Shown here piece after piece: positions 1-64,000 of a DNA stretch of 64,000 nucleotides (its first letter is position 1; the number at the start of each line of letters is the position of its first letter). The notes under the pieces are model-generated. The model ran no database searches. It saw only the letters and a list, made by a program, of their open reading frames with translations, and had not been told where the DNA came from. The stretch covers positions 4,558,741-4,622,740 of the forward strand of contig OZ037768.1 of NCBI GenBank assembly GCA_964035545.1, in the 5' to 3' direction. The translations under genes and the position numbers were made by a program. Source of the DNA: Bugula neritina (taxonomy: Eukaryota; Animalia; Bryozoa).

Positions 1-63
1 AAATACACATATCTATTACGTTAATCTCTCTAAAGGATGAAAATAGGATGCTTTATGTTTTAG

Positions 64-891
64 TTGGGAGCTGCTGAAAAATGTTTTTCTCTAAATATTA
101 CACAACATACAGATGTGAAAAATGCTAAGCCAGCTGTTGTTACAACATATGACTACTATAAGACTGGTAAGTAGTACTAACTGAATATTGACAATAGATT
201 ACATTTTACAATGATTAAAATACCTACATACAGTTGAGTACTTTGGCACTGTAATAAACTAGACTATTTATCCTTACCATCAACACATGCAGAAGTTGCT
301 GCTTGGTTTATCAACTTGAACATTGCATCTTACAGTACAACCTATACAAGTAGAGCAGGTATTAGAGAATTATCTGCTCTATATCATCACCACAACAGTA
401 TTGTTTAGAGCCAAACCTGTTTGAATACTGATGCAAAATATTATGTAGTGTGATTAAGTTAAAGTTAAAATATTGTTTTTCAACATGCACGTTTTCTATG
501 AACTTTGAATAAAAAAATGTTTGCATTACGTAACTGGTGATATATTCAACATCTATGTTATACTTATTATAGAGTAAAAACTGAGTAGCATCTAAAGATT
601 TATCACATCATGAAAAATAAGCAGTTTAATATAAAACTATATATTTATATGAGCAATAGGTCTGCAATTCCTTTTGTATTTAAACAAGTAAATAATGGTT
701 TTGTAGAGTTAAGACAAGAGCTGGAGTATGAACTTCCTGCCTGTTATGAGATCAACAACTCAACATCAACCACAGTACCAGTGACTACAGCTTCAGTGAC
801 TACAGTACCAGTGACTACAGTACCAGTGACTACAGTACCAGTGACCACTACTCAGAATCAAACTCCCACTTCTAACCAAATACAAGTCTAA
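64..891 (+). CDS. 3' end (last two coding exons, 64-166 and 707-891) of a thioester-containing protein / alpha-2-macroglobulin (A2M/CD109/TEP)-family gene, with Thr-rich C-terminal tail
   Basis: tttag|64-166|gtaagt translates LGAAEKCFSLNITQHTDVKNAKPAVVTTYDYYKT, matching the KPAxVxxYDYY motif at the end of the A2M receptor-binding domain. A phase-1 join to ttgtag|707-891 gives ELRQELEYELPAC...(TTVPV)n...QIQV*. The rest of the gene lies upstream of the window. Confidence 0.75.
769..850 (+). repeat. 15-bp coding tandem repeat (ACTACAGTACCAGTG, ~5 copies) encoding TTVPV
   Basis: Seen directly; in frame within the terminal exon 707-891. Confidence 0.9.
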
Positions 892-1614
892 CTCCATACA
901 CACTACAGCCAATTGAAAAATTGAATTTTATCAAAAACAAAATTTATTAATCTATATTTAATCAAGATTATTCATACATGCATATGTAAAAGATATACAT
1001 CTTGTCTTATATTTCAAAAATATGGAAATGTCAGAAATAATTAATTTACTAGATGTTGGATACCATCAGCTATACTCCCACTTTTTCTCTGTTATTATCT
1101 GCATATACTAGGTATAAGAGAAAACTTAGCTTACTGTCAAATAGCCGCAATTATATCCTAGCTTAACTAAAATGCACAAATAAACTCATTTTATAAACTT
1201 CAGAAAACGTATTAAACTTCAACACACAATCTGCAACAAACCATCACAATAATATGTTGTTTTAATGAATGTCTTTTAGAGAGAGAGATTTCAAAGAGGT
1301 TGAATGAACCAAACTAAACTCACTGAAAATAACCAGCGATTACACAGATTTAATGAGCATAATACTGATAGCACCATTTCATTTTAGCCTAAACTGAAAA
1401 ATTCACTAAATTCAGTCTACTGAGTTTTATACAGAGCATACGCGGCAGCAGCTAGCATATATTATGTCTATAAGCAGTTTAGCAGCAGCAATTTATCTAG
1501 CGTTGTATCAGATAAGAGTTAATATCTATTTTGTGACCAGCACAATGTAACTAAGCATACTGCATGCTGCAGCTGTAATTTCTCAGAGTGATAAAGCTAC
1601 AGAGTAAGAAGGCG

Positions 1615-4600
1615 TTATTTCTCTATAAGTGATAGCGCTAATATCTTCTCCAACTCTTCCTGCTCATTGCGTTCCATCGCTTCTCTGTCTGTAATGGACC
1701 TTTGAGCTTGTTGATTTGAGATTTCTAAGGCCATCGCCAACTGTGAATCATAGTCTAATGGGTGGTTTGGGTGGCTGCAAATGTAATTAATAAAACACCA
1801 TCATAAATTTTTTAAAGTTTTGTATCTATGATATAAATACTAAACAGGATAGCTTCTTTTTATGCTAAACATAGTGACAACATATTCCCAACTTAATACC
1901 TGATGATAATCAACCACATCAAATAAAAATTAAAATGTACATTGAAATAGTGCAAGTATAGCAGTTGTAGGTTATATATGTAGATAGTTATATAGAGTAG
2001 CTGTAGGTTATATATACAGTTATATAGACTAACTGTAGGTTATATATACAGTTATATAGACTAGCTTTAGGTTATTTATATACAGTTATATAAATTAGCT
2101 GTAAGTAATATATACAGTTATATAGATTAGCTTTAAGTAATATATACAGTTATATAGACTAGCTTTAGGTTATTTATATACAGTTATATAGATTAGCTGT
2201 AAGTAATATATACAGTTATATAGATTAGTAGTACTGTAGGTAAACCTGCTGTATCTAAGAAACAGTACCTGTTTGATTGTGTTGAGTTTCCATTTAAAGC
2301 CAGGTTTTCCAGTGCCTCTTGCAGATTGTAGTTCTCCGGTACATCTGCAGTTGGTTCCAGCAGACTCTGCTGTATAGCAAACTGCAAGAGCTGGTCATCT
2401 TGGTCAACATGCAGTCTGCCCTGGGGGTAACTGCTTTGCCCTGTCATAAATGTATTGCGAAAAGCAGATATATACAAAGGTCTTATAAACAGGAAGGGCA
2501 TTTGCCCCACTTACACTGCTACTTAGCTTTCTGTCCTTGCCTCTCAGTCTACATATTGTATTTATTGCAAAACCCTGGAATAACACGCTACTAAATTCTA
2601 CCCTTCTTATATAAATTAGACAATTTAAAATGACAAACAGTAAACACTAAGTTGTCTTCTCTTTGTATATAAAGAAGAATTACCTCTCAATCTGTAATCA
2701 CTGGGAACATCAAATGCCGTATCGTCCACGGCACACCCCACAACAACCGGTTCAAGTACCGTCTCCCCATTTTCAAGCACCTTGGGCACCTCTTCTGATA
2801 TGAGTGACACTTTATTGACTGCAGTGTCACTAGAGAATATGTTCCCAAATGTAATCTTTGCATTCAGAATATGAAATATAGGAATCTCTGTAAAACAAAA
2901 TATTCATACATTTTACTAAATAATCCAATAAAACTTTAGTAAAATTTATATAGGTCTAGCAAGTAATGTGACAAAATTCCAAAACAACTTTAATCTATGA
3001 AATAGTGCAACACAATATACATGTATGTATATACAACTATATGTAGCAATGTATGCATATAAATATCAACTGTATGTAACAGTGTATGCATATAAATATC
3101 AACTATATGTAACAGTGTAAGCATATAAATATCAACTATATGTAACAGTGTATGCATATAAATATCAACTATATGTAACAGTGTATGCATATAAAATCAA
3201 ATACTAACCAATTTTTACAGGAAAACCAGCTGGAAGTTGAAGAGTAATAAATTCTTTAAGTTTACCAAAATGAGCATTCGTTGCGGCCATCAGATCGATA
3301 ATTGGTAAAACCTTTAAAAGTAATACATGAAAGATGGTCACATGACACAAAACAGTTAAAGTAGAAATTGTGTCTCCATGATGAATAAAACTACACTTTA
3401 CTTTATAACAGGCGATATACTATGATGTCAGGCGATATACTATGATGTCAGGCGATATACTATGATGTCAGGTGATATACTATGATGCAAGGTGATATAC
3501 TATGATGTCAGGTGATATACTATGATGTCAGGTGATATACTATGATGCAAGGTAATACCTGTTCCTGAAGTGTGAGAGGAAATTCTTCTGCCATGGAAAT
3601 ACTTGCTTTAAACTTTTGTGTTTTTGTTGAAAGTTCTCGCGGCCTGCCAATATCTTTACCTTCAAGGTCAATAGCGGCATCAAAATATTCTTCAGGTGCT
3701 ATACTACACGGGTTATTTATATTTAGTATTTCTCCCTGCAAAAAATAAATCAGCACTAGCAAGTTTATTGAATGCATTTAACTACATGGAACAGTGTACG
3801 GCCATGTCACAACACAACATGTTACAGTACTCCAACCATTGCAACTCAGCAATGAAATTAAAATTAATATTAATATATTTGCGTGAAGAAGACTCAGACA
3901 GTGAATTGACTTACGTAGTCCTGGTTAGACTTCTCAGAGTGTTTTTCAGCAAAGCAGAGCATACTTTCTAGTGGATTGAACTGTTTATTCTTCTTAATCT
4001 GTTTCTTATCCTCTTCACTGAGATGCTCAGTCCTAGTCTGAGTGACAAACTGCACATTGCTGACGTTGAATACCTGCACAGTAAAGTCAGCATAGCAGCA
4101 GGATTAGTGCGCAGTGATAGCCAGTAGTTCTAGTAATTACCCACAGTATTAGTTACTCGCAATAGTTAGTTACAGTAGTTAGTTGTTAGTTAGCTAGTTC
4201 TAGTAATTACTCAAAGAAGTTAGTTCCACTGGTTAGCCCTACTAGTCACATAAGTTAGTATAGATTAGATACACTAGTACACTAGTGGCAGTAATTAGTT
4301 TTAATAATCAGTCACAGTATTAGTTATAATATGTAGTACAAGGTATTAATTGAAAAGGAACAAATAAGAAGTATTTTTAGGTGAAACCATAAAAAAGCAT
4401 TACATTTAAATGAACATTCCACCAATAATCACATCAACTTGAACAAATTTTATTAGATACGGTAATACAAATTGCAAAGCTAAATCTTGGTGATCCAGTT
4501 TTTCATAACCTACACGCTGATTCAAAATGATGTCAACAAGTACAAACAGCTGTTAAAGTACTGGTCTAATATTATTCTTAAACACCTTAGCCTGGTATCC

Positions 4601-7600
4601 GTTCACAGTTTCTACTTTGTCAGATCTGAAACCCCAAAGCCCCGACTTGGCTCTCTCAAACCCAATTTTCTCTGTATTTACATAGGAGCTGACGACTGGA
4701 GCAGTCAACCGCTCAGAGATCTGTAAACATACAGAGTATAATGATATGAAAACTGCCGTCTCACTTATTCAGTCAAATACTGAGGTTACGTAGCAAAAAC
4801 TGGTTATTCCCTATTAGAGGACGAGCTGGGTTGTGAACATATATTGTATGAACTCAAGGACATGCCATTTGTTCTTTGTATAAAAACAACTCCTTAACCA
4901 ACCATTTCCTTTAAACACAAATAATTTGTATAAATTTTAGGCAGTTTAGAAAATTTGCTTGAACTAAAAATAATAAAATGTTCAGACCACAGCCAGAAAC
5001 AAATAACTCCAGTCTTTTACCTGATCTACAGAAGGGCGCATCTGCTCCATACTGGGTTTCACTACTATATCCTGGATTATCTCGGAATACACCACACCGG
5101 CGTCGTGATCAATTTCTAGGACCTGAGTTCGATCACCTAGCATATAGAATACAATATACCTAGCATATAGTATACATAGCATATAGCATACAGTATACCT
5201 AGCATATAGCATATAGTATACCTAGCATATAGTATACCTAGCATATAGTATACCAAGCATATAGTATACAGTATACCTAGCATATAGCATACAGTATACC
5301 TAACATATAGCATATAGTATATCTAGCATATAGTATACCTAGCATATAGTATACAGTATACCTAGCATATAGCATATAGTATACCTAGCATATAGTATAC
5401 CTAGCATATAGCATATAGCATACCTAGCATATAGCATATAGTATACCTAGCATATAGCATATAGTATACCCATATATTCAAAAAAAGCTTCACAAGACAA
5501 TAAATATTCTCAAAGTTATACCTTCAATTTTAAAAACAAAACTACGAGATCCTCTTTCCCATTTGCTGCCTTCAAAGCCCAAGAGTGTTGTGTCTATCCG
5601 AACCATGGCTCCTACAATTACATTACAGAACACGTAAACACCACGTATTTATAAACAGAAATACCAAGTATTGTATGCACTGTTTTCCCTTCCCTAAACA
5701 AACTACAAGATTCATCTCAGCACACTAGCAGCTCTATGGCCCACAGACCTTGGTATAGGAGTCTATATAATTTCGCACTGTGCACTGAGAATTTTAAATC
5801 AACATCTTAATAACTTCAAAAATTGGCCTGAAATATGTTTCTAAAGATTTTACTATTATATACAATTCCTACTCACCAGACTTGTATACTTTGTATGTAT
5901 CACTGGGACACATTCTAGAGACTAGAGGGACTGCAAAAACAAGAAAAAATTTCAAGTAGAACTGAATTGATAATCAAATAAATGCACGCAAACTTCTCCC
6001 AATGGACTCAGAACATACAGGTCTCTGAACAACGTTGTATTGCAGATGCAATTCTTGAACAATAATTATAATAATATAAATCATCTTACCCCAACTGGTG
6101 AACTCCCAATTCATTTCTACATAGAAGTCTGGCGCCTACAAACAGATAAATGCATTGAGTTGGTAACCAAAAAACATTAAACTCAAAATATACGTATAGA
6201 TGCACATTAAAAACATGAAATTATTTATAATACAACAGTTTGTTAAGGTACATTGTATAGTGACAGCACCTCACTTATTTTCTTGAGGAGAAGTGGTATC
6301 CCGTCTGTACGAAGAAGAGACCTTTGATAATCTCGATGTTGAACTACATCCCGCAGCAAATCTGGATCACCTGTGCTAGTGGCTTCGTGGACAGCTAAAC
6401 ATTATCATAACGCACTTATTGTTAAAATTAAAATACAATTTAATTTGTGTTTGCAATTAAAATTAAGGTAAAGCTTTTTAGCTATCAAACTTTTGATAGC
6501 CCTTGCCGAAAAACATAATATATTATGAGGGATAAAGTGGTTTGACATACCAGACCAATACTTTGCATTTTCTTTGTTAGCATCTGCCTTATGGCTTAGT
6601 AAAACTTTAACACATTCCATATGTCCTAAGGATATAGCAAGGTGCAGGGGTGAACGCCCTCTGGGGTCGATCTTTTCTATGTCATGCTAGAACAGGAATA
6701 TCAAGTGTGGGAGTCAAAATGACTTTAGCCTGTTATGTTTGAAAGGCTCTACTCTACAGAGATTAGTTGCTAATGAGTGCAGGCAGGTATTCTATATAAT
6801 GTTACTAACTGGTACTCACACGAATGTAATCTCTATTATGACATTGAAGTATTTTAAGATTTCATGCAAATTGGAAAATTCTAACAAACATACAAAACAT
6901 GGTCCCATAACTTTTACCAAATTAAATTGAAAACAGCTTGTTAGTCAACATGTGATATAAATTAATGATTTATATATAAATAAATGATTGACATTTTGCA
7001 TTTTTTCATTTACATGTGAAAATTTTGAGCTACTAGAAATTTCTGAAACAATTTTTCAGCTCCTCACTTTTCTATTGTTGCATAGTAAAATAAAAACAAA
7101 TGGGTTTATTGTAGACAATGTTAAGGCGGTAGAATCACCTGACTATATTATAATCACAAACCATGCTGCATGCATTGCTATTAAAATATGTTAAAATACT
7201 AATAATGCAAACTAGCTAGAAATACATAGGATGATGGTATTCTAGTCACTACTATCACAGTAAACTCAGTTTGAAGGTTATATTTTTGATTAAAAAGTAA
7301 TTATGCATCTGCTTTTATTGAAATTGAAAAATAAGATTTTAATGTATAATTTAAATGTTCTGCAAAATGATCACATCTTTCAGTTTTAGTGAGGATGTCT
7401 ATTTTTATACAGATTTTTTCATATTTATATTTTATACAGCATTTAAAGACCATCAACGAAATATCGGACATCAATCCTTCGAATATTACATAAGAATATT
7501 ACAAAGAATATTACATATATGTGCCATAGGCATGTGTTGTATGCACTGCATGTACTGACCTCCTTGCTCTCTAGCAAAGCACCTAAAGTTCGTACATTAT

Positions 7601-7673
7601 TCTCCCACACACACCAATGAATAGGAAATTCTTTTTCCAATTCATGAACGGTACTTTTCTTCGACTCAGCCAT
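1615..7673 (-). CDS. ANKRD13: Ankyrin repeat domain-containing protein 13 (ANK + GPCR-chaperone domain + C-terminal UIMs), multi-exon
   Basis: ATG at 7673 (MAESKK...[10 protein letters not shown]). Further exons read [86 protein letters not shown], and UIMs [12 protein letters not shown] and [14 protein letters not shown] (stop 1615-1617). GT-AG boundaries were consistent where checked. Confidence 0.93.
1960..2235. repeat. AT-rich intronic minisatellite (~29-33 bp unit, ATATACAGTTATATAGA.TAGCT)
   Basis: Seen directly, next to an ANKRD13 donor site. Confidence 0.85.
3030..3195. repeat. 33-bp intronic minisatellite (~5 copies)
   Basis: ATATAAATATCAACTATATGTAACAGTGTATGC repeated; this explains the repetitive ORF 2990..3190. 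Confidence 0.88.
3409..3555. repeat. 20-bp intronic minisatellite (~7 copies, GG(C/T)GATATACTATGATGTCA)
   Basis: Seen directly; abuts the ANKRD13 donor at ~3557. Confidence 0.92.
5137..5470. repeat. Intronic minisatellite built from CCTAGCATATAG(C/T)ATA units
   Basis: Seen directly; its terminal copy supplies the ANKRD13 splice acceptor (minus strand tatgctag|GT). Confidence 0.88.
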
Positions 7674-7859
7674 AAGAAATGAATATTCATTCACTGACTA
7701 TAAGTAAAACACATAGAATATGATTTTCATTAAGTAAAGTTTATTTTTAAGCATTTCTTACTGTAGCATAAAGATTTTATTATAATCACAATAAAATAGA
7801 CATAGTGAATAGAGCAAAACTTTCAGCAAAAGTAAAACTAAAATTAAATTCTAACCTTA

Positions 7860-8345
7860 ATACTATTAGTATTACTATTAATATTAGCAATATCACTAAT
7901 ACTAATAGTAATAACTAATAAATAATAAGCAATACTAAGACTGATAGTTATAGTAATACTAATACTAATAATAATTTGACTTAGAAAAAATAATACTATT
8001 TGACTAATACTAATAGTAATACTAATACTATGACTATAACTATTACTATTATTAATACTAATAGTATTAGTATTACTATTATTAATACTCTAAATCTAAT
8101 ACTAATAGCAATAGTATAAGTATTAGTAATGCATTACTAATACTAATAGTAATACTATTGGTATTATTATTAGTATTTCAGTAGTATTACTCATTCACAT
8201 TGCAGTTGCTCATACTATGAGTCATAGCCATAGACCATCACCATGGCTGAGAGTGAGTAATACTAATACTAATAGTAATAGTAATACTAATACAGTAATA
8301 GTAATACTAATAGTAATTGGATTACTGATTAGTATTAGTATTACT
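7860..8345. repeat. Low-complexity (TACTAA/TAGTAA)n tract
   Basis: Seen directly. Confidence 0.75.
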
Positions 8346-10355
8346 GATTCCCATTCCGTAATAACATTTTAACTTAAATTTAAATTATAATTGACATTAA
8401 CTAACTCCAAGTTTAAGCTTAACCCTAAACAGTTTAGCCTAAAGTAATAATATCAATCCGTCCACTTTTAGTTTTACTGTTAGTTTTAGTTTTACTTTTA
8501 CTTTTACTTTTAGTTTCTATTTTACTTGTAGAAATAGGTAGTCGATAGACCTAATAGACGTACTTTTTGTTTTAACAAAAATAATATACTTCCATCAAAA
8601 ATGTATAGCAATTAATTAGCTATTTCAATCTTTATATTATTAGTAAACAACTTCAGTTGTTTCTTAATATAGTGTTGTTAGTAATAACAACAAAAATTAG
8701 CTGACAATCATTCGAAGCGGATTTGCTTTAAAATTTACAGGAAGTTATTTAAATTTATCATGTGATATTTAACAGTGGACGGGTTTTACAACGCTCCTTT
8801 GGGCGATATGTAACTTGCTAATAATCGTTGTGACTTATATGTGGTATACCAACACTCCACTGTTAATTGACACTTAATTTAAAAGCTTAGGCTAAGAATC
8901 TGGCGTGAGTTTGTATGAACGTAGTTTGTACAAGTACATATGTATAAATCAGTACAAAATATGCGTGCATAGCCTACTTATCAAGCTATATTCTTATTAT
9001 TCCATTCGCTACTACAAGTACAAGACAAGTACAAGTATAGCCATAATGATAATTATATTGAGAATCATAAGCTTGCCTAGTCCACATTCACATTGACGTT
9101 GTGATTGTGTTGTGAAAGATTCACCATGACCTTTGACTGTATTTAGCTATCACTATAAGTATATTAATATTTTTCATAGTGATACTGATACTCATACTCA
9201 TAGTCATACTGATAGTCACTATCAGTAATTTAAACCGGAAGGTTTAATTAAATTAAATTAAAGTTTAAATTAAATTAAATTTAATTAAAGGTTTAAGTAT
9301 GATAGTGATACTCATCATGCTGGTAGTGAGTATGACTATGAAAGTATGAGTATCACTTTAATAGTTTAAAGTTCAAACTGTTTGAAGGTCTTGTTAATTT
9401 TAAAAATAAATGACTATAACAATATAACTATAAGCATAACTCAAACTGACTACCTCTGGCTCTACGAGTATCAATATCATATTCATTATGATTAAGATTA
9501 ATATTACTATCAGATTCAGTATAAATTACTAAATGCTACTATTACTATTAGTTTTACTAATTTACTATTAGCTAGGTTAATAAGTTATTGACAATTCTAA
9601 TATAAAAATCTGTTATTTAATCTATCAATTACAATCACCGTGGTAAAAGGAATCAGTGTTGGCTGAAAATTTTCAAATTTCCATATACAAATTTATTTCT
9701 CTATAAATTATTGATTTTATTATAGTGGTAATTGTACTTTATACTGCTACTAATAGTGCTCACCTATGGATTGGTTATTGTTAGCACTGTAAATTTTAAC
9801 ATTTATATGAATGAATTTACACATAAAAATTAATAACCGAGTTTTGGGTATGCTGATAATATGCCATTAATATTATTTCAACCTTTGAATGGATGATAAT
9901 GTAATTTTTGTTTTTGTGATTTTGTTATAATTTAATTTTAAAGTTCTTCAAATTGAGTACATACATTTGTACCATATTTAAATTTGTAGTTACCTGCACT
10001 ATATTTAGGGAAATCATTATTTTCATAAATGGTTACACCGTAAAATTGAGCATGTGTGTTATGAAGGATATTCTCTACATGTTTGAAAACAATTAGAAAA
10101 GTGTGTGCCTTCGGCCAGTCTTTAGGTCATGTTTATGACCATGTTTATTTGAGCTATCTAAAAATAGGTCTAAATGTGATTTTTTTAAAAGAAATTTAGT
10201 TTGATAAAGTTTGAAATAAACCTCAGGTGCTTTTAAAAGGATGTATAAACTTTGAATTATTGACTCTTACATGTAACTTTTTAGGCTGCATTGTGTTTTT
10301 GCTGTGTTTTGTAGTCATTGAAGCTAGTTGCTTGTGAAACAACTTAGACCAGAAA

Positions 10356-13300
10356 ATGAATGCTCCTGCTACTTTTGAGTGTTTTCTTTTGTATGATGGA
10401 GAAAAGAAGTAAGTGCTCATAGTCTGCTTTGTTATGTACCAATGTAAGTCACACAAAATGTGTATACACTTTTATAAGTTTACTCTAGCAGTGATAGCAT
10501 GTTCTTAAATAGAGCACAAATGTACTCTGTAATGAATAAAGTTAGTTTATTTTTACAGTACCATTCTGCAGTAGGAACCAGCATCTTAAAATTGATTCTG
10601 AAAGGCATACAAATTCAAATTATATGATTTTATATAGTGTGAACTCAGTTTTAGCCAGTAAGGATTTTAACATGCACATGCTATTATTAATTCAAGGCTA
10701 ACCTTCTGTTTTGGCCACCATTTGTGTAGAAATGACCACTCTGAAGAGTTTTGTACAGGAGACGAACAGAACTAACTTGACTAGATTACTTGGTGTCTTG
10801 AGTTTGTACAACAGCCGAAATCATTGCTATTCAACTATTCAACTCAAACTTGACTAGTAGATTATGAATGGCTGGCCATGACTGAAATCTAGACAAGCCA
10901 AAACCTAATTTGATTGTTAGAATTGATAGTCAGAGTTCAGGCTCATGCATTGACTTTCAACTGAATTTTTATGATTTAACAGCCTTAAATTTAACTTGTA
11001 GACTGAATCATATACATTTCTAGTAAACTGGATCATATATATAACTAGTAAACTGGATCATATATATGTAACTAGTAAACTGGATCATATATATGTAACT
11101 GGTAAACTGGATCATATATATAACTAGTAAACTGGATTATATATATAACTAGTAAACTGGATCATATATATAACTAGTAAACTGTATCATATATATAACT
11201 AGTAAACTGGATCATATATATAACTAGTAAACTGGATCATATATATAACTAGTAAACTGGATCATATATATAACTAGTAAACTGGATCATATATGTAACT
11301 AGTAAACTAGATCATATATGTAACTAGTAAACTGGATCATATATGTAACTAGTAAACTGGATCATATATATAACTAGTAAACTGTATCATATATGTAACT
11401 AGTAAACTGGATCATATATATAACTAGTAAACTGGATCATATATATAACTAGTAAACTGGATCATATATATAACTAGTAAACTGTATCATATATATAACT
11501 AGTAAACTGGATCATATATATAACTAGTAAACTGGATCATATATATAACTAGTAAACTGGATTATATATATAACAAGTAAACTGGATCATATATATAACT
11601 AGTAAACTGGATCATATATATAACTAGTAAACTGGATCATATATATAACTAGTAAACTGGATCATATATATAACTAGTCAACTGGATCATATATATAACT
11701 AGTCAACTGGATCATATATATAACTAGTAAACTGGATCATATATATAACTAGTAAACTGGATTATATATATAACTAGTAAACTGGATCATATATATAACT
11801 AGTAAACTGTATCATATATATAACTAGTAAACTGGATCATATATATAACTAGTAAACTGGATCATATATATAACTAGTAAACTGGATCATATATATAACT
11901 AGTAAACTGGATCATATATGTAACTAGTAAACTAGATCATATATGTAACTAGTAAACTGGATCATATATGTAACTAGTAAACTGGATCATATATATAACT
12001 AGTAAACTGTATCATATATGTAACTAGTAAACTGGATCATATATATAACTAGTAAACTGGATCATATATATAACTAGTAAACTGTATCATATATATAACT
12101 AGTAAACTGTATCATATATATAACTAGTAAACTGGATCATATATATAACTAGTAAACTGGATTATATATATAACAAGTAAACTGGATCATATATATAACT
12201 AGTAAACTGGATCATATATATAACTAGTAAACTGGATCATATATATAACTAGTAAACTGGATCATATATATAACTAGTAAACTGGATCATATATATAACT
12301 AGTAAACTGGATCATATATATAACTAGTAAACTGGATCATATATATAACTAGTAAACTGTATCATATATATAACTAGTAAACTGGATCATATATATAACT
12401 AGTAAACTGGATCATATATATAACTAGTAAACTGTATCATATATATAACTAGTAAACTGTATCATATATATAACTAGTAAACTGGATCATATATATAACT
12501 AGTAAACTGGATCATATATATAACTAGTAAACTGTATCATATGTATAACTAGTAAACTGGATCATATATATAACTAGTAAACTGGATCATATATATAACT
12601 AGTAAACTGGATCATATATATAACAAGTAAACTAGATTATATATATAACTAGTAAACTGGATCATATATATAACTAGTAAACTGGATCATATATATATAA
12701 CAAGTAAACTGGATCATATATATAACAAGTAAACTGTATCATATATATAACTAGTAAACTGGATCATATATATAACTAGTAAACTGTATCATATATATAA
12801 CTAGTAAACTGTATCATATATATAACTAGTAAACTGGATTATATATAGGTGTTGGATTTTTTGTAGAATAACTGTAGAAAAAGACACCAAAGTTCCAAAT
12901 GCAGCCATTTTTACTATAAATAAAGAGGATCATACGTTGGGGAATGCCATCCGAACGTAAGACCGCATTTTTGTAAAGTTGCTTACTTTAGTTGTTACTA
13001 GCTAGCTGCGTTTTCTCCCACCTTATTGACATCTAACTAAATATAATTGTCGGTTTCTTGTCTAATCTGCCAGAATAATGTCAACAGATATTTTAACAAA
13101 TTTTTTTTTCAAAAGCCTACAGGATGCATTTTGTTGTTTTAAATTTTTTCAGTTTTTGCCTGGTACAAAGAAGTTGTGTCTACCTTGTAAATTATGTTAA
13201 ATTTGAAGTAATGACTAAGTTTTGTTTTAATAGTTTGTCATAATAATTATAATAGTCATGTTTTTTTTGGTAGCCAATTGCTGAAAGACCCGCAAGTTGC

Positions 13301-13967
13301 TTTTGCTGGATACAAGAATCCTCACCCATTGGAATTTAAAATTGTGGTTCGTGTGCAGACCACCTCCTCAGACTACACGCCTCAAGAAGCTATGTCAAAT
13401 GCTATTACAGATCTCATGAGTGAAATATCTCTACTAGAGGAAAGGTTCAAGGTTGGTGAATCGGTAGCTTATGCTTTACTTTATTAAAACAAGAATGATT
13501 GCTGTGTTAACTGGTGATATTACCTTTATCATATTTATGATTGTTGTTACTTTTTTCAGCTCAAAATGTTTCGAATTATTCTGTTTTGGTTAAAGTAACG
13601 TATTGGACTTGGACATAAAATAATAGAAAAAGCAAAAAGTTAGATGATTGTGATAATAAATAGATTATAAATAGAAATAAAGTCATTGAATCTATGAGAT
13701 ATTTTCATCTAGCGTGGTTCATGCCATTTTCTGTGGTAAAGAGGTTTTATTTCTCGAACCAGCATTAGTTTCAGGTGTCATCTATGATTGTGATAATAAA
13801 TAGATTATAAATAGAAATAAAGTCATTGAATCTATGAGATATTTTCATCTAGCGTGGTTCATGCCATTTTCTGTGGTAAAGAGGTTTTATTTCTCGAACC
13901 AGCATTAGTTTCAGGTGTCATCTATTTTTAGGAGGCAATTCGAGAGAAGAAGGAGGAGGGAAGTTAG
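10356..13967 (+). CDS. POLR2J: RNA polymerase II subunit RPB11 (118 aa; exons 10356-10408, 12867-12956, 13274-13451, 13932-13967)
   Basis: Spliced translation [78 protein letters not shown]...[22 protein letters not shown]. All introns are GT-AG; 357 nt in frame. Confidence 0.97.
11019..12847. repeat. 25-bp tandem satellite (TAACTAGTAAACTGGATCATATATA, ~73 copies) in a POLR2J intron
   Basis: Period 25 seen directly, no unique spacers; ends ~20 bp before the exon acceptor at 12866. Confidence 0.97.
13644..13924. repeat. 140-bp tandem duplication in the last POLR2J intron
   Basis: 13644-13783 is repeated at 13784-13924 with no visible differences. Confidence 0.93.
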
Positions 13968-14637
13968 AACTGTAGAAATATATAATAATGACATGTAAAT
14001 ATACAATGCACCGGATGTAAATATCGGCCTAATTGTCTGTATTGTGCTGTAAATAATTCTCACTAGTAACCTGAAAACTTGTTGGTTGTTTACATATAAG
14101 TTTCATTTTTGTGATTGTCATAGGAAGTCCTGCGAAAAGGCTATAGAAACTACTATTTCAAATGAGTCATTTCTGGTTTCTACTAACAAGTTGTTAAGCC
14201 AACAAATTGTTTTTATCACTTATAATCTTTTTTTATATCTTGATGTACTGTTCATTAAAATAAAATTGTGATGAACACCTTGGTTATATGATTAATGCAA
14301 TAAATTTAATGAAATTGGATGTTGAATTACTTTTATAAATAAAAATATCCAGAAATATATATTATATATGTGTAGCCTCTAGATGATAAGTTGAGTCAAA
14401 AAATGTAGACTTTCAATTATAAATTGGTTTATTGACCATGATTTCTGCTCACTCAAAGGTTGTGGCTAAACCTTCTAATTATTTTGAGTGAACTTAGCAT
14501 TGGGTGGAAATTCTAAATTTACTGAATTAAATGTCTAAGGTGTGCCAATCATATAATCATATAAACTCAACATACATGTGTGGAGCATGCACGTGGTTTG
14601 TGTTTTCATATCTATGGCCTGTCACTATGTCAGGGGG

Positions 14638-14797
14638 ATGATTCTATAAGCAGCTCCGAGTTGGGGGTGACTGGGTGCAGCAGTTTGTCGGAGGGGAGGA
14701 AAGAAAAGAGTTGGGGGTTTCAATTTATACCCCAAACCTTAGAATCCCAAACTATTGCCCTCAGTCACCCTCAACTCGGAGCTGCTTATAGAACCAT
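14638..14797. mobile_element. MITE-like element, ~36-bp imperfect TIRs
   Basis: TTCTATAAGCAGCTCCGAGTTGGGGGTGACTG ... CAGTCACCCTCAACTCGGAGCTGCTTATAGAA. TSD not resolved. A related decayed copy lies at ~49005-49136. Confidence 0.75.
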
Positions 14798-15278
14798 TCA
14801 TGTCACTGCCAGGATGGCAGCTGCTGGGTTAACTACAGTGGCGGTGACAGAAGTGTTTCCAGTAAACATGCCAGTAACCAGCGCATACCAGCATACAGTA
14901 AGTGACAGTCTTGCAGAATGTGGGTTGACTCTTTTGCTATGGTATTGTACTAGAAGTGCTGAATGCTTTCTGATTTGGCTACTGATCACTGGTTTCAAAA
15001 TATGAACTTACAAATACAAGATACAAATAGGCCTACAGAAACTTAATGGTGTAATTTCTTCACAGGATGGGGATAATAAGCTGTAACTTGGCAGCAATGT
15101 CCAAAATAAAGTCAAGTCTAAACAAGATGGCATAAATATGCATCAGCTTTAGTTATTGGAATAAATTTAATTGAGCTATTCTCTACTTTATACACGTATA
15201 ATTTATAGGTATGTTAAATGTAAATAAATCTAATAATGTATATGATCATAAATCTTTATCACATATTAACGAATCATT

Positions 15279-18200
15279 TAGTCTAGAAGTAACCTCCCAA
15301 AAAGTGCTCAAAAAATTGACTTATTACACTTTACTAGGTGGCCACTCAAAAAAGGTTGTTTCTAGATCAGAATTTTGTGCTGATTCTGAATCTACAAACT
15401 CTAGAATTCTATCTCTACCCAAACTCAAGTTATTGAAAAAACAAACCGACATTTTGGATGGGTGATAAAAATAAATGTGGATTGTGCAAAATAGTATCCA
15501 ATTTTATCAAGCTATTTTGAAGAAAAAATATTTGCTGAAATACCAAAAATAATTGCCTCTTACTTAGAATTCTATGCTGATACTGAATTTAAAGACTGCA
15601 AGGCACTATCTCAAATTAAAACCAAGTTGTTTATCTAAACATATATGTTTGTTATGAATCGACATATTGCATGCGGCATAAGCATGCAGAATAATTGTAT
15701 GACCAAGCTATTTATACAAAAATAAAACCAAAGTCATGCTGATGTGTGAAAAAACTATATTTATAAAATTATAGCACAAAATAAATGTTGAAATGAACAA
15801 ATATTGAAATCTTTTGAGCACAGCCCAAGTGAATCATTTGCTAGTCTGTCAGTAGCCGTTAAACGTCTGCAAAAATCAACAAGATTCTGTAAAATTATTT
15901 AGAGGAACAGAAGCATGAGAGATGATCAAAATCAAATCGGTTGCAGCAAAATATATAACAAATGTCTAAAAATAGTGCTTTATTATGAAAAAGTATTCTC
16001 GCCATCATTGTCACTGCCGTCAGTCTCCTCAGCTTCTTCCCCAATATAGAGCTTCTTTTCAGACAATCCTTACATTGACAAACATCAGTGCATGCACTGC
16101 ATTTGAGACTTCTGACATCCACATCTTGATATGTTGCAGTTGGTCTTACAGGAGCAGTTTAAATTTTGCAATATACATGTTCAGGTGCGGAAGCTTGAAT
16201 CATCTACTTTATATTTATGCTGCCATGATTCTCAACAATCTTTTCATAATGTTCTGGGGGTGGTGCATCAATATAGGCTGTTGTCACCCTTCTTCAAATG
16301 GCTGCCTGATAAATTGCTCTTTTTACGTGCAAATTTAATTAATCTTTTGTTGGAGGCAAACTGTATTAAGTTATTTTAGACGGTGAACAAAATACAGTGT
16401 ATCGGACATTATCTATATTTGAATTTCCTGCTCCATAAAGTTTATAGACAAATTGTTCTACTTCAGCCGCTGTAATGGCTTACAGCTTAAAATACTTCCC
16501 AAGGTGTTCAAAGCTTCCCATACATGAATATTTTCTCGAAAGAGAGTAGGCTGTGCGCTATCCTTTTCCATAAAAAGCACTATAGTCGAATAACAACCTG
16601 TTAAAGCATGAAATCTAGTAGGTGCTGCACACAACTGCATGCGGTCTGGATTTATTTGCTGCAATGTTGACATCCAAATACCTAATATGATTATGGTTTC
16701 CTCCCACCTAGACGCTGTTTTTATTTTGTTACCATATATCAATATTACCTATATAACTGTTGAATTGATTGCTAAATAGCTAATATGCTAATAGCTATAG
16801 TAGCTAACATGAATTATCTAGAATAATATTCTATTATTTTTACGAATTTGTGTGAGGCAAAAAGTAGTAATACATTAATAATAGACACTATATATCTTTA
16901 ATGGATGCTTATTAACAAAAAATCTTTTCAAACAACAGGCAAGATGTATAGAATATACAAAATTAATAAGTTAATGCAAATCAAAGGAATTTATTTATGT
17001 GCTAAATAACAAGCAATTGATCCAAGTTTATTTAAATATACATATATTTCAATAATATTAAAATAAGTTGCACATGAAAATACATTTTACCAAAATAAAT
17101 AACTAGCGTCTAAGTAGGAAATTTAGCCTAGTCTTTATCTGGAATGACACCATGATTACGACACCCGTGTAAAAATATAATTGGTAAGAAGGTAATGTTT
17201 TGCTAATAGCGAGACTTAGGATGAAAACATCAGTGTCTTGAGATTTGATTATTGCACGTAGGATTATGATGTTCATAAGATATTTTGCATGTAACAAAGT
17301 TTGTGTATCTGCTTCCTTATGATCTAATTGTAAACATTTGAGTTCTGATTTCTTAAGAATTCCACCATGTTTGAAAAATTGTAGCTGAACGCAATTTTTT
17401 TTGGTATGCAACAACTATAATAAAAATATCGTTCGCTAAAATATTTTTACTCTATGTTTCACACAAAAATGCACCATAGTCTCAAACTCAGCTTGTTTTA
17501 TTTGCTGATAAGAAATTATTATTTTTGTGAAAAATGGCACACAGGAAAAAAGTACATGCCTATGATCTTTGAATAAGGCAGCCCAAGATCATTTTTCTAA
17601 TGGGTGGCCTAAATATAACCATATATATTTTAAATTATAGGGAAGCTTTAGGGTATTTCTTCTGTAACTATAACTGAGCTAAATTGACTCTAGAGTCATT
17701 ATATTAAGATAGTATAAAAATATGCATTTTAAGTAATAGCATTGTTTTAAAAACCAAGTTGCTTATTTATATATAGTTCAGCCTAAATTTATTGGCAAAG
17801 CTCAATCGTACACATTTAAAATATTATCTTCTGGAGTCCAGATCAACCTGCTCATGCTTCTCATTACTTTTTTGTAAAAGTAGTTATTATAATAAAAATT
17901 GTGAAGAAAATCATTGTCAGACACAGATTTACTTACAATTCGGCTTTTTTATAGTTGATCAATTATGTTTGCCTTAAACTAAAAAAACCCATTCCATTGC
18001 TTGTTTTCGTCCATACAGTCCACTTTTTTTCAGATTTTTTCGCAAGAAAACCACTAGAATTAAACTCAGAGAAGTGAAAAATACATCTATGATTATCTGC
18101 AAAAGTTTTTGCTTGTATATATAATAAACTAGCTTCAATAATTTCAAGATAATATTTATTGAATTTGGACAAAGTTGTGGGGAAACAACTCCTATAAAAT

Positions 18201-18549
18201 TTTAAAGAGCTTTTGTGACTAACTAGGTGGACAGAAAAATTTAGAGTTTTTATAACAGAAAAGTGAAAAGAGTATCTATAATTATCAGCAAAATTATTTT
18301 GCTTATATAAAATAAATTAGCTTGAATAATTTCAAGATATTTAGCCGATTCACAAAAACAATAAGAGAAAACAACTCCTGATTAATTTTAAAAGTTTGAA
18401 GCGCTTTTGTGGCTAACTGGGTGCACAGAACAGTCTAGAGTTTTCACAGATTAATTAGGACCCTTCAAACTCTCCATTTCTAAAAAAATTGCGTGGCCAC
18501 CCCTCGGAGTGTAATGAGTGAAAGATAATTGGAGGTTACTTCTAGACTA
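15279..18549 (-). mobile_element. Decayed, internally deleted Academ-type DNA transposon
   Basis: Perfect 19-bp TIR TAGTCTAGAAGTAACCTCC, 3-bp TSD ATT (15276-78 / 18550-52), subterminal repeats. Minus-strand remnants: HKEADTQTLLHA...SQDTDVFIL (XPG/PIN-like), FHALTGC (H3TH-like) and a frameshifted Cys-rich finger CSCKTNCNISRCGCQKSQMQC/TDVCQCKDC. This domain set and the TAG...CTA ends fit Academ. Confidence 0.82.
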
Positions 18550-19015
18550 ATTTTTTTAAATAGTTTAAATACTTTTTTTAGAAAGGAGGAAAGTAATTAT
18601 AGCAAATTAGTTTAAAACAGAAGAATCGAACAATTTACAATAATAGATAGAAACTTCTGCACTAACTTATTCAAGTTTGAAAACAGCTGTAGTTTTGTAT
18701 CCTATATGTTATAGTGACAGCAACGTGAGTAACTTTAAAAATAAATAAAGTCTACCATCATAAAACAATTTAAAATGACCCCATACCATCATAAATATTT
18801 TGACATCCACAACTTTAGCACAAAACTATTATAAACTGCACGTTTCACTTATAACAGTATATTGCATTTACATTTATAGTATTTACCCAGTAAACAAGAA
18901 AGGCTATGAACTCAGGCTTGGCAGTATTTAATGCTTTGCGAAGATTTTAAATGTGTCAGTTGCAGTTAATGTAGACTAAAAGAAGGATCAATATAGATAA
19001 CCTAACATATCAATT

Positions 19016-22000
19016 ATGAGGTAAATAAAAATTATTTTTTGTTATTTCGCCTAATTTAGCAATCTTATCATATTTAAAGCTCATCTTTTAAAAATCTGAC
19101 AAAATTGTTTCTTAAAGTGTAGTTTTTACTATTGTAGTAAACTGTGGGTTATGAATGCAACTAGTGCTTGAACATACTCTTTGCGTTAGAGAGAATAAGC
19201 CAAGTATTTGAATACGAATGAAGGATAAACTTTATTTGCATCAGATACAGCTTATGTGGTCCTACTACCAGCGAGCTCCAGTAGTAGTCTGAATCTACAC
19301 TGGAAACTCGCCTGCTTTTATACACAAGAATTCACATCTAGAATGTTCCAACAGACAAAAGAAAGTTAAGCTTGACAGTAACAAAAGAAAAATAGACAAA
19401 GGAGAATGAATAATTCAATAGGCCAAGAATTTAGCTATAATAACAACCTATTGAAGGCATTCATAAAAGCTACACAAATTTCCAGTATCAGTATTAATGC
19501 AAAACGATGAAATAGCAAAAAGGGAAAATAACTCTGGAAATGCGTATTTAATGAAAATTACATTATACTGAAAGCTTAATCACAATAATAAGGCATTAGA
19601 AAGCTAGTGCAACTTAGCTACAATTACAGCATTCAAAATATACGCAACAGTAATTATAATACTGACACACGCAGTTACTTGAAAACAGTAGAGGATGAGA
19701 ATCTATCACATTCTCCCCCCATCGAAAAGCATCCCCTTTTCGATAACAAACAATGATTCCACACAAAAAAATGAAACACAAACGTAGAAAAATATGCGGT
19801 TAACAGGAAAGTATTATGATTAATCACACGTAACACGAGAACATTGACAGTTCAATTGGCTATTGCCAGCGGCCCCTGGTTGTCCGGTTTTATCATTAGA
19901 GGTGGTGCACCAGGCTTTCTATCTCTTCTGTACTTGGATCGAGGATATGGGACCAGGCCTCGATTGCGCTATCCAGGACGCACTCTCGGTAAGGAAGTGC
20001 CATACTCTGCCTGTGACGGGGCAATTGTGGGTGGGTTGGCTGAGTCTGTTCTTCTATCTGGTTGCCTGGTGCTCCAGATATCCAATACTGGCGGGCGACC
20101 AGGGCCCGAGGCATTGCCAGTATTGGAGAGTCCTCTTCGTCTCTGCCTGCGAGGTGGTCGCCGTATAGAGTGCCCTGCTCCTCCCCAGCTGTGAGCTGGA
20201 GCTCAACCGGTTCGGGGTCAGGGCCACTAACGCTGGCGGAACACACCTCGGAAGAGGGGGTGTCGTACTGCTGGCTGCGGGGAGCCGAAACAGGAGCTGG
20301 TGGGGGAGGGGAGTCGGATCGACTGGCCTCCTCGGTATCCTTACGCTCCTCTGTTTGGGTATCTGGCGAGGTAACTCCCATAGCTGATGCTAGTGTCTGA
20401 ATAACAGTGTTTAAATTATACTTAGGGGTTTCAGGATTACAATTCAACGTGAGCTGTAACTCACGTGCTAGCTGTGTGAAATCTTCTTCTTGGTGGAATT
20501 CTCCGGGGTGATGGAGGGAATTTCCAGCCAAGATGGGGTGGTCGTCCGTACTGGGTGGGTTGTCTTCATGAGGGGGCCACTCCAGGTGCCCTACAGCATA
20601 GTCTGCCAGATACCTAGGGGGTCTTCTTGACCGCTGGCTCCTCTCAATTGGAACAGGCACCGGTGGTGTTGGTGGCTCCTGTGCTACCCTAGTAGGGGGG
20701 TCCCCGCCTTCACCCAACACGGGGGTGGGGGTGTCCTCCCCCAGGGAGGGTGGTGGTCCTAGGGCTTGCCGCTGTTCCTGTTCCCGCTCTTCTCTCTGCT
20801 GTCGCTCCAGCTGCTCTATCAAGGCGGCCTGCTCCTGGTCCGCCTCCCTGGGGACCATAATCTCCACCTCACGGGGCTGGGTGGCCCGTCCACGACGGTT
20901 GGGCTGACGGTGGGGCTCCAAGAGGGGTGGAGCCTGACCCACCGCGTCTGGGCTGGCATGGTAAGGTTTGAGGCGCTGCTCGCTCTGGACAGAGACCTGT
21001 CCAGAGCGCTCCACACGGTATGTGTGGTTGGGCAGCACCTCTACTACGCAGTAGGGACCGACGAACTTGGGCTGAAGCTTAGCCGACTGTCCGCGCCGCC
21101 TACGGTAACTCACCATCCAGACCCAGTCTCCCACTTGGTACAACGGGGGCTCCTCCGAGTCCTCTGTGCGGGTCTGCCACTGCTGGGTGCGCAGCGCATC
21201 ATGAGCTTTGCCCATGATGTCCATCAGACCCTCCACATATTCGTGTACCGGTGACTCGGGGGCAGGAACATGGTACGTCAGGTGTTCCGGGACCCGCGTC
21301 TCTCGGCCTAACATCAGGAAGTTTGGGGTCTCCTGCGTGGCGGAGTGTGGTGTGCTGCGGTAAGCCCGCATGATCTGCGGCAGCACCACGTCCCATTCTT
21401 CCTGACCTCGACCAAGCAGCAGGCTCCGGAGCGCGTCACCCAACATCCTGTTGTTCCGCTCGACGACTCCGTTCCCTTGCGGGTGATATGGGGTGGTCCG
21501 ACTCTGGTTCACCCCCCATATCCGGCAGAGGTCTCCCATGAGCTGGGACTGGAACTGGGCGCCCTGGTCCGTATGTATCTGCTCGGGTAAACCGAGGTAA
21601 CAGAACACATGTTGGTCCAGGGTCCGGGCCACCGTGGGGGCGGTGGCGTCTGGAATAGCCAGAGCATCCGCCCACCGGGTAAAGTGGTCCGTGAGCACCA
21701 GTATCCAGGTGTTTCCTCTGGCGGATAACGGCATAGGCCCGACGAGGTCTACCGCCACTACTTGCCACGGTCGACCAGCGTACAGCCGGCGTCGACCAGT
21801 GGTTTCCGTGGGGCGGCCATGCTTGCTAGCTTGGCAGACCTCGCATTGCCGTACCCGCAGTCGTACGTCCCGAGTCATTCCGGGCCAATACCAACGCAGC
21901 CGCAGACACCTGATGACCCGACTGACTCCAGCATGAGCCTGCTTATGGGTGTCCCAGATCAGTTCCCGCCGGAGGGCGCGTGGACAGACGACGCGGTCCC

Positions 22001-25000
22001 TCTTCTGCTGGCGGTTGTCTGCTGCTAACGTTATCATCAGGAGGCCATCAGGACTGACCTTGAGGGCATCCCAGCGACGACAGAGGAGTTGGAACTCAAC
22101 GTCTCCCTGCCGCTGCTGTTCCTCGCTAGGTCGTCGGCCCTCCTTCTTGGCCCGGAAGATGTCCGCTACCGCGCCGGGTAACGTCTCCTGGAGTCGGCAC
22201 AGCTCCTTGACGTTCTGGTGCAGAGTAGGGTTGGCGTGGAGCGCCTGGACACCGTCCTGGTGGGTTTCGGTCCGAAGATGGCCGTGCTCCCACCGGTAGG
22301 CGGTGCCCTCCACTAGCTCTGTTTCCACGTCAAGGCGAGCGGGTCCCCCGTCCCGCTGTTCAATGTGCAGGCATTGCTTACAGTCCTCTACCGGCCGGCG
22401 GCTCATGCCGTCGGCGTTCCCATGCTTCCGGCCTGCACGGTGCTCTATACGGTAAGAGAACTCGGCAAGAATCTCTAGCCAACGAGCCACCTGGCTCGAG
22501 GGCTCTGCACGTTTACACAGCCATATCAGTGATGCATGGTCTGTTCGCAAACGGAACGATTTCCCATACAGATATGGCCGAAAGTGCTTGACCGCCTTGA
22601 CTACTGCTAGGAGTTCCTTCCTAGTGGTGCAGTAGTTCTTCTCGGCGGCCGCGAGAGTCTTGCTATAGTAAGCCACGACCACCTCACTTCCACCCTGGAC
22701 TTGAGACAGGACGGCTCCCACGCTGTGGTCGCTGGCGTCGGTGTCCAGGATGTACTCCTTGGCTGGATCAGGATACGCCAGGATTGGCGCTTCCATTAGC
22801 CGTTGCTTGAGGTGGTCGAATGCCTGCTGCTCCTCCTGTGTCCACTGCCACCGGACTCCCTTTGCGGTCAGCCGATTTAACGGCTGAGCCACTCCTGCGA
22901 AACCAGGTATGTACTGCCGGTAGTACCCTACTAGGCCCAGGAATGCACGCAACTCAGGGAGGTCGCGGGGGACAGTCCACTCCTTCACAGCTTGTACCTT
23001 CTCTGGATCGGTAGCGACCCCATCACGGCCAACCACATGGCCCAGGTATGTGACTTCTGGCTGCAGGAGTGCGCACTTGGAGGGCTTCAGCTTCAGTCCG
23101 GCTGCCCGGAGACGGTCAAAGACCTCCCGCAGACGACTGACATGAGTCGAAAAGTCTGGGGAGATGACAATGACATCGTCCAGATAGATGAGGAGGGTCT
23201 TCCAGTGTAACCCACTGAGGACTTGCTCCATGAGCCGTTGGAATGTTGCCGGAGCGGACGTTAGTCCGAATGGCAGTACTTTCCACTTCCAGAGCCCGTC
23301 GCGAGTAATGAATGCTGCTTTGTCCTGGGCATCAGGACTGAGGGGCACTTGCCAGTACCCGCTAAGCAGATCCAAAGTACTGAAGTACTTGCTACCCGCG
23401 AGGGCATCTAGAGACTCATCTATCCGTGGGAGAGGGTAGGCGTCCTGGATGGTAGCGTTGTTGAGTCTGCGGTAGTCTACGCAGAATCTCCAGCTACCAT
23501 CCTTCTTCTTGACCAGGACCACTGGGGAGCTCCACGCACCGTGGGCAGGCTCAATCAGATCCCGGTCCAGAAGATCCTGTACCTGTCGGCTCACCTCCTT
23601 CTCCTTCTCCGGGCCCAGACGTCGGGTAGGCTGCCTGATGGGAGTGGTGTCGGCTGCCAGGGGTATCTCGTGAGAGATAACCTTAGTCAGCCCCATGTCT
23701 CTATCGCCACGACTGAAGACATCACTGTACTCCGCGAGTAGTTGAGCCAGTACTTGGCGTTCAGTACTACTCGTACAGTTTCCGCATGCTCCGCCATACA
23801 GGTCAGCCAGATGCTCCGGGACTGCTTCTCGTCTGGTGTGAGGGGGGTTTCCCTGGTTGTCGGCCACTGTCTCCAGTGCCGGACCCACATCCGCTTCCTG
23901 GATGGAGTGGTACTTCCCCACCAGCGCTCCAGCCGATAGTTGGACAGGTTCCGTGAAGGGGTTGATGCACTGCACGAGGAGCTCTTGCCGACAATCTAGC
24001 CGATTCAGGCTGTTTGCTAGTCGGATGGCTCCGTGCGTTCCCTCAACCATCCCCAGGCCGGCGATCCCTTTGCAGTTGACTCTGCATCGGAGGGTCGCCT
24101 GGGATCTCCCCGGAACCGTGCAGTCCCGCACTACCTGGACTCCGCCCACCAAGGGCCTGCCAAACTTGTCAACACAGACAAGTTCCTTCCCAGCCATCAC
24201 CACCACTGACTTCTGGAAATCCATGTGACACTGGTGTTTCTCCAGAAAGGGCATTCCCAAGATGGCGTCCTCCTTCAGCTGGCTGACTATGAACGTCTCG
24301 TGAATTGCTTGATCACGGACGCGTCCAGGCAGTGAGATGACGCCGTAGAAAGGGATGCATGATCCGTCCGCCAACGTACCATGCGCACCTTCATACGGCT
24401 CGAGGCTCGCTCGCTCTCGAGCACCAAGAGTATCAAAGAGACGCCTACTCAGCAGGTTGGTAGTGCACCCAGTATCCAGTAGGAATGTGGCAGCTTTACC
24501 CGAAATCTTTCCGGGCAGGAAGTAGCTGCTTCCGTACGGCTGGGTGCTCCTGGAGCGGTCAGTCTCTGGGGGAGACACAACTTGGGTCCGCACAGCGGGC
24601 CTCCTCTTCGTCTTAGAGACAACGGGGGTTTTCTGAGGTCGGGAGGGTAGCTTGGGGTACTCTTGCGAGTAAGCTGAATCCTCCTCCACAACCTTCTCGG
24701 GCAACCCCGCGAACCGGTTACGGAGTGGCCAGGCTGGAGGATCGGGTAGACCTTGCGGTCTCCGAGATCTCCGAGGTGCCTGCCATCCGGTTTCTTCTAG
24801 CTCCATCCGGGTTTCGAGTGGCATGGCAGGAGGATCGGGTAGACCTTTCGGTCTCCGAGGTCTCCGTGGCCTTTGCCACTCGGTACCGGCAGACTCTGTG
24901 GAGGTCTCTTCTGTTACCCTCCGAGTCCTATCCCGGACGGGATTAGCGTGAGGCCCACGGGTGGCGGAAGTTACCGTGGGCCTTGGGTGTTTAAAGGCCT

Positions 25001-28000
25001 CTGTCCTTTAGGGCAGTGCCTTCTCACATGACCTTGCATCCTGCACTCCCAACAGGTGGGCAGAGACGGGCGGACAGGGTCGTCCCGCGATCGGGGAGCC
25101 CGCCTGTCCGTCTGGTTGCGCTGCAACTCCGACACCGTAGCCTGCAGGCCTTTCATCATGTTCATCAACATGGTGAGCTGCGTCTGCTCGGGTGATGGAG
25201 TTACTGCTGCCGCCACCTGTGGGGTTGGAGATGGGGGTGCCTCTTCTTCGTCTTTGGCCACCTGTCGAGCTGTGTAGCTTGCCTTCTGAGGCTCTTCTAC
25301 TTGGAAGTAAGCCTTCCCCATCTTCAGCGCTTCTTCTATACTGCTGACCTTGGCGGCCAGCCAGTATCGCTGCAGGTCCGGGTGGTTCACGCTCCGGAAG
25401 AACGCGTTATAAACGAGGTGCTTCCGGTCGTCGCCAGTGGCGTGACCGAAAGCAGCCTGAGCCAGGCGCTCTACCTCGTTAGCGTGATCTTCCAGATGTG
25501 TTCTTTGGTCTCTCCTCATCACTTGTAGTTGGTCTGCCGCCTCTTCAGCCGTCAGACCGAACCGGGCCCTGAGAGCCCGCATGATGTGCTCTTCATCAGG
25601 CCCAAGAGCGAAGCTCTTGGCCCGGCCTGTCAGACAGGCCCGAAGTTGGAGGATGCGCACCCGTACTGGCCATTCAGCGATGGTGGCCACATCCTGGAAC
25701 TCCCTGATGAATTGCTCTACGTCTCCTTCTCCTCCGAAATTCGGGGGCTGGAGGCGATACCTGTCACCAGGTGATGCCTGTCCTTGCCCCCGCAATTCCT
25801 GGAGGGCTGTGACCAACGCCTCAACAGTGAGGGTTGGTGTCTCCGCTGCCTCAGGGGCTGGGTCCCCTGGGGCCATCTTCTTTCTTCCAGCAACTAGCTA
25901 TTCGTATAATCCCACCGCTGCCACCAATGTAGTAAACTGTGGGTTATGAATGCAACTAGTGCTTGAACATACTCTTTGCGTTAGAGAGAATAAGCCAAGT
26001 ATTTGAATACGAATGAAGGATAAACTTTATTTGCATCAGATACAGCTTATGTGGTCCTACTACCAGCGAGCTCCAGTAGTAGTCTGAATCTACACTGGAA
26101 ACTCGCCTGCTTTTATACACAAGAATTCACATCTAGAATGTTCCAACAGACAAAAGAAAGTTAAGCTTGACAGTAACAAAAGAAAAATAGACAAAGGAGA
26201 ATGAATAATTCAATAGGCCAAGAATTTAGCTATAATAACAACCTATTGAAGGCATTCATAAAAGCTACACAAATTTCCAGTATCAGTATTAATGCAAAAC
26301 GATGAAATAGCAAAAAGGGAAAATAACTCTGGAAATGCGTATTTAATGAAAATTACATTATACTGAAAGCTTAATCACAATAATAAGGCATTAGAAAGCT
26401 AGTGCAACTTAGCTACAATTACAGCATTCAAAATATACGCAACAGTAATTATAATACTGACACACGCAGTTACTTGAAAACAGTAGAGGATGAGAATCTA
26501 TCACACTATGTTAAAAATGTTGGCCAAAATATTATTTTTTATTCCAATGTTGTGTTTTTGTTGCACTGTACATGTTCTAGTAGGTGTAATTTATTGCAAC
26601 TGTATTATGCTATCATTAGATTCATAGTAATTAGCTTAAACTAGGCCAATAGTGGCAAGATTTCTCTAACGACTACGCTTTACTCAGACGAGTTCTCTGT
26701 AGAACAAGTCCACTATGATTAAATTTTTTCGACATAATGTTTTTATTTTCAACTCCAATTATAAACTTTCCTCTCAAATACTGCATGCAGCATATACCAT
26801 ATATTAACATAATAGCTGTTGCCATAATTTATAGAAAAAATTGTCACCAATATGTATTATGCATAGTAAAATATAAGAATAGTGTATAGAATACAATTGT
26901 GAAAGTTACTGAATTCCATTATAATCACGATAGCACTCAAAATCAAACATTTGCTATTTTACAGGTTGCTGATTGGTTTGACAATTACTGGATTTTTGGT
27001 GGTGGTAAGCTTTGGTGAAAATGCTGATAATCAGCTTTCAGAATTTCAAGTGTCATTCGATGGTCCTCCTGGACCACCAGGAGCCCGAATTGTAAAGAGA
27101 GGAGCAGCTGAAGGTAACTCTGAATTTCAAGTGTCATTAGATGGTTCTCCTGGAGCACAAGGAGCCCGATTTGTAAAGAGAGAAGCAGCTGAAGGTAACT
27201 CTGAATTTCAAGTGTCATTCGATGGTCCTCCTGGACCACCAGGAGCCCGAATTGTAAAAAGAGGAGCAGCTGAAGGTAACTCTGAATTTCAAGTGTCATT
27301 CGATGGTCCTCCTGGAGCACCAGGAGCCCAATTTGTAAAGAGAGAAGCAGCTGAAGGTAATTCTGAATTTCAAGTGTCATTCGATGGTCCTCCTGGAGCA
27401 CCAGGAGCCCGATTTGTAAAGAGAGGAGCAGCTGAAGGTAACTCTGAATTTCAAGTGTCATTCGATGGTCCTCCTGGAGCACAAGGAGCCCGATTTGTAA
27501 AGAGAGAAGCAGCTGAAGGTAACTCTGAATTTCAAGTGTCATACGATGGTCCTCCTGGAGCACCAGGAGCCCAATTTGTAAAGAGAGGAGCAGCTGAAGG
27601 TAACTCTGAATTTCAAGTGTCATTCGATGGTCCTCCTGGAGCACCAGGAGCCCAATTTGTAAAGAGAGGAGTAGCTGAAGGTAACTCTGAATTTCAAGTG
27701 TCATTCGATGGTCCTCCTGGAGCACAAGGAGCCCGATTTGTAAAGAGAGGAGCAGCTGAAGGTAACTCTGAATTTCAAGTGTCATTCGATGGTCCTCCTG
27801 GAGCACCAGGAGCCCAATTTGTAAAGAGAGGAGCAGCTGAAGGTAACTCTGAATTTCAAGTGTCATACGATGGTCCTCCTGGAGCACAAGGAGCCCGATT
27901 TGTAAAGAGAGAAGCAGCTGAAGGTAACTCTGAATTTCAAGTGTCATTCGATGGTCCTCCTGGAGCACCAGGAGCCTGATTTGTAAAGAGAGGAGCATCT

Positions 28001-28147
28001 GAAGGTAACTCTAAATTTCAAGTGTCATTCGATGGTCCTCCTGGAGCACCAGGAGCCCAATTTGTAAAGAGAGGAGCAGCTGAAGGTAACTCTGAATTTC
28101 AAGTGTCATTCGACGGTCCTCCTGGACCACCAGGAAGAAATAATTGA
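19016..28147 (+). CDS. Secreted multi-copy peptide precursor (signal peptide + 14 KR-delimited repeats); predicted exon 1 CDS 19016-19020, exon 2 26965-28147 with in-frame TGA at 27977-27979
   Basis: Exon 2 starts at a phase-2 acceptor ttttacag|G TTG CTG; the TTG start in the ORF track is intronic. The best phase-2 ATG+donor found is ATG AG|gtaaat at 19016-19026, giving MRLLIGLTITGFLVVVSFG-ENADN (typical signal peptide). Repeats are (G/E)AAEGNSEFQVSFDGPPGAPGA(R/Q)FV-KR. The frame continues past the TGA to ...GPPGPPGRNN* at 28147; AATAAA at 28527. Exon 1 is inferred. Confidence 0.75.
19133..19710 (-). repeat. 3' LTR (578 bp)
   Basis: No differences from 25928-26505 seen by eye; minus-strand TATAAAA (~19316-22) and AATAAA (19231-36). 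Confidence 0.97.
19711..19720 (-). other. Polypurine tract (GGGGGGAGAA)
   Basis: Immediately precedes the 3' LTR on the minus strand. Confidence 0.9.
19896..24995 (-). CDS. pol: Gypsy Pol (protease, RT, RNase H, integrase, long C-terminal extension), probably expressed as Gag-Pol by -1 frameshift
   Basis: LLDTGC protease, YLDD RT, DAS..RKELLA..TDH RNase H, H-H-C-C zinc finger, DDE core, KFVGPY motif. The frame stays open upstream of ATG 24824 through the slippery site at 24989-24995. Confidence 0.97.
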   Translation of the reverse strand, partial: FKHPRPTVTSATRGPHANPVRDRTRRVTEETSTESAGTEWQRPRRPRRPKGLPDPPAMPLETRMELEETGWQAPRRSRRPQGLPDPPAWPLRNRFAGLPEKVVEEDSAYSQEYPKLPSRPQKTPVVSKTKRRPAVRTQVVSPPETDRSRSTQPYGSSYFLPGKISGKAATFLLDTGCTTNLLSRRLFDTLGARERASLEPYEGAHGTLADGSCIPFYGVISLPGRVRDQAIHETFIVSQLKEDAILGMPFLEKHQCHMDFQKSVVVMAGKELVCVDKFGRPLVGGVQVVRDCTVPGRSQATLRCRVNCKGIAGLGMVEGTHGAIRLANSLNRLDCRQELLVQCINPFTEPVQLSAGALVGKYHSIQEADVGPALETVADNQGNPPHTRREAVPEHLADLYGGACGNCTSSTERQVLAQLLAEYSDVFSRGDRDMGLTKVISHEIPLAADTTPIRQPTRRLGPEKEKEVSRQVQDLLDRDLIEPAHGAWSSPVVLVKKKDGSWRFCVDYRRLNNATIQDAYPLPRIDESLDALAGSKYFSTLDLLSGYWQVPLSPDAQDKAAFITRDGLWKWKVLPFGLTSAPATFQRLMEQVLSGLHWKTLLIYLDDVIVISPDFSTHVSRLREVFDRLRAAGLKLKPSKCALLQPEVTYLGHVVGRDGVATDPEKVQAVKEWTVPRDLPELRAFLGLVGYYRQYIPGFAGVAQPLNRLTAKGVRWQWTQEEQQAFDHLKQRLMEAPILAYPDPAKEYILDTDASDHSVGAVLSQVQGGSEVVVAYYSKTLAAAEKNYCTTRKELLAVVKAVKHFRPYLYGKSFRLRTDHASLIWLCKRAEPSSQVARWLEILAEFSYRIEHRAGRKHGNADGMSRRPVEDCKQCLHIEQRDGGPARLDVETELVEGTAYRWEHGHLRTETHQDGVQALHANPTLHQNVKELCRLQETLPGAVADIFRAKKEGRRPSEEQQRQGDVEFQLLCRRWDALKVSPDGLLMITLAADNRQQKRDRVVCPRALRRELIWDTHKQAHAGVSRVIRCLRLRWYWPGMTRDVRLRVRQCEVCQASKHGRPTETTGRRRLYAGRPWQVVAVDLVGPMPLSARGNTWILVLTDHFTRWADALAIPDATAPTVARTLDQHVFCYLGLPEQIHTDQGAQFQSQLMGDLCRIWGVNQSRTTPYHPQGNGVVERNNRMLGDALRSLLLGRGQEEWDVVLPQIMRAYRSTPHSATQETPNFLMLGRETRVPEHLTYHVPAPESPVHEYVEGLMDIMGKAHDALRTQQWQTRTEDSEEPPLYQVGDWVWMVSYRRRRGQSAKLQPKFVGPYCVVEVLPNHTYRVERSGQVSVQSEQRLKPYHASPDAVGQAPPLLEPHRQPNRRGRATQPREVEIMVPREADQEQAALIEQLERQQREEREQEQRQALGPPPSLGEDTPTPVLGEGGDPPTRVAQEPPTPPVPVPIERSQRSRRPPRYLADYAVGHLEWPPHEDNPPSTDDHPILAGNSLHHPGEFHQEEDFTQLARELQLTLNCNPETPKYNLNTVIQTLASAMGVTSPDTQTEERKDTEEASRSDSPPPPAPVSAPRSQQYDTPSSEVCSASVSGPDPEPVELQLTAGEEQGTLYGDHLAGRDEEDSPILAMPRALVARQYWISGAPGNQIEEQTQPTHPQLPRHRQSMALPYRECVLDSAIEAWSHILDPSTEEIESLVHHL
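24951..24995 (-). promoter_or_regulatory. Programmed -1 ribosomal frameshift signal (U UUA AAC + 10-bp stem-loop)
   Basis: TTTAAAC in the correct gag phase (CCT TTA AAC), 5-nt spacer, stem AGGCCCACGG/CCGTGGGCCT with a 13-nt loop; pol is in the -1 frame. Confidence 0.88.
24971..25876 (-). CDS. gag: Gypsy Gag (301 aa) with CCHC zinc knuckle
   Basis: Starts ~30 bp after the PBS; CWECRMQGHVRRHC = CX2CX4HX4C. Confidence 0.95.
   Translation of the reverse strand: MAPGDPAPEAAETPTLTVEALVTALQELRGQGQASPGDRYRLQPPNFGGEGDVEQFIREFQDVATIAEWPVRVRILQLRACLTGRAKSFALGPDEEHIMRALRARFGLTAEEAADQLQVMRRDQRTHLEDHANEVERLAQAAFGHATGDDRKHLVYNAFFRSVNHPDLQRYWLAAKVSSIEEALKMGKAYFQVEEPQKASYTARQVAKDEEEAPPSPTPQVAAAVTPSPEQTQLTMLMNMMKGLQATVSELQRNQTDRRAPRSRDDPVRPSLPTCWECRMQGHVRRHCPKGQRPLNTQGPR
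25909..25926 (-). other. Primer binding site complementary to the tRNA-Leu 3' end
   Basis: TGGTGGCAGCGGTGGGAT one base after the 5' LTR; its complement ATCCCACCGCTGCCACCA matches the metazoan tRNA-Leu(AAG/UAG) 3' end as recalled. Confidence 0.88.
25928..26505 (-). repeat. 5' LTR (578 bp)
   Basis: Direct repeat of 19133-19710, followed by the PBS. Confidence 0.97.
27038..28135 (+). repeat. 81-bp coding tandem repeat, ~13.5 units (14 peptide cores)
   Basis: Seen directly; no indels between units. Confidence 0.97.
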
Positions 28148-28600
28148 TGGGTTTGAAAAAAATTATAATTGGGGTTGTTAACATACTTGTAGACATTAGA
28201 GTATGTTATCATATATAAAATTTATTATAATATAATTTATCCATTATTAAGTGAGAAGTTTAAACTAATTTGCTAGAGGCAGACACATATTATGGTCGCT
28301 AATGTAACAAATTACATGGCCCAATGTTCATTGTTGATTAATTTTTGTACTCCATGGATACTTATAATGCTTTGGTGTAGGCTAGATAAAGACATTGTAA
28401 ATTTTAAATACATACTTGTGGTATCAGGGTTTTACTTTACATGCGAGAACATAGTTTTCTATGTTGAATTTATAGTCACTGAAAATTCCTATATAATTAA
28501 TGTAATAGACATTTCATTATTAGCCAAATAAACTTCTGTACACTAAAATCAATAACTGTTGTGGTGGTTACATGATGAGATGCTTTTAACTTGTTGCTAT

Positions 28601-28685
28601 CAGCAACTCATCTAGCAACTTATCTAGCAACTAGCAACTCATTCAGCAAGTCATCTAGCAACTCATCTAACAACTCATATATCAC
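28601..28685. repeat. 12-bp degenerate tandem repeat (AGCAACTCATCT)
   Basis: Seen directly. Confidence 0.75.
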
Positions 28686-29274
28686 TCCTTGCCAAATTTA
28701 AATTCTTACAAACCGGTTTGAGATGACAGCACATCAATCTCTCAACAACCATTGAAAGGATATCTTGAATTCATTTAGATGATTATATCCAATATCTACT
28801 AGTCAGCAGTTATAAGTCACCAGTTGCTAGTCACTATAATTACTATTATTAATAGCTTCAGCCAACTCTTTTTTTGCAACAGCTTTAATTAAATTTGTAA
28901 TAGTGACTGTATAAAATATTAGCAGCTGTCATTGCAAAGCTATTACCATAAAAGAAACTTTCTTTTTTGTAAAACAATGTGGAGATGAACATTTAAAAAC
29001 TTCTTTATATCAAATTGAATCAAACTATTCTTCTATATTAACCCAAATATCATGAACACATATCATGTTGAAATGAAACTCACTAACTCATAATAAAATA
29101 TAGTTTCTGTATAATTATAGTAATTATAAAGTCCTTTTTATGCATTTTATTTTGATATTACCAATCAACAAAAGCTGTTTGGTTCAAGTGTATTATGTAA
29201 TATTGTAGTGAATTTACGATTCACTATAATTAGTGGGTCTACTTAGGCAAAGCCACTTCACCAGGTTTCTCACA

Positions 29275-32200
29275 AATAGACCATGTAAGATTGGTACATT
29301 TAGTACCTTGAACCAATTCTAGATACTCACCACTATAACTTATATAAACTTCTGCAAGTTCAAATGCAAAATGCATACTTCTAGGAAATAGCTGTGCAAC
29401 TTTTATTACATGCATTATTTTATTTCATATCTTAAATTTATGAATCATGAGTTCATTTTTCAAAATGTTTAAATTAAGTGCTTAAAAAATGCATTTAAAG
29501 AATGTATTCCTGAAAAATTACCCTGGAGCAGTTTGACCACAACCCCAGCTGTTTTGGCAAAACACATTTAATGACATTTTCATCGACATAGTGGTAGATT
29601 GGTTGGTTGTTTTTGGCAGATGAGTAGCACGCTGGCTGGCTGCAACCTTATACAATTCTGATTGGCTGGACTCTACATGACCAGCTAATGATTGTATCTG
29701 ATTGGCCTAATAATTCATTTGCATTTGAAAATGTAGAGTTTTATATAAGTTATAGTGGTGATATTTTAGAGTTGGTACACACCCCTTTTTTGGTTGAGTT
29801 TTATAATCTGATCACGCTGTAGTCATCTACAACACTTCAGTGTATGGGGAAATTATTAGTATTGCGAAATCTGTTTTGGCTTATATTGCTATGCCAGTTT
29901 TCTGACTTGGTTTGTAATAAACCATAGGCAGCTATATAACTTAGGTGATTTCATCGAAGGTAGACACTGTTTAGGTGCAGCGAATCAAACACTGTTGTTA
30001 CTATTGCAAAACAGTAGCAATAGCATAGCACAGTGAGCGAACTGTAATGGCAGTGCTGCACCATATTTATCATCACTAGCATATAGTTACAGCACACTGA
30101 CAAACACATGTATAAGCATGTGCTAAGCATAAATTATAGTTGCTTATGTGCCCACCATTATTTTACTTAAAAAAATTACAACAGTAATTTTTTTGACTTG
30201 GTTGCATATTTATTTGCAGGAGTTAAAATGCACAGCTTTTAGCAACAGAAAACATAGACGATTTATATAAAAATGAGCTTTAACTTGTAGTGCTTGGCAT
30301 GCTAGTCTATACTGTTACTTGGTATCATCACCAATTTGTACATGATTTCCTTAGTGAAACAGCATGTTTATCCCACAAATGCAATGCCATCAGCCATAGG
30401 ACAATATAGTCCAGTTTTTTCAACTATGAAGTAATTTTGTTAGCAGCTTGCTTCATTTTTAAGTGATATTTAACTTGAGCTTCTCAGTCTCAAGTCATTG
30501 TTCGAGGAAATATCTGCACCTAGCTCTGAAGCTATACTAATGAGTTTTCAATACATGTTTTTCCTCACTCAAAGTAATCATCAACCACCATTGAGGCAGG
30601 AAGATGACAAAAACATTCTGAGGGCTAGTATCCAATACCATATGCCAGCCATTAAAACTTCACTATAGTGCTTCCGGAGCACACCTATTTCTACTACATG
30701 GCGATCCTCCTACAGTATTTACTTATTATCTGGCCATGCCACCTGGAAAGAAAGGCCATTCTCAACTGACTAGAATGCAGTAACTCTAAACTAAATTAAT
30801 TGCTATTCTTAGAATCCAGGTTAAAAGAGCAATCAACCCATAAAGGAGTTGATATCCTAAATAGTCCTGGAGGTGTAAGCTTACTGTTTGCACCTCTTTT
30901 AGAAAAGATTATAATAGTCTGCTGTGCTTTCTGCAGCCACCCTTGGTAACCAATAAAGTGTAGCACTTTATAATATTTTTTTTGGTGTGCTATTGTATAT
31001 GCATGTGCTATATCACTATGCTTTGTAAGCTAAAGTCTGATATTAATGGTTTTTGGGTGAAAGAAAATGGCAGCTCAGACTCGATGCTTATTTTGCAAAA
31101 TACAAACTCATATATGGATAATATTCTGTTGGTAACAATGTTGTATGCAGTCAGTGTTGAAATATAATGCCTTCATTACAGTTTTAGTGGGATCAGCGTT
31201 TTCTCTGTAACTATCATGTTGCATCACACAACATGAAAAAATGTTCATCAAATCCAATGTTTAATCATCATATACCAGAGAACCTTTGTATTTTACCCAA
31301 CTGACTAAAACATGTATTGAAAACTCATTAGTAAAATTGTTGATGTTATTGCAGTAGCTTCACAGCTAAGTGTAGGCACTTCATCCAGCAATGGTTTGAG
31401 GCTGATTACTTCACAGTTAAAAGAATCTAGAGTCTAGATTCTAGACTATATTGTCCCACGGCTGATGTCATTACATTTGTGAGATAATCATGCTGTTTCG
31501 CTAAGTAAATCGTATACAAGAAAGGGTTATCAACATGGTATTATAGGTGATGATACCAACTGGCAATATAGACCCACATGCAAGGCATTACATGTTAATA
31601 CTAATTTTTATACAAAATGTCTACACTATCTGTGCAATTAAACTCATGCAGATTAATATGTGATTGATTAAAAAAGCTACTGCTATATAAATTTAAAATA
31701 AAACAGTAGTGAGTACACAAGCAAATAATTTATGGTTAGCGTAGGTTCATGCATTTGTAATATGCATGTGAAGCAATTTTTTAAATTATCACATTAAAGT
31801 AAACTGAAGCGCAAAATAATCAGACTATGAGAATGTATTCAGTAATATGCATTGATTTAAAACTAAATCATGAAATGATTATCATTTTTGCAACCTCTGT
31901 ACTTGGTAGACAAGATAGAGAGGGGTGATGTGACTGCTGTAACTGTGTTACTGCTCTACATACTAACAGACTAGGCTAGTGTATTTAAGTGCCTTACATA
32001 AGATATTTTAATAAAACTGGTGAGTTTAGTGTGGCCACTGCCATTGCAGCTAGGTGACTGTGCTAGTGTGCTATGCTCTCACTACTGCTTTGCAATAAAA
32101 CCAAGTAACAGCACTGGTTGATTTGATGTTCTAAGGTCTAAGTAATGTCTACCTTTGATGAAATCACCTAAGTTAGAACAGCCTGCATATAGTTGATGAA

Positions 32201-32849
32201 AAACTAAGTTAGAAAACTGGCATAGCAATAATTATAAGCCAAAACAGATTTCGCAATACTAATAATTTCCCCATACACTGAAGTGTTGTAAATGACTACA
32301 GCGTGATCAGATTATAAAACTCAACCAAAAAAGGGGTGTGTACCAACTCTAAAATATCACCACTATAACTTATATAAAACTCTACATTTTCAAATGCAAA
32401 TGAATTATTAGGCCAATCAGATACAATCATTAGCTGGTCATGTAGAGTCCAGCCAATCAGAATTGTATAAGGTTGCAGCCAGCCAGCGTGCTACTCATCT
32501 GCCAAAAACAACCAACCAATCTACCACTATGTCGATGAAAATGTCATTAAATGTGTTTTGCCAAAACAGCTGGGGTTGTGGTCAAACTGCTCCAGGGTAA
32601 TTTTTCAGGAATACATTCTTTAAATGCATTTTTTAAGCACTTAATTTAAACATTTTGAAAAATGAACTCATGATTCATAAATTTAAGATATGAAATAAAA
32701 TAATGCATGTAATAAAAGTTGCACAGCTATTTCCTAGAAGTATGCATTTTGCATTTGAACTTGCAGAAGTTTATATAAGTTAAAGTGGTGAGTATCTAGA
32801 ATTGGTTCAAGGTACTAAATGTACCAATCTTACATGGTCTATTGAATAG
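29275..32849. mobile_element. Non-autonomous palindromic (foldback) DNA element with ~610-bp near-identical inverted arms
   Basis: 29275-29885 is the reverse complement of 32233-32843 with ~3 differences seen, and weaker inverted similarity continues inward. Termini AATAGACC...GGTCTATT, AATAG direct repeat at both ends, no recognisable ORF. Confidence 0.85.
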
Positions 32850-35741
32850 GCTTTATTATTTACGAATTATACAGCAATAATGATTACTCACACTAATGCA
32901 CACGACTACATAACAGAGAGTGATTTATACACAACTTTACATGATTAAGATCCAATTCACTCTGCCGGCCAAGCTGTCTAACAAGCTTCCACTATACATT
33001 GGCAGCTCCGCCTACTACTAATTGTTAGCTACATTCGATTGGCTATCACGGTGGTGCCATCCTAATGACATGATGCTGACTGCATCATGTATCAGTCCGG
33101 TATAGAGTTATCCTTTCGATATAAAAACTACTAAGTGAGAACACAATACTAAAACTCTTTACAATATTTAGACTCTGGAAGATAAAATACTGTTTTAGCA
33201 ATATAAAGAGCACAACTCTGAAAAACTTAAATTTTTTATTGCCATACTTATAATCATATTAATATTCTGAAATAGTTGTTTAGTCTTTTCTCTTATTTAA
33301 AACTATATAGCTTTTAGTTTTAAGAAGCATCAAGTAAATCCACACGCGCACGCACACGCCCATACACACATAGGTTGGGTAGAGTTCACAAATTATGAGA
33401 CGACAGAAGCATGTATTGTTGTGAACAATAAGCCTGGGCGTGTTTAAAGTACAGATTCCTACCACGTGGTCGATCAGTCGACACACGCCCGCAACAAAAA
33501 TTTTTTAGTCGGTTTTCCTCATTAGTCATACCGCCTCAAACTATACTCACACTTCATAGTGATCGTTGGACTGTCACAACTATGTGGGATTGTAATGTCA
33601 CAGTCAATACTATAAAGTAAGTTGCAAATAAAAAGTACTAGTCCCATTATTTCCGTAGAACTAAAAGAGAACATAATCGAACATCATTATCATCACCATC
33701 AAACTCAAAGGTATCACTATCAGTAAGACTATGAGTATCACATTCAGTTTCACTTTGGCATGGGATTGGGTATGTCTGTCAAATTGAAGTTCAACCAGCT
33801 GCGTCGCCGTCTGATACTGAAATAGAAGAAGCACATGCAATACAAAGTCAACGGGCATAAGCAAATATTACTAAATTTCTAGCTAGTAATGGCCCAAATT
33901 TATTAACTTCAACATGTTCATAATCATCACTCATCAGTCATCATGATGATCGTACCCATACTTTTGGTCTTATCTTTTAATTTTATTTCAATTTACAGCT
34001 ATTCCTATTGTGATTAAACCTTGTAAATGTAATGATAATGTTATATAACTAATATAACACCTACTATCAGTATCACTTTGAAACAATCATGAGGAATCAA
34101 AATTTAATTTTATATTATAATTCTCCAATGGACTGGCTCCAGGCAATGATAATCATTATGGCTAACAAAATTACTCTCATTATCATCGCTAGAACGAAGA
34201 TATTTTCATTCTTAATAAATTAACATTGTGCAAGAAAGAATTGTTTGTAAAAGTATTCTTGTTAGTGGACACACTGTTAAAAACTTACTTTCTTTTGTCC
34301 TTATTGACTGTTTAATAGTTAACTATTCAAGTAGAACTGTTAGAATAGTCCTGAGCTTTTGAATCTTGATATGTATAATTGACATACCTACTAATATACT
34401 ATAGCATATATTAAAGTTATGTTAAAATGGAATATCAGTGGCTCAAAGCTTTTGTATTTTTATATACAAGTGTTTGATGTTTCTTATTTGTAACTACGGT
34501 ATGTAGTTTTCTAAGATAGCCAAAGTTTTAAAAAGATTTTTAGGGCTGTTGTTTAAATGGCACAACAGCTTGATTGGAAAAAGCAAGTTTCCATGCTTTA
34601 GTGAACACATTATATTCAGACAACAGCGAAAACCTTGCATACCCGGTAAAGTTGGACTGTTTTCTTAATTTTGTTTGGTCAATATACTGCAAAAATAATG
34701 TTATAAAAAGTTCCTGCTGGAGATATCTAATTAGCTGAGTAGTTTCAGGAAGTTCTGTATCTGAAATGTCAGTTTTGCATTCATGTTTGTATTAATGATT
34801 AGAATTGTGTATTATTGGTAATGAACAAGTGAGATCTAATACAGCATTACATCATGTTTATAATAGGCAGTAAAGTAAACCACAAAAACAACTTATTACC
34901 CACTTTTTGTTTTTATTTTCACAGTAACTTCTGCCGTGAAATTTCACTCCGTGGCAAGACCTTTAAAACATATCATTTTACCGAATTCAACAGCTAGTTA
35001 GTATTCAGATATGTTGATCATATTTTTATTCCTACAACATTGTCTGGTTATGGATATTAGTACTAACACAGCTTCAGTTGTTATCTTTTGCAGTTTTTGT
35101 TCAAATACTTCATGTTTATCTATTAATATACACTACAGCAGCAATCCGATGCAGTATGATGATTGCTAAAGTATAGTAACTAGATAAATAGTGAAGTCAG
35201 CTGTAATAAGCTAACCAACTAGAGAATTGTTTACTAAAAAGACTAGTGTGAAAATAAAGAGCTTTTATTTTTTTTATTTATCAGTTGTAACGGCAGTTTG
35301 ATCAAGGGAAATTGCTTGCAGTTAATAATATAACATTCCGTTAGAGAACTTATTGAATTTTGTTAAACTAGTCACAGTTTATACATGACTATTGAATGAA
35401 CTGCATCATACTGGCCTTATGGTTTGTTATCTTGGCCGAGCAAAAGAATAATTATGGTTGGGTTTGTTCACCAGTGTAAAAGTTCGGCTATACTAAAATA
35501 TGTTTGCTGAATCTATACTGGTTAAATTCTTGCCAGGTGCACCTTACTGGTCTGACTGGAACTAAGATTTCAACATGACAAAGCTGGGGGTAAAATTGTG
35601 TACATCCCTAGTAACTCTAATGGTCTCCTACCTTTCTACTAATAGCCATGTGATTTTTCTGTTATTATGTATAATTATCAGCTTCCAATGCATGCCTTTG
35701 TTTGTACTAATAGCTATTGTGGCTTTCTTACTGGTTATGTT

Positions 35742-36137
35742 ATAGACCATGTAAAACCCAATCAATCAGCTATTAATATTAACAACTGATCAAGAACAAG
35801 ATCAAGAACTGAATTTCTCCCCATTATAACTTATAACATTGTAACATTCTGCAAGTTCAATTGCAAAATGCATTGCTTTTAAAAAAAGTTGAGCATTATT
35901 TCATTAAATGTTGTTATAGCTACACGGATTTAATCCAGCTGTTAAATAAAGTAATAGTTGTTTGTCAGAAGTATTTGTTTAGACTTTTGAATTTATTCAA
36001 AGCCTCTTCTCACACAACCAGCTATTATGTAATGTCACAACATTACGTAATGCATGTTGACACTCATTATATTCTGTTTGAATGGTAATGTGTAAAGCCT
36101 TCAGTTAGCAGTTCTTCAAAGTCATATTATGGTCTGC
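35742..36137. mobile_element. Short decayed relative of the 29275-32849 element
   Basis: Begins ATAGACCATGTAA, contains CCATTATAACTTATA...TTCTGCAAGTTCAATTGCAAAATGCAT, ends ...ATGGTCT. Confidence 0.55.
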
Positions 36138-36477
36138 TGTGATCTCTGTAGTCTGCAGTCACTCTCAGCAACTGATGTCTAGCTCTTTTTATTATTGGAC
36201 AGACAATAAAGGAGTTACAATTATAAACAGTCTTGCTTATTTTTCGGCAAAGAGTCACTGTATTCAAAATCTTACATCAGCTCATAACCCACACGTAATT
36301 TTATGCAGCAAATTATAACATTCATAGCATATATTATTACGTTATTAAGATGGTAAACATTAATTATTAAAGTAGGTGTGAATGGCTTCTTTGGGTTAGT
36401 TCAAATTGAGTGTGTGTTTTATTTCTTCCGCAGGTCGCTAGAAACTTAATGCTTTGTTGTCTACTTTTCTCAATAAC

Positions 36478-39400
36478 ATGGAATTAGATGACGATGCGAT
36501 CAAACCAGTTAGTGAAGGAGAACTTCAAGATAAGCTTGAGTTTTTACGATCAGCCATCTTGAATGATGTTCTTGCTACACCCAAGCTGCCTGATTTAAGG
36601 GTACTGCCTTCCAGCCACCAAAAAGGTGTGAAACTAAATTATTAGTTGGCAAAAAAAAAATTTTATTAATTATTGTTTAAAGTTTAATTAAAATATACAT
36701 AATTTTTGAATGAAGTAGATGCAAGTATTTTAAACTAATGCTACCAAAAATTTGTAAGACACATAAAAGTGTTTTTTACACTGAGGCAAATCTTTTTACA
36801 ACAATAATTTGAGTATATTCTACAGCTATCTATGGCACACAGTCTAGAGTTGAACATGGCGTGCGAACTCAGGATACGAACAGAAAACAGTAGCCATTTA
36901 GCTGAAAGCTTTTTATAGCTTGTTCTTTAAAATATTGTATAGCAACGGTGTTGTTGTACAGCAGCTTATTTGTTTTCTACTACATGATATGATGCTGATT
37001 TTAGAAACTTTAAATTTTAATTTAATTTTAATTAAACTGGCGATTACATTCACATTTCAAATATTATTTTATACTTGTTTTTGGCATTTCATAGTTTTTT
37101 TATTCATTCCAGAATCTGATATAGCAAATGTGTTGCCCCTCCAACTGATAGCCACTGGAGTTGTCTGCACACATCAGTTAAATCTTGAGTTGAGACATTT
37201 GCTCAGAGAAAAATTTGACGTTGATGCCCACTTTGAAATTACTAAGTACCCAGGTTGTTCCAATACTTGGTGGATTGATCTCAATCACATACTTTCTTCA
37301 AATGGTAATCATGTTTATATATTATTGTATATTATATATGTGTGTTTATATGTATTATAAAGTTAGTATATTTAGAATAAGTAATTTTTTTTTAATTTCT
37401 CATTATATCTATAATTATCTAGAATTAATCTTAAATGGGAAAAAAATGAAAACGCTACATAAAAAATCAATTTTTGCAGCTTGTGATCTATTTGTTTATA
37501 GCTCTTGGAGTTTTGTTTGAGGAGAAGTTGAAAAGTTGTGCTAAGCTGTACGTCCACTCTGAAATGTTGCTCCTTCTGGTACGAGAGATGTCTCAACGCA
37601 AACATCTCAGTACGATAGTTACCGATTCTCTCATGCTAGAGTTCCTGCTTGACGAAACCTTGCCTGGCTATGCTAAACTTAAGAGCTACCTTCTAGAGCA
37701 CCATATGTCCATCACACCAGAGGGGATGATCTACGTGGAATTTACTACAGATTGGCAAAAGAACAGGTATTGTAATGAGCTCGGAGCCAAATTTTGTTGA
37801 ACTCAAATTTTAGGCTTCTAATAGAAGTTACTAATACTAATATATAGTTACATAATATTATTTTTTGTACTGAAATAGCTTATTTGTGACTGAGTTCACA
37901 CGTCAGCTTTTAAAACTTATGCCACAAATTTCAGGATCATCCTTGATGTACTGCTAAATATGCATGCGCAGTTGCAAGAGTTCATTAGCAAAGCTTTCAT
38001 GACTTATGAGACCAAACCGATCTCTCCCAATCTCCTTTTGCAAGTTCAACCCAACTTGGAGGATATTAGTTTTAATCAAGGTCTTTTCTTCCGAGTGAAC
38101 ACTAACAACTGTATTTTAATGGCTGGCTCTCACCCAGCTGTCGAGGCAGCGAAGCATGCTGTTCAGTCCGCAATCGGTTATCATGAACAGACAGATACAG
38201 TGATGATTCCAGGTCACGCTGGTACCGTAAAATTCATCAGTAAATATAAAGACGACATCCTGAGAAGTATAGAGATGCGACACGCTGTTGACATTAAAAC
38301 AAGTGAAGATTTCACCGAGTTTTACGTTACTGGCAATAAACACTTTGTGAAAAATGCTGAGCCCGATTTATGTAGGCTAATAGACTCCGTCACTCGGCAA
38401 ACAGTGTACATCACTGATAGCTCAAAGGTTGTTCTCATTAGAAGTAGTCAAGAGATTTTAGAGAATGCTGGGGCTGCTAAACACTGTCTGGTTTGTGTGA
38501 ATGAAAGTGCAGAGGAGCCTGATAACCTTAAAGATATGTGGTGTTCAAGGTTTATTGGTAAAGTGGTTATCGAAGGTAACAAAATGTGTACAATCTGGCA
38601 AGGGGATATAACAACCTTTGCTACTGATGCTATAGTGACGTACACTAATGGAGATCTAGAATCTGTAGGAGTCACTTCTCTCACCATCTCAACCAATGGT
38701 AATCAACAGAATTCAATTTGTGACTGACCTGTCAAACAAAACTAAAAGTTTTACTAAGTGAATTGTATTATATTTCTAATTGTAGTTGCAATAACATTTC
38801 AATCTTGTAATCTTCTATGTGTAACTTATGCTATATTCTGCTTTAGCTGGATATCCAATGCAAGCTGAATGCAAACAATATTTGCAGCAGAATTTCCCAC
38901 TTGTTGAAGGACAGGTTTTGGTCACATCTGCTGGGTATCTTTCTGCTTCTTATGTATTTCATATGGTGGTTCCCCGATGGCAAGGCGGGGCACATCAAGA
39001 AATATCAACTTTGGAGAATGGCATTGACAATTGCTTTGACGAGGCCGAAGTTCGCGGCATTCAGTCTCTTGCCATCCCTTTTCTTGAAATCTCAGCCGCT
39101 GGTTTTCCTGTCGATGTGTCTACAAGAACTATTGTTCAGGCAATCCTTTCAAGAAAAAAGTGCAAAAAGTTTTTACCATCTTCAATCTCATTGGTTAGTT
39201 TGGACTTTGCTTCTTCTGCCTTCTTCAAAAAAGAGCTCACTAAACACTTCCAAATGATTCGTTTCTTACAACCGAGCCCTAGCAAGAATTTCTTGTATCC
39301 GACGTGGCATTACAAGTTAGAAGGTAATGAAACACTGTATTAGACTGTATTCACGCTATTTACTTGCCTACGTTTCTTGAGTTTTGTTTTCTGTGAAATA

Positions 39401-42400
39401 TTGTGAAAAGATTTTAAAACACAAGTTAACTTTGCTGCTTGATAGTTATTGTAGAAAGTACTTTGTTAACTGCACTTTTTAATAATGATTATTATAGCTT
39501 GTTGAGTTGGGATTAAATATCAACTCAAGGTGTTTGTGTTTAGCTCTTCCTTGCAATTACTCAGTCTCAATGCCAAACAGCTCCATCGAAGTAGCTGGTA
39601 AAATGGAAATCAAGATTATTGTTGGAAGCTTGGGGGCTCAAGAAGTAAGTGCGAATTTACTTTTGATTTATGATGCTTTTAGGCCTGGCCACACACATGA
39701 AATCGTCTATTTGACATGAAAACACAAATGTACGATCAAATTTAAGGGAATTCAGACGAAATCGTCTTCGTTGGGTGCACCCAACGAATAGGGTGGAAAA
39801 AAATCGCAATCAACGATAAGCACCATTTAATTGGCCGATAGAATTTTAGCAACAGTATTTATTTCATTTTTACCACGTTTCTCTGTCTGGCCGTTTTCTG
39901 CTGTTTGTGTCTCGTGCAAGACTCATTTACGAACTATTTATTATGTGTTTCGTCCGACGAGTGTGTGGCTGGTTATAACGAGTTTCGTGTGATTCTCACC
40001 AGCGTGAGGCCAGGCGTTTAGTCAAGAATATCGTCAACTGTATTTAGGTGTCAAACATACTGTTACATTTCCAAGAGTTGTTTAGCTTTGTTGCTAAGTG
40101 ACCTACTACACTGAACTCTGCAGTATACTTCTGCTCTGCTCTGCTCACAGTATAGTTCGTATACACAGTAGTAGATCAGCTCTTCTAGTGCAGCTTTAAC
40201 TTGTCATGCTGCTAAGACTCGAAGAAGCCACTCACATGCTTCGTGTAGCTGTCCTGTTTTATAAAAAGTTTTAGTGCGAGAAATGGAGACATATCGACCA
40301 AATGTCCAATTGCCCTCCAACCTCCAAGGTTATTATAAGGTCATTTGAAGTATTTCTTGTAGGTTGATTGCTTGGTAAACCCAATACAGACTACTAATTT
40401 AGATCTTAGTGAAAACGAGTTGTCAGCAGAATTATTGGCGGTAGCAGGACCAGAGTTACAGGCAGCGTGCTCAGCTCAAGCGCCATTATTGGCGGGACAA
40501 GTGCAGGAAACTAGTGGCTTTAATCTGCCATGTAAAAAGATTCTGCACTGCAACTGTCTGTTTCTAAACAAAGAATGTGCTATTCTGGTAAACATAAAAA
40601 CTTAATAAAAAGTACTTTTATATGATAACTGAGGCTAAATCAAAGATAATAGAAGGTGAATTTTTCATTATTTAAAATTTTGTGCCATCAAGTCATGGCT
40701 AGCTTCAAACTTGCCGATTACTTTCCAAGTTTTTTAATTTAGAATTTAGTTGTCAAAAAATACTCTTATGAAAAATTGATTTCATTCATTACCGGCTTAC
40801 ACTACATACATGGGCTTTATTGAAAATAAATTTTAAAGCTTTTGTGAGTTTTTTATTTTATGTCAAGTTATAGTAAATGCTTCAAAAATTTTCAAATGTT
40901 TAGTGGTGTATTTATCCTAATGACAGGCTGATCAAATCAAAGTATAGGAGCTAAACAAATCAACCATGTTGTACTCCTATCATAAGACATTGTTTACGTG
41001 TGTTTCAGGAGAATAAACAGCTCCTGTTACGCTGCCTCACTATAGCCTGTGCTAGGGGTTACACATCTGTTGCAGTTCCATCCAGTTTCAGGTGTGACGT
41101 GGCTGAACTCATGCTGCAAACTTTACTAGAGCACGCTAGCATGACTAATATCGACACACTGCAGCTTGTTGCTATAGTCGTTGATCCTAAGGATAAATTT
41201 ACCCTGCAGGTAATCCGTGTTCATATTTACATGTAGAAGAATAATACCTGCTTGATGTGCAAACACCGATTTTGATGTTATTGCTTGAAAACCCAACATG
41301 TGGCAAAGCTAAGGTTACATGGGAACAGTTTTACAGATGTGTTTAAATTTTTCTAGCATTTGACTGCAAAATATTGGCGTACATCAGTTCAACCATTTTT
41401 TAAATACCACTAATGTCACAGTTTTTGCAGCCAACAATTATGATACATAGTCTAAAAATTTTGGGTTGTGCACTAGCATAGCTGTTTTTCTGTGTTTGCT
41501 GGAATAGCAAGTCTTTTTTGTTGCTCAAAACTGTCATATTTATTTGGTGTATTCTATTCTTTGTCTTAACTTAAACCAAAAAGCCTTTAGCGCCAACATG
41601 AGCACATAATTTATTTGTTTGAACATACAACCCTCCAACTCTCTGTAGAAGATAGCTAAGACACACACACACACACGCGCACACACACACACACACACAC
41701 ACGAATATATTAATACTCCATAAATAAATTGTGTCAGGGATTCTTCAAGTGGCTTATTTATAGTAGTATTTCTGTAGAGTTTTGAAAAGGAACTGTCGAA
41801 GTTGAATACACCCGAACATGTGGTAAAAGTTCCAAAGCCGATTCCACTCCCAAGCTCTCTGAATTCAAATGAAGGTCAGTACACGTAGTGCACTGTTGAC
41901 TATCAAAGCTCAACTCTTAAGGTCTGGCCTCACGCTCGTGAGAATCACACGAAATCGTCTATTTGACACGAAAACACAAACGTACGACCAAATATTAGGG
42001 GATTCAAACGAAATCGTCTTCGTTGGGTGCACCCAACGAAGATGATAGACGAAAAATCGCAATTAACGATAAGCACCATTTGATTGGTCAATAGAATATT
42101 AGCTACAGTAATTATTTCATTTCTACCACTTTCTTTTGTTTGGCAATTTTCTGCTGTTTGTTACTCGTGCAAGACTCATTCAAGGACTATTTATTGTGTG
42201 TTTCGTCCGATGAGTGTGTGGCTGGTCATAACGAGAGGATGACTCACAAAAATCGTCACACGAGTTTCGTGTGATTCCCACGAGCGCGAGGCTAGACCTT
42301 TACTGAAAACAAACTGCATATATACCTTTCATGTAGTGCAAGGTGAAGAGGTTAAATATCAATCTGCAGTAAAAACCTTTTGTGAAAAGTTAAAGTAATG

Positions 42401-45400
42401 TATCAGGAATTGAATTTATAGTTAAATCTTATATATTACCAAGTAATATATTATATAATATATTACCAAGTAATATATTATATAATATATTACCAAGTAA
42501 TATATAAGATTTGATACTTTACTTGAAGTTTATTGGGGAAGACCTACAGTTCTGTTAGTTTTCATAAATAAACAAGAAGATAGTGTTTATGTTCATAGAT
42601 GAAGATGAATTCTATGTCATATTTTAGTATACCAATTGCCAACTAGCACTTCATCATTGCCATCACCTCAATCTAAATGTCAACCAGCTGTTCAGTGGTC
42701 ATGCAGCTGCTCAAGTAATTTGATTTGCCATTACTAGTATCCTAATATATATGCTTTGTCTGAGTTGAATTTATGTTTCACAACTAGCTGTGACTTGTTT
42801 ACAGGTGTGACTATCCAGAAGTTACATCTGTTGACTGGTCACATCAGTCCTGTGACATTCCATGTGCTACATATTCTGTGACTATGTCTGAGTTATTTCT
42901 CTCCTCATTGTAAAGGGAGGGGGGGGGATCGTTGTACTCTCTCTTTCTCGTAAAATTTCTCTTAAAGAATTTACGAAACTGGCATGCTTACACATTTTTT
43001 TTGAAAAGATGACTTTTTCAAAGAAATAAGTTGAAAAATTTATGAGAGTTTCTATTGTGTTTTGTTAACCCATTTCCTTTGTAGTTTGTGAACAGAAAAG
43101 GCAGTAAATCTCAGTTACTGGAAAATAAGAATAATGCAGCTGCTGTCTTCTGGTAACTTCTATTATGCATTATCCTGTTTTAGTTTCCTGGACATTCGGC
43201 TGTACGGTTAAGGGTGATAGGCCTGTCAAAAGAGTTGAGTTGGAAATTTTTGGCTCTTCGCTCACTGACATCTCTGGGTGCCTTCAATCTCTACACTCTG
43301 CCTTCAAGGATCAGCTGTATGTGCTGCACTGGAGAGATCAAGATTTCTATTTGGAGGATTATTGCCTGCTTGAAAGCATGACGTTGCAACTGGTAACATT
43401 TGTTTCAATGCAAAGTTAATGTAGCCCTAGAAACATCATAACTGATGTTATATATTAAATGCTTCTCCAGGTCCCAGCCCCTCATATTGCTGCTATGTGA
43501 CAGCTAGTTCCAAGACTATATACAATACTGTAATATACTATACTATAATACTGTAATATACTATACTATACTATAATATACTGTAATATACTATACTATA
43601 ATACTGTAATATACTATACTATAATACTGTAATATACTATACTATCATACCGTAATATACTATACTGTAATATACCATATTATAATACTGTAATATACTA
43701 TAATATACTGTAATATACTATACTATAATACTGTAATATACTACACTATAATACTGTAATATACTACACTATAATACTGTAATATACTACACTATAATAC
43801 TGTAATATACTATACTATAATACTGTAATATACTATACTATCATACCGTAATATACTACACTATAATACTGTAATATACTATACTATACTATAATACTGT
43901 AATATACTATACTATCATACCGTAATATACTATACCATAATACTGTAATATACTATATTATAATACTTACATTATATGTGGTGCTAGGTTTTACAAGAAT
44001 CATTATAGATGTTAGAAGGGACATATAAATAAAAAAACTCACGCAAGTTTATAGTCGCTATCCCTGTGAGAAACCCCTGATGGAAAGGGTTTTTGTTAGA
44101 ATGGGCTAAGGACTTATTTAAATGAGACACAGGAGCAATTATGACTGGATGCTCTTCCTAACATCACCAATAGCCTTTGTCTGGGCTCGGACCCATGACT
44201 TTCGTGCTTACTAGGCAAACGCTCTAACCTCTAGACCACGGCTGCTCCCTAGAAGGGACATATAAATAGATTACTCCTAAATTCCATAAAACATGTTGCC
44301 AGCATGGTTTGAAGTGAAGTCTTTAGCATTGATTTCTTTACAATATTTGTGATTTAAGTGGAGAAAACTTTTTATTTCTAAATAAAATAACACTACTCAG
44401 TTGTTTTAAGTTTGACTGCCAATATTCAAGATGATTAGAATTTTCTAGATTGAGTTAATACGGCTCAGTGCGGAGCAATTTCACACCACTATACAGTTTA
44501 TGCCAGTTGAGTTGAATATTCGAATCTGTGGACTGAAGGAGAACGTCTTAACTGTGAGAGACACTATCAGGATGTTATTACGACTACACGACAATCGTTC
44601 TCCCATTGTATGTATGCCTTGCGTATTCTACTGCCGAATCTCATCAACTTGCCAATTACGTGTTCCTGAGTGCGTATAGTAAATAAATAACGTGACACTT
44701 TTTCTACTCGTAGGTACTTCTGCCACTTCCTTATTTAGACTACAACTTCAAATGCGGTTTATCAACTAATCCTGCTTCACCTTGTAAGTATTTTCTTAAT
44801 AGTCTAACTTTGAAGACTTCAGCTTCAGATATATTAGAGATCGTTGTTCATTTGTCAACAGTAACAATATCTTTAATATAAGTTTAAAATTTTCACATTT
44901 TGTAGAAAGCGTAACAAATAAATTTAACAAAAAGGAAAACTTACAGTGGCCATATTATTATAAACTAAATTATATCATATGAACTTAGTCAAAGGTTGAA
45001 TGTCTTTCCTGGAGTTGTAATTTTCATCTGTTACATCTATTGCAGTCTGTTACATCTATTGCATCTGTTACATCTATTGCAGTCTGTTACATCTATTGCA
45101 GTCTGTTACATCTATTGCAGTCTGTTACATCTATTGCAGTCTGTTACATCTATTGCAGTCTGTTACATCTATTGCAGCCTGTTTCGTATTTCTCTTCCTT
45201 ATAAAAACTCAACATCCATATCTTATGAAGAATTATTAATATCACAAGCAATACTTGATCTGTGTACATACTTAATATGATACTTGTGTACATACTTAAT
45301 ATGATACTTGTGTACATACTTGATATGGGACTTAATGCAAGGCATGTAGGCTTATTGCTTTACATAACTAAGTTTTATGTAAACAAATTTATGCTAAATT

Positions 45401-46708
45401 GCTTATTTTTCATACTGGGACACAGTTTCAAATTTCTAATCCAATATGTAAAAATGCTTGAATCTATACACTAGCTGCATAGAACTGCCAGCTAACGATG
45501 CAATGTATTTTACTGTTAATTCATTTGTTGGAAGTTGTTGTCCCTAAAACCTGGAATGCTCCATTTGATGTCTACCGTGAGGTGGCTCTCTGTAAAGACA
45601 GTGATGAGTATTCAGACGTGAAAGCATCTGTGGTGAGAAGGACAGGCTTTCATTTGAACATTTTGGAGGTGAATAAAACTTGACACGCCAGTACATGATG
45701 TATTTCATAAACAATATCAATTTTCACTCTGAGATTTTTAGTATTAGTTCATTAAAGTGCCAGTTTTAGTCAATTAAAAATAGCGTATGAATTAGTTAAC
45801 TATTGGCATACATTCAGAAACTGGTGGATAGAAAATGTAGCCTTAGTGCTAAACTATTGCTGTTTTGCCCTAGTTTATTTCTAATACGTATTATTTTAGA
45901 TTATTCGGATACAAAATCCAACCCAATACAAGAAATATGCTCAGACACTGTGGAAAGTAGCAAAGAGGTTGCAGCAGGATAAATCAGAAGTTTTCAAATC
46001 TGCACTCTTCCATGGAACTAAGAAAACTAGCGCCTTCGAAATTGCAAAATCTAATTATAGCCTGGAGTACTGCGGCCGCAATGGTAAGTCGGTATAAGCT
46101 TTGAAGTCGGCACTGTTTTAAGTTTTAATGTGGTTTGTAAGTTTGACATATTTTATTTAGTGTGGAAATTTTAAAGTTATGCTTTTCATGGCATACTGAT
46201 GCATTGCATGGTTAAATTTTGGGTATTGAGAATGTGTTTACCGCAAGCAAATAGCACGCTGTCCAAATAGCACGCTGCCTTATTCAATGTTACTAACTGA
46301 TGTACAAATTTTGTGTGCTCTTCAAAATTTTGGTCCCTATTTTCTCACTTCAAATGAATGCGTTTTGACAAATTAGTCTCAAATTGAATCGCTGTTATTG
46401 TTTGTGTTTTAGGTTCGCTGTTAGGTCGGGGGATTTATTTTTCAGTGTGTGCTCAGTACTCGTCAAATTCCAGATTTGCGTCTCCAGCTGAAGATCATGA
46501 GCAGGTGATGTTGTGGAATCGAGTGGTCACTGGGAAGAGTTGTTTGGGGGTCAGGAACATGACCGCCCCACCTTATGCTACCATGACAGACCGATTTGAC
46601 TCTGTGGTGGACATCGAACACGACCCTGCAGTCTACGCAGTATTTGACAATTCATTCATCTACCCCGAATACATTATCAGGTTTCTACCTGTTGGTGGTA
46701 GTCACTGA
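36478..46708 (+). CDS. PARP14/PARP15-like macrodomain mono-ADP-ribosyltransferase (KH-like repeats, 2 macrodomains, ART catalytic domain)
   Basis: Phase-compatible GT-AG exons: 36478-36625, 37113-37304, 37502-37766, 37935-38698, 38847-39323, 39544-39644, 40363-40587, 41009-41209, 41778-41874, 43184-43392, 44449-44607, 44714-44783, 45535-45668, 45900-46083, 46413-46708. Motifs QGDITTFATDAIV, AGPELQAAC...TSGFNLPCKKILH, RIQNP, LFHGT, GRGIYF, FDSVVD, YPEYII. The start codon is uncertain. Confidence 0.9.
39681..40017. mobile_element. PIF/Harbinger-type MITE, copy 1 (with internal deletions)
   Basis: Colinear with 41920-42299; ends GCCTGGCC...GGCCAGGC. Confidence 0.75.
41660..41703. repeat. (CA)n microsatellite
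   Basis: Seen directly. Confidence 0.95.
41920..42299. mobile_element. PIF/Harbinger-type MITE, copy 2
   Basis: ~35-bp TIR AGGTCTGGCCTCACGCTCGTGAGAATCACACGAAA, TTA TSD (41917-19 / 42300-02), central palindrome TTCGTTGGGTGCACCCAACGAA. Confidence 0.82.
42424..42512. repeat. 27-bp tandem triplication inside a hairpin (AAATCTTATATATTAC-CAA-GTAATATATAAGATTT)
   Basis: Seen directly. Confidence 0.7.
43515..43966. repeat. AT-rich minisatellite (~23-bp TATACTATACTATAATACTGTAA)
   Basis: Seen directly. Confidence 0.92.
44032..44249 (-). mobile_element. tRNA-derived SINE with 19-bp TSD
   Basis: Minus-strand head GGAGCAGCCGTGGTCTAGAGGTTAGAGCG...GGGTCCGAGCCC (A/B boxes), T-rich end; TSD TAGAAGGGACATATAAATA at 44013-31 and 44250-68. 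Confidence 0.85.
45026..45180. repeat. 19-bp minisatellite (CTGTTACATCTATTGCAGT, ~8 copies)
   Basis: Seen directly; explains ORF 44996..45280. Confidence 0.92.
45250..45326. repeat. 24-bp tandem repeat (~3 copies)
   Basis: TGTGTACATACTTAATATGATACT; explains ORF 45262..45474. Confidence 0.85.
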
Positions 46709-47259
46709 TAGTCATGAGAAAATATCTTAATTTTAATATATTTTACTGCTTTAGTTCAGCTTCTTCTCCGGTTATCATCATTATCAGAGCTTACCCGAGT
46801 GTTTAAATTTGTTATAAATATATTTATATAGTTTGCTACTACAATACTAGTGTATTTATAATTCGAAGTTCACTCTCCTGTAATTATACTCCTAAAGATA
46901 TTTGTTTTTCACTAAAACTGATGCAATAGAGTTTCATATTAATTATTTTAATAATAAAAAAAGATTTATCACGACTAAAATGATGATTGGCATTATAACT
47001 AATTATTATAATAACTTAAATAATAGTTTATATTAATCTGCAACAAAATTGGCAAAATGAAAGAACATAGAGAAGATAATTGCAAAATCTTAGAAATAGT
47101 TAAACTTCAGGGTATTGGAGATCCTAAAGTAATGCATCAAAGTGATGGAATATATACTTTTAATTGAAATTGCAAATGATAAGTAAACTAGGATCTAGTG
47201 GTGCTAATAAAGCTACATGTGCCATTTCTCAAGTCATTGCGCCACATTGTTGAATGCTT

Positions 47260-50200
47260 CTAGCTGTAATAAAAATGATTGTCAGCTACATTCACATTAG
47301 CTGAGTTGTGTACAGGGGTTCTGGATAGGCGGTTATACTTTGTTGGTTCTCTTAGTTTATTGACTTGAGAGTATAAAATCCTGTCACTAGAGGTCCTTCC
47401 ATGTCTAGTTAGAACTGGTGATGACCTCTGAACCTCAGCTGCTATAAACACGTCGTCTCTTTCTGGCTGGTCCATTGGAGTGTAGCCAACCATCAGGTTT
47501 GGTTGATTCTTAGTTTCAGAGTCATCGAGATTCAGAGAGTTACCAGAAGCAGATTGCTGTTTCCTACACTGAGGGTTCTGCTTTCTACAAAGCCATCAGT
47601 TTAAACAGCATAATAGGCTGTTCTTCAATATAGTGAGGTTGCAGCAATTATATTTTAACATTATTAAAAGTGAAGTTTTAGTTTTAATTACACATGTAAA
47701 ATCTAACATATTAAAACTATTATAGCTTGCTTTATATATTTTAATACTATAACTGAAGCATTTGCAGTATCAGAGAAATTGTGAAACCTCCAATGTGTTT
47801 CTGATGACAATTACTGTTTTTTCTTAAACCTAAATTTGCATAGAAGAATGACTCGGCCATTCTCTTTAACCAACATGCTGCTAGCTGTACAAACATTGTT
47901 ACTCAGTAGCCACAATTTAAAATATTAGGTTTTTACGTAGGCTCAGTAATAGAAAAATTGGGAAAAGCCTGTGTTCTAGATGAAAAATGTAGCAAAGAAA
48001 GTTATGTTATTTCAATTTCCCACTCTAAACCAAAACTTATAGAAAAATTTTAAGAGCTGGGGCTATTGAAATCTTTCCACTACTGCGCCTCTAACTCACT
48101 CCCATTTAGCTATTATACTCAAGAATATTGGACATCCTAAACTTTGATAAAACGTTTAATAACAACTCACCGTCTTAGCATGATGATGGAGACTAGAATA
48201 ATTACAAACACGACTAGAAGAGTCAAGGTCACACAGACACCAATCACTATCAGGTTGTTGCTATCTAAACTGGCAGCTGACACAGCCCCTGTGCCTGTAG
48301 AGTGTTAGCATAGATTAGTGGTTACTATATGTGTTGAACTATTTCAGTCATTTCAACAATATTGCGCTATAATGCAATTCTTTTACATTCATTAATGCAA
48401 AATAATGAGAGCTCACATTCAATGTGTGAAAACAACAATAACTACCGGTAAAAAATTTTTGTGCTTTGAAACAATGTTATTAAAACTATATACTACAATA
48501 TTCATAATACATAGTAGGAACCTAAATTTTCTGAAGCTAACAAATCTATACACCCTATCAGTTATCAATTTTGCTATTTACATGCCAGCGCTCTATGATT
48601 TTGACAGAGTTGTGGTTACAATTAATTTTTTAAGTGTGCAAATATTGGCTAATTTAACACTTTTTTTATAAAATTGACAAATAAAAGAAAAAAGTTGAAT
48701 CTCACCACTTGAGCACAGCGGGAGTTGTATGCTCCATGAGTTGTTGTACAAGCAGGTTAGACTAACTTCGTAGCCTGTAGAATTGCACTTTGCCATATAC
48801 TTCATGGGTGACTTTTTTACCACCCCATAACCAGCGTCCACAATTTCTTCTATGCTACATGCCAAGGCTACCAATATCATATTATTATAAGAAATTGCAA
48901 TTTCTAAGTAATGGTCACAATCATGCAGTTTACGGAAGTTATGTTTATTATTACTCACAGCTCCTGTGAGAAAATGGATGGTAAGGCTATAAACTACGAA
49001 ACTGCAAGAAGCAGCATTGAACTAAGGGCCAATGAGTGCAAAGCGTTTATAGACATAACACCCTAACTTTAAACACGGGAGCCCCATCCCTCCCCCCAAC
49101 CACTGTACTTAGTGACCACTAACTCGGAGCTGCTTCAAGCCACAACATAGCCTGAGGACTTATTTTAAAGTAGTATAAAGCAATAATTATGACCAGATGC
49201 TATTCCTAAGATAACTTTGCTGGGACTGATTCACCAACCTAACCCAATAGTACTTTATGTTGATCCACCTAGACTACTAAACTTCAGCTGCTTCTCATAA
49301 ACTTGATACGAGTAACTATGAAACAGTTATTTGCTACATAAATTCACAAATATAAAAAGTTTTTAATGTGGCCTACATGCAGTCAAAATAATTTTAAAAT
49401 TTTAAAGACTTCGCTACAATAGCACACGTTGCGATATATTACTATATATGGTCATAGGCACAAGGCCTTTGCAATACTGTAATGATATACCAAAGTAAGG
49501 AAAGAAGCACTTTGTATAGTCAGTAGTTCGCTGAAACAAATCTTTAGCAAAATAATTTTCAGCTCATACTGTCATGCAAACTTGAAAACTATATTGAAAG
49601 ATTGTAGGTTATTGGCACTTCTCAACTGCATGCACCATGCAGTGCTAGATTGTAAAAGGAAACTGGAATGACATACACCTCAAAAGCAAGTGCTGCTTTA
49701 ACTTATTTATAGTCACATAATAAAAGTATTGTATTATTGTATTATAATATTGTTCTTTCAGATTTGCTTATGTGAATCAGAGCCAGACCTGTACAGGGGG
49801 AGTAACTCCAGTTGCCAGTTTGGTGACACACAGCCTTGGCAGTTTCAGCCCCTTCAGCATGGAAACCAGGAATACACTTGTAGCCCACCTCTGAGAGGTA
49901 GGTGGTGAGGTAGGGGTCGTTGTACTCAGCATTCATCATCTTGAATGGTCCACAGTCTACCACTGATGATATTAAATCATATGGGTTTTAGAAGCGGCTA
50001 ATTCATTACAGATTCAACCAATTGAGTTGTGGTTTGCTTTGTGATTCACGACTAATTTGCTTATTGTTGTAACAACTGAAATGCACTGACTGTATTTTTA
50101 TTAGAGCAGTTTTAAATAAACAATTGCAATATACATTCTGAACTCAAAAAAACTTATGTATTTGATTAGCATTTGTAAGTTTAGCTTAATTTCATCAAGT

Positions 50201-52823
50201 TTTCAGTCAATTTTTTATAGAATACCTTTTTCCTGTTCACATAGTACACTTATAAACCAATAAAAAATGACATAAATATAAACATTTGAGCTGAATTGTT
50301 TAAAGCTTAATATGCAGTATTAGCTGATCGGATACTGACCTTCACAAGAAGGCACAGGGTTGTTCCAGAATGTTCCTATTCCAGAGTGAAGAACACAAAT
50401 GCTGGTAGACAGGCCAATAAGGTTAAAGCCATCATTGCAGCCAAACAAAGCCTTAGCTCCAACTAGTGTTGACCCCACACTCACTTTACCATTAACCATC
50501 TGTGAAGGAACCTTGCATACTCCAACTATCAAAGTATATAGAATCAATTACAAAATTTGTTTTAAGTTCTTTCAAATCACATAATCATATAATTATCAAA
50601 GTGTACAGCATCAGTTACTGAAATTGGAAATGACATAGTTCAGAGTTTAGAATATATTTTTGAGAGTTGTCTCACCTATGCACTGATGAACTTGATTTCC
50701 TTTCCACACATACTTATCCTCTCTAGCCAAGTGTTCGCAGATAATACTTGTAGTGGTGTACACACTTCCTTCGAGAAGGTATCCAGTATCACAGTATATG
50801 GTTGAGGTGTACTGAGTTGTAAAGGGGGTGTAACTCCCACTTTCTAGTTTATAGTGTGACCCGGCTATGACATCATCTTCCGCACACCCTATGGCTAGCA
50901 AGAATAGTCATAGAATATTTTATAATTTTACAATTAGGCATATGGTCAGCTTTGGTCACCTTTCACCGCAGTGGTCCTGCGCAGGTGGCGGGTTACAATT
51001 AAGCATATATATTATTAAAAGAATATGCATGTTACACGTGAATGCATAGCTGTTAGTTAGCAATGCAACATTTGATATATGCGTTAAATTAATAGAAGAG
51101 ACTAGAGTACCTATACAAGTCATAGTTTGTTAAAGTTACATTAATGCTTTACATAATATGCTTATTTTGAAACACAGAAATTATTACTGCTACCTTTACA
51201 AATTCTACTGAAAATTGAAAAAAATCATTTTGTAACAGATAATTGCAATGTATGAATTAAAAACCAGAAAGGCTGTAGCACTAGCTATTAATCATAATCT
51301 AAAATTTAAAGCAAATTAGCAAATTATTAGGTATGTAATGCAAGCATATCTTGGGTTTTCACTACTTTTTCAAATAAGGAAAAAGCGTTCAAAACATTAA
51401 TTTTTCTTCTCAGTCCAAAGTGAGGCTTGTTATTTACTACCTCAGCTAATATTGTTTCAAATCTACTGTTTGCACTAAAGAACTACATGTAAATAAACTT
51501 ACCTGTTACACTCACAGCGACTCGGTCTTTGTTAGAATTGCTGCTGTACCAGACATCTAGTCTGTTGCTTTGAGTAAAGAAGATCTGTTGGTAAGTGGTG
51601 ACAACTCCACACTTTGACGCTGAGTTTTCCCCATCTGATAGTCTTAGGAAATCAGTACCACAGGCTGATATGCTGAATTTCTGGTATATGTGCACCACCA
51701 TTCTAGTAAATGTCAGGTAGTATGTGTTAATGAAGTGTATGAATATATATTTTAGAGTGTGAGTTGCAGCGTAATAACTAAAGGAGCAGCTATTGTTTAG
51801 TGCTTAGAGTGATGGGTATTATAGCACATGTGCTAGGTCATGGGTTCAAGTCTCAGAAAAACGTAGTTGCTCCTTTTCTCATTAAGCTTTTTTACTAACG
51901 TGTCATAAGAGACACATGTGAGCTTCTTTACAAAGATTGCAGCGTAAAACAAAACAAAAGCTATCTATTTATTTCCAAATACATCAAACAAGAATTTTCT
52001 ACAAAACTAAACAATTAATTTACTTATTGCAGCTATTATAGTATTAAATAATTACAAGTTGCACTAAAAATCTGCTAATTAAGCTATATTGCATTGTATT
52101 TTCTTTGTTGTCCAGCACCCAGCCTTGTGTTAGTCTCATGCAGTGCTATATACTCTGAGACTAACTTCTAACCAAGTTTCACTTACTTCTGGCCGGGTTT
52201 AGCTTTCACAGATATGGTGCAGTTTGCTCTCACTAGACCCCTATTGTAGGAGAAACCAGGTGCCACGAGTATCAACCCTTCAGAGTGCATGATCTCATTT
52301 TCCTCACACACGTACACCAGACTGCTAGAGGTGAGGGCAGCTGGAATAGTTGGACTTTTTCATAACATTAGAGCAGGAGAAGGATTAAACAATAGACTCT
52401 TAGCCCGGTTAATTTTTTTATTTATTAAGCACCCTAATTTGAACTTGAACTATTAATTATCATTTTATTTGCTATATACATGATATTCTGTTTTATGCAT
52501 TATATATAGCTGTAATATTTTATTGCCACACAGGATTTATAAGCTACATTTGGCTTCTGCTGCTAATGTGAAAACCTGCAGACTGAGAATATATTAAAGT
52601 GCCAATGAAGCTAACACAACATTAAACAAACATGGTAACAGTTATATTATTGGGTGACATCAATTGCAGATACATTGTATTAATTGATGGATATGAAATA
52701 TAAACATGGCATTATTGTCACGCTACTATAACTGCACATACAATTATAATGTTAAACTTAAGTCCTAAACCAACCTGCAAAAGTGCAGAAAATCACAACA
52801 GGAAGAAGACAAATCTGCTTCAT
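47260..52823 (-). CDS. Type I membrane protein: signal peptide, CUB-like domain, four Sushi/CCP-like modules, TM helix, tyrosine-motif cytoplasmic tail
   Basis: Exons ~52823-52775 (MKQICLLPVVIFCTFA), ~52340-52188 and ~51702-51502 (CUB-like: ANCTISVKA...ACGTDFLRLSDG...KCG...SNRLDVWYSS). Four phase-1 exons carry C...C..G(F/Y)...C....W...C (~50890, ~50520, ~49960, ~48860). TM exon 48294-48171 (LIVIGVCVTLTLLVVFVIILVSIIMLRR), tail exon 47584-47260. Confidence 0.85.
49005..49136. mobile_element. Decayed copy of the 14638-14797 MITE family
   Basis: Right arm GTGACCACTAACTCGGAGCTGCTT and a degenerate left arm GAAGCAGC...GAGTGCA. Confidence 0.5.
51783..51875 (+). mobile_element. Degenerate SINE head related to 44032-44249
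   Basis: GGAGCAGC...TTAGAGTG...GTCATGGGTTCAAGTC resembles the tRNA-like head. Confidence 0.45.
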
Positions 52824-53550
52824 TCTTCTATTGCCAAAACTTAAGCGCCTAAAAATAACATTTATTTTATATATAAATTTTGTAATATTGTCCTTGGAAA
52901 TATATATGTTATGTAATGTTATGTAAGTTTTATATTTTATCTTTTTGTTTTGTAAAACTAGTTTGTCCATGTTATTTTTTATCTGTTTTTACAAATTCTT
53001 AAAGAGCACTTCTTTATCTGCTCAAAGTTAAATCTTATTGCCCCCCCACCCCCCACCCCTCGTCATAACTTCCATTAAAACATTTTTATGCACTATAAAA
53101 ACAGTGTATTCACTAATCACTATAAATTATTGAGCCATTTAAAATAAAGAAAACATACCAACATAACTACCAACATAAAAGTTAAAAAATCTCAAATGTA
53201 GGTATATGTATAATAATATTAAAATAATAATGTTTCTAAAGAATAATTCTATTGTCATATTGTTATACCACACGTTTACATTCACAAGAAAATGCAGTTT
53301 TACAGCATAAAGTTTTTATTAGCCTTTGTTAGCAAACTACACGTAAATGGTTATTGTACCAATAAGCTAACTTTACAAAAATATTTAAAATATTCTAACA
53401 ATTCCTGTTGAAATGTGAAGAAATATTAATTTTGTAAAAGCTTAATTACATGATGATTTAAACTATACTCCAAATAACTTAAAGATGTCCAGCAAAGTAA
53501 ATAATCATAAAGTTTGATTACCCTGAAATAGAGCAGACTATATAGTAAAC

Positions 53551-55079
53551 ATGGGCGATGCAGATAGACATAAAGCCCCTTTATGTAACAAACTATATAA
53601 TGCAGCCATAGAAAAAGAAGCAGATGAACCTAGCAGTATACTGTCTGATGCAGACGACGGAATGTATGATGCCGCGTGCCTCTCTCTCAATTCATTAGAT
53701 CAGATATATAAAGATAATACCGTAGAAATTGAAGCATCTCCATTTATAAACACAGGAAACCTAAGTGAGCCTTTTTTATAGTCAGCACACCACAACTATA
53801 GAAAACTGCTTGTTAAACTAAAAGTTACTGTTTTGTACCATTATTAAGCAAAACATAACCGCAACATCAAATAAATTAACACAATTTTTGTTATTTAAAA
53901 ATAACAGTTTAAAGGCATTAATTCATTTTTTTATGTTAATCAGATGCCAACTTTGTGACGGCCAGTAGTAAAGGAAGTGTTTATGGAACGGCTGTAAGTG
54001 ACGACTACGAAAAACATGTCTCAATTTGTTACGAGTCACACTCCACGGTTGAACAAATCAGTTCTATTAGCTGTACCCGAAGTCTGTGTAATCTACTTGA
54101 CTTGGACCAGTCTAGTGTAACTGGTAGTTTGAGCAGCTGTGGCAGTGACACATCAAACAACTCTAGCAGCAGTGACCTCACTCATAGTAACTCGGGTCAG
54201 TTCTACTGATATCTAAGATAAGTATAGAAAATGTCCTAATGCTAGCATTAACAAAACCGTACACTTACATTGGTCTCATTGCTTAAAATTAAAAGCGTCT
54301 GTCATGTATAAGATAAAAACAAATCGGGGGGGGGTGGGGGAGGAAGGGGCGGTGTAAAAAGTTTGTTGACCTAAAGCTGATCGTTAATACCTAATCCACG
54401 TAACCTGTATAGAATGTTCTTTTTTTATTAAAATGGCGGACTCAAAAAATACATACTAACATAATGTATATACTAAAATTACTATTCAGAATTAATTACT
54501 TTAAATTTTACTAAAAGTAAAATTCTGGAAGTTATCCTAATTTATATGATCAAACCCTGTTAAAGTCCATGATAGTCTTTCATTTAGTGCAGGTTTTATA
54601 ATTTTTCTTGCATTCTATGAAAACTTGCATCATTACTATATTTTCTGAATGCTTTAAAAATAAGGATATAAAACACACTTTTATTTACTTTAGGCGACAT
54701 AAGCTCTACTACGACATCAATGAAAATAAATTTCCAAGCTGCCGAAGAGAAAGGTTGTTACTTAATCTCACCAGTATTTAAAAAAGATGGCAGAACATGG
54801 CTACACAAGTCTTCTGCGCCCTCTAAATACGGAATTACAAACTTGGTGTCGGGAAGATTCAAGAAAGACTCCCGAACATGGCTACACAAGAAGAGTAAAA
54901 AAAGAAAACTTTTCACTACTTTATCAGACAGCAAGCTGTACGAATTGATGGACTTCCCAACCAGAGTTTGTTTAAAACGCTGCTACATGGGCCCTAAAAA
55001 CGATGAGCATTATTCGAAAAAGCAAAAGATTTCTGATTTCACACAATTTAACTCAAATGAATCAGATTTAGCAAGATGA
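53551..55079 (+). CDS. Putative 3-exon orphan protein (283 aa; exons 53551-53764, 53944-54195, 54694-55079)
   Basis: Three adjacent ORFs join via two phase-1 GT-AG introns (A|gtgagc..cag|AT; G|gtcagt..tag|GC) into one open frame. Acidic/Ser-rich N-half, basic C-half. No family recognised. Confidence 0.6.
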
Positions 55080-56930
55080 TATGCTTTAAGGTCAATTAGA
55101 GATATTTAAAAGAAGAACAGCAATCAAATAGACAAGTAAATAGGTGTGTAATAACTTACCTCAAGAAATGTGCTAACAGAGTGCTTGATTCTCTCACAAG
55201 AAGTAGTGGAAAAGATTTGTTATTTCAAATGGTTGGAGTTTAAGGCTGAGTTGTAAGCAGTTATTAGTTACTCAGGAAGTATACACAGTCTTCTATAAAT
55301 ATAAATGTATCTCTGTAAATATAGCCAATAATGCCCAAGACTGTCTTAAAATGTAAGTTTGATATATAACTGAAGCAAGCTAATTGTGATGATCATGCTT
55401 TATTACATCTTACCTTAGCAGCTAATTTAAATTGAGTCACTGTAATATAGTCAAATATTATCAACTGCGGACAACACATACAGAATCAACCTGCTTACAA
55501 TACCCAAGCTTCAGCTTTCTGAAAGAAGAAACCAAATATGATGCTTGCATCTGCTGCACTGGCATCAAATTAATTTGCTGCTCGATGTTACCAGCTAGCT
55601 TATCTATTATTAAATCTCATGTATGTTCAAGATAGAATTTGATTCCTTTCAATTACTCATAGAAATGCAGTTGGATGGTAGAATTTACATTAGTTTAAGT
55701 GAAAGAGGCCTTAGAAAGATCCTATAATGTAGCGAAGGTCATGCAGATATTAATGCTGTGTGAACTTAATTTGTCAACATCAAAGTATGCTAAAAGTTAT
55801 AATTATAGGGGAGTATGGGTGTTCACCAATTAGCTGGAAAGAGCAATCTTAAGTCAGTATATTGATTGCCAGTTTTAATTTATAATTGTAAACTTATTTG
55901 CTCTATAGAAAATATTTAGCTAAAAGGTGTTGCTAAAGTCTGCATTTCTATTCCTCCAATTGTGGATCAACTTTTGAGTATATAGTATGAAGTTGTTGCA
56001 ATAAGGAAATATAATACAATACTTGCTAGAAACTTTCAAATACCGGCAGCAAAATACTAATAAAGTATCACAGATTAACTTAAAACTAGCGAAAAACTTC
56101 TTTTAATAAAATTATTTGAGATAATTATCAACTAGATCTATTATCCTATGCCCTTCGCTGTTCATTTTGGGTATATCTTAAATTGAATCATTCTTACGAG
56201 CATAGTTATTACAATAGGCTAGAAGAGTAGTGTTACATTCAATCTGAAAGAGGATTTTCATCGAGTTCTGACTAGTTTACATATAACATGTTATACCACT
56301 ATGTTCTATCAAAATAGATTTTTGTTTGCTTCCAGCAATTTTTTTGCAAAAACATAGATCAGTTTAGTAATTTACAGAATAATGCATTGAATATGCTGCA
56401 TTTTCATGGTTTCAAATAAGATGCACTGTAAATTTTATCCCAATAGGAAATATTTTAAAGCATAGCCATAGAAATAGATAGATAAATTTACACACTAAAA
56501 GCGCTTGCTAGCACAAACTGCAACTTTTCAAGTGAATATAAACAAACCGAACAATTTCAAACAGACAAGACTGTAAGTTTTAAAATTAAAATATAAATTT
56601 TGTGTATTTATTGGCCTCAACTTTGTAACAAGCGATTAAAATACAGAAAGAACTAAAACATAGAGTTGAAAGGTTACCATAGAATTGCTTAAAGTCTTGC
56701 ATCGATTAGAAGTACATTAAAATTGGCTCAAAATTCCAAGAATAGCTAAATGCTGCAGAAAAATAGGTTGTCAAGACCTGTATTCAAGTTGTATTGCTAA
56801 TATTAACTTACAAAGCAAATGGACTACATTTTCAATAATACTCTCCGAAACCAATCATAAACATAGAACTCTCATGGTAGTACTAAATATATATACATAA
56901 AAGTCATAAGATATGTCATGGAAGGGCTGA

Positions 56931-59900
56931 CTAGTTGAACAGGTGGTTATAAAGCTTTCTTTTTCTTAGTAGAACTATTTGACTGGGAGTTAGTGCTTGT
57001 ACTGTCGTCACTCTCATCACTGGCACTATATGTATATGTTGGAGCACTTAGCCCCAAAACAGCGTCCTTGTCTACGGTAACAGCCACTACATCACTTCCT
57101 GGCACCTCAAACATGGTGTCCAGCAGAATGTTTTCCTAAAATTACACATTACGTAGTGAATTCAAAAGAAAGAAATTATTTCTAAATAGCCATGCAACTG
57201 TACAATGAATTATCTCTTGGCTAGGAATTAGTAGCAGAAGAAGTTATGAGTGATTTAGACAACTTAACAAATAAATTACCTACAATTTATTATAAATGGT
57301 GGGAATAAAAAACTTGCTCAACAGTCATTACATCATAGGTGGTTGACAACAAAAATTAACATTTTCCATAATTCATACATAATAGATAGTAGCTATACTG
57401 ATGAACTTTTTTAAACTAATAAAACATGTTTTAGATTGACAAGTGGAATTATTTAATTTACCATCAAGGAATATGAATAAAAACATTGGAACTACAGTGA
57501 ATAGACACTGGAACTACAGTGAATAGACAAAAGGAGAACCCATCAACTTCAGCATATCAAGACTATATATATACCGAGCCTTACCAAGATGGCTCTCAGT
57601 CCCCTAGCACCAGTCTTCCTCGTCTGTGCAGTCTTGGCAATTTCCTTGAGAGCATCTTCAGTGAAGTCAAGAGCCACCTACAAGTTGTTGATATGAATCA
57701 TGTATCTATTATATACATGAGTCATTTGTTATGATGGCCTGCTGCCAGCATCAACACATGGAACATGAGTCAAGATGGCAGCTAACCTTGTCGATGTTGA
57801 AGAGAACCTGGAACTGGGGGATCAGAGCATTCTTCGGCACAGTCAATATCTCCACAAGCATCTCCTGGGTCAAGTTATGGAATGATGTGAGAATGGGGAA
57901 CCGACCTACAAACTCTGGTATCATACCATAAGATATGAGGTCCTGGGCTTCCACCTGTAAACACGAACCTGCATGTTACATGGAAGTGTATTAGGATACT
58001 GCATCTAATAGCTGAGCAGAATCACTCCAATGTTTATACTATTTGCGAATCATGAAGCACACGAATACATCACCAGAGAGAGATGTTTATCTTTAAGTTT
58101 CAGTTCTTCTAGATTTTCATCCTCGTCACTAGTAGCGGTTTCACTAGCAACGGAGGGGACAGCCGTGGATGTAGTCGCATCCTCGGGCAGATTCGGACTT
58201 CCAAATCCACTAAACTGTGTAAAAAAAACATAAATTTATGAGCCAATACTGAATTGATTGCTGTGTCAACTTGAAAACTTACTTTCCAACAAATAAGAAG
58301 AAATGAGACACCAGCCTAAGTAATCCAAACCACAACACAAAGGAACCCAGGTAATGAGAATGTAAAGCTGTGATCTACACAAACAAACAGCTATTACTGT
58401 GTTTCCTAATAGAATATAGAGTTGGTAGTATTTTCATCCACACCTTTTCTGAGGTTCGTTTGCTAATAATCTTATCGAGGCCGTTGAATGCACCCGAGGC
58501 TATGAAGAGGATGTTAGTTGTGTCCACCACGATAGATTCACCTCTCAACTTTTTAGAGCTCTTATCTGATACAGACACTGTCGTGCCTTCTATTAGTTTC
58601 AGCATGCCCTGCAACATATTACGTGTACTATATGAAATATTATGTATATACGTGTAATGTATATGTATTATGTAAATACGTGTATTATATCTTATATATT
58701 ATATTTCACAACAGAGACCTGAATTAGAAAATTTGGTAGAATAGTTATTAGGTAAAAAGAAATAATGGTAACTTCATAATACTATACATAATATTCATAT
58801 TAAAAACATATGTGATCAAGACTGCATCATTTTAGATTAAGTTTATCAACAAATTTAAAAATCGATATATTATGAAAAATAGCATTTAAAAACCAACTTT
58901 TAATCTTCGCCTTACAAATAATTTTCATTTTTCACATTTTCATGTTCAAAACTATTTAAATAAAATGTATGCCTAATTAGCCACTAGTGTTGCATGTGAT
59001 AAGATATATACTAATACTAAGATACACTATCAGTGAATATCATGTAGCACAAAATATTTGGTATAGGCGTCAGTGAAAAACAAGTACCTGCTGAACACCT
59101 TCACCGCCGACATCCCTGAGTTGGTGGACACCAGGCACTGCACCTATCTTGTCAATCTCATCTAAAAATACTATACCCTGCTGTGCTAACTCTACGTCTC
59201 CATTTGCATCCTACAGCATACAATATATAGCCTAGATACATGTACATAGCTTACGCACGCAATACGTAACACAGTACATATTTCACTATGCAATACCTAC
59301 ATGCAAGCAACATGTGACTGCTTATCACAGGTCAATTATTTACACATTACTCATATTACATACTACTTTAAGAAATAATGTACAAAAATGAGTTAATAAT
59401 AAGACACCAACTGTTTTATACAAACCAGAAAAAATCTGGCTGACAGCTGGTGAGACAACTCTAAATACATGATATGATTTCAATAACTGGCAAGATGTTA
59501 TCAAATACACAACAATACAGATAGTAAGTATATTAAATACACAATACAGATAGTGAGTATATCAAACAGGAAGTGTGTAGCTGAAGCACCTGTAGAAGTT
59601 TGGAGATGACACTCTCAACATCCTCTCCGACATAGCCAGCCTGTGTAAGTGTTGTGCAATCACAGATAGCAAACGGCACGTCTAGACATCGAGCCAAAGT
59701 CTGTGCCAAGAATGTCTTGCCTTGAAGGAGACACATCACATGTTATAGAGAGAATAGAGATCAGTGCATCTGTCTACTGGTTGACACATAACATATTCAA
59801 GCTGTTCTTTAAACTAAAGCACTAACTAGTCTACATTCTACCATGTTGACTAGAGATACTTTGTGGAGCATCTGGAGTTGTGTCCCCAAACTAATGAAGG

Positions 59901-62900
59901 ATTACAACACAAGCATACGTTATATCACCTGGTATTTTAGCATAAAATTAGAATAGACAAAATATTGTTTAAATTGGGTTGCCCATATAGGAAGAGGAGG
60001 GCTAGATACTAAGATACATAGGCTAAACTGTGCTTTAGTACAATGTGTCCAGCCTCCATGAGTTGATTTTAAAGAGCCAATGGTTATATTATATTATATA
60101 TATAGTCATATAAGATTTTGTAATAGTTCTACTGCTTGTTCATTGTTTTTAGTAGTTATTGTCAAATTTCTAGAAATATTCCCAAACCAGTGATATTCTC
60201 CCTAAGCTGCAGTAAGCACTCTGCTATACAGAGTATAACCTACCTGACCCTGTCGGACCCAGCATAACAATATTAGACTTGTCCAGTATCATAGTGTATT
60301 TATCCGAATCTAATATATCACTGCCCGAGGGTTTATCGTCACCTTGACCCTGCACCTCTGGCCTTGAACTCTTTGATGGTCCCAGAGCAGAGCTGAGACC
60401 CTGCAGCTGGTTCAACTCTACAATAAGTAGAGTAGTAGAACAATAGCCCTAAAAGCCTTGACGTACATAAGGAGAAATAACTCTCAGTCTAACATAGCTT
60501 GAGTTTCAGATATCCAAGTAACCTTTAGGATGGCGGAGGTGGTCAATGAGGGCCTCGTTGGTGTAGGCAGATGTGAAGGAAGAACTGCCGGGGATCGGGA
60601 TGTTATTATACACGCGTTTATAATGGTTGTAGACGGCTACGGAGAGAACCTTTTTACTTCTTTCTTGGCCAACAACAAACTTGTTTAAATACTCGTATAT
60701 CTAAATAAGAAAGTAATGTTGTTGGTAGATTATGTGGAAGTAGACATGCTTGAAGTGTAGGTAAGCTAAATCTAGGCACATAGTAGGCCTTTATGATAGT
60801 CATACTACTCATAGGAATGTAGAGAGATTATGACACACAAAGAAGGTTCAAACAGATAAATAGTTGAATCACTGTGAGATATTTGGATGAGGAAAGAGGA
60901 AAGTTCAGCAGCCTACACTGTATACCGTGGAGTGTATACTGTAGAGTGTAGAGTATACTATAGAGTGGCAACCAACAACATGACAAAGTGTAATACACTA
61001 ACCAACTAGCTGATAATTATACATGGAGAAACTCTAAATATATGTTATCTTTCTAGCAGTTGCCAAACTCAACAAACAATGAATATACTGTGAAAGATGG
61101 TAGCTATGAACTAGTATCCCTTTCAACAAACTTCACAAACAAAACTTCGTCATCTTTAAATTCTGACAATTATACTAAAATTACTATTAATTATTCAACA
61201 GTTGATATTGCTGATATACCAATGACAAGATAAACTCCATAGAGTGAACACCTAGAGTGTGCCCCCTAGAGTGTGCCTCCTAAAGTCTTAAGGATACGCA
61301 TAGTCACCTTCTTGGGGGGTGGAGGGGGTTTCCTCTTTCCTGTAGGATTTATCTCCTCCGACTCTCTCAGAGACTGCCCAGTCTCACAGTGGAAGATATG
61401 ATCACACTTGAGACACTTGAGATATCTGCTAGATGCTACAAGGTGTATACAATGTTAGTAGAACAGACTAGATGTTGAGCAATGGCATAGCAGGAAACTA
61501 ATTTGATAAATTTATACAACACAATGTAACTTCTGTATTGACTGTTCCCACATTTGTACAATATTATATAATAGCTATAAATTGTACATATATTTTAATA
61601 TTATATAATACAATATAGAAGTCATATGAGCAAATGGTAGACATCCCAGATGAAACTTACACAGAAACTGCACTAGTAGCGTAGGTTCTCCACATTTCGG
61701 ACAAGAATATTTGGGAGGGTCTTTACCAGAGCCGTCTCCAGACCCTTTTCCAGGAGTGGAATTGTCTCCACCACCTATTCAACAATATCCAACAGAGAGT
61801 GAGAATACGTTGACTATTACATTGTGATCAGTAGCTGCAGGTATTGTGTGATAATGTCTTTTACACTTGTTCTCCATCCAAGAAAAATATTGTACAAGCC
61901 AGCTGCACATATTATACGATCTGAATAATACTAGAGCTTCTAGAGTGAAAGGTGAAGGTTACACACACAAGTAGCCTATTTACATATTACTGAAAAGGTT
62001 AACAACACTGGTGTGACCAGCATTCTTACAGGCTGGGACCAGCAGTAGCCTTGTAAACCTAATTAGTAGAAGATATTGGAAGTTATGTAGAATGCTGACA
62101 GTTCCAGTAACTGCTTCCACTTGCAATTTTCAGATTTTCAAAATGGACAATTCAACTTCAAACCAAGGGACATAAATCCAATAAAAGAAAACAAGCAATA
62201 GCAAAGCAGTCAATGTTCTATATATAGCCAAATGGTTAGTAAGTGACTTCACTGCTCAGTCTGCCTTCCCAGGCTTGAGCTACTAGTGCCAGTGGTGTGA
62301 TGAAAAGACCTTACCCAGACACTGCTAGACACTGCTAGGAGAGTAAATAGAATGCATTCTTTAAAGTAGCTCAAAATTATAATGTAATTAGGATTTCTAG
62401 CAATAAATCCACCTAACTATGAAAATCAACACTAGCCAATAACAAAACAGGAGAATGAGATATATTTTAATTAATTTAACATTTTAGCTTATGATGTTAT
62501 AATATCCACTACTAGTACATATACATACTGAATTAGTACAACTACTACAACATTTTATAATAAAAATATATATTTTCTACTTCATTACATATTGTACTAT
62601 GATAGTCGCATTTTACTGCTTCAGAACTGACATCACATACATGTATTGAATGTTTTCTGTATTTAAACATATTATAAAATATTGGTTATTAATGAGCATT
62701 TTTTGCTTATTTGTAAACAAATGAAGCGAATTATAAGCTGTTGTCATTTTGAGAATACTAAGCACATAATATAATAACCAATAGCCCATGACATAGAATA
62801 TGATTTCATACCAGAGTTTACTCCAAATGAACGACCACCACCCGAATATCTGCCAATCCTGCGCAGTAACAAAGGTTCCACAGAGTGACTGGCTGGTAAG

Positions 62901-63787
62901 GAGCTAGAACTTCGCGTCGGGGAAGTACATCTGGCGAGACCTTCCAGGGCAAAGATAGGAGGGTAGCTGGACGTGGAACTGGCGTGTGTGCATGCTGTGT
63001 GGTGGGACCTACCTGCTACAGCCTCTCCTGCAAACAGATACTTAGGCTAAACACAACTAAATATATAGTCTGCAGCATTGTGTGACATAGATGTTAACTA
63101 AACTGTCCTTTTTTCAGATATTCCAAGATGGTAGCGGAGTATCACAACTCTATTTAATAGCATAGAGGTGGGCAGAAGCTCAGACTAATATGATTAGACT
63201 CATAAGGGAAAATGTCAGTTACACAGACTAGTAGTTTTTTAATATTAATGGATGTAGAGTATCCCCTGCTATACTACAGTCTTCTTCTATCAGATAGTGG
63301 TGTAATTTCACTTGACTGACACACTTAACTAACAGCGCAAATCCTGCCACCCCCACCTCCCACATCACAACTTCGTATGCTATCATCTAAGACATGGTAT
63401 CACATCAAAGAGGGGTAGAATTTAGGACATTCCTCAAGTAGAAGCTATGAAACTGCAAAGGTATTCTATCATCTAGACTTTTAACATGGGTTGACTCACC
63501 AGCTTGTGCAGTGACTAACTAGAGACTGGCAAACCCATAAGAGCAAATATAAAGACTTGAGAGCTAGAGTGATGCTATGTTTAGCATGAGTGTATGAAAT
63601 ACATATAAATTGCTCAAAACACTTACCTAAAAGACTACACAAAGAAACATTATATTAATTCAATTACACTTTTTACAGTATATTTTATATCATACTGACC
63701 AGTTGGAAGAGGAGAAGCAGCGAAGTGACAAGAGGGTAAGGAGAGGTGGGCAGCTGTCCCCTGTGTAGCTCGGAGAAACACCCTCAT
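56931..63787 (-). CDS. CLPX: Mitochondrial ATP-dependent Clp protease ATP-binding subunit ClpX, multi-exon (5' end may extend beyond the window)
   Basis: CPKCG...CLKC zinc finger, [33 protein letters not shown]|KT (Walker A), [22 protein letters not shown] (Walker B), [23 protein letters not shown]; stop at 56931-33. Confidence 0.96.
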
Positions 63788-64000
63788 GCCGGGTGTAAAG
63801 TGACAGACTCCAACTCTTGAACACAAAGTAATGACTAGCATTAACAAAAGGACATTAGAGTCTATTGAGTCAACAGCACAACACACTGGTTGTTGATGCT
63901 GAAAATTAATATCAAAAACTGAATCAAAAACTGGTGACTCTCATTAAAATGCCCACTTTTTAGACACATTTTGTATAAGGGGGCTTGTAAGTCATTATAC

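Follow-up and report, generated by a model that had tools for sequence, protein, structure and literature searches.

A tandem array of 14 head-to-tail units, each exactly 81 nt (27 amino acids) long and with zero indels among them, lies on the plus strand at positions 27020-28147 of the window, the stretch of 64,000 nucleotides of Bugula neritina DNA that was analysed. The existence of the array is certain. In the best model that can be derived from its sequence and surroundings it makes up most of a single-copy gene with two exons. The reading preferred here, held tentatively and with somewhat less than even confidence, is that this would be a lineage-restricted B. neritina gene coding for a secreted, convertase-processed multi-copy peptide precursor. 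Several features speak for such a role: the exact, indel-free period; a frame that continues from a consensus splice acceptor over a hydrophobic core to the array; a phase-matched mini-exon; an invariant Lys-Arg (KR); a private tail and stop codon with an AATAAA downstream; and the 11 copies that are kept despite a premature stop. By analogy, the published FDSIG gene of the same genome, which also codes for tandem peptides delimited by KR, points in the same direction.

Tandem Repeats Finder reports a period of 81 nt, 13.5 copies, 94% matches, 0% indels and a score of 1987 for positions 27041-28135. Together with the in-register alignment of the units, this exact period bears out the original prediction of 14 tandem units separated by KR. 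The unit consensus is GAAEGNSEFQVSFDGPPGAPGARFVKR. The unit alignment has 14 invariant columns out of 27, the closing Lys-Arg among them (K26-R27; 12 units aligned), and the sole change in the KR codons is synonymous, leaving the pair invariant at the protein level. All 13 full-length units end with Lys-Arg, while unit 14 closes instead with a private tail, ..GPPGRNN, followed by the original stop codon at 28145-28147. Unit 1 has a leader that differs from that of the other units (ENADNQL) and unit 13 carries the private changes A>S and E>K. No Gly stands ahead of the basic pair in the unit ending (R/Q)-F-V-K-R, and the number of Cys residues in the array protein is zero, both as predicted originally. 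An X-Ala dipeptide (GA or EA) is found directly after each KR and recalls the Ste13-trimmed spacers of the alpha-factor type. Each unit also has three Gly-X-Y triplets (GPP-GAP-GAR), a run that is interrupted every 27 residues.

The array protein is rich in Gly (17%), Ala (14%) and Pro (10%), has almost no Tyr and features an overall pI of 4.7. The predicted mature peptides are more acidic still, with a pI of ~4.1 and a net charge of -2.4 to -4.3. The GC content is 47% in the array and 31% in its flanks. Every unit of 27020-28147 has in addition a donor-like AAG/GTAACT (for example at 27110-27119; here and below the slash marks the splice boundary), and a weak acceptor-like TTTCAAG/TG occurs ~18 nt past each of them in the same codon phase. 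Splicing from one unit to another would keep the frame and may alter copy number. Because the donor-like motif is present in every unit, the real 3' structure of the gene could differ from the one modelled here.

The exon that contains the array (exon 2) opens at 26965 behind the acceptor ttttacag/G (26964/26965), its first base being the third of a codon, after which a hydrophobic run is encoded. The segment 26965-28147 is devoid of ATG codons and the initiator is placed ~7.9 kb upstream, at 19016. This assignment comes from enumeration of all ATG-to-GT first-exon candidates of correct phase in the segments 16000-19132 and 26506-26964. ATGAG/GTAAAT (19016-19020, plus strand) was the only candidate that paired a consensus-like donor with a run-on into the hydrophobic core. 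Alternative first exons located between the right long terminal repeat (LTR) of an intronic retrotransposon (see below) and position 26964 were rejected, having either poor donors or a second hydrophobic stretch ahead of the existing one. The coding part of exon 1 is thereby modelled as the ATG plus AG, followed by the donor GAG/GTAAAT. The single intron of 7,944 nt (19021-26964, plus strand; ~570 nt before the transposon inserted) ends in ttttacag. The start of exon 2 (26965-27016, plus strand) would code for the rest of the signal peptide, with the core LLIGLTITGFLVVV and then S-F-G. A candidate polyadenylation signal, the first downstream AATAAA, is found on the same strand 380 nt past the native stop (28527-28532).

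The amino terminus of the modelled protein consists of MR, a hydrophobic core of 14 residues and S-F-G, before ENADNQ. In the 31-residue profile of the joined exons the highest Kyte-Doolittle mean over 11 residues is 2.3, and the predicted cleavage site has residues that agree with the (-3,-1) rule, Ser in position -3 and Gly in position -1. It is likely that the gene codes for a 19-residue signal peptide, split between the tiny exon 1 and the start of exon 2 and cleaved after Ser-Phe-Gly. The hydrophobic signal sequence described earlier was correct for the core that leads exon 2 and incorrect for the start, since that exon lacks an ATG and the initiator is found at 19016. The general architecture then proposed, a signal peptide followed by near-identical units delimited by KR and without an amidation Gly, agrees with the sequence. 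In the predicted model neither the splice sites nor the start codon nor the signal peptide is damaged, and 1.1 kb of the gene is free of frameshifts.

The segment 26965-28147, first taken for a single frame, is not continuously open because an in-frame TGA at 27977-27979 (plus strand) had been overlooked in unit 12. It results from a CGA>TGA change, a CpG transition, the remaining units having CGA (Arg) or CAA (Gln) at this position. The open part of the array (27017-27976, plus strand) comprises units 1 to 11, complete and each ended by KR, and unit 12 cut after ..GAPGA, the ORF terminating at 27979. The remainder of unit 12, units 13 and 14 and the native stop follow at 27980-28147 on the same strand. 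The change from Arg to stop and the recurrent change from Arg to Gln appear to be driven by mutation, as both are transitions at the same CpG. The premature stop costs only ~2.5 of the 14 copies and is located in the last exon, a position where exon-junction-dependent mRNA decay would not be expected.

The intron accommodates an intact Ty3/Gypsy LTR retrotransposon, recognised by its Pfam domains and its LTR pair, on the minus strand and antisense to the gene (19133-26505). Its LTRs of 578 nt each (19133-19710 and 25928-26505) are accompanied by a target-site duplication CTAT. They bracket a pol ORF of 1642 amino acids (19896-24824, minus strand) with Pfam protease, reverse transcriptase, RNase H and integrase domains and a gag-like ORF of 301 amino acids (24971-25876, minus strand). 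The two LTRs are 100% identical, showing that the insertion is very recent. The assembly has many near-identical copies of the element, several of them with identical LTRs, and these features together suggest that the family is currently active. The GC content of its coding interior is ~60%, as compared to ~30-35% both in the LTRs of the element and in the host genome (genome ~32%).

Relatives of the gene were searched with exon 2 as query, exon 1 adding only five coding bases. A protein search with the whole exon against the 216-Mb assembly returned this locus alone and no second one, and a profile of the unit found in the same assembly exactly the 14 known places and no others even at E <= 10. 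A word-indexed protein search with the whole of exon 2 or its first 99 residues gave no matches. An exhaustive phmmer search of 1.84 billion protein representatives yielded 18 matches, none of them credible: the seven that were inspected, the two strongest included, are unrelated repetitive proteins in which repeat scores against repeat, and the others have weak E-values. Metagenome contigs and the ESM Atlas contained no relatives. The four Pfam matches to exon 2 are spurious sums over repeats with no individually significant stretch, and four peptide strings of the array were absent in a full-text literature search. The family thus remains unrecognised, as the original prediction had it, with neither a credible homologue in these collections nor a paralogue. 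A strong match to a described family or to collagen, for which it had proposed to look, was found neither in the protein databases nor in Pfam. The results lend no support to placing the predicted protein in a named family.

The degenerate pattern of a published B. neritina peptide occurs at one locus of the assembly, an FDSIG-like neuropeptide gene on the plus strand of contig C3 around position 27,770,400. Its ORF codes for seven copies of SFDSIGNGPIGLKR plus SFGGIGGRPASYKR, identical to Table 2 of Wong et al. 2016 (PMC4990251), a match that agrees with B. neritina, or a sibling within its species complex, as the source of the genome. The variants SFDSIGNGQVEL and SHDSIGFGPIGL of the assembly correspond to SFDGIGNGPIGL and SRDSIGFGPIGL in the 2016 paper (PMC4990251), differences that may be due to strains or sibling species within the B. 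neritina complex. The FDSIG-like precursor (PMC4990251) shares with the array gene the signal peptide and the tandem, near-identical, non-amidated peptides closed by KR, in the same genome. Its unit has 14 residues, however, while that of the array gene has 27 and would deliver acidic 25-mers. No sequence relationship between the two is detectable, and the array gene lacks an orthologue in other phyla. That the array protein is a highly diverged member of the pedal peptide/orcokinin/FDSIG group, which would be a sub-case of the precursor reading, is very improbable. The S-F-D-G of each unit recalls the SFDSIG/SFDGIG peptides of B. neritina, and the non-amidated, multi-copy, KR-delimited format is the same. 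In that group, however, the motif x-F/L-D-x-I/L-G comes right after the cleavage site of peptides of 12-20 residues, whereas in the array peptides, of 25 residues, F-D is found at residues 13-14 with no basic site before it. BLASTP of the array protein against the genome's own FDSIG precursor gave E = 1.5 and hhalign of the unit profile against FDSIG a probability of 3%, leaving the loose resemblance to pedal peptide/orcokinin precursors suggested earlier without support.

If the array gene codes for a peptide precursor, the product would enter the endoplasmic reticulum and convertases of the PC1/3 or PC2 type would cut after each Lys-Arg. The KR sites would not be furin sites because they have Phe, not Arg, at P4. 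A carboxypeptidase E-type enzyme would then remove KR. From the allele of this assembly 11 acidic peptides of 25-26 residues (~2.5 kDa) are predicted, plus one fragment of 22 residues, and these 12 products would have 10 distinct sequences. The ten predicted 25-mers have masses of 2.43-2.74 kDa. The peptides would be non-amidated, and the Pro in the Y position of the GPP and GAP triplets could be hydroxylated. They might act extracellularly, as signalling peptides or peptides secreted by glands. Against a precursor role stand the lack of a homologue, the missing sign of purifying selection between units, the in-frame stop and the fresh 7.4-kb transposon in the intron. Acidic 25-mers that lack amidation are also unusual as neuropeptides, and with 10 different sequences in 12 products their diversity is high.

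The openness of the array is by itself weak evidence of coding because the minus-strand frame across the same repeat is likewise open, over 337 amino acids; one open unit makes a whole tandem repeat open. Between the units 12 nonsynonymous events were counted on 60 sites and 3 synonymous events on 21 sites (ratio ~1.4), and the substitutions are spread evenly across codon positions (6:5:4). No trace of purifying selection shows in these counts for the array, a comparison of low power at 6% divergence. The open antisense frame, the even spread over codon positions and the occurrence of several further minisatellites within the 64-kb window would fit a non-coding minisatellite with an open frame and a signal-like prefix that are accidental. 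Such an origin is improbable in view of the independent features that coincide at the locus and appear to favour coding: an indel-free period divisible by three, raised GC, an acceptor, a predicted signal peptide with its core in frame, a phase-matched ATG mini-exon with donor and a private C-terminal tail. The minus-strand ORF, in contrast, does not keep to the array borders. With the premature stop and the new intronic transposon it becomes more probable that the gene is dispensable or in decay, once or only marginally a peptide gene and now becoming a pseudogene in this genome. This alternative, though unlikely, is a serious one and clearly more probable than the minisatellite. The nonsense mutation of unit 12, the very recent insertion in the only intron, the ratio of ~1.4 and the failure of the assembly and protein searches to find a paralogue or an orthologue are all in its favour. 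On the other hand, the frame has accumulated no frameshift over 1.1 kb and the signals for splicing, initiation and secretion are preserved, the stop is confined to the last exon with the small loss of copies described above, antisense insertions in introns are often tolerated, and both lesions could be private to the sequenced colony or heterozygous in it.

A serious, if doubtful, possibility is that the protein, of ~33 kDa, is secreted and stays uncleaved as a disordered or elastomeric component of a matrix, cuticle, adhesive or skeletal matrix, KR being merely part of the repeat. The proportions of Gly, Ala and Pro and the low pI of the array protein are typical for orphan repetitive matrix proteins, and the missing constraint on individual residues would suit a bulk material. 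AlphaFold2 run without an alignment folded each unit into two strands of a regular all-beta model (pLDDT 80.6, pTM 0.66), which could be taken in the same sense. The model is discounted as evidence for a fold because a control ORF, antisense and presumed meaningless, was also predicted as an all-beta repeat (pLDDT 72.3, pTM 0.70), Foldseek of the model against the PDB gave no match at E <= 0.001, and an excess of confidently predicted beta repeats is a documented artefact of AlphaFold2 on near-perfect repeat sequences (PMC11795689). Moreover, a dibasic site at the end of every full-length unit of a secretory protein is a hallmark of convertase substrates, and residues for cross-linking are missing (no Cys, almost no Tyr). 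A further proposal, equally doubtful, is that the locus provides bryozoan-specific, acidic, hydroxyproline-bearing 25-mers unrelated to known families and prone to form beta-hairpins, which would signal or self-assemble into surface or adhesive material. In each hairpin an amphipathic strand, SEFQVSF, would be joined through a Pro/Gly turn to a second strand, ARFV, and in such extracellular self-assembly the 25-mers would be likened to the Kex2-released repellent peptides of fungi.

Other known systems share single traits with the array. Collagen has in common with it the GPP-GAP-GAR triplets, which are potential prolyl-4-hydroxylase sites; there are only three of them per unit and the Pfam collagen family PF01391 gave no match, so that the array is not a collagen fragment. 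A collagen-like (Gly-X-Y) run of 63 + 30 residues in one frame was noticed in the neighbouring A2M gene (contig C4, 4552740-4553027, plus strand). This exon lies ~5.6-5.7 kb before the window start and roughly 33 kb upstream of the array, with which it has no nucleotide similarity, and a derivation of the array from it was rejected for this reason. Families with a C-terminal FV-amide require a Gly preceding the basic pair, and the absence of this residue in the array units excludes the Mytilus-inhibitory-peptide/PxFVamide and PRQFVamide types. In the apidaecin-type precursors of bees, tandem units are freed at dibasic sites from one secreted precursor, an arrangement found also in the array gene. 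Apidaecins are, however, cationic and Pro/Arg-rich, while the array peptides are acidic (see above for pI and charge), and a cationic antimicrobial polyprecursor of this type was rejected. In fungi, the Kex2-processed repeat proteins (KEPs), among which is the alpha-factor precursor, are secreted and have repeated peptide cores separated by KR, and many of them are lineage-specific orphans (PMC6339444, PMC7329392). The logic of KEPs is identical to that of the array gene, an intron-bearing animal gene, with no homology between them. By architecture, and as an analogy only, the closest counterparts of the array gene would be the KEPs and the FDSIG precursor of the same animal.

Peptide signalling in bryozoans is barely charted, the sole in-silico survey of B. 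neritina peptides listing eleven precursor transcripts (PMC4990251). Should the predicted peptides be real, the locus would add a peptide family with no counterpart elsewhere and a candidate for work on how larvae settle or colonies communicate in this major fouling species. A young repetitive gene that has freshly suffered both a CpG nonsense mutation and the insertion of an active Gypsy element is also a useful case for the birth, expansion and decay of multi-copy peptide genes.

Further repeats were observed in the window upstream of the modelled gene. Positions 10992-12847 are taken up by a satellite of 25-nt period, whose 74 copies are 95% identical and free of indels, and a unit of 140 nt is present as a perfect (100%) tandem duplication at 13644-13925. 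Downstream of the peptide gene, two adjoining long ORFs of 255 and 171 amino acids are found on the plus strand at 37960-39343. The 171-residue ORF has a Macro (ADP-ribose-binding) domain (E = 4.8e-17), and the two ORFs are probably exons of one gene.
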